A DNA stretch of 44,701 nucleotides, from assembly GCA_048940925.1 (NCBI GenBank), contig JBHLOC010000021.1:1-44701 (forward strand), written 5' to 3'. The stretch comes from Promethearchaeota archaeon. GTDB taxonomy: Archaea; Asgardarchaeota; Lokiarchaeia; Sigyniarchaeales; SOKP01. Within the stretch, counting starts at the first letter, position 1, and every line of letters begins with the position of its first letter. The position numbers and the translations under genes are program-made. Under the pieces are notes generated by a model, which saw nothing but the letters and a program-made list of their open reading frames with translations, was not told where the DNA came from and did not search any database. Positions 1 to 44,701 of this stretch are shown here, piece after piece.

Positions 1-162
1 TTTGAATTTTTTTTTTGAATTTTTAATTATACTTATTTATTTATATAGATCTCTAAGTCATAAAATTAAAAAAGTTTTCGAATTTTAATATTAAGTGAAC
101 CAATAACAATTAAACTGATTTTTATAGAAAATGATATTCATTAGGTATGAGAATTCCATTAG

Positions 163-270
163 ATCATTTCGTAAGTTCTCTTCTTTTTAGGCATAAATCT
201 TTTCTATGTCATCTTCTACATTTTTTGGCACTAATTGGGTTCAAGGCACCACATCGTCTACACACAGATT
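163..270. repeat. Direct repeat, left copy (108 bp; partner 3010-3117)
   Basis: Ungapped manual alignment with 3010-3117 gives 9 mismatches in 108 bp. Confidence 0.95.
164..270 (-). pseudogene. rpl40e: Degenerate 3' fragment of ribosomal protein eL40 gene
   Basis: Minus strand reads SVCRRCGALNPISAKKCRR*HRKDLCLKRRELTK*. Matches the intact copy at 3011-3172 but has an in-frame TGA (209-211) replacing a Cys codon, no 5' third, and an in-frame TAA just upstream. Confidence 0.9.
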
Positions 271-338
271 GTTAGTAGGTAAGTTTTAAATATGATTGTA
301 TCAACATTATCTTAATAAGGCAAAAAACTAGCAGGAAA

Positions 339-2864
339 ATGAAAGTAAAAAGAAAGCAACTTGTATATCTATTTTTTTTCTTTACTATATTCATTTTTGC
401 GAACGTTTTAAATTATGCATATATAGATAAGTTTGAAAGGAACTTAAATAAAAAAACCAATAGGCTCATTGAAGATTATAAATTAAAAAATGCTGAGATA
501 ACAAATAAAATCCATATTGATAATAATTGGTCTGCTGCAAAAGCAGCGGGGATTTGTACTGGTGATGGCAATTACTCTAAACCTTATGTTATAGAAGATT
601 TGATAATAGATGGAGGTGGTTCAGGGAGTTGTATACTAATTGAGAATTCCAATGTATCCTTTATTATTCGAAATTGTACGCTATATAATTCTGGGAGTGG
701 AGCATTTAATGGGGGAATTAGATTGGATAATGTTGATAATGGACAATTAATTAATGATACCGCAAAAAATAATTACGCGGGAATATATTTAGATCATTGT
801 AATAACAACACGATTTTGGAAAATACCCTAAATGAAAATGAAAATGGGATTTATGCAGATCATTTTAATAATAACACGATTTCTGGAAATACCCTAAATA
901 ATCCTGGTGCTGGAATAAGACTATATTATAGTGATAACACTATGATTTCGAGAAATACCATAAATAATAGTGTTTATGGAATATATTTAGGTGATTGTTA
1001 TAACAACACAGTTATTGGGAATTTAATGAATTATTGTGAAATTGTTGTTAGGGGTTCTTATTTATTAGAAGTTGCATCACATTATATTGATGATACAAAC
1101 CTTGTTAATAACAAACCTGTCTATTATTATGCAAATGAAATTGGATTAGGGACGAATAATTTTACGAATGCTGGGCAAATTATTTTAATTAATTGTAGTA
1201 ATTCGATAATTTCTGAGTTAAATCTATCAAATGACACTGCTGGAATATATTTGTATTATAGTCATAACAACACACTTTCGGGTATTACCGTAAATAATAA
1301 TAACCTGACTCGGGCTGGAATATGGTTAAGATTTAGTGATAACAACACACTTTCAGGAAATACTGCAAATAACAATGAAAATGGAATAGATTTATATTTT
1401 AGTAATAATAACATACTTTCGGGAAATACTGCAAATAATAATCAGGGTGGAATAGTTTTATATGCAAGTCATAACAACACAATTTCAGGAAATACTGCAA
1501 ATTACAATGATTATGGGATACCTCTAGCTATTAGTAATAATAACACGCTTTCGGGAAATACTATAAATAACAATGGTGAGGGAATATATTTAGATGATAG
1601 TGATAACAACACACTTTCAGGAAATACTATAAATAACAATGATGAGGGAATAATTTTAGAATATAGTCATAAAAACACGTTTTTTGAAAATATTTTTCGA
1701 GATAATATAGAATATGGTATATTCATTTCAGACGGAATATACGAATACAGTACTCAGAATTTATTCTTTCAAAATTATTTTCTAAGCAATATTGTACATG
1801 CGTATGATGGAGGAATAGATAATTATTGGAATAATTCGATCATAGGTAATTATTGGGATAATTATATTGGCGTCGATGTAGATCATGATGGAATAGGAGA
1901 TACTCCCTATTATTTTTACGGAGGTGCGGATTATTTACCAATATATTTCATAAGAATAATTATTAATTCTCCTAAAAATTTTGATGTGTTTGGTGCCATA
2001 GCACCTAATTTTAATATAACAATTAATGAATCTAAGTTAGATAAGATGTGGTATTCCTTAAATGGAGGTGCAAATATAAATTTTACTGAGTTTACGGGAA
2101 AAATAAATCAATCTTTATGGGATAATTTGCCTGAAGGAAATGTAGTAATTAAATTTTATGCAAACGATACAATAGGAAGAATAGGATTTCAAGAAGTATC
2201 AATTAAAAAGGATATTACTGCTCCATCAATAACTATCAATAATCCCCATAATAACGAGATATTCAGCTTCACAGCCCCAAATTTTAATATAACCATTGAT
2301 GAACCAAATTTAGATAAGACTTGGTATTCTTTAATGGGGAGTAAGAATATAACTTTTTCGAAGAATACTGGAATTATAGATCAAGCGTTATGGGATACTT
2401 TTCCTGAAGGAGATATAACCATTAAATTTTATGCAAATGATACCTTAGGAAGAATAGGATTTCAAGAAGTATCAATCAAAAAGGAAAGTACTGCCCCGAT
2501 AATAACAATCAATAATCCCCGAAGTAACGAGATATTTGGTGTCGCAGCTCCAAGTTTTAATATTACGATTGATGAATCATATTTAGATAAGACATGGTAT
2601 TCCTTAAATGGAGATACGAATATAACTTTTAGAGGGTTTACTGGAAAAATAAATCAAACTTTATGGGATGCTTTACCTGAAGGAAATGTGGCCATTAAAT
2701 TTTATGCAAATAATACCTTAGGAAGAATAGGTTTTCAAGAAGTTATCGTAATAAAAGAAATTTCTCCTAGGGGGATTCCAGGATATGATTTAATATTCCT
2801 AGTAGGATTTATGTCTGCTATTGCCGTAATAATCATCAGAAAGAAATTAAATCATTTATATTAA
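339..2864 (+). CDS. Cell-surface protein with NosD/right-handed parallel beta-helix repeats, three tandem ~91-aa (probably Ig-like) domains and a C-terminal membrane anchor
   Basis: N-terminal hydrophobic segment; many GIYLxxSxNNTLSGNTxNNN repeats; GNYWDNY..D.D.DGIGD.PY NosD-type C-cap; C-terminal IPGY + hydrophobic helix + RKK, resembling a PGF/Loki-CTERM sorting signal. Confidence 0.85.
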   Translation: MKVKRKQLVYLFFFFTIFIFANVLNYAYIDKFERNLNKKTNRLIEDYKLKNAEITNKIHIDNNWSAAKAAGICTGDGNYSKPYVIEDLIIDGGGSGSCILIENSNVSFIIRNCTLYNSGSGAFNGGIRLDNVDNGQLINDTAKNNYAGIYLDHCNNNTILENTLNENENGIYADHFNNNTISGNTLNNPGAGIRLYYSDNTMISRNTINNSVYGIYLGDCYNNTVIGNLMNYCEIVVRGSYLLEVASHYIDDTNLVNNKPVYYYANEIGLGTNNFTNAGQIILINCSNSIISELNLSNDTAGIYLYYSHNNTLSGITVNNNNLTRAGIWLRFSDNNTLSGNTANNNENGIDLYFSNNNILSGNTANNNQGGIVLYASHNNTISGNTANYNDYGIPLAISNNNTLSGNTINNNGEGIYLDDSDNNTLSGNTINNNDEGIILEYSHKNTFFENIFRDNIEYGIFISDGIYEYSTQNLFFQNYFLSNIVHAYDGGIDNYWNNSIIGNYWDNYIGVDVDHDGIGDTPYYFYGGADYLPIYFIRIIINSPKNFDVFGAIAPNFNITINESKLDKMWYSLNGGANINFTEFTGKINQSLWDNLPEGNVVIKFYANDTIGRIGFQEVSIKKDITAPSITINNPHNNEIFSFTAPNFNITIDEPNLDKTWYSLMGSKNITFSKNTGIIDQALWDTFPEGDITIKFYANDTLGRIGFQEVSIKKESTAPIITINNPRSNEIFGVAAPSFNITIDESYLDKTWYSLNGDTNITFRGFTGKINQTLWDALPEGNVAIKFYANNTLGRIGFQEVIVIKEISPRGIPGYDLIFLVGFMSAIAVIIIRKKLNHLY
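1956..2757 (+). repeat. Three tandem intragenic domain repeats, 273-nt period
   Basis: Units start at 1956, 2229 and 2502 (I(I/T)IN(S/N)P...WYSL...LWD..PEG...IKFYAN.T.GRIGFQEV). Confidence 0.9.
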
Positions 2865-3009
2865 AGTTTTTTTTACTTTACTACTATTGATTTTCTTTTA
2901 AATAAATTCATTAGTGGATTTATAGAATTTATATTTAATTTTTGGATAATGTTTGATAAGTTTAATTGTTAATAAAAAATAATATTCTTTAGTTATAAGT
3001 AATATTTAC

Positions 3010-3117
3010 ATCATTTCGTAAGTTCTCTTCTTTTTAAGCGTAAATCTTTTCCATGACATTTTCTACATTTTTTGGCTCTAATAGGGTTCAAGGCACCGCA
3101 TCGTCTACATACAGATT
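3010..3117. repeat. Direct repeat, right copy (within intact rpl40e)
   Basis: Matches 163-270. Confidence 0.95.
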
Positions 3118-3172
3118 TTTCCAATAGGTGGTATCTTGCAATTCTTCGTTTCACAGGGTCATCAATTGGCAT
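3011..3172 (-). CDS. rpl40e: 50S ribosomal protein L40e (53 aa; absent from ORF track)
   Basis: Translation MPIDDPVKRRIARYHLLEKSVCRRCGALNPIRAKKCRKCHGKDLRLKRRELTK carries the CRxCGAxNP..A.KCRKC...LR.K eL40 signature. Confidence 0.95.
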   Translation of the reverse strand: MPIDDPVKRRIARYHLLEKSVCRRCGALNPIRAKKCRKCHGKDLRLKRRELTK

Positions 3173-3359
3173 TTTTACTCAGTCTTTATGTTTTTTCTAT
3201 GAAATGAAACTTACTTGTTAACCTATCAAGAATGATTTCTAAAACATACAATTCCAAATAAAATTTATGATTAAATAAATGTAGAATAAGATAAAATTAA
3301 AATTCTATAATGAATAGATCTAGCTATCAATTATTATGTCTAAATTGTGTTGAAAAATA

Positions 3360-3554
3360 ATGCCTAGAGAAATATTTGACGAAAAAAAGTTCTTAGAATT
3401 ATCAGAGTACGCGATTCATTGCCGTGTAAAGCGTTTAAAAGATTATGTTAAGTTAAAATTAAGGACAAAGAAAATTCTTTATACTTATAAGACTGATCCG
3501 TTTTCCGCAGAAAGGTTACTGCGAAATATTAGTTGTGATATAATAGAATTGTAA
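3360..3554 (+). CDS. rpl38e: 50S ribosomal protein L38e
   Basis: MPREI...FL...RVKR...VKLKLRT.K.LYT pattern of eL38; 64 aa; divergent from rpl40e. Confidence 0.85.
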   Translation: MPREIFDEKKFLELSEYAIHCRVKRLKDYVKLKLRTKKILYTYKTDPFSAERLLRNISCDIIEL

Positions 3555-3784
3555 CCTATATTTTATACTATATATAACTTATTTCTAGTACTTAGAGAAT
3601 TTGAGAAAATTACTATAATTTTTTTATTTGCTGAAATAACAAAATAAGCAGATATTAAGCTTTATTTTTTTTTTTGAAAAGTAAAATTATATATTCTTTT
3701 TTTTTTATTAATTTTAATGTAGGTTGAATATATTTTAGCAGAAATACAAGAAAATTGATCTAAATATCCTAAAAATAAGAAATC

Positions 3785-4705
3785 ATGATCCAGTCTCTCT
3801 ACATTTTTCAAAGTGCAACGAAAAATTTCTTATACATTAAGAATTTCCAAAGTGATGAAAAGTTGGAAATGTTTAGTTCTTTTTTTTCAGCATTACAAAC
3901 ATTTGTATCTGAGTTAACCTTGAGTGGTTCAGATTCATTAAGAACGATTGAATTGGGAGAGTATTTTGTTCTAATTACCACAATTCCTGAGATAATGTCG
4001 GATCTAGTAATAATTGTTGATAAAGCAGATATAAAGGAAGCGCAAAAATTAATCCCTCAAATAATGAGTATTATATTAAGTCATCAAGATTTATTCGTTA
4101 ACTGGGATCAAGATCCAGAAAAGCTTGAAATATTTGATTTACAGGTAGTACAACTAATTCTCTCTAATAGAAAATTGATTTCTGAATCTTCTTTAACTGC
4201 TAATCAAAGTTCTATATTAAAATCAATTTGGGACCAAAAAGGAGTCTTATCTGAGCAATTAAGAGAAAATTTATCAAAAGAAATGGAAAAACTAAATGAG
4301 GATTATTTAATAGAGGAAAATTATCTAAATAAATATAATATTTCTATGAAATTAATTGATATATCAGAGAAACTTAGAGATGATAAAAAATTTATTGAGT
4401 ATCAAACAGAAGCAAAATCGCTTAAAGATGAAATTAAAGATCGTAAACTTAGATTACAATTCTATTTAGGTAGACTTAAAGAATCTTTAGAATATTCTAA
4501 GTATGCAGAAACTTATTCTTATCTTTATTCTCTTTGTATGAAACTCCAAAATTTTGCTGAACCTGAAATTATTGAAAAATATAAAACACTTACAAAAACT
4601 TTGCTTAATAGAAATGAAATTCCTAAGGAAGAATTTAAGAAGGTGCTTAAAGAAATTTCAATGATAGAGGAAAATATTGGTCAAGTGTTTTCTTTAAACC
4701 CATAG
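3785..4705 (+). CDS. Longin-like domain protein with helical C-terminal region
   Basis: N-terminal MIQSLYIF...MFSSFFSALQTFVSEL...LRTIELG pattern typical of longin/roadblock-like folds expanded in Asgard archaea. Confidence 0.6.
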   Translation: MIQSLYIFQSATKNFLYIKNFQSDEKLEMFSSFFSALQTFVSELTLSGSDSLRTIELGEYFVLITTIPEIMSDLVIIVDKADIKEAQKLIPQIMSIILSHQDLFVNWDQDPEKLEIFDLQVVQLILSNRKLISESSLTANQSSILKSIWDQKGVLSEQLRENLSKEMEKLNEDYLIEENYLNKYNISMKLIDISEKLRDDKKFIEYQTEAKSLKDEIKDRKLRLQFYLGRLKESLEYSKYAETYSYLYSLCMKLQNFAEPEIIEKYKTLTKTLLNRNEIPKEEFKKVLKEISMIEENIGQVFSLNP

Positions 4706-4917
4706 TTCTTATATTAGATAATTTCTATAAAATTCTTTCTTTTTATCTCTTATAATGCTTTAATTATTTAGATCTAAACCTTATTTAAATGAGAAACTAT
4801 GAATTAATAACATAATATTAATTAAATATTATTAATAGAGATTAATTAGATTAAGCTAAATCAAATAAAATATTGAAGAATATTAATAAATCCGATATAT
4901 AATCTGGTCTGTTAATA

Positions 4918-5430
4918 ATGAAAGTTCTTCCTGCAGATAAAACATGTATTAATTCTGGATTCCTTTGTTCTAATTGTCAAGCTAGACTTGATGCCGGTGA
5001 GATAACAGAATTTGAAATTGATTTAGCGAGAACTTTAATTGAATTAGAGGAAGAAAATGAAAATTTTGCTTTCCTAAAGGAAATTTCCTTCTATAAAGCA
5101 ATAGATTATGAAGATGTTATTATAATTGTCATTGGGAAAAAAGACAAATTAAAAATTACTCACGAATTAGTAGAATGGATAAAAGATACATATGAAATTG
5201 ATGAAATAATTTTAGTTGAGCATACTAATAAACCCAGACCTGTTGTTGAAGCCTTAATCGCACCTTATAAATTAGTATCTTTAAATGAAATCTTTTTAGC
5301 AACAGGAGATATTCAATTTAGAGCAGTACTTTGGGAAGAGGATCGAGATAACATTTTATTTACAAAAGAAGAACTTGAAGAATTAATTTTAGAATTAACT
5401 GGAAATATTACTAGGGTAGAATTTCAATAA
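4918..5430 (+). CDS. Archaeal NusA-like KH/Zn-ribbon protein
   Basis: C..SG.LC..CQ..L..GEI...EID motif; position upstream of pth2-truD matches a conserved archaeal cluster. Confidence 0.65.
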   Translation: MKVLPADKTCINSGFLCSNCQARLDAGEITEFEIDLARTLIELEEENENFAFLKEISFYKAIDYEDVIIIVIGKKDKLKITHELVEWIKDTYEIDEIILVEHTNKPRPVVEALIAPYKLVSLNEIFLATGDIQFRAVLWEEDRDNILFTKEELEELILELTGNITRVEFQ

Positions 5431-5478
5431 TCAGAAATATTTAATTTGCTATTTTCTTAATATTTTAATAGATTTACC

Positions 5479-5835
5479 GTGGAAGAATATAAACAAGTCA
5501 TTTTAATAAGAACAGATCTAAAAATGGGAACAGGTAAAAAATGTGCCCAATCATGTCATGCTAGTGTTTCTGCTTCAGATTTAGTTCGAACCCACAATAA
5601 AACAGTTTGGAAGAACTGGAAGAATACTGGACAGAAAAAAGTTGTTCTTAAGATTCAATCTATGGATCACATAAAAGAATTAGTTATAAAACTTGAATCA
5701 AGTAAAATCCCATATTTTATTGTAAACGATGCAGGATTAACTCAACTAACTCCTGGAACAACAACAGCTGTTGGTATTGGACCTGTAGTATCGAAGGAGA
5801 TTGATAAAATAACAGGAGACCTAAAATTATTATAA
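5479..5835 (+). CDS. pth2: Peptidyl-tRNA hydrolase Pth2
   Basis: [27 protein letters not shown] and DAGLTQL.PGT.T..GIGP motifs. Confidence 0.97.
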
Positions 5836-5858
5836 TATTATAACTATAGGCTAAAAAT

Positions 5859-7244
5859 TTGTCTAACTTCGAACCAGATACTTATATTTTTAGAGAAAAC
5901 AACGAAAGGTATGTAGAAAGGTTTGTCGGAATTCAAGCTTTTGCTACCTATAATATGGGAGTTATAGGTGGAGAATATAAAAAGGAGTTTAAAGATTTTA
6001 TTGTCAAAGAAATTGATAATAATGGAAAAATCCTTGATATAACGGAAGATTCCAGTACTCAAGTATTTTCTAAAGAATTAAAAGATAGATATACAACTTT
6101 TAATTTGATAAAAATAAATAAAGATACATTTGAAGCAATAAGAAAGATTAGAAAAGTATTAGGCATCCCTTCTAATCTAATACACTATTCGGGTTTAAAA
6201 GATAAATTTTCAATTTCGGTTCAAAAGATATCTGTAAAAGGAGATTACATCGAACAATTAAGAAAATTGAAAGTTAAAGATATTTTCATTAGAAATATTA
6301 TTCCAACTAAAAAACCTGTTAAATTGGGAAGTCACTGGGGAAATCATTTTACAATAGTTCTAAGAAATGTAAATGATGAAATGAATTTGAGAGATAAAAT
6401 AGAAGAATATATAGAATTTTTAAATAAATTTGGATTTCCTAACTATTTTGGGCTTCAAAGATTCGGAAATTATAGACCGAATTCACATATAGTCGGTCGT
6501 TTTCTTTTAGAGGGCAACTTTCAGAAAGCATTTGAAGAATTTGTGTCAACAACATATTCTACTGAATTTAAGGAATCAAAATTGGTAAGAAGAGAGTTTC
6601 GAAAAACAAGAAATCTTGTAAAAGCATTCAATGATTTTCCAAAAAGATTGAATTATGAAAAAAACATGATTCATCATCTGATTGAAAATCCAGAAGATTA
6701 TGAAGGTAGTGTTAATACTCTACCCTCTGATTTGAAGAAGTTATTAATTAGTTCTTTTCAATCATATTTATTTAACAAAATGCTCTCAAAAAGAGTAGAA
6801 AAAGGTTTTTCATTATTTAAACCTATTGAAGGTGATGTTATTAGTATATTAGATGACTACAATGGAAATATAACACAGGTAAAATATATTTATGGGAATT
6901 CTTACGATAGGTATCTAAAGAAGGCATTACAATTAAATCGCGCTATGATAGTATTCCCTATCATTGGTACTAATACAAATTTTGATGAATTTCCATTTTC
7001 AAAATTATTATTCGATGAGATAAAAAAAGAAGAAGGTATTGATGATAACATTTTTAATAACAAGTTAGTAAATGAGCAAAAGTTTAAAGGCTCTATTAGA
7101 GCTATAATAGTAAAACCAACAGCGCTAAAAGTTTTAGAATTAGCTGATGATGGTCATAACCCTGGAAAAAAAAAAATCAAATTTGAATTTTCTCTTCAAA
7201 AAGGCACTTATGCAACGATGATGATTAGAGAGTTTATCAAATGA
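5859..7244 (+). CDS. truD: tRNA pseudouridine(13) synthase TruD/Pus7
   Basis: DFIVKEI, GLKDK, GNHFTI.LR, FPNYFG.QRFG, QSYLFN and F.L.KG.YAT motifs. Confidence 0.96.
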   Translation: MSNFEPDTYIFRENNERYVERFVGIQAFATYNMGVIGGEYKKEFKDFIVKEIDNNGKILDITEDSSTQVFSKELKDRYTTFNLIKINKDTFEAIRKIRKVLGIPSNLIHYSGLKDKFSISVQKISVKGDYIEQLRKLKVKDIFIRNIIPTKKPVKLGSHWGNHFTIVLRNVNDEMNLRDKIEEYIEFLNKFGFPNYFGLQRFGNYRPNSHIVGRFLLEGNFQKAFEEFVSTTYSTEFKESKLVRREFRKTRNLVKAFNDFPKRLNYEKNMIHHLIENPEDYEGSVNTLPSDLKKLLISSFQSYLFNKMLSKRVEKGFSLFKPIEGDVISILDDYNGNITQVKYIYGNSYDRYLKKALQLNRAMIVFPIIGTNTNFDEFPFSKLLFDEIKKEEGIDDNIFNNKLVNEQKFKGSIRAIIVKPTALKVLELADDGHNPGKKKIKFEFSLQKGTYATMMIREFIK

Positions 7245-8715
7245 TATTAATAATAAATGACTTTAAAGTTTCAATTCCAAAAATATCAATCGTTTTCACT
7301 GAAATATTATAAGTACCGCTTTCATTGTATTGATATATATCTGATATTAAAGAAAGCATCCTATTTTTGGGAGTTCTATAAGAAAACCATAAATTTCTAA
7401 ATGAATCTTTTTGGTTATTAAAGTCAATAGCCCAATAATCAATCCAATCAGAAAATGACTTTATATTATAATTAACTTTTTCTGATATCAAGTTTTTAAA
7501 CGGTATTGAGTAATTAATTAATTCTACTGAAATTTTATTATTATTTTTTTGAATCTTTACTTCAAAATAGGGATTTTCATTAATTTGGAATTCATTTTTA
7601 TTTTGAATATTTTCATTTAAAAACACACTTGGGATTGATTTTGTTTTATTGTCCTTTTCAAAACATAAGATATTGAAGGAACGGTAATCTTTATTGTATA
7701 AATTTTTCCATTTTATCATATCTTTGCTATTCTTTATGTTAAGAATTCGTTTTCTAGACATATGTATCGCGTGAGCATTTGAATCACATCCGATCCAGCG
7801 TCTTTCTAGCTTTTCAGCTACAGCTAATGTAGTGCCTGAACCACAAAAGAAATCAGCTACAATATCTTTTTCGTTTGTGGAAGCTAATATTATTCTTTTC
7901 AAAAGACGTTCTGGTTTTTGAGTAGAGAAACCCTGATATTCTGATGTATTTGCTCTGACATAAGGGATATCATTCCAAACATCCCTGGGAAAAATACCCT
8001 TTTTAGTTACATACACTTTTCTTGATAATTTTTTTCCATTATGACTCCCCCCTCTGTAATAAAATATGCCCTTTTCATCTTTCTTTAATGCATTTTTTAC
8101 TCTGTCTGAATACTCCATATAGATATTTGGATTATCATTAAAAATATAATCTTTAGATTTTGTATAAAATAGAATTACATCAAAAGATCTCATAAAAAAT
8201 CTTTTAGTACGTGCTGAGGCAGCAGGATATGCCCAGATTATTTCATTTCTAAAGTTCTCAGGACCAAACACATCATCCATGATAATTTTTATATAGTGAG
8301 AAACATGCCAATCTAAATGAATATAAATTGAACCCTTCTGAGATAGCAATTTTTTCATTAATATTAAACGATTATACATAAAATCTATATATGAATCTAA
8401 ACCTTCTTTCCATTTATCATCATAAGCTAAATCGTTTATTATTTTTTTATTATCACCTATAGGGATCTTTAGGTTATAATCTCCACCCGTTGCAAATGGA
8501 GGATCAATATATATTAAATTTATTTTTTCGGCGAAATCATCTAATAGTGAATTTAGTATTAAAAGATTATCACCGAATATCAAGAGGTTTGGCAATCCAT
8601 TTTTAGTTTTAAGCTTATCTAGTTTAGATGGAAAAATATCTTTAATAAAGAAAGGAGGTGAATTATTTAATTCCATTTTATCCTTATTCTTTCCTTTCCA
8701 GTTTAAATTTGCCAT
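7237..8715 (-). CDS. Site-specific DNA amino-methyltransferase (beta class, Type III Mod-like)
   Basis: IYIDPPF (motif IV) precedes DFFCGSGTT (motif I); TQKPE.LL.RII motif. ATG at 8715 (MANLNWKGK) preferred over the track start at 8736. Confidence 0.92.
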   Translation of the reverse strand: MANLNWKGKNKDKMELNNSPPFFIKDIFPSKLDKLKTKNGLPNLLIFGDNLLILNSLLDDFAEKINLIYIDPPFATGGDYNLKIPIGDNKKIINDLAYDDKWKEGLDSYIDFMYNRLILMKKLLSQKGSIYIHLDWHVSHYIKIIMDDVFGPENFRNEIIWAYPAASARTKRFFMRSFDVILFYTKSKDYIFNDNPNIYMEYSDRVKNALKKDEKGIFYYRGGSHNGKKLSRKVYVTKKGIFPRDVWNDIPYVRANTSEYQGFSTQKPERLLKRIILASTNEKDIVADFFCGSGTTLAVAEKLERRWIGCDSNAHAIHMSRKRILNIKNSKDMIKWKNLYNKDYRSFNILCFEKDNKTKSIPSVFLNENIQNKNEFQINENPYFEVKIQKNNNKISVELINYSIPFKNLISEKVNYNIKSFSDWIDYWAIDFNNQKDSFRNLWFSYRTPKNRMLSLISDIYQYNESGTYNISVKTIDIFGIETLKSFIINII

Positions 8716-8795
8716 AAGTAATAGATAAGAAACCAAAAGATTTTATTCTTTTTTTCCTTTTAAAAGATAATTAAGTAAGAAAATTCGTGTGATTT

Positions 8796-10115
8796 ATGTT
8801 AGATGAATTAGGAGCTTGGAGAAAAACTCATTATACTAAAGATATCACATCAGAAACAGTAGATCGTGAAATAATTTTAGGCGGATGGGTTCGTAATTAT
8901 AGAAATCTTGGAGGTTTAAAATTCATATCTCTTCAAGATAAATATGGAGAACGCCAAATAACCTTAAAGAGGGGAGTGGTTTCAGATGATCTTTTTGATA
9001 ACACTAAAGTTGGATATCAATATTGCATAATGGTAAAAGGTATTGTTAAAGTATTTGACGAGGCACCAGGTGGAATAGAAATTATTCCCTCTGAAATTAA
9101 ATTATTAAATGAAACACCTGATAAACTTCCCATAGATATGACAGGAGAAACTGTATCAGAACTTGATTTAAGGTTAAATCATAGAGCGTTAGATCTAAGA
9201 TCTCTTAAAAATCAAGCTATATTTGAAATTAGAGGGGAATTACTTAGAGCTATAAGGAAGTTTTTATTCGAAAGAGATTTCACGGAGATAACAACCCCCA
9301 AAATTATAGGATCAGCAACAGAAGGAGGTACCGAACTATTTCCCATTATATATTTCGAGAAAGAAGCATTTCTTACTCAATCTGCACAATTATACAAAGA
9401 ACAATTAAGCGGAGTTTATGAAAAGGTTTTTGAAATAAGCGATTGTTTCAGAGCTGAAAAAAGTCGTACTAAAAGACATTTGTGCGAAATATTTACCTTA
9501 GACATAGAAATAGCTTTTGTTACGATGAAAGATGTTCTTGAATTATTGGAAGAATTGATCCATAATGCTATTAAGGATATCAGAGAAAATAAAATGGCTG
9601 CATTAAAATATTTAGAAATGGAGGATAAAACTAATGTCCCAGAGATTCCATTTCCTAGGTATAAATATGAAGAAATCATTGAATTAATTAACAATAAATA
9701 TGGGTTTAATCTTGAGTTTGGTGAGGATATATCAACTGAAGCTTATCGAAGATTAGGAGTTGATTTATCTGGATATTATTATATAACTCATTGGCCTATG
9801 TCTATTAAACCTTTTTACATTATGGCGTCAAAGAATCCAATATATAGTGAATCTTTCGACTTACAAAAAGGCATGTTAGAATTAACTTCTGGAGGAACCA
9901 GAGTTCATAATAAGGAATATTTAACTAAGGCACTTGAAGAAAAAGGATTAAATCCGCTATCTTTTAAATCTCACCTTTGTGTTTATGATTATGGAATGCC
10001 TCCTCATGCAGGTTTAGGATTGGGTATCGATAGATGGCTTTCTATTATATGCGGATTAGATGATATAAGAGAAGCAGTAATGTATCCAAGAACTCCTGAT
10101 AGACTAACTCCTTAA
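8796..10115 (+). CDS. aspS: Aspartyl-tRNA synthetase, archaeal type (probably non-discriminating)
   Basis: OB-fold GWV...RNLGG, ATEGG.ELF, QS.QLYK, FRAE and YGMPPHAG.GLG.DR...YPRTPDRL.P motifs. Confidence 0.95.
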   Translation: MLDELGAWRKTHYTKDITSETVDREIILGGWVRNYRNLGGLKFISLQDKYGERQITLKRGVVSDDLFDNTKVGYQYCIMVKGIVKVFDEAPGGIEIIPSEIKLLNETPDKLPIDMTGETVSELDLRLNHRALDLRSLKNQAIFEIRGELLRAIRKFLFERDFTEITTPKIIGSATEGGTELFPIIYFEKEAFLTQSAQLYKEQLSGVYEKVFEISDCFRAEKSRTKRHLCEIFTLDIEIAFVTMKDVLELLEELIHNAIKDIRENKMAALKYLEMEDKTNVPEIPFPRYKYEEIIELINNKYGFNLEFGEDISTEAYRRLGVDLSGYYYITHWPMSIKPFYIMASKNPIYSESFDLQKGMLELTSGGTRVHNKEYLTKALEEKGLNPLSFKSHLCVYDYGMPPHAGLGLGIDRWLSIICGLDDIREAVMYPRTPDRLTP

Positions 10116-10137
10116 TTTATCTATAAAAAAAAAGAAG

Positions 10138-11055
10138 ATGAATAATACCTATATACAAGATTATATCAAGGCAGGAAAGGCAGTTATAGCTGCTAAAAAA
10201 TTAGCGAGAAGAATTATCAAACCAGGAGAATCCTTTTTAGAGATAGCGAATAAATGTGAAGCAGAAATTCATAAGAATGAATGCGAACTTTCATTCCCCA
10301 TCAATATGTCTTTGAATGAAATTGCTGCTCATTATAGTCCTCCGATTGATGATGATACTATAATACCAGAGAAAGGATTATTAAAAATCGATGTTGGTTC
10401 TCATTATAATGGATATATTGCAGACTCGGCATTTACAATTAATCTTGATGAAGATCCAAGACTTCAAAATTACATTGATGCAGCAAAAGAAGCTCTTGAA
10501 GCAGCAATTCAATTATTTAATCCCGGAATAAAATTATATGAACTGGGGGAAGCTATTGCTCAAAAAATTATAAATCGGGGTTTACGACCCATTACAAATT
10601 TAGGAGGTCATGAATTGAAGCAATATAATTTACACGCTGGACCTTTCATTCCAAATTATAAGGAAAAATTACATAATCAAATTTTAAAGCCTGGAGATGC
10701 ATATGCATGTGAACCTTTTACTACATCTGGTGTGGGAAAAGTAGAGAATGGGTCTCATGCATATATTTTTAGATTTGTCAAACGTGTCAAGAAAAATATC
10801 CCTTATGACTATTTAAGCTATATGAATAAAATTGAGAAAAACTTTAGACATCTTCCATTTTCACCTCGGTGGATTGTAAATAATAATCTCATACCTAAAA
10901 ATAAAATATTGAGAACTCTTGAATCTTTCATAGGAAAAAAAATTTTAGATAAGTATCCAATTTTAATAGAAAAATCTAATGAACCCGTAGCTCAAGAAGA
11001 GCATACTATTGTAATAGATATGGATGGGGAAAGGATTGTCACTACTAAAGAATAA
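10138..11055 (+). CDS. map: Methionine aminopeptidase type II
   Basis: FP.N.S.NE.AAHY, D.G.H..GYIADSA, NLGGH, EPF.T.G.G and AQ.EHT motifs. Confidence 0.96.
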   Translation: MNNTYIQDYIKAGKAVIAAKKLARRIIKPGESFLEIANKCEAEIHKNECELSFPINMSLNEIAAHYSPPIDDDTIIPEKGLLKIDVGSHYNGYIADSAFTINLDEDPRLQNYIDAAKEALEAAIQLFNPGIKLYELGEAIAQKIINRGLRPITNLGGHELKQYNLHAGPFIPNYKEKLHNQILKPGDAYACEPFTTSGVGKVENGSHAYIFRFVKRVKKNIPYDYLSYMNKIEKNFRHLPFSPRWIVNNNLIPKNKILRTLESFIGKKILDKYPILIEKSNEPVAQEEHTIVIDMDGERIVTTKE

Positions 11056-11938
11056 TTTTAAAGAAAAATTAGGTGCTATCATTTTATGTGCTGGTGAGGG
11101 GAAAAGACTTAAAAAAATAACCAAATCCTTACCAAAGCCATTAATCAAAATCGATAAACTAAATAAGATTCCGATTATCAATCATATTCTCAATAACTTA
11201 ATCGATTTGGAAATAAATCATATAGCAGTTGTTATAGGTTATTTAGGAGACACTATTCGAAAGGCTATTTCATCTTTAAAAAAATCTAATAATTTTTCAC
11301 AAATAAATGTGGTAGTAATTGATGCTAAGAATCAATATAAATTAGGTCCTCTTTACTCTTTTTTATCTATTACTAAGAACAAGAGTTTCTTCTCGAGTAA
11401 CTATTATTATATAGTAATTCCAGGGGATACTGTTTTTGATAAGGATATATTAAAAGAAATTTTAGACTTATTATCTAAAAATTATAATTTAATTCACGAT
11501 TCTCCATTTATTTTTTATAGAAATATAAAATTAAAGGTATTAAAACAAATATATAAAAAAAGTAGACTAGTTTCTATTGCTGAACTCATAAAAGTTGATT
11601 CAAACGTTGTATTAAAAAGAATTTCTCAAGTAAAAATAAAAGATATTATTTCTAGTGATGAAATTAATCAAATCATTCCAATTTTCACTTTTAATTATAA
11701 TTTTATTCAAGAAATCTTAGCTCTGTCTGATCATATACATTTAAAGACGATTTGGGAAACATTTAATTATATGATTGATAATAGTAGAAAAATATATGCT
11801 TTTAAGATAAATTCTAATAAACAATTTTATGACATTGATAGTAAGGATGATTTGAAAAATTTAAAAAAAAAAGAAAGGACAATAGGCGCTCCGATTAATC
11901 AAAGTGTAATTGATTCAAAAGGACTTAAAAAAGTATAA
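11024..11938 (+). CDS. Sugar-phosphate/NTP nucleotidyltransferase family protein
   Basis: AIILCAGEGKRL...T...PKPL N-terminal signature; PGD and DID motifs. Confidence 0.85.
   Translation: MGKGLSLLKNNFKEKLGAIILCAGEGKRLKKITKSLPKPLIKIDKLNKIPIINHILNNLIDLEINHIAVVIGYLGDTIRKAISSLKKSNNFSQINVVVIDAKNQYKLGPLYSFLSITKNKSFFSSNYYYIVIPGDTVFDKDILKEILDLLSKNYNLIHDSPFIFYRNIKLKVLKQIYKKSRLVSIAELIKVDSNVVLKRISQVKIKDIISSDEINQIIPIFTFNYNFIQEILALSDHIHLKTIWETFNYMIDNSRKIYAFKINSNKQFYDIDSKDDLKNLKKKERTIGAPINQSVIDSKGLKKV
11863..11876 (-). terminator. Oligo-T tract immediately 3' of the candidate ncRNA
   Basis: Minus strand TTTCTTTTTTTTTT directly follows the closing stem. It also encodes poly-Lys on the plus strand. Confidence 0.55.
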
Positions 11939-12381
11939 TCCTAAGAAGCAATTAGGCAATCAAAGCTCCTATTTTTTACAGAAAATATGTTCTTACTGTT
12001 TTTATGTCTCGTGTATCAAAAAAACAACAACACATAATCAGAAGAACTTAAATTATCCATGTAACATGGTCTCTTTTATAAATGATGTATAGATTAAATT
12101 GTGAAATTGATAACAGATCTCCATTTTAATTCCGAAGTGATAACTTTCTGCTAGTTTGCCAGAAGTTCTGTTAAAACTTAAGCTTCTGTACTTTGATGTT
12201 TAACACTACAGGAAAATTGGGAATCAAATTCAGTATATATATTGGGATAGTCCTAATTGACTTGAAATCAAAAATAAAAAAATATCGGAAAAACGGAACA
12301 AATTTATATAAGTATATAATTGAATCGGTGGTTAAACCGCAATTATGTATCTAATTCCAATGCAATATTTACCTATTGTCC
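11877..12381 (-). ncRNA. Large (~505 nt) structured non-coding RNA of unrecognised family
   Basis: Perfect 10-bp terminal stem GGACAATAGG/CCTATTGTCC, a series of correctly nested long-range helices, TATA box 23 nt upstream and a T-tract downstream; no credible ORF. Confidence 0.75.
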
Positions 12382-12404
12382 AATTAGAAATATGGCAATT
12401 CGAT

Positions 12405-12419
12405 TATTTAAATCTTGTT
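12405..12419 (-). promoter_or_regulatory. BRE/TATA promoter of the candidate ncRNA
   Basis: Minus strand AACAAGA-TTTAAATA ends 23 nt before the first G of the terminal stem, which is canonical archaeal spacing. Confidence 0.6.
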
Positions 12420-12525
12420 ATTAAGATAAATAATATATTTATTGATTTTTTTAACAAATATTTAATGAACTAAAAGATTAATTGAAGATAAAATAAAGAT
12501 TAATACTCAAATTGTATTTGATAAG

Positions 12526-12915
12526 ATGAATGATACAGGTTTAGTACCAATAAAAATTGAATTGTTTGGAGTGGGAATATTAGAGGGTCACATCATCAGA
12601 CATATTGCTCCACTTTCTGCTGATGCGATAATTGATAAAATACCCTTCGTGCTGAGAGGTAGATTTAGTTTTGGGACAAAAAAATATTGGACGCTTCCGG
12701 GATTAGAATTATATAAAGGGCTTAATCCCAAATCTACTAATCTTGTAGAAAAAGGGGATATTGTCTATAATCCAAAAACAGATGAGTTAATAATATTATT
12801 GGAAAATCTGCAAATGTCAAATAAAATGAATAAGGTAGGAAAAGTTACTGCAAATTTAGAATTACTACTAAAGGCAAACAATGGATTGAATACAAAAATA
12901 ACTAAGAGAAAATAA
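12526..12915 (+). CDS. Cyclophilin-like fold protein
   Basis: R..APLS...I...IP, VEKGDIVY.P...L.I and NKVGKV pattern of small archaeal cyclophilin-like proteins. Confidence 0.65.
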   Translation: MNDTGLVPIKIELFGVGILEGHIIRHIAPLSADAIIDKIPFVLRGRFSFGTKKYWTLPGLELYKGLNPKSTNLVEKGDIVYNPKTDELIILLENLQMSNKMNKVGKVTANLELLLKANNGLNTKITKRK

Positions 12916-12919
12916 TGAA

Positions 12920-13741
12920 ATGGCAGTTTCAAGAAAATTAACTATTGTTTTTATCACCTTTTACTTGATTGTTATAATATACCTAATACTTTTTCTTTTA
13001 GTTCCGAAGGTACAAGTTGCGATAGTTGAATCAAGATTAGTGTTGACTGGCATCACCCAAGGTGCAAATTATTTTTGGGCAATAATCATCTCTCTTATAA
13101 TTTGTTTTTTGGGTTCAGCATCTATTGGATTTCCAATTCCTTTTCCTTTTGTGCTTTTCTCTCTTTCAAATTCAATTTTTATTAGATATATTAATATCGG
13201 ATTGAATTTAGGAGAAGTAATTCTATCAAGCTCTTTCTGGCTTGAAATTTTAGGGATTGCTATAGCAGGAGGGTTAGGTAGTGCTTTAGGCGAGTTTACA
13301 GGATATGTAGTTGGATATGGTACAAAAAAGATCGCGGAAGAAAGAAATTCAGATCTTTTGAATAATATTAATGGATTTGGAAAATTGATACTTGACAATG
13401 AGAAACGTACTCCTTTTTATATTTTCCTATTTGCTTTGACTCCTTTACCAGATGACCTTTTATTTCTTCCTTTAGGCATGATTAAATACCCTTTTTGGAA
13501 ATGCATTTTACCAGGGTGGCTTGGAAAGAACTTTACAACTTTGTTCTATTGCTGCTGGCCAATTTTTGTAGCAGTAGGGTTCACAGCTCAAGGATTGGAG
13601 GCTAATGACAGATCAAGTATAATAACAGAAGCTATCTTACTTTTAGTAACAATCACAGTGATGTTTTTCATTATGTCTTTTGATTGGGTGAAATTTCTTG
13701 AAAAAAGAAGACAAAGGAAAAACAAGAAATCTGGGCAATAA
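12920..13741 (+). CDS. DedA/VTT (SNARE-associated) family membrane protein
   Basis: GLGSALGE..GY..GYG and IFLFALTPLPDD...PLG...Y......GK motifs. Confidence 0.85.
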   Translation: MAVSRKLTIVFITFYLIVIIYLILFLLVPKVQVAIVESRLVLTGITQGANYFWAIIISLIICFLGSASIGFPIPFPFVLFSLSNSIFIRYINIGLNLGEVILSSSFWLEILGIAIAGGLGSALGEFTGYVVGYGTKKIAEERNSDLLNNINGFGKLILDNEKRTPFYIFLFALTPLPDDLLFLPLGMIKYPFWKCILPGWLGKNFTTLFYCCWPIFVAVGFTAQGLEANDRSSIITEAILLLVTITVMFFIMSFDWVKFLEKRRQRKNKKSGQ

Positions 13742-13759
13742 AAAAATTTCTAATATAAC

Positions 13760-13930
13760 CTATTTTTCATTCTTTAAGCAATTTAAGCAGACAAAAACAA
13801 TTTTTTTTTTTCCTTTAGAATTTTCATCTTGATAAATACGTTTATAAATGAAATTATTGCAAATTGCACAAACCGCTGTGGTACGACTCTCACCTAATAA
13901 TGGACCAAGATTTTTAAAATTAGATTTCAT
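13760..13930 (-). CDS. Small C4 zinc-ribbon protein (56 aa; absent from ORF track)
   Basis: MKSNFKNLGPLLGESRTTAVCAICNNFIYKRIYQDENSKGKKKIVFVCLNCLKNEK; CxxC-x23-CxxC; ATG 5 nt after the Alba-like stop codon. Confidence 0.75.
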   Translation of the reverse strand: MKSNFKNLGPLLGESRTTAVCAICNNFIYKRIYQDENSKGKKKIVFVCLNCLKNEK

Positions 13931-13935
13931 AAATA

Positions 13936-14262
13936 TTACGAATACGATTTAGTTTGGAGCGTGATTGCTATATTGGAAACTATATCTATTTTTTTTTTGG
14001 TATTTCGAAAATTTCGGTTATTACGCCCACGTTGATTATCTTTAAAATAAGGACGGCTTCCCAAGGAAACATTTGTAATTTCTAGTCTAGGATACATACG
14101 GTTTTTTAGAATTTCTGCAACTTCCACCGCTGTACTTATTTCATTACCTTCACCCTTTATCATAAGGGATTTCTTACCACCTGAAAAAGCAAAAATGGCG
14201 TCTTTTATTGATTTATCTTTGTCATTACGGTTTCTTATTACAATTGTAGTTTCATTAACCAT
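13936..14262 (-). CDS. Alba-superfamily nucleic acid-binding protein (divergent)
   Basis: IKG.G..ISTAVEVAEILK.R...I..V.LGS...VS.I.I.L Alba signature; GAGGT SD upstream. Confidence 0.8.
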   Translation of the reverse strand: MVNETTIVIRNRNDKDKSIKDAIFAFSGGKKSLMIKGEGNEISTAVEVAEILKNRMYPRLEITNVSLGSRPYFKDNQRGRNNRNFRNTKKKIDIVSNIAITLQTKSYS

Positions 14263-14421
14263 GAAAGAACCTCATTCGCAAAAAAGAAATAATATAATTT
14301 ATTAAAAAGAAGCCTATCTTTTAATAATTTCTTATCTATATTAAATTTTTCAAAAATTCTTAATTTGATAATATTTTTACCTACTTTTAAAGTTTGATAA
14401 ATGCAAATTAAAACAATCTCA

Positions 14422-15549
14422 TCAGAAATCTTCTAGATTTAATTCGGCTCGTTGATTTAGATCATGCAAGATTTTATAATATTCAGAACTTCTCTGTTCA
14501 AAATATTCAATTATTTTTCTTTCATTTGTGTCTAAATAATCAAAATAAGGAGATATAACTTCTATTCTCTCTGAAAAATCTTCCATAAGCTTATCATACC
14601 ACTCATTAGGTTTCTCTAACATATTGTATAATTTCTTAGATAATTTCTGTTTTTTTAACGTATATTCTTTTGTTTTTTTCTCGTGAAATAATTTATCTAG
14701 TTGATCATATGCATTAGATATAGATTTTTCAACTTTTTCTCTGAATTTTGGAATTCTAAATGTTTTTTTATAGAAATCAGGATCCCATTCATATAAGTAA
14801 TGTTCATCTACCTCAGCTTCATCTAAATTATCAGTAACTATTATATCTTCTTTTGGAACGAGTATTAAACCATAATTCCTCTGAAGCTGAGCTAATGCTT
14901 TTTTCCTGAGCACCTCATCTATATAATCTAATTCTTTTAGAACTCTATCTATATCTTTATTCATTTTTTTAATAACATTATCAACTTTTTCAACCATTTT
15001 CTTTTTATCATATTCATATTTTAAATCTATTAGATTATAAGTAGAACTCAATCCTAAGGTGGGGTCTTTCAGTCTTAATCCTGCTATTCCTAAGAAATGT
15101 TCATTAGATCCTTTTTCACAGTGATCAAAAATCAACCCTACTGCAAAAGGATTTGGGATCTGATAACCTAAATGAGTTAAATGATCTATAGGTGAGTAAA
15201 AAAATCCAAATCCCGGATGAGTATGCCACCATCCAATGATAAAATCCTTTCGCTTATCCTGAATTGATCTTTCGAAAACAGAAGCATCAATTTGAGCCAT
15301 ATCCACATATTGTTTACTTTCATATTTAACACCAGCTCTATCCCCTACAACCATGGGAATCGCATCCTTTACAACAACTTCAGAATTGGCTTCTATCGAA
15401 CCAACTAAAATGCCATATACTTCTCGCCATTTACCAGAACTTATATTATTATTCGCATATCTTATCGCATAACCCACGATTCTTCTATAAGCTTTTAGTG
15501 TGAGTAGAACTGGTGTTTTAAATAGACTTAACTTTTTGTTTTTCCCCAT
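14422..15549 (-). CDS. JAB1/MPN (JAMM) metalloisopeptidase-domain protein with helical C-terminal extension
   Basis: EVYG.L.G and IIGWWHTHPGFGFFYSPID (intact E...HxH-x7-S-x2-D). Confidence 0.88.
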   Translation of the reverse strand: MGKNKKLSLFKTPVLLTLKAYRRIVGYAIRYANNNISSGKWREVYGILVGSIEANSEVVVKDAIPMVVGDRAGVKYESKQYVDMAQIDASVFERSIQDKRKDFIIGWWHTHPGFGFFYSPIDHLTHLGYQIPNPFAVGLIFDHCEKGSNEHFLGIAGLRLKDPTLGLSSTYNLIDLKYEYDKKKMVEKVDNVIKKMNKDIDRVLKELDYIDEVLRKKALAQLQRNYGLILVPKEDIIVTDNLDEAEVDEHYLYEWDPDFYKKTFRIPKFREKVEKSISNAYDQLDKLFHEKKTKEYTLKKQKLSKKLYNMLEKPNEWYDKLMEDFSERIEVISPYFDYLDTNERKIIEYFEQRSSEYYKILHDLNQRAELNLEDF

Positions 15550-15696
15550 TTTAGATGAATTTGCCGCTGCTTAAATTATATTTTTAAAAACTTTATTTCT
15601 TATTCTATATACAATTTAAACAAATCATAAATATTTAAATTATATTAGTAAAATTTGTATGTAAAAGTAGTAGAAATAAATCATCAAAATAATAAA

Positions 15697-16281
15697 ATGC
15701 AAAGAGAAGGAAATAAACAGAAGCGTAAAGAGGAAACGCGAAAAGTATTATCAATTTGCGGTCTCCCTGGTTCTGGTAAAACAACAGCAATAAAAGCTAT
15801 AGAGGATTTAGGGATTGTCGTTACGATGGGTGATGTTGTTCGAAATGAAGCAAAAAAAAGGAATTTAAGACCTTCCCCAAAGAATCTAGGTAAAATAGCT
15901 AAAGAACTTCGTAAAAAAGAGGGTTTAGCTATAATTGCTGAAAAATGTGTAGATTTAATTAAAAATAGACAAGAAGAAATAGTTATTGTTGATGGGATCA
16001 GATCTCTTGCTGAGATTGAGGTATTTAGAAAACTTTGGAAATTTCCAATTATAGCGATTATCGTTGATGAAAAAATCCGATTTAAACGGCTATTTGAAAG
16101 AAATCGTAGTGATGATCCTAAGAGTATGGAGGATTTACAAGATAGAGACAGAAGAGAAATTAAATTTGGACTTGATAAAGTCTTGAAAAAAGCAGATTAC
16201 ATAATCCTAAATAATACTAATATTGAAGATTTAAAAAAAAAAACAAGAGAAGTAGTCATAGATATTATTAAAAATTATTAA
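15697..16281 (+). CDS. P-loop NMP/dephospho-CoA kinase-like protein (UPF0200-like)
   Basis: GLPGSGKT, MGDVVR, VDGIRS..E, RF.RL..R.RSDD and RD.RE..FG motifs. ATG at 15697 preferred over TTG at 15655. Confidence 0.85.
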   Translation: MQREGNKQKRKEETRKVLSICGLPGSGKTTAIKAIEDLGIVVTMGDVVRNEAKKRNLRPSPKNLGKIAKELRKKEGLAIIAEKCVDLIKNRQEEIVIVDGIRSLAEIEVFRKLWKFPIIAIIVDEKIRFKRLFERNRSDDPKSMEDLQDRDRREIKFGLDKVLKKADYIILNNTNIEDLKKKTREVVIDIIKNY

Positions 16282-16294
16282 TATCAAAATTAAA

Positions 16295-17197
16295 TTATTT
16301 TAGATAATCTGCAATAATTTTCGCTAGTGAAACTTGACAAACTTCATTATCAATTGAATCTGTTCCTATTATTTCATCTGCACCTGCTTTTAAAATTCGA
16401 AATTTTGCTTGTTCTAACAATAATGCATGTGTTGCTACAGCAAATATCTTATTAGCCCCACTTTCTTTCGCTATTTTTATCGCTGTAGCCATAGTACCTC
16501 CAGTGGCAATGATATCATCCGAAATGACAACATCTTTTCCTTTCAAATTCAAAGCCCCAGACATTTGAATTTCACCTGTCTTCACATCTCTCTCCTTATC
16601 AAAAATTACAACGGGAATATTTTCTCCAAAATGATTCGCAAAAGCTTTTGAACGAGCTATAGCTCCTTTATCAGGAGATACAACAACAATATCTTTCGCT
16701 CCTCTTGTTTTAATATAATCTGCTAAAAACTTCATTGAATCGATGTTAATTGCTTTACATGAACATTCATCCATAAGTTCAGGAGCATGGATATCTACTG
16801 TATATAATTCATCTAATCCAAATGAATTTAGAATACGGATAATAACATTAGCAAATTGACTCTCTCCAGGTCTGAATATTTTATCTTGACGTGCATAAGC
16901 AAGATAAGGCACTACAACAACGATCTTTGTAGCTCCCATACGCTTAACAGAATCAATTATCATAAAAAGTTCCATTAATCGACTATTTTGATTTCCACTT
17001 GAACTAGGACCTGTCGATTGTATAATAATAACTTCTTTATCTGCGATCATTGTTTCATCTTCAAGATTTATTCTTAAATAATTTTCACCATCAGGAAATT
17101 TTTTGATTTCAGTATTTATTGCTTCAATCCCTAATTTTTGGGCAATTTTAAACCCTAGAATCTGTGAAGCTGGACCAACTATAAGAATTTTATCCAT
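16295..17197 (-). CDS. prs: Ribose-phosphate pyrophosphokinase
   Basis: FPDGE, VPYLAYARQD, DIH, SPDKG, DDIIATGGT and ATH motifs. Confidence 0.97.
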   Translation of the reverse strand: MDKILIVGPASQILGFKIAQKLGIEAINTEIKKFPDGENYLRINLEDETMIADKEVIIIQSTGPSSSGNQNSRLMELFMIIDSVKRMGATKIVVVVPYLAYARQDKIFRPGESQFANVIIRILNSFGLDELYTVDIHAPELMDECSCKAINIDSMKFLADYIKTRGAKDIVVVSPDKGAIARSKAFANHFGENIPVVIFDKERDVKTGEIQMSGALNLKGKDVVISDDIIATGGTMATAIKIAKESGANKIFAVATHALLLEQAKFRILKAGADEIIGTDSIDNEVCQVSLAKIIADYLK

Positions 17198-17250
17198 TAT
17201 GACTCTACCAAAATATATTAATACATCTTAATTTTTCTTTCTTTCTTTCT

Positions 17251-17991
17251 TTACAACTTTTGTAAAAATTTAAGAGAGTATTTAATAATTTCTTCTCTAT
17301 GTCCAGAAAAAGTATGCCCTCCCTTTTCAAATTCAATGACATTTTCATCTTTTAATCCAAGCTGCTTTTTTATATGATGTAAATTTTCAAAAGGAACACG
17401 ATCATCGTCTTTACAGTGTGCAATTAAAATTCTTTGATTATTACTTGGATCCTTTCTTAAGAAATATTTAGGACTTATTTTTCTCATAATTCCTTTTCCT
17501 TCCTGCTCTTCAACTTCTTTATATCGTCCCCTTATTGTTTCATAATCATAGCGAGTACTCAATGCGATTAATTTTTTTGCTCTTTTATCGATATAGCCAT
17601 GAGATAATATAATAGCACCTCCTAAACTCCTTCCAAACAACACAATTTTATTCTCTAAAAGCCTTTCGGATTGATTTTCAATTAACCACTTAAGAACAAT
17701 ATGAATATCTAAAAAAATATGTAATATCATTCGATTCCAACTAGGACCGGTCTCTTTTTGAGTTTCTCCGTGACCACGATAATCATATGATAAAACATAA
17801 TATCCTGCCTTTGCAAATCTTTCAGAAAAGAATTTAACCATATAATTTTCCCTGTGATTCATAAAACCAGCTAAATTAACAATAAAGGGAGCTTTTGGAG
17901 GAGTATTTGCAGTAAAATAAATTGAGCCCTTTAGGTTAATATTGTCTGACTTTACAGGAATATCAATATTTTCAGTAATTAGATCAGTCAT
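17251..17991 (-). CDS. Alpha/beta hydrolase
   Basis: YDYRGHGE, GRSLG nucleophile elbow, DD.VP and GGH triad motifs. Confidence 0.9.
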   Translation of the reverse strand: MTDLITENIDIPVKSDNINLKGSIYFTANTPPKAPFIVNLAGFMNHRENYMVKFFSERFAKAGYYVLSYDYRGHGETQKETGPSWNRMILHIFLDIHIVLKWLIENQSERLLENKIVLFGRSLGGAIILSHGYIDKRAKKLIALSTRYDYETIRGRYKEVEEQEGKGIMRKISPKYFLRKDPSNNQRILIAHCKDDDRVPFENLHHIKKQLGLKDENVIEFEKGGHTFSGHREEIIKYSLKFLQKL

Positions 17992-18006
17992 TGCAGAATT
18001 AAATTA

Positions 18007-18441
18007 TTAATTTTGTTTATATTTTTCAATTATACCTCTTAGAATTTCGAGTACATAATCAGTATAGTGTTTTTCATCTTTATATAATCCCTCTAATGAT
18101 GTTTCAATATCTTCGGGTTTCAAATTTTTGGCAAATTTTAATGATTTACCTTCAATTAGAATTGTAGTTTGACTTGCAGTAGCAACCATTGCTCCACATC
18201 CATCTGTTATAAAATTTGCTTTAATTATTTTATTGTCTACTATTTTTAAATATAATCCTAAAAGATACCCTTTTTGCCCTCCTCTCCTTTCCTCAAAAAG
18301 AGTAATTTCTTCTTTTAAAGGTTTTCCCCAATTTTTGGGATTATAAAATAATTTTACAATTTTTTCGCTGTGATCCTTAATATCTTCTTTAATTATCTTC
18401 TGCTGAAGCTGTACTACAAAATTATCAAACTTATCAGGCAT
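18007..18441 (-). CDS. IscU/NifU-N-like scaffold protein (degenerate Cys ligands)
   Basis: F.NPKNWG, I..A.F..DGC....A.AS...LIEGKS; only one Cys in the protein. Confidence 0.75.
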   Translation of the reverse strand: MPDKFDNFVVQLQQKIIKEDIKDHSEKIVKLFYNPKNWGKPLKEEITLFEERRGGQKGYLLGLYLKIVDNKIIKANFITDGCGAMVATASQTTILIEGKSLKFAKNLKPEDIETSLEGLYKDEKHYTDYVLEILRGIIEKYKQN

Positions 18442-18463
18442 AATAACATAATTTATTATTTGA

Positions 18464-18727
18464 TTATGGATGTTTTAATACATGAGTTTCGAATCCACTT
18501 ATATCTTCTGGTGTTCTTTGATACTTTTTTACAATTTCAATAATTTTTAGGTTTAAATCATTATGTTCAGAGAGACAACTAGTTTTATCTAAAAAATCAT
18601 CACCATGACGTATACTGACTGTGTTTTCTGTTACTTTAATTAATTCTGTGGCAATAATTCCGTTGAGATAAATCAAATCTGCAAGCATATTCTTAATGTA
18701 TAATAGAATTGAAATTTGTTCAGACAT
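18464..18727 (-). CDS. Hypothetical protein
   Basis: 87-aa ORF in the minus-strand run with tight spacing. Confidence 0.7.
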   Translation of the reverse strand: MSEQISILLYIKNMLADLIYLNGIIATELIKVTENTVSIRHGDDFLDKTSCLSEHNDLNLKIIEIVKKYQRTPEDISGFETHVLKHP

Positions 18728-18801
18728 AATTTTAAAAAGCTACCTTACAATAAAAATTACAACTACAATTTAAAAAGAAATGAAAAAGAAGAAATAAATT
18801 G

Positions 18802-20526
18802 TTATATAAAGTATGATAATAAATTATAAATGGAATATGATGCTGAACCAATAATAAGCATGCTAATTATAGTTATTCTTAATAAAAAAGTCCATTTCAT
18901 ATCATCTTTTAATAATTCTCTAATAGAATTCTTAAAACTCATAACATATCTTTTTAATAAATTATGGTGCTTTTGTTTTAAGGATACAGGAGTCCTATAA
19001 GTTATTGACACTGTTTTAAATTCAACCACATCAATAGGAAGACATACATACAAAATTACAAAAATAAATAAAATTATCATAAAGAAGGTACTAATTATAT
19101 TATCATAAATCAGAGAAATTGTGTCTGCAAGAACCCACCCTTCTACTTGTTGAATTGTTAACATAATTATCATTCCTCCTAACCCAAAAAGATCAAAAAA
19201 ATCAAGTTTTCTAAACCATTTTCTAATATCAATTGACTCAACATTATAAGCAAAAATATGATGAAATTTATAGTTAAATTTCCTTTTGAATTTAAATGTC
19301 TTACCTTCCTTATTAAAAGAAAAAAAATCTCCACCAGCTTGGCTAAAATCATTATTGAATGCTTTAACAAGAAGTATAAATCCATATATCAAACTAATCC
19401 ACCAAAATAATGGTCCAAATAGAATCAATTGAGATAACATCATAATAGCAAAAGTTATTAAAAAAATTCCAAATATTAAATCAAATAAATGAAAATGAGT
19501 ATCACTGATTTCTGAAAATGGTGCTTTTAATTCACTAATAACATTTTTTGAATCCTTTTTATAATCTCTGTTTATTTCACCTCCTAAGAAATTACTTATT
19601 TTTTTTCTTTGCTCTAATCGATTCTTAATTTTAAATGGCGAAAACCACATTTCATATAGATGAGTCTTAGTAGCTATTTCAAAATAATGTTGAGGTAATA
19701 AGACTAGAAATATTAAAGAAATACTTTCTAAAATAGAAATAACTATAAAAACCCACGATAAAACATATTCTGGACCTGCTCTTTCAGCAGCAAACAAAGG
19801 AATAGCAGTCATAAGCTGCATTACTATAAATGGTAAAAGAAGCATAATCCAACCTAGTTTCGGACCAAGATGGTTGTTTTGATATCTTATCGCTTCAATA
19901 TCCTTCTTTGGAACTTCTGTTAACCAAGGAAATCCAGGTCTCACTTCATAGAAAAAGTAAAAATTCTCAGATTGAGAAAATGTTCCTTGGAATGGACTTA
20001 AAAAGAAATATAGTAATAAACTAAAACCAATTCCCAATGCAGGTAACCCGGTTATATAAAACCAGGATGGTCCGCCCAATACGACAGCACTACCATATTT
20101 TACCTCATGTCCCACATCTAATCCAAAAATAATTAAAGATATTAAACCAGCAATAATCAAAAGAACAGCAGCTATAAGCCGTGTTATATTAAGTGAGAAA
20201 AATTTTATAAAAGTCTTAACTGGCTCCCTTAAGTTATGTATCGTTTTCACAGTTAAAGAATTTTCATGAAGATAATACGGTGCTATAAAAAATTTTGAAG
20301 CTATAATCATCCCTAACACTACTATTGAAATATCAATTAGAAAGGATATATTAATATCTTCAATAATTATCCCAAAATCAAATTGGTATAAAAACAATAA
20401 TATCCCTACAAAAGTGAGAATACTTCCAATGATAAGAAAAAAAATTCTAAAGATTTTTTTGATTGGATGAGTTAACTTCAGTTTTTCAATTTCTTCATCA
20501 GTTAAAACACTCATAAATAAAATCAT
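18802..20526 (-). CDS. Multi-pass membrane protein, unknown function
   Basis: 574-aa ORF with many hydrophobic segments. Confidence 0.75.
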   Translation of the reverse strand: MILFMSVLTDEEIEKLKLTHPIKKIFRIFFLIIGSILTFVGILLFLYQFDFGIIIEDINISFLIDISIVVLGMIIASKFFIAPYYLHENSLTVKTIHNLREPVKTFIKFFSLNITRLIAAVLLIIAGLISLIIFGLDVGHEVKYGSAVVLGGPSWFYITGLPALGIGFSLLLYFFLSPFQGTFSQSENFYFFYEVRPGFPWLTEVPKKDIEAIRYQNNHLGPKLGWIMLLLPFIVMQLMTAIPLFAAERAGPEYVLSWVFIVISILESISLIFLVLLPQHYFEIATKTHLYEMWFSPFKIKNRLEQRKKISNFLGGEINRDYKKDSKNVISELKAPFSEISDTHFHLFDLIFGIFLITFAIMMLSQLILFGPLFWWISLIYGFILLVKAFNNDFSQAGGDFFSFNKEGKTFKFKRKFNYKFHHIFAYNVESIDIRKWFRKLDFFDLFGLGGMIIMLTIQQVEGWVLADTISLIYDNIISTFFMIILFIFVILYVCLPIDVVEFKTVSITYRTPVSLKQKHHNLLKRYVMSFKNSIRELLKDDMKWTFLLRITIISMLIIGSASYSIYNLLSYFI

Positions 20527-20730
20527 TTTTCAATTATGATTATAATAATATATTGTTAATTTTTTTCTTTAATAAAATTTCAATTTACTTCTTCAAAAAT
20601 TACTGGAAAAGCGCTTTAAATATTAATTTAACATTAAATTATATTTAGAATTAGCTAATAACATAAATAATAGGTTGGTGAGAATACTTTAGATTTTAAA
20701 GATTTCCATGACGGATTATTATCTTTAGCA

Positions 20731-21192
20731 TTGATTTTAGCTTTTTTCTCAATCACTTTTATGATAGGATCCTATTTATTACAACCTTATATTGCATTAA
20801 AGACTGGAGAAAGAAATTTTATTTCAATCTTATGCGGAGTAAATCTGGTATTTTGTTTATATTATTTATGGCAAGTAGTAAAAACTGAAAAAATTTTCAA
20901 ATTGGAAAATAAATATATTATTAAATTTGGCAAAAATATTGGAAAAGTAACGATCTTATATATTCCTCATTTTTTTATATTTACTAGCTTATTTTTTAAA
21001 AATTTGCATAATTTAGAGCTATTAATGGTTGGGCTAATCAGTTTCATGGAAATCTTACTAATCTGTCTCGTGATAAAAGAAGTGTATGATATTGTATTTC
21101 AAGAAGAATCTCAAAGAGATTTTGAATTAGAGGAAAATCGCAAAAAGTATTTGGAAAAAGAGAAAAAATTTTTGCCAAGAGAACATTTTTAA
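20731..21192 (+). CDS. Membrane protein, unknown function (start uncertain; frame open from 20674)
   Basis: About four TM segments and a charged C-tail. Confidence 0.7.
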   Translation: MILAFFSITFMIGSYLLQPYIALKTGERNFISILCGVNLVFCLYYLWQVVKTEKIFKLENKYIIKFGKNIGKVTILYIPHFFIFTSLFFKNLHNLELLMVGLISFMEILLICLVIKEVYDIVFQEESQRDFELEENRKKYLEKEKKFLPREHF

Positions 21193-21216
21193 CTAAAATA
21201 TACTTATTTTAAAGAT

Positions 21217-22455
21217 TTACCTTTTTGCTAACTTCTCTATAGCGGAATCAATCATCTTAAGTTTAGTTGAATACTTTTCCATAAGTTCAGCAAATTTTTC
21301 AACATTAATTTCGTTCCCTTCCCTTAAGACTTTCAATTCATTTATAGTTCTTAAGATCCCTGCTTTTTTATCAATTAATTTTTCTTTTCTACTATAGGGT
21401 ATTTTTTCTTCTAATTTTTTCTTCTGGTATGTCTTAAATCTTTTGATATTTACATCCCTTGGTACAAATTTAGTCAAATAAATTACATTTTTTGGAACAA
21501 ACGGGGCTAAATTTTCTGGAATGATAATTATAGGTTCAGGATCCTGAATTTTTTTTATTTCTTCATAATCTAATTGTTCTACATCACTTTGATTAATATT
21601 TTCTTCTGCGATAGATAAATTTAGCTCTACATTTTCCTTTTCTTCACTAGACAGTGAAAGGTTTTCAAGCATATCATACCAAATATCTTTTGCTTTTAAA
21701 AAATACCACAAAGCTTTTTGATGTAATTTTTTTACTTTTTCTTTATTTATATTTGTTATTGAAGATTCCAAAGAAGCTTGGGCTTTAAGATAGCACGCTT
21801 TACCCATATCATAATGAAATTGGGCTCTTATCTGTTGTTTTTTCTTTTCCTCATGCTTTTTTAAATAAAATAATCTTTTTGATAATAAACTGAGACCCGC
21901 ATATAATTTAGATGAAAAGTAAATATTATTATCATTCTCTTCTTTTAATGCTGCGATACTTTGAGCAAGAACTCTTGATTCTTCCGAATTTAATTCAAGA
22001 TTCTCAGAATCAAGAGAAATTCCTTTATCTTTTTGATAGATAGCAGCAGCGCTAAAATATGCTGCTGTTTTATAGATTTTGCTACATTCTGTCATTGCCA
22101 CTATAGAATTTTCCCATTCTCCTTCTTCCTCGTATTTTTCAGAAAGCTGTGCATATGCTTTAGCCATAATCGATAAAACTCTAGCACATTCAAACATTAT
22201 ATCATGGATTTCAATTTCTCTATTAGCAGTTAAATCTTGAAAAGTAGGAGTGATATCTAAATCTTTTAAAATTGTACTATGATTTTCATTTTGATAATTT
22301 ATATTCAAGATTTTAGTATACTCAAAAACAAGATTTAGATCATCTAAACTAAAATGTTCATCTTCTTTTTCTAAAGCATCTTCTAGTTTCTTTATATTAA
22401 AATGCAAGTATCGAATACGTTGCATAACTTCTTCTTGATAAAAAGGAGACATCAT
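21217..22455 (-). CDS. Alpha-helical (TPR/solenoid-like) hypothetical protein
   Basis: 412 aa; Ala/Tyr-patterned helices (AKAYAQLSE, YDMGKACYLKA). Confidence 0.65.
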   Translation of the reverse strand: MMSPFYQEEVMQRIRYLHFNIKKLEDALEKEDEHFSLDDLNLVFEYTKILNINYQNENHSTILKDLDITPTFQDLTANREIEIHDIMFECARVLSIMAKAYAQLSEKYEEEGEWENSIVAMTECSKIYKTAAYFSAAAIYQKDKGISLDSENLELNSEESRVLAQSIAALKEENDNNIYFSSKLYAGLSLLSKRLFYLKKHEEKKKQQIRAQFHYDMGKACYLKAQASLESSITNINKEKVKKLHQKALWYFLKAKDIWYDMLENLSLSSEEKENVELNLSIAEENINQSDVEQLDYEEIKKIQDPEPIIIIPENLAPFVPKNVIYLTKFVPRDVNIKRFKTYQKKKLEEKIPYSRKEKLIDKKAGILRTINELKVLREGNEINVEKFAELMEKYSTKLKMIDSAIEKLAKR

Positions 22456-22586
22456 CAGATATTAAAGTTTTTTGTTAAATTAACGTTAATTAAGATTATA
22501 TAATCATCATTTTAAAACTAATCTATAAAAATGTTTTAATGATTGGGTTTTCTATAAAACTCTGAAAATTAATTTTTAAAACTAAA

Positions 22587-23909
22587 ATGAAAAAAAAGAG
22601 ATTATTTATTTTTGAATACATTTCTGGGGGTGGATATAGTCAAATTGATATCCCAATTTCTCTTTTTTGTGAAGGTTTTGGGATGTTAAAGTCTATTATT
22701 ACTGATTTTTATAGGTTGGATTTTGAGATAAGCACAATTTTAGATTATAGAATCTTTCTTTTATCTAAATATTTACCCACAAATATCATAAAAAAAGTTG
22801 AAAGTAAAGAAAAATTTATTCGAAAATTTAAAACTCTTGTTAAAAATAGCACACATGTCTTTATCATTGCTCCTGAGACTTCAAACATACTTTATAATCT
22901 AACAAAAATTGTAAAAAATTATAAAAAAATACTTTTAAGTACTAATCTAGAAGGAATAAAAATCGGAACTTCAAAAATAAATACTCATGATTTTTTTAAA
23001 ACAAATAAGTTAGTTACTCCTAGAACCTATCTAATACCATATAAAAAGAAAAATTTATATGTAGAATTTATCATTGAAAAACTTTACAAATTAGGTACAC
23101 CTATCATAATTAAACCGGAAGATGGCGTGGGAGCAGAATCAATTTACTATTTTGAAACTGAAGATCAAATAAAAGCTTATTTTCAGCAACATAAGAAGTT
23201 TTTAGATATTAATCGTAACTATATTATCCAACAATATGTTGAAGGTCTTGATTTAAGTGCCTCTTTAATTGGAACTCATAGTTCGTCGAATTTTTCAATC
23301 GAATCCCCCTTGATTCTAAGTATAAATTCTCAAACTGTAAACTTTAAAAATTTAAACCATACATCTGAATATTTTGGAGGTTATACTCCCGTAAAAGATG
23401 CTAAAAATATATGTTTTAACTTGAAAAATGCTATTAAATTTTCTAACTTCTCTAAATTTACTGGATATTTTGGTATAGATTTCATAAAAAAAGGAGATTT
23501 CCAACTTTATTTTATAGAAATTAATCCTAGATTAACAACATCTTATATAGGATTGAGAAATGTAATTAATCAAAATCCTGCTAAATTGATACTTAATTCA
23601 AAATTAAATATTATAGATCCCTTAAAGATTGAATATCATAATTTTTCATTATTTTCTAGAATTGAATTACGCTCAAAGAATCTCATCTCTAATAAGGGAT
23701 TATATGAAGGAACAGTAGCTAAATTAATGAAAAAAATTCCGGAATTTGTGACACCTCCTATTTCATTAAATGATTCAGATCATTTCTCTTGCTTTATAGC
23801 CACTAAAACTACAGACTTAGAGTCATCTAAGAAAAGATTTAAAGAAATAACTCAATATTTAGCAAAATTAGGTTTTATAATTCTTAAACCAATAGAACCA
23901 ATGTTATAG
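22587..23909 (+). CDS. ATP-grasp ligase, MfnD (tyramine-glutamate ligase)-like
   Basis: IFEY.SGGG, EG..ML, IIAPE...L, IIKP.DG.G, GYFGIDF and IEINPRLTTSY.GL motifs. Confidence 0.8.
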   Translation: MKKKRLFIFEYISGGGYSQIDIPISLFCEGFGMLKSIITDFYRLDFEISTILDYRIFLLSKYLPTNIIKKVESKEKFIRKFKTLVKNSTHVFIIAPETSNILYNLTKIVKNYKKILLSTNLEGIKIGTSKINTHDFFKTNKLVTPRTYLIPYKKKNLYVEFIIEKLYKLGTPIIIKPEDGVGAESIYYFETEDQIKAYFQQHKKFLDINRNYIIQQYVEGLDLSASLIGTHSSSNFSIESPLILSINSQTVNFKNLNHTSEYFGGYTPVKDAKNICFNLKNAIKFSNFSKFTGYFGIDFIKKGDFQLYFIEINPRLTTSYIGLRNVINQNPAKLILNSKLNIIDPLKIEYHNFSLFSRIELRSKNLISNKGLYEGTVAKLMKKIPEFVTPPISLNDSDHFSCFIATKTTDLESSKKRFKEITQYLAKLGFIILKPIEPML

Positions 23910-24765
23910 TAAAACCGCCGTAGTGGAGCAAGAGAGAGATAATCAAACTGGTTTCAATTTTCAATCCTTTTTTAACACTTAGACTATATGATAATAACCA
24001 GAGAGACCAAACTTGAAAAATGATTAGAAGAACTTTATCTATCAAATTAAATATATTGCTTTCTAATAAATCTAAGAATTTAAAAATAAAATGAAATGTA
24101 AGGTAAAACAACATAGGAAATTGAATAATTGCAAATGATTGAAGAAAATAAACTGTATTTTCCTTATTTTTATAAAAAATTCTTGAAATCCCCTCTATTA
24201 CAATAAAAAATAAAAAAAAATTTGCAATAAAACTTAAACTAGTTATAAACCGGGAAATTGACTCAAATGAACTCTGGTTAGTATCTAAATAAAATAATAA
24301 AATTGAGTAAAATCCATTCAACCAACAAAATAGAGTTCCAAGAATTAATATTACAATTGATATCAAAATCGTGTAAATTTTATCTTTCTTTTCAAACTGT
24401 ATAAATCTCTTAGCTGTTATAGACATTAATTTATTTAGAACAGGGGATTTAAACTCTTTCTTAGGTGCTTTAATTGATTCTATATTGTCCTTTATAGAAT
24501 TATATGCATAAATCCCTAATTCTGTTAAATAATATTTTTTATCCTCTCTTTGTTCAATTAATTCAGATAATGTATCTAAGTGATGATAAATTGTTCCGGT
24601 ACTAACATTAAGCTCTTTTTTTAAGTTGGTAAATGAAGTAAACTCATTATCTCCTATTATCTTTAATATTTCCCTGCGAATTTCATGACCTAAAGCATAA
24701 TAGAAACTCGATTCAATATCATTATTCTTATTCCCCCTTTTTCTAATGTTATTACTGATGCTTAT
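23884..24765 (-). CDS. ArsR-type winged-HTH domain fused to a multi-TM domain; non-canonical ATA/ATC start
   Basis: The frame of the track ORF stays open 113 codons upstream and encodes YALGHEIRREILKII...SFTNLKKELNVSTGTIYHHLDTLSELIEQREDKKYYLTELG. GGAGG SD at 24769-24773; no in-frame ATG/GTG/TTG. Confidence 0.8.
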   Translation of the reverse strand: MSISNNIRKRGNKNNDIESSFYYALGHEIRREILKIIGDNEFTSFTNLKKELNVSTGTIYHHLDTLSELIEQREDKKYYLTELGIYAYNSIKDNIESIKAPKKEFKSPVLNKLMSITAKRFIQFEKKDKIYTILISIVILILGTLFCWLNGFYSILLFYLDTNQSSFESISRFITSLSFIANFFLFFIVIEGISRIFYKNKENTVYFLQSFAIIQFPMLFYLTFHFIFKFLDLLESNIFNLIDKVLLIIFQVWSLWLLSYSLSVKKGLKIETSLIISLLLHYGGFTITLVLLV

Positions 24766-24777
24766 ATGCCTCCAAAT

Positions 24778-25185
24778 TTATTTTTCAAATGTAATTAACA
24801 TATTTAATATATTGAATATAATTAAGAGAAATCCTATAACGCCTAAATAGAAACCTATTCCTGCATTTGGAATATATTTAAATTCTTGTGTAAAATAATC
24901 AAGAAAAAATATAATTAGAAAACCTAAACCTACTGTTGATAATATTACAGATTTAATCTTAAATTCGATTTTGTACATAATTAAAATGCTAGCTGCTAGA
25001 CAAATTATCCCACTGGTTAATGGAAATAAATATAAAAATGAATCTGTAATCTCTACAGATGTAGTGATAATATAAATCTCTATTAAGTTATACTCAGATA
25101 ACCATGAAAAAAATTCAGATAAAATTAATAAAATTGATCCTATTAATCCAAACAGATTCTTATTAAGTTTATTTTTAAATTCCAT
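24778..25185 (-). CDS. Small four-TM membrane protein
   Basis: Hydrophobic 135-aa ORF; F.SW and GIGFYL...G pattern. Confidence 0.75.
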   Translation of the reverse strand: MEFKNKLNKNLFGLIGSILLILSEFFSWLSEYNLIEIYIITTSVEITDSFLYLFPLTSGIICLAASILIMYKIEFKIKSVILSTVGLGFLIIFFLDYFTQEFKYIPNAGIGFYLGVIGFLLIIFNILNMLITFEK

Positions 25186-25320
25186 TGAATATCTATCTAT
25201 TTTATTATCTAATATTGAAAAACTATAAAAATTGAAAAAGAATATTAATAAAATAAATTTTGAAAATATTAATCTTTCTTCAAATTTGAATTCCTAATTA
25301 AACTGTGTAGTGAAACTAAA

Positions 25321-26715
25321 ATGGCTTTAGAAAATGAAGTAGAGATAGATACTGAATCTCCTCCACTCTTTAATTATCTAAAACAAGAAATACCTCTTGA
25401 GGATATTAGAGATTATGCCTCTCCTAAACGCATAACATCAATCGATTTTTTAAAAGGTTTTGCCATTATCTTTGTAATTTTGGCCCATACGGCTCAAGCA
25501 TGGCTTGATAATGATTCTATATATCTATATGGACTTCTTTTTGCCTTATTAGATATTCTTGGTCCTTCATTATTTGTTTTTCTCTCAGCTCTTAGTGTTA
25601 TTTTTAGTATAAAAAGAAAAGAAGGAATTTTACCTCAAAAGATAATTAGAAATCGTATTTTTACTAGAGGAATTGTAATGATAATAATAGGAATGCTAAC
25701 CAATCTAGTTGGAATTGATCCTGTAACAGGTGAAATAATTGTCATTATTTTTGGTTGGAATATTATTACGTTTATTGGGTTTTCTCAAATTTTTTCTTAT
25801 TATATTTTAAAGTTAAAGAAATTAGGACGCATTTTAATAGGGATTTTAATAATTATTTTTTCTCCAGTACTTAGGGCTCTTCTTTTTGAGTGTAAAAAAG
25901 CTGGAAATCTAATCTGTAGTTTTTTCCACTATATTATAACATCTCCAACACCTCACTTAACCCTTTTACCATGGGTATCGATTTGCTTCATCTCTACAAT
26001 ATTTGGCGAATATATTTTTGAGGCGATGAACAAAGGAACTGAAGACGCATATGTGGGTTTATTCCGTATATTTTTTATTTGGGGATTAGTTTTAATTTTG
26101 ACTGGAATTTTTGGATTTTATCCTAACGGTCTAAATTTTGCACAGTGGGAACCTGGTTGGGCATTGCAAACACCTGAATCAGTAATAGGGGGATTATCTG
26201 AATATCCTCATTTACATTTATTAGAAATCGCAAATAAGCAAAATTATTTTGTAATTCCTGGAATGCCTAATTTCTTAATACGTGGTACTAGTGCTAATAT
26301 GTTTTATAACCAAGGAGCTGCATTATTCATTATCTCGATTTTCTTTTACTTTATAGATATTAAGAATGTCTCAAATGACTTCACAAATATGTTAATCTAT
26401 TATGGAAAAGTATCTCTTAGTTTATTTCTTATTCATTTCTTATTTCTCCCAATATTCTTTGATCAATTTACTATATCTATATTTTTAATTATAGTTTTTT
26501 GCTATGTGGGGTTTTTAGGCATCCTTATGTGGATCTGGATGGAAAACTTTAAGGGAATTGGCTCTCCTGAATGGTTAATGGTTCAATTAGGAAGAATTGG
26601 CCAAAAGTCAGGTGAAGTAGTCAAAAAAACATCTAAAAAAGTTTATGCTAAGATTAAAAAGCGAGAAAAAGTAAAGAAGATGGAAGATTTCATGAAAAAA
26701 TTAAGTAAAAAATGA
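25321..26715 (+). CDS. HGSNAT/DUF1624-type membrane acyltransferase, paralog 1
   Basis: RI.SIDF.KGFA....LAH, LFVFLS..S, RG, WNI..FIG and G..SLSLF..H motifs. Confidence 0.8.
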   Translation: MALENEVEIDTESPPLFNYLKQEIPLEDIRDYASPKRITSIDFLKGFAIIFVILAHTAQAWLDNDSIYLYGLLFALLDILGPSLFVFLSALSVIFSIKRKEGILPQKIIRNRIFTRGIVMIIIGMLTNLVGIDPVTGEIIVIIFGWNIITFIGFSQIFSYYILKLKKLGRILIGILIIIFSPVLRALLFECKKAGNLICSFFHYIITSPTPHLTLLPWVSICFISTIFGEYIFEAMNKGTEDAYVGLFRIFFIWGLVLILTGIFGFYPNGLNFAQWEPGWALQTPESVIGGLSEYPHLHLLEIANKQNYFVIPGMPNFLIRGTSANMFYNQGAALFIISIFFYFIDIKNVSNDFTNMLIYYGKVSLSLFLIHFLFLPIFFDQFTISIFLIIVFCYVGFLGILMWIWMENFKGIGSPEWLMVQLGRIGQKSGEVVKKTSKKVYAKIKKREKVKKMEDFMKKLSKK

Positions 26716-26861
26716 TAAAAGAAAGGAGGATAATCTCAAATAAAACAAGGAGATTGACGAAAAATATAAATTCTCACCAGTTTTTATATTTTCATATTTA
26801 TTTAGAATCTCATTAAATGAAGATAGTTTCACTTATCACTTAATAGAATTGAAGATTACTG

Positions 26862-28145
26862 ATGAATAAAACAAAAATTTTCTTTATATTTGGTATTTTT
26901 ATAAACGCTTTATTTTTAGTAATAACTTTTATTTTTTTTTTTTTTTTAAAAAGTCCCCTGATGAGTAGCAGTAATATTGATTATTTAACTTTTTACAATG
27001 CAGGTTTGATCGTAATTAATGATTTACCTAATTTATACAATTCATCACTCTACCTTTTTCCATTTAGATATTTTCCAATTTCAGCTTACTTTTTTACTCC
27101 TTTTTCATTATTAGGGTTAAAGCTGGGTTTCTTTGTATTTCAAATATTTAATTTTATATTAAATCTGATTACTGTTTATTTGATTTATAAAATTATTCAA
27201 CTTTATATGAATACAAATAGAAAGATGACTCTTAGTTATAAAGTGAACAACTTGAAAAATCTTTTCTATGATTTGGATAATGAACCTATACTACATCATT
27301 TTGGGATTTTTTTAATAATGCTCCCTCAATTTATGAACTATTTTTTAGGGCAAATTAATGTAATAGTATCTTTTTTTATTCTTATTTCGCTTTTCTTCTT
27401 CTTAAAAGATAAAGTTAAATTTGACTTCATTGGAGGTATCTCACTTGGTTTGGCAATAGTATTCAAACCCTCTTTAATAATTATTCTACCTTTTATAATA
27501 TTCCTAAATTATGATAACATAGCTAAAAAATTAGTATTTAAATTCAAAAGAACGATTCTAAGACTGTTCGGGACTATCCTCCTACTTATCTTATCAGGGG
27601 TGCTCTTTATAATTCATCCCCGAATGATAGGGGATTTCATTGAAGTTAATCTCACAGGAGAATATACATTTAATGTTGGAGAAGGCTTAAAGATCAATCC
27701 TTCTTTTAGCCTTACGAGAATTATTCTTACTCTTTTTCAAATTCTCGGAATGAATGTCAATTATTTCTTAGTATTTATCTTAATAACTTTAATTTTTTTA
27801 CTTCCATTATATTTATTATTTATATATTTTAGAAATCAACAAAATAAGTTGATTATTGGATATTTTTCAGGTATTGTTATCATGCTACTTGTATATTTTG
27901 ACTCTTGGCCTCATCATATAGTTGTATTAGCCCCTTTCTTAGTGCTTTTTGTATTATTAGAAAAAGACTTTGAACTCTATATCTTTTTTAAATATATTTA
28001 CTATCTCATTTCGTTTTTAATATTGATATTTTGGATTATTTTTTATCTAACATATAATATATTTCCTTTTAATATTGGTGGATTGGTCTTAATGATTTTA
28101 TTATATTATTCTGTACTCATTTATTATTTAAATCAAGTGAAATAA
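26862..28145 (+). CDS. GT-C fold glycosyltransferase, GT87/DUF2029-like
   Basis: D...FY.AG......LY, FRY.P..A..F.P, GQ.N, LA..FKP, N.S and W.HH motifs; multi-TM. Confidence 0.8.
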   Translation: MNKTKIFFIFGIFINALFLVITFIFFFFLKSPLMSSSNIDYLTFYNAGLIVINDLPNLYNSSLYLFPFRYFPISAYFFTPFSLLGLKLGFFVFQIFNFILNLITVYLIYKIIQLYMNTNRKMTLSYKVNNLKNLFYDLDNEPILHHFGIFLIMLPQFMNYFLGQINVIVSFFILISLFFFLKDKVKFDFIGGISLGLAIVFKPSLIIILPFIIFLNYDNIAKKLVFKFKRTILRLFGTILLLILSGVLFIIHPRMIGDFIEVNLTGEYTFNVGEGLKINPSFSLTRIILTLFQILGMNVNYFLVFILITLIFLLPLYLLFIYFRNQQNKLIIGYFSGIVIMLLVYFDSWPHHIVVLAPFLVLFVLLEKDFELYIFFKYIYYLISFLILIFWIIFYLTYNIFPFNIGGLVLMILLYYSVLIYYLNQVK

Positions 28146-28338
28146 ATTTTAGCCAATGTAAGTCATTCATTTTGAAAAAAAAAATGAATCCCTGTATAGT
28201 TTATTTATTCATTGCTTAAATAAAAATACTCATAACAAAAGGTTTTTTTAATTTAAATCTACAACTAAAATATATAAAAATTATATTTAGGAAATTCTAT
28301 TTTTCCTTATTCTATCTTTAATTGGTATATGATCAAAA

Positions 28339-29628
28339 ATGTCAAGAACCACTGAAATAGTATCAAATGCCGAATTTAATAAAAGTATAACCTCAAAAAG
28401 AATTGCATCTATAGATTTTGTTAAAGGATTTGCTTTAGTTTGGATTATCTTAGCCCATTCAGCTCTTAGTTGGTTTGATAAAGATTGGAGGTATATATAT
28501 GGGTTAGTGTTTGCATTTATGGATGTTCTCGGTCCCTCTTTATTTGTTTTTCTTTCAGCGCTTAGTGTTATTTTTAGTGTTAAAAGAAAAAAAGGAGAAA
28601 TTTCTGAGAAAGCAATTCGTAATGGGATATTAACTCGTGGATTTGTAATAATCCTTATTGGTGTGCTATTTAATCCAATGTCATTGTACACTTCAGGGGT
28701 ATCAGTACCCTTCCCTACTAATTTGTGGGGATGGAACATCTTAATGTTTATAGGATTTTCTCAGATATTGTCATATTATGCACTGAAATTGAGTAAGAGA
28801 GTTCGCGCAGTATTGGGTGTTGTTATAATCTACTTTTCTCCATGGATTCGAGAAGTTCTCTACGAAGGTAAAGTAGCAGGCAATTTGATTTTAAGTTTTT
28901 TTCATTTCATTATCACATCCCCTCTCCCTCAAGTACCAATTTTGCCATACCTTTCAATATGTTTTATATCTACAATATTTGGTGAATTTCTTCACGAAGC
29001 AATGATAAAAGGAACTAAAGAAGCTTATTATAAACTATTCCGAATTTTTGCTTTCTACGGAGTCGCATTAGTATTAATTGGATTATTTATAATCGTTCCA
29101 AGAGGAGTTAATTTTGACATTTGGGAAATTGGACTTTCCCGGGTTAAACCTGCTCTTTCTGTATATGGAGCACCCCACTCGTCACCTGGTTTTATTGTAG
29201 AATCCGAATATTTACATATAGATTTATTACGAATTGCTAATCAACAAGATTTTACACCATTTGACGCGATGCCAATTTATATGGTAAGATGTACAGCTCA
29301 AAACATGTTTTATAACCTAGGTGTTGGGTTTTTACTTATCGCTATAAGTTTTTATTTTATTGATATTAAAAATAAATCTAATGATGTTATAAAATTAGTT
29401 GTTTTTTATGGAAAAGTAAGCCTCTCTCTATTTTTAATTCAATATTTATTTCTCCCATTATATGGTGGCCAGTTTTCAATAATTTTTCTCCCAATCGTCT
29501 GGGTTGGATACTGTGGATTTTTAGGTTTACTTATGTATCTCTGGACGGAATATTTTGGAGGTGTTGGAACTCCTGAGTGGATTATGGGCAAACTGGGCGG
29601 AGCTGGGAAAAAGAAAAAAAAATCTTGA
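28339..29628 (+). CDS. HGSNAT/DUF1624-type membrane acyltransferase, paralog 2
   Basis: Clear paralog of 25321-26715 (shared LGPSLFVFLSALSVIFS.KRK, SICFISTIFGE, YGKVSLSLFLI). Confidence 0.8.
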   Translation: MSRTTEIVSNAEFNKSITSKRIASIDFVKGFALVWIILAHSALSWFDKDWRYIYGLVFAFMDVLGPSLFVFLSALSVIFSVKRKKGEISEKAIRNGILTRGFVIILIGVLFNPMSLYTSGVSVPFPTNLWGWNILMFIGFSQILSYYALKLSKRVRAVLGVVIIYFSPWIREVLYEGKVAGNLILSFFHFIITSPLPQVPILPYLSICFISTIFGEFLHEAMIKGTKEAYYKLFRIFAFYGVALVLIGLFIIVPRGVNFDIWEIGLSRVKPALSVYGAPHSSPGFIVESEYLHIDLLRIANQQDFTPFDAMPIYMVRCTAQNMFYNLGVGFLLIAISFYFIDIKNKSNDVIKLVVFYGKVSLSLFLIQYLFLPLYGGQFSIIFLPIVWVGYCGFLGLLMYLWTEYFGGVGTPEWIMGKLGGAGKKKKKS

Positions 29629-29838
29629 AACAAATTTCTTTTCTGAGTTTATTAATAAATTCTTCACTTTATAATAAACAATTTAGTAATACTTAACTAA
29701 TTGTAAATATATAAATATCTTTAAAGAATAATATGAAATATTAAATTGCAAATTAAATATATTAAATAACAATTTGAAAATTAGATAATAATTATAATAT
29801 AATAACACTCATATTAATTTATTATAAGGAGTTAGAAT

Positions 29839-30393
29839 ATGTCAGGACAAGGAGAATTCAAATTCAAGATAACACGAACGTAAATGTCTTACGATCCTAT
29901 CTAATTGTTTGGTCCTGGAGGAGTAGGTAAAACAAGCCTTTTATTACGCTATATTAAAGACTATTTTAGTGATGATTTAAAGAAGACAATAGGTAGTAAT
30001 TTTTTAATTAAAGATGTAGAAATAGATGGAAAAGGTGTTCGTCTTCTCCTTTGGGATATTGGTGGGCAGCCACAATTCCACAAACTTAGAACTATTTATT
30101 TTAAAGGCAGTAATGGTGCTCTTGGTGTTTTTGATCTATCATCTAGTCAATCACTTTTAAAGATTCCTGGATGGATTAGTTCTATCAAAAAATCAGTAAA
30201 AAGAACTATTCCTATGATACTCATTGGAAATAAATCTGATTTAGAGAGAGATATTGATAAAGAAGAAGCCGAGGACTTAGCTAAACGGTTAAGTTGTGAA
30301 TATATGGAAACTTCAGCAAAAACAGGCGAGAATGTAGAAGTTGCATTTGAATCAATTGCTAAAGCTTGCCTTGAGGATGTAGGAGAAATATAA
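29839..30393 (+). CDS. Rab-like small GTPase, split by a 30-nt intron; predicted join(29839..29873,29904..30393), 174 aa
   Basis: SD AAGGAG at 29826-29831, then ATG. Spliced product is MSGQGEFKFKIT-LFGPGGVGKTSLL; G1 GPGGVGKT, TIG, WDIGGQ, NKSD, ETSAK. Confidence 0.88.
29874..29903 (+). other. Candidate bulge-helix-bulge (BHB) mRNA intron, 30 nt
   Basis: Central 4-bp helix GATA(29868-71)/TATC(29898-901); 3-nt bulges ACA(29872-74) and TAA(29902-04); exon helix CAA/TTG; intron hairpin CGTAA/TTACG; two in-frame TAA stops removed by excision. Confidence 0.8.
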
Positions 30394-30410
30394 CATTTAA
30401 TACTTTTATT

Positions 30411-31034
30411 TTAATTAACCTCTATGTGCAGTGTTTTGAGCTCATTAATTAATTCTTCATTATTTGTAAATTTAATAGCTAAAATTCCTAATTCTCGGGC
30501 GGACCGAATATTATTCAACCCATCATCTATAAAAACTATTTCCTCTGGCTTACAATCAGCTTTTTGTATGGTATATTGAAATATTTCTTTATTAGGTTTA
30601 GTCATATGAATCTCATGAGATAAAATAATTTCATCAAAATATTCCAGAAAATCCCACTTTTTTTTTAAAATATATTCCCAATGACTCGAATTTACATTTG
30701 ATAAGGCAATAAGTTTATATTTACCTGTTTGTTTCAATTTTTTTACTAATGTAATACTATTTTGATTAATTCCTGAAATAATACTATTGAATGCTGCAAA
30801 AAAATCATTTTGATCTAATTCACATACTTGCAGTAAATCGCACGATAATTGGTAAAATTCCTGATCACTCATTAATCCCTGATGGTAAATGTCTGATTGA
30901 CGGAAAAATTCCAGAATAATTGGTGTTTGAGGTTTGTTTAAGGGAGATAGAGTTATTATTTTATTATAAAAATTTGAAAAATCCAAGTCAACAATTACTC
31001 CACCTAAATCAAATATTAATGCTTTTACTCTCAT
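30411..31034 (-). CDS. HAD-superfamily phosphatase
   Basis: FDLGGV, LSN, KP...IF and FIDD...N motifs. Confidence 0.92.
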   Translation of the reverse strand: MRVKALIFDLGGVIVDLDFSNFYNKIITLSPLNKPQTPIILEFFRQSDIYHQGLMSDQEFYQLSCDLLQVCELDQNDFFAAFNSIISGINQNSITLVKKLKQTGKYKLIALSNVNSSHWEYILKKKWDFLEYFDEIILSHEIHMTKPNKEIFQYTIQKADCKPEEIVFIDDGLNNIRSARELGILAIKFTNNEELINELKTLHIEVN

Positions 31035-31048
31035 AATTTTTAAAAAAC

Positions 31049-33109
31049 CTACTTACGAAAATATATTCTCGTTGAAAACTTTCTAAAAGGTATTGGTAAT
31101 TTATATTTTGGGAAGTTTATTGTATCTTCTTCAAGCATTTCAAATAATGTATTCAAGCTAACATTATTAACTTGTTTAGAAGTCTGCTTTTTTGGACCAA
31201 AAGGTTTACCTATTAATCTCTTTCTTATCGAAATTGTCTGGTTTTCTTGTTCTTTTTTACCAAGAATAATTATATATGGAATCCACTCGATTTCTGCTTG
31301 TCTAATTTTTTTTCCAACTGTATCTTCTCGATCGTCAAAATCTGCTCTAAAATCCTCTCCATTGATGATATTCAGCAATTTTTCAGCATAAATGTTTTGT
31401 TCGTCGCTCACGGTTATTATTCGGACTTGTATTGGAGACAACCATGTTTTAAATCCAGGTACTATTTTTTCCTTATTTCGAATAGCAGATTCAATTAAAC
31501 CCCATAAAACTCTTTCTATGGCACCAGTTGGAGAGTTGTGAAGAATTATTGGATGTTTCAACTGACCATCGGTGTCTATGAAAGAAATATTATATTTTTG
31601 CCTTTTTATACCATCATTATCAGCCATATATTCTAATGAGCTCTCTACATCGATCTGATTAGTTGCTAATGTCGCACTTCTGTTTTGAGCAGAAAGAACA
31701 TTTCTTTCAAGTTTTAGTATATAATAATAATATCTATCTTCCCATAATTCTAATAACGCAGGATATTTTTCTGACTTAATTAAATCAATGATCCAATCCT
31801 TATTTTCCTCATAAAAATCTTGTGTAACTCTAAAAATAACATAAGTTTTTATCCCTAAATCTTTTTCCAGACTCTTAATTAAATCATACTGCTTTTTAAA
31901 CTCCTCAATAGAAGATTTTATATCTTTACACATTGTATGCATATCTGGCATTATAAAAGCTCGTAATCTTCTTAAACCGCTTAACTCACCTTCTAACTCA
32001 CGTCTAAATGCATATTGTTCAAATTCATAGGCTCTTAATGGAAGGTAATGTGGTTTTAAATTCATTTGAGAAAAAAGATCGAATAAAAGAAAGTCACAAG
32101 CATATCTTAAAAGATATCTATCTTTACCAGATTCAACCCAATAACTTCTTGCTGGAAAACGAGCAGTCTGAGCTGTCAATTTTTTATTTTTTACAGTATA
32201 CATTACAGGTGTATCAAGAAGAATTGCTCCATAATCTATTAATCTATCTTCTATAAAATTTTTTATCAAATTTTTCATAATGATCCCTTTTGTATACCAC
32301 CTAAAATTCCCTGCATCAGTATTAGGATCAAAATCTACTAGTTCAAACTCCTTCATTACTTTTATATGAGCGGGTTCCATTGCTTTATTTGTTAATCTAG
32401 AACCTAATTCTGAATTTAGGAATAAATGAAAATCATCGTCTTTAATCTCCTTTGGTAGAATTAATTTTTGATTTTCATCAAAAGCTAAATCAATTTCTTT
32501 CCCTGAATTTGTAACCACTTTAAATACGGAATTTTTAACCTGTTCTTCTGGTTTAATAGCCAATTTAACATCTCTGTACATCTCAGCTAATTCATGTCCT
32601 AAGCAATTTATTTTAAACGATTTATACCAACCAAAAGGAGAAAATTTTGCTTCAATACCTTTTTCTCTTAAAATTTGAGCAATTTTTGGGCACACTTCCA
32701 TAGCATTTACCTCATTACTCAGAAATTTACTTAGATGTGCCCATGGATAAACTAAAACTTTATCCACACGATACTTATCTCTCTCCATAATAAGTTCTGA
32801 TAATTTTCTAGCTTTTCCTTTGATTTCTCCTTTTTCAACTTTTTTATTAAATTCTCTTATCACTTCATTTTTTTGTCTTAATTGCTCAGGAAATCCTGTA
32901 ATTTGTAAAATTGCTGCTTCTATTTCATCAGCACCTTGTCTTGCAATTAAATTAGTATCATATGTGTCTTGATCTTCAACAGATATAAAACATACTAAAA
33001 TTAAACCTCCCATCTTGATAAAATTTTCTGTAAATTCTTGAGGATTACTGGTTGCTTCTTTATTTTTAATTACTTCTACATTCTGGGAGTGAATTAATAA
33101 GATTTTCAT
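31049..33109 (-). CDS. thrS: Threonyl-tRNA synthetase, archaeal type with N-terminal editing domain
   Basis: MKILLIHS, VYP.AHLS, PFGWYK.F...C.GH.LAE editing domain; LRYAC, FRRE..GEL.GLRRLRAF.MPDMH, ILH.SP.G.IER and WLSP.QVR motifs. Confidence 0.96.
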   Translation of the reverse strand: MKILLIHSQNVEVIKNKEATSNPQEFTENFIKMGGLILVCFISVEDQDTYDTNLIARQGADEIEAAILQITGFPEQLRQKNEVIREFNKKVEKGEIKGKARKLSELIMERDKYRVDKVLVYPWAHLSKFLSNEVNAMEVCPKIAQILREKGIEAKFSPFGWYKSFKINCLGHELAEMYRDVKLAIKPEEQVKNSVFKVVTNSGKEIDLAFDENQKLILPKEIKDDDFHLFLNSELGSRLTNKAMEPAHIKVMKEFELVDFDPNTDAGNFRWYTKGIIMKNLIKNFIEDRLIDYGAILLDTPVMYTVKNKKLTAQTARFPARSYWVESGKDRYLLRYACDFLLFDLFSQMNLKPHYLPLRAYEFEQYAFRRELEGELSGLRRLRAFIMPDMHTMCKDIKSSIEEFKKQYDLIKSLEKDLGIKTYVIFRVTQDFYEENKDWIIDLIKSEKYPALLELWEDRYYYYILKLERNVLSAQNRSATLATNQIDVESSLEYMADNDGIKRQKYNISFIDTDGQLKHPIILHNSPTGAIERVLWGLIESAIRNKEKIVPGFKTWLSPIQVRIITVSDEQNIYAEKLLNIINGEDFRADFDDREDTVGKKIRQAEIEWIPYIIILGKKEQENQTISIRKRLIGKPFGPKKQTSKQVNNVSLNTLFEMLEEDTINFPKYKLPIPFRKFSTRIYFRK

Positions 33110-33234
33110 GTCAGATCAAAATCCTTATTTATTTAATAATTCCTTTTAATAAATTCTAAATATTTTTCTTAATTTTGATATATAATTATATACTGAATTC
33201 AAATTAATTGTTACCAATATTTATCTCAATAATA

Positions 33235-33846
33235 ATGAATCTTAAAAAAGCTTTTTCAGAAATATCTAATTTATTCGACAATTTATATCAAGATCGAGAA
33301 AAAATTTTACATATATCACGGAATATTATTCGAGATTGTAGTATAGGTATTAAACATATTCATAGAAATGAATTTAGATTGTTTCAAGAGAAAAAGAATG
33401 AGATCAAGACTAATCTTGAAAATTTAGGTAATTTAGTCAATAAGAATCCTAATATCTTCTTTAAGTATTTAAAAACTCCTGAACAAGAGTATACAGAATT
33501 AATTGTTTTTCAATCAATTATTAGTAAAACAGAAATTCCCCCACCCTCAGAGATAAAAGTCAGTCCTATTAATTTCGCATTAGGATTGGCAGATGTTATA
33601 GGTGAGTTAAGAAGATACGCCTTAGATAATATTAGAAATTCCAAAACCCATGATTTAAATTATATTTTAGAAAGTATGGATGAGATTTATGTATCTTTAT
33701 TTTCTATCGATTACCCTAGCGGAATAACTCAAGATTTAAGACGTAAGGTAGATGTAGCAAGAAATATTATAGAGAAAACAAGGGGAGACGTATCACTTGC
33801 TATTCAAATGAACGATTTAAAGCAATGTTTTGAAAATGGAAAATAA
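33235..33846 (+). CDS. Translin/TRAX (C3PO)-family protein
   Basis: RE.....SR.IIR, QEY.E, LGLADVIGELRR and LRRK.D..R motifs. ATG at 33235 preferred over TTG at 33208. Confidence 0.88.
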   Translation: MNLKKAFSEISNLFDNLYQDREKILHISRNIIRDCSIGIKHIHRNEFRLFQEKKNEIKTNLENLGNLVNKNPNIFFKYLKTPEQEYTELIVFQSIISKTEIPPPSEIKVSPINFALGLADVIGELRRYALDNIRNSKTHDLNYILESMDEIYVSLFSIDYPSGITQDLRRKVDVARNIIEKTRGDVSLAIQMNDLKQCFENGK

Positions 33847-33917
33847 TATTCTTTAATATATTTTTATTAAATCTATCATCTTTAGAAGAGAATAAAATGA
33901 CTTCAATATGAGATGCG

Positions 33918-34394
33918 ATGAATGAAATAGCGAAAAAGATTTTAATTGCAGGAACTTTCGATTTGGTGCATCCAGGGCATATTTACTTAATCAATGAGGC
34001 TGCAAAATTAGGTGATGTATATGTAATTATAGCTACTGATAAAAATAGGAAATTATACTCAGGTAGTTCTCCAATAATTCCTGAAGCACAGAGATTGGAG
34101 GTTATTAAAAATATTAAAAACGTAAAAGAAGCTAGATTAGGAAGGAGTGACAATGATACTCTTAAAACTGTAAAAGAAATAAATCCAGATATTATTTTAT
34201 TAGGTCCAGATCAAAAATATAGCATAAAATTATTAAAAAAAGGGCTCAAAGAAAAGGGGCTTAATCATATTGAAGTAAGAAGACTCGAAACTTATTACAA
34301 TAAATATGAATTACATAGCTCAAGTTTAATTAAAAATAAAATTATTAAAAAATTTAAGGAAAATAAATCTAAAAATTGTGATAATGGAATTTAA
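33918..34394 (+). CDS. ribL: FAD synthase (cytidylyltransferase-like family)
   Basis: GTFDLVHPGH, PDII.LG.DQ and SSS.IK motifs; adjacent to ribK. Confidence 0.85.
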   Translation: MNEIAKKILIAGTFDLVHPGHIYLINEAAKLGDVYVIIATDKNRKLYSGSSPIIPEAQRLEVIKNIKNVKEARLGRSDNDTLKTVKEINPDIILLGPDQKYSIKLLKKGLKEKGLNHIEVRRLETYYNKYELHSSSLIKNKIIKKFKENKSKNCDNGI

Positions 34395-35094
34395 GGAAGA
34401 TATAACTCCAGAAAATTATGCAAATTGGTTTGCACTTTACCACCTTTGTCAAAATATTGGAAGTCAAAAAGCAATCCATATCAGTAGTGTTGAATTTGGT
34501 AAAGTATTAAATTTATCCCAGCAAACAGCATCCAGAAGAATAACTAACCTAGAAGAGCTTGGTTGGATTCAAAGAAAAGTAGAAGGTAAAGAGCAGATAA
34601 TCAGAATTACAAAGAAAGGAGCTGATAGTATGCTTTTGATGTATAAGAATTTAAAACAAATACTTGAAGAGATTTTAATAGTTGGTGAAGTCACTGAGGG
34701 AATGGGCGAAGGAGGTTATTATGTTAGAATACCCGGTTATTTAAAACAATTTCAGGAAAAGCTTGGATATATTCCTTATTTTGGAACATTAAATTTGCAA
34801 TTAAGTGATCTTAATAAAGAATTATTAGAAGAGAATTTAAAAAATCAAATTCCTGTTAGAATTGAAGGATTTGAAGATAAGAAAATAGGCCGAACATATG
34901 GCTCAGTGAATTGTTTTGAATGTTATGTATCTCGTTTGGATAATCAGGAAAAAAAGATAAATGCTGTGATACTAAAAATTAAAAGAACTCATCATAAAAA
35001 AAATATATTTGAAATTTTAGCAGAACCTTATTTAAGGGAAGTATTAGAATTAAGAGATGGGGATAGACTAAGAATAGAATTGAAAAAGAAATAA
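34378..35094 (+). CDS. ribK: CTP-dependent riboflavin kinase with N-terminal wHTH (RbkR-like)
   Basis: SQQTASRR...LE..G.I.R wHTH; G.V..G.GEG.YY, F...LG..PY.GTLN, RTHH and E..A...LR..L.L.DGD motifs. Alternative ATG at 34384. Confidence 0.93.
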   Translation: MIMEFKEDITPENYANWFALYHLCQNIGSQKAIHISSVEFGKVLNLSQQTASRRITNLEELGWIQRKVEGKEQIIRITKKGADSMLLMYKNLKQILEEILIVGEVTEGMGEGGYYVRIPGYLKQFQEKLGYIPYFGTLNLQLSDLNKELLEENLKNQIPVRIEGFEDKKIGRTYGSVNCFECYVSRLDNQEKKINAVILKIKRTHHKKNIFEILAEPYLREVLELRDGDRLRIELKKK

Positions 35095-35108
35095 TCTGTT
35101 ATAGAATT

Positions 35109-35738
35109 TTAATCTTTTTTTAACGGTTCTTTCTGTTTTATACAATGATAAATTTTTATGATTCTAAAAGTGAAAGTTCCAATAACAAGCCACATATAAA
35201 TAAATAGAAATTCATTAATGAATCCATAAAAAAATGCTAAAATCATAGTTAAAAATATGTAAAATAATCTTTCAGATCTAGCCATCAGTCCCACATCAAA
35301 ATCTCCTTTGAAAAATACTTCTGCTTTTGCTCTACTATAACTGATCATGAAAGAAATAAAAAATGATATGCATATAACCAAATTCATGTTAAAAAAATTC
35401 CATAGTATTTCATTAAAGTTAAAAATTAATAACCCAAAGAAAATAATAAATTCAGATAATCTATCCATAAAAGAATCAAAAAATCCCCCAAACTTTGTTG
35501 ATTTGTTAGTTAATCTAGCAATAGCTCCATCACAACCGTCCATAATTCCCGTAATAAACACAAAAATAGAGAAGAACAAAAGATTTCGAAAAATTATTAA
35601 AGAGACAAAACTTAAGATAGAAAATCCAAGCATAATAGTAGTCGCTATATTTGGAGTAATTCCAATTTTGATTAAACCTTTTGCTATTAGTTTTATTAAT
35701 GGTCTAAAAATATATCTTAAGCGAAATCTCGAAGGCAT
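35109..35738 (-). CDS. CDP-alcohol phosphatidyltransferase (archaetidylinositol-phosphate synthase-like)
   Basis: TPN..T, D..DG..AR......FG.F.DS..DR, SY.RAKAE and VG...R.ER motifs. Confidence 0.9.
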   Translation of the reverse strand: MPSRFRLRYIFRPLIKLIAKGLIKIGITPNIATTIMLGFSILSFVSLIIFRNLLFFSIFVFITGIMDGCDGAIARLTNKSTKFGGFFDSFMDRLSEFIIFFGLLIFNFNEILWNFFNMNLVICISFFISFMISYSRAKAEVFFKGDFDVGLMARSERLFYIFLTMILAFFYGFINEFLFIYMWLVIGTFTFRIIKIYHCIKQKEPLKKD

Positions 35739-35862
35739 TTTTAGAGGATGTAAAGAGGTTAAATTAAAATATGTTTCTCATTATAAAATAACATAGTTTT
35801 TTTATTTTAATTATTTTAAATATATAATTAATTCATTAACACAACAAAGAGAATGAATACTT

Positions 35863-36168
35863 TTGAAATTACGTTTAATTTTGAAAACAAAAACTAAAAA
35901 AAATAAAGATTTAAACATTAAATTTAATATTGCTCCGAGTAAACATATTGGATTTATAAATTTTATCAATTTAGCGTTAAGTCAAGATTTACCAATAGAA
36001 TTATCTTTTGAAAAAATTTCAAAATCTGGTGAACGAGAAGAGAGTAAAATTGTTGGGCAATTTAAACTAAAAGGTAGAGTTGATTCCCAAATGTATCAAT
36101 TAGGAGAGGAAATTCAGGAAGCAGATCGTAAACGAAAAAAACTTCAGCAAAAAAGAAAGCAAGGGTAA
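35863..36168 (+). CDS. Hypothetical basic protein
   Basis: 101-aa ORF with TTG start filling the gap between genes. Confidence 0.65.
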   Translation: MKLRLILKTKTKKNKDLNIKFNIAPSKHIGFINFINLALSQDLPIELSFEKISKSGEREESKIVGQFKLKGRVDSQMYQLGEEIQEADRKRKKLQQKRKQG

Positions 36169-36237
36169 TGAGCTTTTTCTAACTCTAATATCAAATGTAT
36201 TAATTAACTATTATAACTATTTTTCAAGGATAATTTT

Positions 36238-37185
36238 ATGGAAAAGAAATTCTCTTTAAAAATTCCTGGTCGAATTTGTTTAATGGGTGATAAGGTAGAC
36301 CTCTTAGGTAAACCTGTTATAGGGATGGCAATAAATTTGATGATGACTATTAATTACGAAGAAAGAAGAACTACTACTGTTGAATTTTATAGCCATGATA
36401 CTAAAGAAAGAACTATATTTAATTTAGATAAATCTCCTCCACGATATATAGATTTAGCCTATTGGAGTGTTTTATTTGAAAGATTAAAGAAACATATAAA
36501 GAAAGGATTTTATATGGGAGTGAATTCGGATATTCCAATTGGAGCAGGATTATCAACATCAGCAGCTGTATCTATAGGTTTTATTAAGGCTATAAATCAG
36601 GCATACAATTTGAATCTTACACCAGATGATATCGCTGAACTCGCATATCTAGGTGAGAATCATGATCTGGGAATAATGTGTGGTAGGTTAGATCAATATA
36701 CAATTGCTCATGGTGGAATTGTTTTTATATACACAGATGATGAAAATCCTGGAGTAGAACATTTATATATTGAAAAAATGCCCATTGTAGTTGGAGATTC
36801 ATTAGAAGAAAGAAAAGCATCTTTAATATTAAATAGAATAAAAAAACAGATAAGAGAAAATGATCCTACAACATTAGAAGCTTTTCAAATTATAGAAAGT
36901 TGTGTTTATCAAGCAAAAGATGCGTTATTAAAGAAAGATTTTAATAAATTAGGTGAATTAATGAATAAACAACAAGAACAAGAAGCTGTTTTGAAAGCTG
37001 ATACTCCAAAGATTTTAAACTTATGTAAAGCAGCAAAAGATGCTGGAGCCTTAGGAGCAAAGCAAATGGGGGCGGGTGGAGGGGGTTGTATTGTAGCTAT
37101 TGCACCTGGAATTCAGGAAGAAGTAGCAGAAGCAATAATAAAAGCTGGAGCTAGAGCTTGGATTTTTGATATTTACCTTTATTAA
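36238..37185 (+). CDS. GHMP-family kinase (galactokinase/mevalonate kinase-like)
   Basis: PGRICL.G, IPIGAGLSTSAA, G.LDQ and GALGAKQMGAGGGG motifs. Confidence 0.9.
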   Translation: MEKKFSLKIPGRICLMGDKVDLLGKPVIGMAINLMMTINYEERRTTTVEFYSHDTKERTIFNLDKSPPRYIDLAYWSVLFERLKKHIKKGFYMGVNSDIPIGAGLSTSAAVSIGFIKAINQAYNLNLTPDDIAELAYLGENHDLGIMCGRLDQYTIAHGGIVFIYTDDENPGVEHLYIEKMPIVVGDSLEERKASLILNRIKKQIRENDPTTLEAFQIIESCVYQAKDALLKKDFNKLGELMNKQQEQEAVLKADTPKILNLCKAAKDAGALGAKQMGAGGGGCIVAIAPGIQEEVAEAIIKAGARAWIFDIYLY

Positions 37186-37226
37186 AAGATCTTAACTAAA
37201 GTATATCAAATAAATTATAATATCAA

Positions 37227-39425
37227 TTATACAATTTGTCGATATTGGAATTCCCAAGTTTTTTTAACATAAAGTGTATCATTTATAGTATCGTAAATTA
37301 CTGATCTTTCACTTAATCCTCCAATCTCTTCTATTTCTATTTTTATATTCATTGAACCTAATTTTTCTTTAATATTATCTATATTCTCTTGATAGGTCTT
37401 ATCATAATCCATAAAAAGTCTAGCTCCACCAACAATAATCGCTTTTATATTTGCTTTTTTTGCTCCATGGTAGAGTAAGTTATTATATAAATCTTTTATT
37501 GAAGTGTCTACAAATGTATGAGGAAATAGCAAATGATAACCTTGTTTTGCACAAGTAGAAACTGGTAATTGAATATGGGATATTGCGAAGATATTATTTA
37601 TTGGATCTTTAAGAATCAAACCCAATCCTGATCCTAATCCCTTAATGGAAAATTTAGTTGCTTTAACATTTTTATCAAATGAATTAATTAAGGCATAATA
37701 TCCCATAGGAATAGCTAATTCATTATCATCATTAGCTCTTAAAATACGATCAAACCTTTCATCCTCATAAGACTGAATAAATTCTTGATCTTTATTTTTA
37801 AGATCAATTTCACAGGAATGGATATTTTCTCGAACCTCCCGTTGTATTATTTGTTGAGAATATTTATCTAATTGATTAACACGCAACTGTAATTGTTTTT
37901 CACGATGTGCTACCAATTGATTTCTCTTTTCTACATGCTTTATAAGCTCTTCCAGGGATTTCCATTTCTTTTCTACCTCATTTTCTTGTTCCTTGGCATA
38001 TCTAAGAAAACTTTTTATTTTTTTCTTTTTTAACTCTAATTTTTTCTTTTTCTTATTTAAATATGTTACTTTAGCTTTTATTATCTCTTCTCGTCGCTCT
38101 AAGCTTATTTCTTTCTTTCTTAATTCATCTTCTCGTTGATTCAAAAGTTTTTTCTGTTTTTTTAGAAATGGATTCTCAATCTTATCAGCATTGAGCTTTA
38201 CTTTGTTTGTAAAACTTGAAAATTTAGAACGCTCGAATGTTTTATTAACCCCATTATTAACTATTAGCCCTGTTATCTTTACTTCAGTTGGGTCTTTTAT
38301 TTGTTTTTCGAGTATTTTACCCTTATTTTTAATTTGTCTAGAAAAAGATTGTTTTTCTATTTTTTTTTCTACTTTTGTTTTCTGATTACTCTTTTTAGAA
38401 TCATCGCTATCTTTCTCTATTTTGCTCAAAAAATTATCTATTCGTTTAGTATTATATTCAATTTTAATTGGTTTTTCTTTAATAATTTCTATTGGTTGAT
38501 TTTTTCCTTTATTTAATGATTCTTGATATTTCTCTTCCGTTTTATTTAATCTTCCGTCTTTCTTACGAGTTTCAAATAATCTATAGAGTTCTTTTCTAGT
38601 AGATTCATTTTGCATAGAAAAATCTTTAACATAAAAGCGATTTCGTATACTGAGATTTTCAAAACAGGATTTCTCATGTTTTAAAGCTTCTGATCCCCCT
38701 AAAACTAGTAGACCTCCATTATATAATCTCGCTTCTAAAATTCTTAATAGTTTTTCACGAGCATATTGATTAACATAAATAAGCAAATTACGACAAAAAA
38801 CCACATCATACTTATATTCTTTTATATGACCTTTTATTATATCTTCCTGAATAAATTCAACTTTTTCTTTAATTTCCTTATTTAATATATATTTTGGTCC
38901 AATATTTGTGTTTTGCTTAAAAAAGTAGGATTCTATATAAAATTGGGGTGTTTCATGTAACGAGTACTCTCCGTACACGGCTCTTTTTGCAAATTTCAGG
39001 GCATTTGAATCAATATCAGATGCAATTATATGAAAATTTGGAAAACTTTTATTTTTTTTTTTCAATTGATCTAAGATTATCGCAATAGAATAAGGCTCAT
39101 CACCAGTAGCACACGGGGCTGACCATATTTTGAGTGGTCTCTTTAAATCTTTAGAATAAATTTTAATGAATTTTTCAAAATTCTCAAATACATTATAATT
39201 TCTAAAAAAATATGTATAATTGATCGTAAATTTATCTAAAAATAAATCTATCTCATCTGGATTATTTCTGATATATCTAATATATTGTTGATGATATTGT
39301 AGGTTTAAATTTTTCATTCTAAAATATATTCTTTTCTCAAGAAATTTACGTTGATAGTGTTCAAATTTCATGCCTGTAGCATTTGCAAGTTCATCTATCA
39401 AGATATTAATTGAGCTAGAATTCAA
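37227..39425 (-). CDS. CheR-type methyltransferase - coiled coil - CheD-like fusion protein
   Basis: N-terminal TIN.TYFFR, IWSA.CATG.EPYSIA, ASDID, DVVFCRNLLIY and GG.L.LG.SE (CheR); long K/E/Q-rich linker; C-terminal GLGS, H..LP, F.D, GA.....KA...GGA and E..GG...R (CheD). Confidence 0.88.
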   Translation of the reverse strand: MNSSSINILIDELANATGMKFEHYQRKFLEKRIYFRMKNLNLQYHQQYIRYIRNNPDEIDLFLDKFTINYTYFFRNYNVFENFEKFIKIYSKDLKRPLKIWSAPCATGDEPYSIAIILDQLKKKNKSFPNFHIIASDIDSNALKFAKRAVYGEYSLHETPQFYIESYFFKQNTNIGPKYILNKEIKEKVEFIQEDIIKGHIKEYKYDVVFCRNLLIYVNQYAREKLLRILEARLYNGGLLVLGGSEALKHEKSCFENLSIRNRFYVKDFSMQNESTRKELYRLFETRKKDGRLNKTEEKYQESLNKGKNQPIEIIKEKPIKIEYNTKRIDNFLSKIEKDSDDSKKSNQKTKVEKKIEKQSFSRQIKNKGKILEKQIKDPTEVKITGLIVNNGVNKTFERSKFSSFTNKVKLNADKIENPFLKKQKKLLNQREDELRKKEISLERREEIIKAKVTYLNKKKKKLELKKKKIKSFLRYAKEQENEVEKKWKSLEELIKHVEKRNQLVAHREKQLQLRVNQLDKYSQQIIQREVRENIHSCEIDLKNKDQEFIQSYEDERFDRILRANDDNELAIPMGYYALINSFDKNVKATKFSIKGLGSGLGLILKDPINNIFAISHIQLPVSTCAKQGYHLLFPHTFVDTSIKDLYNNLLYHGAKKANIKAIIVGGARLFMDYDKTYQENIDNIKEKLGSMNIKIEIEEIGGLSERSVIYDTINDTLYVKKTWEFQYRQIV

Positions 39426-39592
39426 TAAAGAAAACGCTATTTTTTACACCAAAACGCCTGTTATTTAGAAATTTTACTCAAATAATTTAAATATTAGTCA
39501 ATTTTAAATTTTTTGTAAGTAAAACTTGTTATAGCTGATGCAACAAACTAACGGAGCCAAATTTTGTGGTAAAAAATTTGTGTAGAAAAATT

Positions 39593-40342
39593 CTAATTGA
39601 ATGAAATAAGTTGTATTTTACATAGACTCTTACATAGGGTATAGACTTTTATTGGACTTAAATTTAAAAATTCAGCGACCTCATTGATGTTTTTCTCTCC
39701 ATCGATAACTTCATATATTTTACATAACGTATCTCCTGTTATATAATATTTAGGATTAACTTTTTCTGAAGTCATAATAGTTGGAATGTAACTATAATAA
39801 TCTGGAACAGGTTCTACTATTTCTGATTCTTTTTTTGGTGTTGCAGTATGATCAATTGGATTTTCAAAGCCTTTTATCCAATCAAAAACCTGAGTATTAA
39901 ATTGAGCTTTTTCTTTATTATCTTCTTCCTCAATATAAAGCTTAATTATTTCTTCAAATGATTTAAAGCTATCTAATCTGCCATTCCAATTTGAAATTTG
40001 ATCAATGTTGAATTTTTTTAAAAAGTTGTTGGATAATTTTTTTAGAAATCTTTGTACATTCACAAGTTCAGAATTTTTATCATAGGTTGCGAGATATATT
40101 AAATCTGGTATATTTGAATCTTTTAAAAAAGATAATTTAAGATTATTATTTGAAAGCTTCAATTCGCTAATGGTCCCTAAATCTTCAAATGAATCCGAAA
40201 ATGAATTAAGAGCTGAAAAAAATCCACTTACCATTATAAGGTCATCTACTTCAGAAAATAAGTTTTTTGTATTAGGTGAATTGGAGAAATTCGTAGATAA
40301 TAATGGTAAACCATCTTTAATTATGAGAACGTCGCAAATCAT
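39593..40342 (-). CDS. Longin-like domain plus C-terminal winged-helix protein
   Basis: LIIKDGLPL, MVSGFFSALNSFS, W.G....F..F; C-terminal IDGEKNINEVAEFLNLS...VY..CK.L.K. Confidence 0.7.
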   Translation of the reverse strand: MICDVLIIKDGLPLLSTNFSNSPNTKNLFSEVDDLIMVSGFFSALNSFSDSFEDLGTISELKLSNNNLKLSFLKDSNIPDLIYLATYDKNSELVNVQRFLKKLSNNFLKKFNIDQISNWNGRLDSFKSFEEIIKLYIEEEDNKEKAQFNTQVFDWIKGFENPIDHTATPKKESEIVEPVPDYYSYIPTIMTSEKVNPKYYITGDTLCKIYEVIDGEKNINEVAEFLNLSPIKVYTLCKSLCKIQLISFN

Positions 40343-40470
40343 TGAACTCAGGAAAAAATGTCATATCTTTTTAAAAATCTTAAGGCTGTAAGTACCAAAT
40401 CAATAATTATAATACACAAGTGATTATAATACATCTGTAATACCCTAATAATATTAATAACCATAATATC

Positions 40471-41574
40471 ATGATTCGATTAAGGGCTCCTGGAAGGATT
40501 TGTTTATTTGGAGAACATCAGGATTATTTAAATTTCCCAATTATGGCAATGGCTATTTCACAATATATATTTTTAGAAGCAGAACGAATTTTAGAATCAA
40601 AATTCTTAATTGAAATGCCGGATATTAGTCAAGAACTAGAAATTAAATTAAACAAGAAAGAATTAGAATATCAACTGAAAAGAGATTATATTAGAAGTGG
40701 GTATAATCAATTTTTAAGAAAAGGTGCACGCTTTGATAAAGGTTATAAGATTACAATAACTGGAGATATACCAATTAACGCAGGAGTTGCTAGCTCTTCA
40801 GCTTTAGTAATGGTATGGTTATTATTTTTAAATACGATTAGTAATAAAAAAGTAAAAAAATTTCAATTAGCACTCGATGGTTATAATGCAGAAGTTAAAG
40901 AATTTAAAGAGGGTGGTGGCATGATGGATCATTTTACTTCCACTTTTGGTAATTTAATTTATCTTAAACCTAATCTACCTAAACCACATTTAATCCATTA
41001 CAAAACGAAGTTAAAAGGTTTTATTTTAGGAAATTCCATGGAAAAGAAAGAAACAGTTGATGATTTAATTAGAGTTAAAAATGCATCTCTTAATGCTTTT
41101 AAGGAGATAAAAAATTTAATGCTAAACTTTAATCAGTATACGACAAATTTAGAAGAAATAGAACCCTTTTTATGTAATCTGAAAAAAGAATATCAAAAGA
41201 AAATTTTAGGAAATATTCATAATCGAAATTATACCATTAAAGCTAAAGAACTAATTGAACGAAATAGAAATGTATTATTAAAAGAAGAATATTCTAAAAA
41301 GACTCAAAAATTCTATGAGTCCTTAGGTACTTTATTAGATTTACATCAAAAACAATTAAAAGAAAATATCAAAGTATCTACTCGTAAAATTGATAATATA
41401 TTGCTTAAATGTAAAAGATCTGGAGCTTTAGGTGGAAAAATCAATGGATCTGGATTTGGGGGAACTTTATTTGCTTTAGCACCAGGAAAGGAAGAAAAAA
41501 TTAAAAATATCATTGAAGAAGAAGGTGGTGAAGCATTCATCTTAAAAACTAGTAATGGAGCGGAATATTTTTGA
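40471..41574 (+). CDS. GHMP-family sugar kinase (galactokinase-like)
   Basis: APGRICLFGEHQDY, IPINAGVASSSA, GMMDH and GALGGKINGSGFGG motifs. Confidence 0.9.
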   Translation: MIRLRAPGRICLFGEHQDYLNFPIMAMAISQYIFLEAERILESKFLIEMPDISQELEIKLNKKELEYQLKRDYIRSGYNQFLRKGARFDKGYKITITGDIPINAGVASSSALVMVWLLFLNTISNKKVKKFQLALDGYNAEVKEFKEGGGMMDHFTSTFGNLIYLKPNLPKPHLIHYKTKLKGFILGNSMEKKETVDDLIRVKNASLNAFKEIKNLMLNFNQYTTNLEEIEPFLCNLKKEYQKKILGNIHNRNYTIKAKELIERNRNVLLKEEYSKKTQKFYESLGTLLDLHQKQLKENIKVSTRKIDNILLKCKRSGALGGKINGSGFGGTLFALAPGKEEKIKNIIEEEGGEAFILKTSNGAEYF

Positions 41575-42332
41575 AGGCTATAATTTTATGTGCAGGATAT
41601 GGTAAAAGATTGAAATCCTATACTAAAAGGTATCAAAAATCGATGCTTCCCCTCCATGGCAAACCTCTATTAGATTACATTATTAATGGATTAATTACTA
41701 GCGGCTTTAAAGAATTCATTCTCGTTGTAGGATACAAAAAAGAACAAATCTTTGATTATTTTCAGGAGGGTAAGAGATGGGATATAAGTATAGAATATAT
41801 TGAACAAAAAGAATTAAATGGTACAGGGGGAGCTCTTTTATTATGCGAGCAGATCATCGATGAAAGTCATTTCTTTTTAACATGGGGAGATATATTAGTG
41901 CCTTATAAGGTATATAAAGATGTTTATAATATATTCTTAAATGAGAATCAAAATTTCATCTTGGTGGTAAATCATTCTCATGATCCCTATTTGGGAGCTG
42001 CTGTAATATGTGATAATTTATATTGTAAAACTATTATAGAAAAACCTCCAAAAGGTTCAGGATATAATTATAACAATAGTGGAATATTTATTTTTTCTAA
42101 AGAAATTTTTAGTGTTTTAAAAATTCTAAAACCCTCTAAAAGAGGAGAAATTGAAATAACTGATGCTATACGAATGGGTATTAAAGAGCGAAATTGGAAA
42201 GTTAGGGTATTTAAAATGGAAAAAGGCCAATTTAGAGGAGATTTTGGCAATATAGAAATGTATCGACGATTAAAAAAAGATACCTCTTGGCTAAAAGAAC
42301 TAAAAGAATTAAATAGGTCTGACTCAAAATAA
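41571..42332 (+). CDS. Sugar-1-phosphate nucleotidyltransferase (RmlA/GlmU-like)
   Basis: AIILCAG.G.RL, Q....GT..A, GD, EKP and S.RGE.EITDA motifs; 4-nt overlap with the kinase gene. Confidence 0.92.
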   Translation: MKAIILCAGYGKRLKSYTKRYQKSMLPLHGKPLLDYIINGLITSGFKEFILVVGYKKEQIFDYFQEGKRWDISIEYIEQKELNGTGGALLLCEQIIDESHFFLTWGDILVPYKVYKDVYNIFLNENQNFILVVNHSHDPYLGAAVICDNLYCKTIIEKPPKGSGYNYNNSGIFIFSKEIFSVLKILKPSKRGEIEITDAIRMGIKERNWKVRVFKMEKGQFRGDFGNIEMYRRLKKDTSWLKELKELNRSDSK

Positions 42333-42337
42333 ATAAT

Positions 42338-43948
42338 ATGCGGATAAGAAAGCGGAAAAATCTTAAAAAAAAAAATGCTATTATTACCTTTTTATTTTTA
42401 ATACCATTGATTATTTTTGGTATTTATGCAGGCTTCTGTTTATATATATTAGATGATGTTGCTTCTTTTACATTAAAAGTGGATCCTCCTAACACAGAAT
42501 ATTTCTATAAATTAAATGATATCTTAAATAATTCAAATTATTTAGATCAATTAGCTCATACCTATGATTTGCAAATGGAGAGATTTCATATGCCAACAAA
42601 TATTAGTGTCGATATAACTTTTACTAATGATAGTTATATAGAGGTTGAAACATGGCATAGCACAGATAATGGTGCTTTAAAAATTGGATATACGTTAGCA
42701 TCTCAATGTTTTAGATATAAAGCAGCATTAGACCATGGAAATATCAATGAATTGAATAATGCTACACGCATGGTTAAAAAATGTGTGAGTGCTTTTAGCA
42801 ATATGTTAGCTGCACCTAATGGAGGGATTGGACCTCAATATCCTGGGACACCCGCAAGATTTGTATGTGCTCCTGAAAATCGAAAATATCATCCTTGGAT
42901 GTTTGAAGAAGATCCAAGACATTTCAATGGCACAGGAGCTTATCAAAAATGGCGAGTGCGGCTCCATACAAGTAGGGATGAACTTGCAGGATATTTCCTT
43001 GGGTTTGCATGTGTTCTAAAATTTATTGATCCTAATGAAAATGAAGATAGTAAATGGTGTATAAATAGAATAAGATTGTTGACAGAACAAATGATTGAGG
43101 GATTTAAAAAGACTAATTGGCTTGTTTTGGGAGGAAAAGGTGAACCAGTCGGTTCAGATCTTAATCCTTACTTTGAAGGTAGTGCTTGGCAATTAACTCT
43201 TCTTAGAATAGGAGCTACAGCTTTACCTGAAAAATACAATTCCTTATATCACTATGCGGCTTCTAAAATGATGTCAATGAATGAAGCGGCTATGGGAGGA
43301 AAACAGAATACTGTGTATGATACTTACGCACTCGCCTTTGGAATGGATGTAGAAATTGCCTTGATTTTGCTTGAAGACAATCCAAAATTGCAGTATCACT
43401 ATATTGAAAATTTTGAAAGCAAATTTTATAGATATGTTCGATATCATCGGAATGCTTTCTTCAATATTGGACATTTAATTTTTATGGCTTTAATACATAA
43501 ACCTTCCAAGTTTGAAGATCCTAATTATACAGATGATATGATAAGATGGGATATCCTTGACCAATTATGGCGTTTTAATACTTCGGGATGGAGTAATGGG
43601 ATTAGAGATTATAACTTAACTATAAGACCAAACTCCACACGGGCTACAAGCCTTAATCCAGAGATTAGAAACATGAAAACTGAACCTAACAAAGAAAAAT
43701 GGGAAAATTTTTTTGAAAATCACGTTTATGGCAGTATATTTTCTTGGCTTGGAGATGTAATTGATTTTAAGGAACCCTTGTATATTGTACCTTTAACAGT
43801 CTCGGAGATGGGTATCCATAGTTTTCTCTGGGAACACAGTAAATTTTATGGTGATGGTGGTAATCCAACAGGAACAGGACTAAGACAAGCCGTCCCTACC
43901 TCTTACCTTGTTGTATATTGGATGGGTAAAGCTTTTAATATTTTTTAA
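42338..43948 (+). CDS. Membrane-anchored extracytoplasmic protein, unknown function (possible alpha/alpha-barrel enzyme)
   Basis: Basic N-terminus plus TM helix; DNG, TSRDE..G and YL..YWMG motifs; fold is a guess. Confidence 0.6.
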   Translation: MRIRKRKNLKKKNAIITFLFLIPLIIFGIYAGFCLYILDDVASFTLKVDPPNTEYFYKLNDILNNSNYLDQLAHTYDLQMERFHMPTNISVDITFTNDSYIEVETWHSTDNGALKIGYTLASQCFRYKAALDHGNINELNNATRMVKKCVSAFSNMLAAPNGGIGPQYPGTPARFVCAPENRKYHPWMFEEDPRHFNGTGAYQKWRVRLHTSRDELAGYFLGFACVLKFIDPNENEDSKWCINRIRLLTEQMIEGFKKTNWLVLGGKGEPVGSDLNPYFEGSAWQLTLLRIGATALPEKYNSLYHYAASKMMSMNEAAMGGKQNTVYDTYALAFGMDVEIALILLEDNPKLQYHYIENFESKFYRYVRYHRNAFFNIGHLIFMALIHKPSKFEDPNYTDDMIRWDILDQLWRFNTSGWSNGIRDYNLTIRPNSTRATSLNPEIRNMKTEPNKEKWENFFENHVYGSIFSWLGDVIDFKEPLYIVPLTVSEMGIHSFLWEHSKFYGDGGNPTGTGLRQAVPTSYLVVYWMGKAFNIF

Positions 43949-44032
43949 TTCTTTTTAAAAATGAGTATATTCAAAAAGTTAATACATTTATGAATAATTG
44001 TAAACTATAAATTACAGCAATTTTAAAATGAG

Positions 44033-44608
44033 TTGGTTAAATTGAGTAGTGAAAAATACAAACATAGATATTATTATAAAGAATCATATGAAGCATCAAT
44101 TGGAACTTTCGCATGTGGGTGTGTTTTCCTTTTTGTAGCGATATTATCTTTAGTTTTACGAGCAGTTGGCAGTAATTTTCTTACACTTAGTGCATGGGGT
44201 TACTGGATGTTTATTCCCGCTTTCTTCATCTTTATAGGAGGATTCCAACAGCTCTGGAGGAATATCACCTATAAAAAGGTTGTGAAGAATGCTTTAGCTC
44301 AAAGAAACTTTGAAGGAACACATAAACTTGAGCACATTGCGTTAGAAATTGGCATGAGACCCAAGGATATTTTACGTGTATTGGTGGATTTGCGAAATAA
44401 AGGAATAGTGCAATACAGTTTTAATTCTGATTCTGGTGAAATTATACTAGGCAAAGGAATAACTTATACCCAGGCAAGTGGGTATGTTCCCCCTACCAAA
44501 AATCTTGAAGCTCCAATACCGACAGAAGATAAGAATTTCTGTGTTTATTGTGGTTACAAATTAGAGATGAAAGCTAGTTTCTGCCCAAATTGTGGTTCAA
44601 AACTTTAG
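44033..44608 (+). CDS. Membrane protein with wHTH/PCI-like middle region and C-terminal zinc ribbon
   Basis: Two TM helices; LEHIALEIGM...L..L...G; FCVYCG......FCPNCG. Confidence 0.78.
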   Translation: MVKLSSEKYKHRYYYKESYEASIGTFACGCVFLFVAILSLVLRAVGSNFLTLSAWGYWMFIPAFFIFIGGFQQLWRNITYKKVVKNALAQRNFEGTHKLEHIALEIGMRPKDILRVLVDLRNKGIVQYSFNSDSGEIILGKGITYTQASGYVPPTKNLEAPIPTEDKNFCVYCGYKLEMKASFCPNCGSKL

Positions 44609-44701
44609 GTTAATATTTTTTCATTATTTTTTCCTTTTTTATAATAAAATTTTTTACATATATATTATTTAATCAAATAGAAATTAGGGATATCAAGTAT
44701 A

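Follow-up and report, generated by a model that had tools for sequence, protein, structure and literature searches.

A non-coding RNA family, so far undescribed and apparently limited to one family of Lokiarchaeia

Comparative evidence supports the presence of a separate non-coding RNA gene, complete with a promoter and a terminator of its own, on the minus strand of a Lokiarchaeia (Promethearchaeota) genome (G000), at positions 12381–11877 (505 nt) of the window analyzed here (the whole stretch of 44,701 nt; G000:C73:1-44701). The gene occupies an otherwise gene-free gap and appears to belong to an undescribed RNA family limited to one Lokiarchaeia family, which is considered real. That the locus gives rise to a transcribed and functional RNA is very probable. 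If it does, the chances that the RNA acts as a scaffold or decoy for proteins are about even, and lower for SmAP specifically; overall, a stand-alone ncRNA serving as the scaffold or decoy of an RNP particle is the best explanation, held with slightly less than even confidence. The RNA is single-copy in the genome, and the longest ORF on its sense strand (23 aa) shows no conservation across homologues. Its G+C content (29%; 28% for the A+U-rich interior) equals the genome average; that of the RNase P RNA is 46%.

The gene is delimited by a promoter, a terminal helix and a U-tract (Table 1), from which its ends were inferred rather than mapped. In archaea, the order of BRE and TATA box sets the direction of transcription, which is that of the minus strand here. 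Among the homologues described below, the TATA box lies ∼22–25 nt before the stem, and the combination of TATA box and GCAUUGG box occurs nowhere else in the genome. The original prediction had proposed an independent minus-strand ncRNA with a TATA box upstream and a U-tract downstream; both elements are present, and the gene as such was upheld by comparison of homologues. Termination at U-tracts by aCPSF1 has been demonstrated also with the Lokiarchaeum enzyme (PMC8716108).

Table 1. Features of the RNA gene and of its two neighbors (positions in the window).
Feature	Position	Strand	Remarks
BRE-like purine-rich element	12413..12420	-	abuts TATA box upstream; its A-rich columns do not vary in alignments A1 and A3
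TATA box	12405..12412	-	23 nt ahead of G12381, with which the closing stem starts
Closing stem P1, 5′ strand	12372..12381	-	pair probability 1.0; compensatory changes at positions 1, 2, 4, 6
GCAUUGG box	12357..12363	-	12–23 nt from 5′ end; 81/83 homologues (invariance inflated by search patterns, see text)
Small hairpin	12326..12339	-	core of the originally predicted hairpin 12316–12346; 90.7% of cells paired in A1
Internal oligo(U) run	12269..12282	-	candidate Sm-like (SmAP) site or internal terminator
Middle arm	12130..12214	-	two short helices round an internal loop (12214–12204 with 12139–12130); variable tip
Hairpin arm with GAGAC motif and second U-run	11989..12047	-	probability 0.99
3′ arm	11888..11972	-	9-bp helix 11966–58/11896–88 and two interrupted helices above; probability 0.76
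Closing stem P1, 3′ strand	11877..11886	-	pair probability 1.0; covariation
Terminal U-tract	11863..11876	-	archaeal terminator type
NTP-transferase-family gene	11024..11938	+	Pfam PF00483; convergent neighbor
Cyclophilin-like gene	12526..12915	+	weak PF18050; divergent neighbor

Both strands of P1 pair perfectly over 10 bp, and double changes across the homologues convert G-C to A-U (positions 1 and 2), C-G to U-A (position 4) and A-U to U-A (position 6). Thirteen further changes from C-G to U-G at position 4 are wobbles compatible with the minus strand only, which agrees with the orientation of the promoter. The extensions of P1 at both ends are likewise matched and covarying among homologues. 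Syntenic intervals collected across one family of Lokiarchaeia contain homologues at the same locus with a covarying closing stem; covarying structure in syntenic homologues, the mark of a functional ncRNA gene, was thus found for the closing stem and in weaker form for the internal arms.

The interior is best described as a set of local arms of lineage-specific length on a predicted multibranch hub, a plan that genus-level consensus folds repeat and for which covariation in the internal arms is weak. The helices of the middle arm, which recurs in these folds, are paired in 78.7% and 89.6%, with one double change each, and the 3′ arm is paired in 93%, with one-sided G-U changes and few double changes, all of these values having been scored on the same sequences from which the structure was derived. 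The GAGAC motif is kept in several genera (g1, g2 and others), and the register of its hairpin arm varies by genus. RNAalifold, when applied to the mixed alignment, resolved the 3′ helix alone. A different architecture had been predicted originally, namely a nested long rod with a three-branched head recalling SRP RNA. All ten arm pairs listed for it are complementary, and in four of them G-U pairs on the minus strand correspond to mismatches on the plus strand. However, the six long-range helices of the rod have ensemble probabilities of only 0.00–0.06 on the minus strand and keep 58.6% of their pairs across 24 homologues, compared with 91.0% for the local arms, on which grounds the SRP-like rod was rejected as unsupported; one of its helices (12213–08/11972–67), with 80% of pairs kept, is a possible alternative pairing. 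Ensemble probabilities on the minus strand were 0.62 for the hairpin at 12057–69 and 0.55 for the 5′ hairpin. Nor was the term "highly structured" supported, if it is to mean an RNA rich in G+C and under tight constraint. The RNA folds with z-scores of −2.8 (minus strand) and −3.6 (plus strand), none of 100 shuffled sequences being equally stable, and of 30 long gene-free gaps picked at random from the same genome, 6 reach z ≤ −2.6, which makes its folding only moderately unusual. Because so many gaps come this close and because the G+C content is average, folding energy alone proves little, and the case rests on comparison.

For this comparison, 83 distinct homologous RNAs of 357–790 nt (median 488 nt) were available from 11 genera of one Lokiarchaeia family; genera g8 and g10 are outside the set, and the homologues from g7 were added by pattern search. 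BLAST matches were obtained in 59 of 100 family genomes and were best at both ends of the RNA. The 3′ arm, cast as a covariance model (R1), was recognized in 85 of 126 genomes of the family and in none of 24 genomes from other families of the class. With a model built on the 5′ end, 24 of 25 family relatives matched over the full length, and 125 other Asgard genomes gave only weak, partial, promoter-like matches (E ≥ 7.8e-4). In six genera chosen by synteny or by promoter-only matches (g3, g4, g5, g9, g11 and g12), the interior is unalignable, yet these loci retain the TATA box, the GCAUUGG box, both strands of the stem and the U-tract in position. When 185,579 species genomes were scanned for the combination of promoter, stem and box, 71 matches resulted, 65 of them archaeal and beside the same genes. 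The remaining six were bacterial and lacked synteny (five also lacked a stem partner and one lay at a contig end), two viral pattern matches were attributable to chance, and other matches outside the family were located inside ORFs or had no stem partner. The map/NTP-transferase neighborhood in four genomes of other families contained no candidate RNA. No homologue was found outside the family among the genomes searched, which include the family apparently holding the cultured Promethearchaeum, by searches that are blind to homologues whose stem and box differ from these. The "Asgard ncRNA class" proposed originally is correct in that the RNA is from Asgard archaea (Lokiarchaeia) and uncatalogued, and too broad in that detection was confined to a single family. 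One version of 790 nt (L092; G070:C5) has a weak terminal U-tract and possibly carries an insertion. Nine records with the locus and with Lokiarchaeia-level protein identity (L163, L164, L178, L181, L198, L201, L204, L205 and L207) are titled Odin-, Hermod-, Hod- or Thorarchaeota, which look like mislabels.

The gene order map, NTP-transferase gene, RNA (on the opposite strand), cyclophilin-like gene and VTT gene is kept, and synteny held in every archaeal locus examined. In the window, the last 62 nt of the NTP-transferase ORF are antisense to the last 62 nt of the RNA, a point absent from the original prediction; among homologues, this overlap ranges from −230 to +67 nt. Genus g4 has lost the NTP-transferase gene and genus g7 lacks the cyclophilin-like gene beside the RNA, and in both the RNA is retained. 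As each neighbor can be lost without the RNA and the overlap is variable, the RNA is tied to neither, and neither is required for its function. No sense-strand gene open to attenuation follows the RNA. In ∼20 homologues, mostly from g2 (L028, L031, L032, L068–L072, L081 and others), the convergent NTP-transferase gene takes its stop codon, TAG, from the complement of the 3′ strand of the stem, with this stop lying 9 nt within the RNA. Other genes in the window include one for an Alba-domain protein with an Arg/Asn-rich stretch (13936–14262, minus strand), two genes away from the RNA, one for a JAB/MPN-domain protein whose C-terminal part is long and helical (14422–15549, minus strand), and an N6/N4 DNA methylase gene (7237–8736, minus strand), which is flanked by truD and an aspartyl-tRNA-synthetase-like gene and lies on the strand opposite to them.

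The near invariance of the GCAUUGG box is inflated by the fact that homologues were excised with patterns containing conserved letters, a bias which the synteny-only loci lessen but do not remove. The base following the box is A in 43 and U in 38 homologues. No conserved internal partner of the box was found, its best internal duplex (−8.2 kcal/mol) being close to that of shuffled sequences (−8.0 kcal/mol), and predicted folds leave it no more open than average. A hairpin displaying the box in its loop was unsupported (−0.82 kcal/mol with its own flanks vs. −0.62 kcal/mol with swapped flanks), and pairing with the CCRAY letters ahead of the U-run was inconsistent across genera. No conserved target of the box was detected in LSU, SSU, SRP, RNase P or tRNA sequences, the 16S sequences of the family being incomplete. 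Its complement is not enriched in the genome (286 observed vs. 261 expected), nor is it at start codons; the best promoter-linked non-coding site, a perfect 10-nt complement on contig C74, lies antisense to a protein gene, and the genome has 16 such complements in all. The sequence is kept without a covarying partner or a conserved RNA target, as would be expected of a protein site. Two g1 genomes (L018 in G059 and L026 in G069; RNAs of 391 and 357 nt) have lost the box together with much of the 5′ domain and have kept the promoter, the stem and the 3′ arm; the box is therefore not strictly indispensable. In several homologues from g4 (L075, L083 and L087) and g9 (L089–L091 and L108), it can pair over 8–11 bp with a segment 23–44 nt from the 3′ end, which would lengthen the closing stem and was observed in no other genus.

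The other fixed element of the interior is the oligo(U) run. A strand-specific run of at least U6 is found at +72 to +95 from the box in 61 of 81 homologues, compared with 0 for A-runs, 3.5 for shuffled sequences and 5.4 for other windows. Such a position-conserved U-run is what would be expected of an Sm/SmAP-bound RNP, although several distant genera lack it: the run occurs in g1, g2, g3, g4 and g6, and the 20 homologues without it at this position include the representatives of g5, g7, g9, g11 and g12. Commonly, the run forms the loop of a short hairpin. Three LSm/SmAP genes (C40:48209, C85:26597 and C18:46847) score above the Pfam cut-off in G000, which says little, as many archaea have such genes. 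U-rich single strands of RNA are ligands of SmAP rings (PMC3710371). The run in this genome reads U7-A-U5 and thus has two tracts that each reach the U4 minimum for aCPSF1 binding (PMC8716108).

A locus of this kind could also be the relic of a MITE-like element with terminal inverted repeats, or could act as DNA only (operator, shared terminator), which is very improbable. The 10-bp terminal inverted repeat, the average G+C content, a folding z-score unexceptional among long gaps and the stem 3′ strand doubling as the stop codon of the neighbor in many g2 genomes would all agree with such a reading; the locus is nevertheless a single copy at the same place over 11 genera, its flanks differ with no target-site duplication, and dispersed copies, which had been named as evidence for a MITE, were not found. 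Moreover, the G-U wobbles make sense only in a one-strand RNA, and the combination of TATA box and GCAUUGG box is unique in the genome. Still less probable, and already largely refuted, is an extremely diverged paralogue of SRP, RNase P/MRP, tmRNA, Y, telomerase or retron RNA. A closing stem with a U-tail is common to several such RNAs, and some homologues end in ACC ahead of the U-tract; against this, Rfam gave no match at the gathering threshold and no E-value below 1.3. The original prediction had left room for an extremely diverged known RNP RNA, but SRP RNA and RNase P RNA each have a locus of their own elsewhere in the genome: a canonical RNase P RNA (RF00373; G000:C41:65126-65448, 132 bits) and an SRP S-domain with the helix-8 motif (G000:C37:14256-14371, L002:1501-1616; 43 bits, below the gathering score). 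At the locus itself, neither a match to RF01857 nor the SRP54 site of helix 8 was found, and neither a match to RF00373 nor, among the conserved columns, CR-I and CR-V of the P4 pseudoknot. ARAGORN detected no tRNA or tmRNA in the window, and neither a SmpB gene nor a conserved ORF was found. A Y RNA was rejected, as the genome, rated 100% complete, has no match to TROVE/Ro60 (PF05731) and the closing stem is unbulged; a template RNA of the retron or telomerase type was rejected as well, with no match to reverse transcriptase (RVT_1, PF00078), no tandem copies of the box complement and no template-like tandem repeats. In a tRNA-like reading of the ends as D-loop and T-loop, the spacing fits some g2 copies, and the T-stem does not form and the discriminator position is unconserved. 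A strict scan for BHB introns gave 0.125 per RNA vs. 0.156 in shuffled sequences, none being conserved, and the covariance models of OLE, ROOL, GOLLD and raiA in Rfam had no match. The SRP RNA of this genome matches RF01857 over the S-domain only. Despite the completeness rating, its 16S rRNA is not assembled and its 23S rRNA is represented by the 5′ half only. No description of the RNA was found in the literature on Asgard and Lokiarchaeia ncRNAs, a search outside of which most subscription papers fell.

If the locus encodes a functional RNA, it could work by base pairing rather than as a scaffold. As a trans-acting guide or sponge, it would use the GCAUUGG box as a seed for another RNA and SmAP as an Hfq-like chaperone, and the presence of U-runs and SmAP genes, together with a short, invariant, 5′-proximal box that lacks a conserved partner within the RNA, is consistent with this; the lack of a conserved site in the stable RNAs, the unenriched complement and the antisense position of its top promoter-linked non-coding occurrence argue against it, a 7-nt seed being hard to test, and a guide or sponge is regarded as unlikely. 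Quite improbable is an oligomer made of RNA alone, like those of OLE, ROOL and GOLLD, in which kissing loops would join the molecules and the box would serve as a contact between them. Size and orphan status are alike (PMC12286853), and the box overlaps the 4-nt palindrome UGCA in 72 of 81 homologues; that palindrome is short and not invariant, however, and an interior of such low G+C content, variable in length and unalignable between genera, is a poor fit to an ornate, conserved tertiary fold. The chances are similarly poor that the internal U-run is a regulated terminator, a short (∼105 nt) form coexisting with the long one, or that the RNA is a decoy for aCPSF1. The fixed position of the run and its two tracts of sufficient length would suit both, but the conserved closing stem demands read-through to full length, no following gene would be attenuated, and the run often lies within a hairpin loop.

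What favors an RNP scaffold over these readings is the occurrence of fixed short elements among freely changing arms. The paired ends, the 7-base box and the constant spacing of the U-run all hint at a particle with bound protein. Transcription would proceed from about 12381 to the U-tract, and the closing stem would then shield both ends and bring the box beside the 3′ end, where a sequence-specific protein may read it. A SmAP ring could load on the internal U-run ∼80 nt beyond the box and, once loaded, prevent termination there; the variable arms would serve as spacers or as lineage-specific docking sites. A candidate job of the particle is the storage or titration of a protein, in the manner of 7SK or 6S-type RNAs. 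More specifically, an Sm-ring-bound, snRNP- or 7SK-like particle core in Lokiarchaeia, built on a large, lncRNA-like, single-copy scaffold with a protein-read box at its base, is conceivable and rather doubtful. If true, this would be an RNP without a described counterpart in archaea, with a bearing on the origin of eukaryotic Sm RNPs. The box, the U-run and the three SmAP paralogues are concrete objects for tests. The finding reaches no further than one family, apparently not that of the cultured Promethearchaeum; genetics is therefore not feasible at present, and a connection with the origin of eukaryotes is unsupported.

To our knowledge, few large stand-alone ncRNAs are known from archaea beyond rRNA, SRP RNA and RNase P RNA. 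With archaeal SRP RNA (RF01857), the Lokiarchaeia RNA shares a closing helix joining the ends, but it lacks the helix-8 motif and a conserved rod topology; with archaeal RNase P RNA (RF00373), it shares a 10-bp closing P1 and a multibranch plan, but lacks CR-I/CR-V. OLE, ROOL and GOLLD (PMC12286853) and the raiA motif (PMC12968392) are likewise large, non-coding, found by comparison and open as to function, and are transcribed independently; in contrast to them, the RNA described here is archaeal, A+U-rich, without a match in Rfam, and fixed only in its ends, box and U-run. RNPs bound by Sm or LSm proteins, that is, snRNPs and SmAP-bound archaeal RNAs (PMC3710371), likewise have a single-stranded U-run at a conserved position between structured parts, and SmAP genes are present here. 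The Lokiarchaeia run, a candidate site, varies in contrast from U6 to U12 with loose flanks, has no strict Sm consensus and belongs to an RNA without snRNA homology. We know of no spliceosome in archaea. The 7SK, Y and vault RNAs have paired 5′ and 3′ ends, a U-tail, short protein-recognition elements at the base and a variable interior. By description and by Rfam, the only means of comparison used, the Lokiarchaeia RNA is like them in its paired ends, U-tail, short conserved basal elements and variable interior, but it has no Rfam similarity to them, no Ro60/TROVE gene was found in the genome, and its closing stem lacks the bulged-C helix of Ro60 ligands. As a one-copy RNA of 350–800 nt kept across an Asgard family with fixed ends and a fast-changing interior, it resembles eukaryotic scaffold RNAs more than the ornate RNAs of bacteria.

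What the first reader, a model, noticed from the sequence alone, without database searches (positions are those of the whole stretch)
29839..29920. Bulge-helix-bulge intron inside the mRNA of an Asgard Rab-like GTPase
Seen: a good SD and ATG (29839) encode MSGQGEFKFKIT, the expected first beta strand of a Ras-family G domain. A 30-nt insert with two in-frame TAA stops follows, then LFGPGGVGKT (P-loop). The junctions form a BHB: exon helix CAA(29865-67)/TTG(29905-07), central 4-bp helix GATA/TATC, and 3-nt bulges ACA and TAA on opposite strands. The intron stem is GA-A-CGTAA/TTACG-A-TC; its first pair is a C.C mismatch, so it is a slightly relaxed BHB/BHL. Cutting after the second nucleotide of each bulge (the EndA rule) removes exactly 29874-29903 and rebuilds codon AC|A (Thr) in frame. 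Established: archaeal EndA plus RtcB splice BHB introns from tRNA and rRNA, and mRNA introns are rare (cbf5 in some crenarchaea is the classic case); eukaryotic HAC1/XBP1 splicing uses analogous endonuclease/ligase chemistry. Inference: this lineage splices protein-coding pre-mRNAs, here gating expression of a eukaryotic-signature trafficking-type GTPase. Gene callers would hide this by starting at TTG 29905.
Basis: partly seen in the sequence, partly recalled or inferred. Interest (0 to 1): 0.95.

Follow-up and report, generated by a model that had tools for sequence, protein, structure and literature searches.

The report
tRNA-type mini-intron in Asgard GTPase gene
The only copy of a very conserved Rab-like GTPase gene in this Asgard archaeon is interrupted by a 30-base insert shaped like a tRNA intron, so its mRNA very probably has to be cut and rejoined by the tRNA-splicing enzymes, a process that the papers I could search confirm inside a coding sequence for only one archaeal gene (cbf5).

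Summary
A 30-nt insert (29874-29903) carrying two in-frame TAA codons separates exon 1 (ATG 29839, MSGQGEFKFKIT) from the P-loop.

- Removing it by the EndA rule gives exactly the N-terminus of uninterrupted 174-aa orthologues (93-96% identical).
- The insert is identical in independent assemblies from three studies, so it is not an artefact.
- Two other MAGs carry a 30-nt insert at the same codon. It has the same bulge-helix-bulge geometry, and 8 of 16 pairs are changed on both sides, two of them exon-intron pairs.
- The orthogroup carries similar 30-32-nt inserts at three further sites in other genomes.
- All spliced reading frames are intact, with dN/dS of 0.04-0.07.
- The genome encodes a catalytic and a non-catalytic EndA paralogue plus RtcB. 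At least six other genes have the same kind of insert, including a second GTPase.

Best reading (about 0.85): an obligatory EndA/RtcB-spliced mRNA intron. No RNA data were available for this organism, and "gating of expression" is untested.

In the papers I could search, only cbf5 (Crenarchaeota) and one Haloferax 5' UTR are documented. Earlier notes of this scan report the same phenomenon on other Asgard DNA and elsewhere in this genome.

The parts
29828..29831 (+). Shine-Dalgarno-like GGAG, 7 nt upstream of the ATG
   Evidence: Read directly from the sequence. The same AAGGAG-N7-ATG arrangement occurs in the intronless orthologues L006-L008.
29839..29873 (+). Exon 1: ATG plus 11 codons plus the first two bases of Thr12 (MSGQGEFKFKI, AC-)
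   Evidence: Translation. The peptide is identical to the N-terminus of P0002 and L006/L008. Reading the exon 1 sequences side by side, all 4 differences from L008/L003 are synonymous.
29874..29903 (+). 30-nt BHB mini-intron (29875-29904 is an equivalent description), with two in-frame TAA codons
   Evidence: It is precisely absent from 174-aa orthologues. It is present and identical in independent contigs of runs X2, X6 and X7. It is not repeated elsewhere in the genome.
29865..29867 (+). Outer exon helix h, 5' strand (CAA), pairing with TTG 29905-29907
   Evidence: Pair table. The Leu13 codon is TTR in all 5 site-A carriers against 23 of 79 non-carriers.
29868..29871 (+). Central 4-bp helix H, exon strand (GATA), pairing with TATC 29898-29901 in the intron
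   Evidence: All 4 pairs are Watson-Crick. In L049 the exon reads GGTC and the intron GACT, which gives two pairs changed on both sides.
29872..29874 (+). 5' bulge ACA; predicted cut between 29873 and 29874
   Evidence: The geometry is read from the sequence. The rule of cutting between the 2nd and 3rd bulge residue is stated in PMC2738675.
29875..29897 (+). Intron hairpin h': 9-position stem (29875-83 / 29889-97; 7 paired, C.C and A.A mismatches) and 5-nt loop ATGTC (29884-88)
   Evidence: In L001 all 9 positions pair, including a C-G to G-C swap.
29898..29901 (+). Central helix H, intron strand (TATC)
29902..29904 (+). 3' bulge TAA; predicted cut between 29903 and 29904
   Evidence: The resulting junction AC|A TTG matches the ...KIT LFGPGG... 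of the orthologues.
29904..30393 (+). Exon 2: third base of Thr12, then Leu13 to Ile174 and the stop. The Ras-family G domain has G1 GPGGVGKT, G3 DIGGQ, G4 NKSD and G5 ETSAK.
   Evidence: Pfam Ras PF00071, E = 2.5e-47. It is 85-96% identical to 173-174-aa Asgard orthologues.

Best explanation
The 30 nt at 29874-29903 are an archaeal bulge-helix-bulge (BHB) intron inside the coding sequence of a Rab-like small GTPase.

Proposed mechanism:
1. The gene is transcribed with the insert.
2. In the pre-mRNA, exon bases GATA pair with intron bases TATC to form a 4-bp helix. This helix is flanked by two 3-nt bulges on opposite strands, by the intron hairpin, and by a short exon-exon helix (CAA/TTG).
3. 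The splicing endonuclease EndA cuts after the second nucleotide of each bulge. Here it is inferred to be an (alpha-beta)2 enzyme made of a catalytic and a non-catalytic paralogue.
4. RtcB joins the exons and probably circularises the 30-nt intron.
5. The spliced mRNA encodes the full 174-aa GTPase, with strand beta-1 joined to the P-loop.

Unspliced RNA can give only a 14-residue peptide or, at best, a protein that lacks beta-1.

Shown here: the DNA anatomy, the exact junction, structural covariation, purifying selection, and the presence of the enzymes.

Inferred, not shown: the cleavage and ligation themselves.
For: 1. Exact junction. Removal by the EndA rule gives MSGQGEFKFKIT|LFGPGG, identical to uninterrupted orthologues (P0002, L006, L008).
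2. Real DNA. The insert is identical in Logan contigs of three other samples from three studies.
3. Same-site inserts. L001 and L049 carry 30-nt inserts at the same codon with the same geometry. Of their cells, 91.7% are paired against 27-40% in slid controls, and 8 of 16 pairs are changed on both sides. No shuffle of 500 reached the observed percentage paired, number of pairs changed on both sides, or covariation score. The changes include exon-intron pairs of the central helix. L002 and L095 are truncated further carriers.
4. Other sites. The same orthogroup has 30-32-nt BHB inserts at I29/K30, D63/I64 (4 genomes, frameshifting) and Q67/S68. In all nine inserts the rule restores an intact frame.
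5. Selection. dN/dS is 0.04-0.07 against intronless orthologues at dS 0.44-0.84. Two site-C carriers differ by dS 1.7 with dN/dS 0.035. This is the only copy of the orthogroup in the genome.
6. Machinery. There are two EndA paralogues, one with the Tyr/His/Lys triad (identified from my own knowledge of the family) and one without it, plus RtcB. ARAGORN calls introns in 22 of 34 tRNA genes.
7. Same genome. A blind scan followed by Pfam shows 30-31-nt BHB inserts that split single genes or domains: an EF-2-like gene, a phosphorylase, ELP3, a thiolase and an AIRS-like gene, plus a second Ras-family gene at DIAGQ|PQF. Among hits with at least 60 open codons on both sides, the true geometry gave 7 and the mirror geometry 1.
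Against: - No RNA evidence exists for this locus or organism: no spliced read, no circular intron, no peptide across the junction.
- This BHB is the weakest of the nine examined. The stem has two mismatches, the outer helix is only 3 bp, and the constrained fold is -4.1 kcal/mol. The unconstrained MFE prefers a slightly different outer pairing and is not better than shuffles (z = -1.18).
- The covariation rests on only three complete site-A sequences, and I placed the structure by eye on them. L049's intron may be an independent insertion rather than a homologue.
- My first genome-wide decoy tests showed no enrichment, because gene boundaries swamp them.
- The MAG has 8.4% estimated contamination.
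Confidence: 0.85

Rival explanations
1. The insert is tolerated because translation starts at TTG 29905. The cell would make a 162-aa GTPase without strand beta-1, and 29839-29904 would be an untranslated leader. This is what the public annotation implies.
For: TTG 29905 opens a 162-aa frame. Gene callers produced 162-aa products for the window, L001 and L002.
Against: - Exon 1 is kept at the protein level: all 4 differences from L008/L003 are synonymous.
- A GGAG precedes ATG 29839, and none precedes TTG 29905.
- All 120 listed homologues other than the intron carriers are 172-175 aa and include FKFKIT.
- The idea cannot apply to the frameshifting mid-gene inserts of the same orthogroup.
- The central helix covaries between exon 1 and the insert.
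Confidence: 0.04
2. The gene is a recent pseudogene, disrupted by a 30-bp insertion that merely happens to fold.
For: There are two in-frame stops. This BHB is imperfect. Most orthologues lack any insert.
Against: - dN/dS is 0.04-0.07 with no other lesion.
- It is the sole copy of an orthogroup that is 85-96% identical across genera.
- Carriers of site C kept both the insert and an intact frame over dS of about 1.7.
- The structure is kept by compensatory changes.
- A chance BHB in the right register has a probability of about 1e-4.
- At least six other genes of the genome have the same architecture.
Confidence: 0.04
3. The insert is skipped during translation. Ribosomes would hop over it, as in T4 gene 60 or the mitochondrial 'byp' elements, rather than the RNA being spliced.
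For: The size (30 nt), a hairpin, and a stop codon soon after the take-off region resemble bypass elements. This comparison rests on my own knowledge of those systems.
Against: - No matched take-off and landing codons exist. ACA or ATA lies before the insert, but the bases before TTG 29905 are ATC TAA. The 32-nt site-C inserts (GAT ... AAA|ATT) have none either.
- Bypassing does not predict a 4-bp exon-intron helix with symmetric 3-nt bulges, or its covariation.
Confidence: 0.03
4. The insert is an assembly or sequencing artefact.
For: None beyond the prior that MAGs contain errors.
Against: Contigs from runs X2, X6 and X7 (three studies, different samples) cover 29794-29947 or more with no differences and no gaps, and no contig joins across the insert. 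Independent MAGs carry inserts at the same site.
Confidence: 0.01

Closest known systems
BHB intron in the cbf5 (pseudouridine synthase) pre-mRNA of Crenarchaeota (Watanabe 2002; Yokobori 2009, PMC2738675)
   Same: - It is a short BHB or relaxed-BHB intron inside a coding sequence.
- The cuts lie between the 2nd and 3rd bulge residues.
- The host has a hetero-oligomeric EndA.
- The intron sits in a highly conserved motif of the protein.
- It is patchily present among relatives, which implies gain and loss.
   Different: - The gene and the phylum differ: a Ras-family GTPase in Asgard/Promethearchaeota.
- Here one orthogroup has four insertion sites, and the same genome has several other interrupted genes.
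- Splicing of cbf5 was shown experimentally. Here it is inferred.
Archaeal tRNA/rRNA BHB introns, including the many non-canonical introns of Asgard tRNA genes (bioRxiv 10.64898/2026.10.13.758758)
   Same: - The hBHBh' geometry and the presumed EndA plus RtcB machinery are the same.
- Most Asgard genomes have two EndA paralogues, consistent with an (alpha-beta)2 enzyme.
- This genome is also rich in tRNA introns.
   Different: - The host RNA is an mRNA, and the exon half of the motif is made of codons.
- That preprint does not treat protein-coding genes: it has no occurrence of 'mRNA' and only one, incidental, of 'protein-coding'.
BHB intron in the 5' UTR of Haloferax volcanii HVO_1309 (PMC7714728)
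   Same: It is an mRNA substrate of EndA, shown by circRNA-seq and in vitro cleavage.
   Different: That intron lies in the untranslated leader and does not interrupt the reading frame. Here splicing is needed to make the protein at all.
HAC1/XBP1 unconventional mRNA splicing (IRE1 plus tRNA ligase/RtcB)
   Same: Splicing works by protein endonuclease plus ligase, and it changes the reading frame or product of an mRNA. RtcB is the ligase in metazoa (from my own knowledge).
   Different: IRE1 is unrelated to EndA and recognises stem-loops, not a BHB. That system is a regulated stress switch, and there is no evidence of regulation here.
Translational bypass elements (T4 gene 60; mitochondrial byps)
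   Same: They are short stop-containing inserts with a hairpin inside an otherwise intact gene.
   Different: They need matched take-off and landing codons, which are absent here. They work at the ribosome, not at the RNA.

Membership tests
Archaeal BHB intron (EndA/RtcB-spliced) | Two 3-nt bulges on opposite strands, each 3' of a 4-bp central helix | tested here: met
   GATA/TATC with bulges ACA and TAA. The mirror geometry is not what is found.
Archaeal BHB intron (EndA/RtcB-spliced) | Flanking helices h (exon-exon) and h' (intron) | tested here: met
   h' pairs at 7 of 9 positions with two mismatches. h is only 3 bp (CAA/TTG). This is a relaxed form and the weakest of the nine inserts compared.
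Archaeal BHB intron (EndA/RtcB-spliced) | Cutting between the 2nd and 3rd bulge nucleotide yields the functional product | tested here: met
   The junction equals that of intronless orthologues. The same rule restores the frame in all nine inserts of the orthogroup.
Archaeal BHB intron (EndA/RtcB-spliced) | Structure conserved through compensatory change in homologues | tested here: met
   Site A: 8 of 16 pairs changed on both sides, with no shuffle of 500 as high for percentage paired, pairs changed on both sides or covariation score (only 3 sequences). Site C: 2 pairs changed on both sides, 93% of cells paired.
Archaeal BHB intron (EndA/RtcB-spliced) | Host encodes a splicing endonuclease and an RNA ligase | tested here: met
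   PF01974 matches twice (C58, C18) and PF01139 RtcB once (C40). One EndA has the Y/H/K triad and the other lacks Y and H.
Archaeal BHB intron (EndA/RtcB-spliced) | Spliced RNA and/or excised circular intron observed; cleavage by EndA in vitro | not testable with these tools
   No run on record as RNA holds this DNA. The exact spliced protein is not in the protein collection.
cbf5-type pre-mRNA intron (orthologous intron family) | Located in cbf5, at the catalytic Asp codon | tested here: not met
   The host gene is a Ras-family GTPase. It works like the cbf5 intron but is not a member of that intron family.
Ras-superfamily small GTPase | G1 GxxxxGK[ST], G3 DxxGQ, G4 NKxD, G5 SAK; Pfam Ras above threshold | tested here: met
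   GPGGVGKT, DIGGQ, NKSD and ETSAK are present. PF00071 scores 160.9 bits against a cut-off of 21.6.
Rab subfamily proper | C-terminal Cys prenylation motif | tested here: not met
   The protein ends ...KACLEDVGEI with no terminal Cys motif. 'Rab-like' is a similarity label only.
Translational bypass element | Matched take-off and landing codons flanking the gap | tested here: not met
   No matching codon pair exists at the borders of the window insert or of the 32-nt site-C inserts.

The most novel reading that the evidence does not exclude
The insert is one member of a population of about 30-nt BHB mini-introns, each with a 9-bp stem, a 5-nt loop and A-rich bulges. These introns have repeatedly colonised the most conserved motif-coding segments of Asgard genes. 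They occupy four sites in this one GTPase orthogroup, the DxxGQ site of a paralogue, and at least five other genes in this genome. If so, EndA/RtcB splicing would be a routine and obligatory step of mRNA expression in the closest archaeal relatives of eukaryotes, and possibly a rate-limiting or regulated one.
Probability: 0.6. Interest if true: 0.9.

Novelty: new member of a known kind. Interest (0 to 1): 0.8.

Why it matters
Endonuclease-type splicing of a coding sequence is experimentally established in Archaea for one gene, cbf5. A 2020 study still calls that the only case besides a 5' UTR (PMC7714728).

Here the same mechanism is indicated for a eukaryote-signature small GTPase in Asgard archaea. 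It occurs at several positions of one gene and in several genes of one genome.

If RNA data confirm it, three things follow:
- Gene catalogues of Asgard genomes would be systematically wrong at such loci, with truncated or split calls such as the 162-aa products here.
- tRNA-splicing enzymes would be essential for part of the proteome.
- The lineage nearest to eukaryotes would already have interrupted protein genes that need RNA splicing, which bears on how intron-containing genes became tolerable before the spliceosome.

Tried and rejected
- RNA evidence: no RNA holder was listed for this DNA, so expression and splicing could not be examined.
- Spliced product: an exact-sequence look-up found only the 162-aa call from this contig. 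No 174-aa product identical to the predicted spliced protein exists in the collection.
- Metagenome scan for the 3' junction pattern: it gave one contig that starts 9 nt before the junction and is too truncated to use. The same pattern across 135 genomes of the family hit only G000 and G168.
- Free-energy test: the MFE of the 63-nt region is not better than shuffles (z = -1.18) and is not the BHB. Energy alone is therefore not evidence here.
- First genome-wide scans: central helix plus ORF restoration, with shifted-cut decoys, gave about 75,000 hits per rule and no enrichment. Adding a codon-usage score and hairpin energy did not help, because co-directional gene boundaries dominate. Only the architecture-specific scan with a mirror-geometry control was informative.
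- MITE or repeat idea: no 14-mer of the insert recurs in the genome.
- Known RNA family: no Rfam match.
- MAFFT alignments that mixed inserts from different sites were misaligned and were not used.
- Literature: five full-text searches found no paper on BHB introns in Asgard protein-coding genes.

Full report
**The observation.**
- GGAG lies at 29828-31 and ATG at 29839. Twelve codons (MSGQGEFKFKIT) follow.
- Ten in-frame triplets come next, containing TAA at 29881 and 29902. Then TTG 29905 opens LFGPGGVGKT and the rest of a Ras-family G domain (Pfam PF00071, E = 2.5e-47).
- The proposed bulge-helix-bulge is present in full. Exon helix: CAA/TTG. Central helix: GATA/TATC. Bulges: ACA and TAA. 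Intron stem: 7 of 9 positions paired. Loop: 5 nt.
- Shuffling the 30 inserted bases reproduces a 4/4 central helix plus at least 7 of 9 stem pairs, in a register giving the same product, only 22 times in 200,000.
- Folding energy alone is not persuasive. The MFE has z = -1.18 and uses a somewhat different outer pairing. The BHB-constrained fold is -4.1 kcal/mol against -5.7 for the free fold.

**The junction is exact.**
The protein belongs to an extremely conserved Asgard orthogroup. Listed homologues are 84-94% identical and nearly all 173-174 aa.
- P0002, L006 and L008 (93-96% identical) read MSGQGEFKFKIT-LFGPGG without interruption.
- Removing 29874-29903, which is what cutting after the second nucleotide of each bulge does, therefore recreates the orthologous sequence to the residue.
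- PMC2738675 states the same rule for the cbf5 introns: cleavage between the second and third bulge residues.

**It is real DNA.**
Contigs assembled independently from three other samples in three studies (runs X2, X6, X7) cover the insert with no differences and no gaps. No contig joins across it. No 14-mer of the insert recurs elsewhere in the 4.8-Mb genome, so it is not a repeat.

**Inserts at the same codon elsewhere.**
Two database proteins of 162 aa that start MFGPGG pointed to loci with the same interruption.
- L001 has a 30-nt insert at the same codon. All nine stem positions pair, and it shows a C-G to G-C swap relative to the window.
- L002 begins inside a third variant.
- L049, a more distant orthologue, has an unrelated-looking 30-nt insert at the same codon. 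There the exon reads GGTC instead of GATA and the intron reads GACT instead of TATC, so the exon-intron helix is kept.
- On the ungapped alignment of the three complete copies, 91.7% of cells pair, against 27-40% when partners are slid. Eight of 16 pairs change on both sides, and no shuffle of 500 reaches the observed percentage paired, pairs changed on both sides or covariation score.
- The caveat is three sequences and a structure placed by eye.
- All five carriers use TTR for Leu13, which the outer helix needs, against 23 of 79 loci without the insert.

**More sites in the same gene.**
A six-frame search of 400 Asgard genomes with the intronless protein found partial or stop-containing matches. 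Reading them showed three further insertion sites.
- A 32-nt frameshifting insert lies between D63 and I64 of the WDIGGQ motif in four genomes (L084-L089).
- One genome (L090) carries a 30-nt insert at I29/K30 and a 32-nt insert at Q67/S68.
- All of these fold into BHBs, at -5.8 to -22.1 kcal/mol under constraint. The Q67 insert is a textbook hBHBh'.
- The site-C copies keep 93% of cells paired, with two pairs changed on both sides.
- In every case the cut rule yields one intact reading frame.
- At least 7 of the 156 genomes with this gene carry an insert. Carriers are scattered among intronless sequences in a gene tree, which suggests repeated gain and/or loss. I did not test this statistically.

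**Selection.**
- The spliced window gene differs from its intronless orthologues with dN/dS of 0.04-0.07 at dS 0.44-0.84.
- Two site-C carriers differ by dS of about 1.7 with dN/dS 0.035, so gene and insert have coexisted for a long time.
- Exon 1 differs from L008/L003 by four substitutions, all synonymous.
- The gene is the only member of this orthogroup in the genome.

**Machinery and genomic context.**
- The genome encodes two EndA paralogues. One has the catalytic Tyr/His/Lys and one has lost Tyr and His. This fits the broad-specificity (alpha-beta)2 type; the triad assignment is from my own knowledge. It also encodes RtcB.
- ARAGORN calls introns in 22 of 34 tRNA genes.
- A blind scan for BHB geometry plus ORF restoration turned up 30-31-nt inserts with 9-position stems and 5-6-nt loops. 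Pfam searches of the flanking pieces show that each splits a single gene or domain: an EF-2-like GTP_EFTU domain (profile 3-35 | 49-187), a family-3 phosphorylase, ELP3, a thiolase and an AIRS-like gene.
- A second Ras-family gene (C78) has a 30-nt BHB insert at DIAGQ|PQF, with the same GGAC/GTCT central helix as L090.
- With a mirror-image geometry as control, hits with at least 60 open codons on both sides numbered 7 against 1.

**Rivals.**
- Initiation at TTG 29905 does not explain the conserved exon 1, the Shine-Dalgarno placement or the frameshifting inserts.
- A pseudogene is contradicted by selection and covariation.
- Ribosomal bypassing lacks matched take-off and landing codons and does not predict the exon-intron helix.
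- An assembly artefact is excluded.

**What is missing.**
There is no RNA-level observation. No run on record as RNA holds this DNA.

**Comparison with what is known.**
- In the literature I could search, splicing of an archaeal coding sequence is confirmed only for cbf5 of Crenarchaeota (PMC2738675). One 5' UTR intron is known in Haloferax, and the 2020 paper says so explicitly (PMC7714728).
- A 2026 preprint on Asgard tRNA introns does not treat protein genes.
- Earlier notes of this scan describe the same kind of insert in many Asgard genomes, in other Rab-like GTPases and in other genes of this genome. Some claim RNA support on other DNA.
- I independently recovered the EF-2-like case. The rest, including the RNA claims, I did not check.

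**Verdict.**
This is a new member of a known kind, the BHB intron in an mRNA. It is of high interest because of the host lineage, the host gene and the multiplicity of sites.

Noticed in passing
L084:754-785, L085:754-785, L088:573-604, L089:573-604 (site C); L090:627-656 and 482-513, minus strand (sites B and D); L001:1377-1406; L049:570-599: Orthologues of the window's GTPase in other Asgard MAGs carry 30-32-nt BHB inserts at four different codons. These codons lie at the edge of the P-loop, in helix alpha-1, inside WD|IGGQ, and after GGQ. One gene has two inserts.
   Followed up: yes
G000:C78:59767-59796 (minus): A second Ras-family paralogue of this genome has a 30-nt BHB insert at DIAGQ|PQF. 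It uses the same central helix (GGAC/GTCT) as the site-D insert of L090. Either the site is shared across paralogues or the same target sequence was hit twice.
   Followed up: partly
G000:C32:27895-27924(-), C64:13177-13206(-), C40:183124-183154(-), C77:31160-31189(-), C30:66095-66124(+): Five other genes of the genome are split by 30-31-nt BHB inserts: an EF-2-like gene, a family-3 glycosyltransferase/phosphorylase, ELP3, a thiolase and an AIRS-like gene. Pfam matches continue across four of the five breaks; for the AIRS-like gene only the downstream piece has a Pfam match.
   Followed up: partly
All mini-introns listed above: The architecture is uniform. Most have a 9-position stem and a 5-nt loop, which gives 30 nt. 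The first base of the 5' bulge is A in every case (ACA, AAA, ATA, AAT, ATT), and the 3' bulge is also A-rich. Whether this reflects enzyme preference, insertion-site preference or common descent is open.
   Followed up: no
L001 (NCBI protein MFW9971941.1), L002, window 29905-30393: Public gene calls for intron carriers are 162-aa proteins that start at the Leu13 TTG. Such loci are therefore systematically mis-annotated as N-terminally short GTPases.
   Followed up: yes
L047, L055, L057, L060, L061, L075, L090 (upstream of the YKFKIT codons): Several orthologues have no in-frame ATG/GTG/TTG upstream of the conserved N-terminus. Instead they read GGT-N5-8-ATT TC(C/T) GA..., which suggests AUU initiation in those lineages.
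   Followed up: no
whole genome G000: ARAGORN finds only 34 tRNA genes, 22 of them with introns, in a MAG estimated to be 100% complete. Many tRNA genes are probably hidden by non-canonical or multiple introns.
   Followed up: no
window 28339-33109 and L001, L003: Gene order is conserved around the GTPase: an HGSNAT/DUF1624-like membrane acyltransferase, then the GTPase, then a HAD hydrolase (opposite strand), then threonyl-tRNA synthetase (opposite strand). In L003 a GT87 glycosyltransferase lies further upstream.
   Followed up: no
G000:C7:7120-7148 and C7:5588-5616 (minus): Two identical copies of a 29-nt BHB-like candidate, with identical flanks, lie about 1.5 kb apart. This could be a duplicated gene segment or a repeat.
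   Followed up: no
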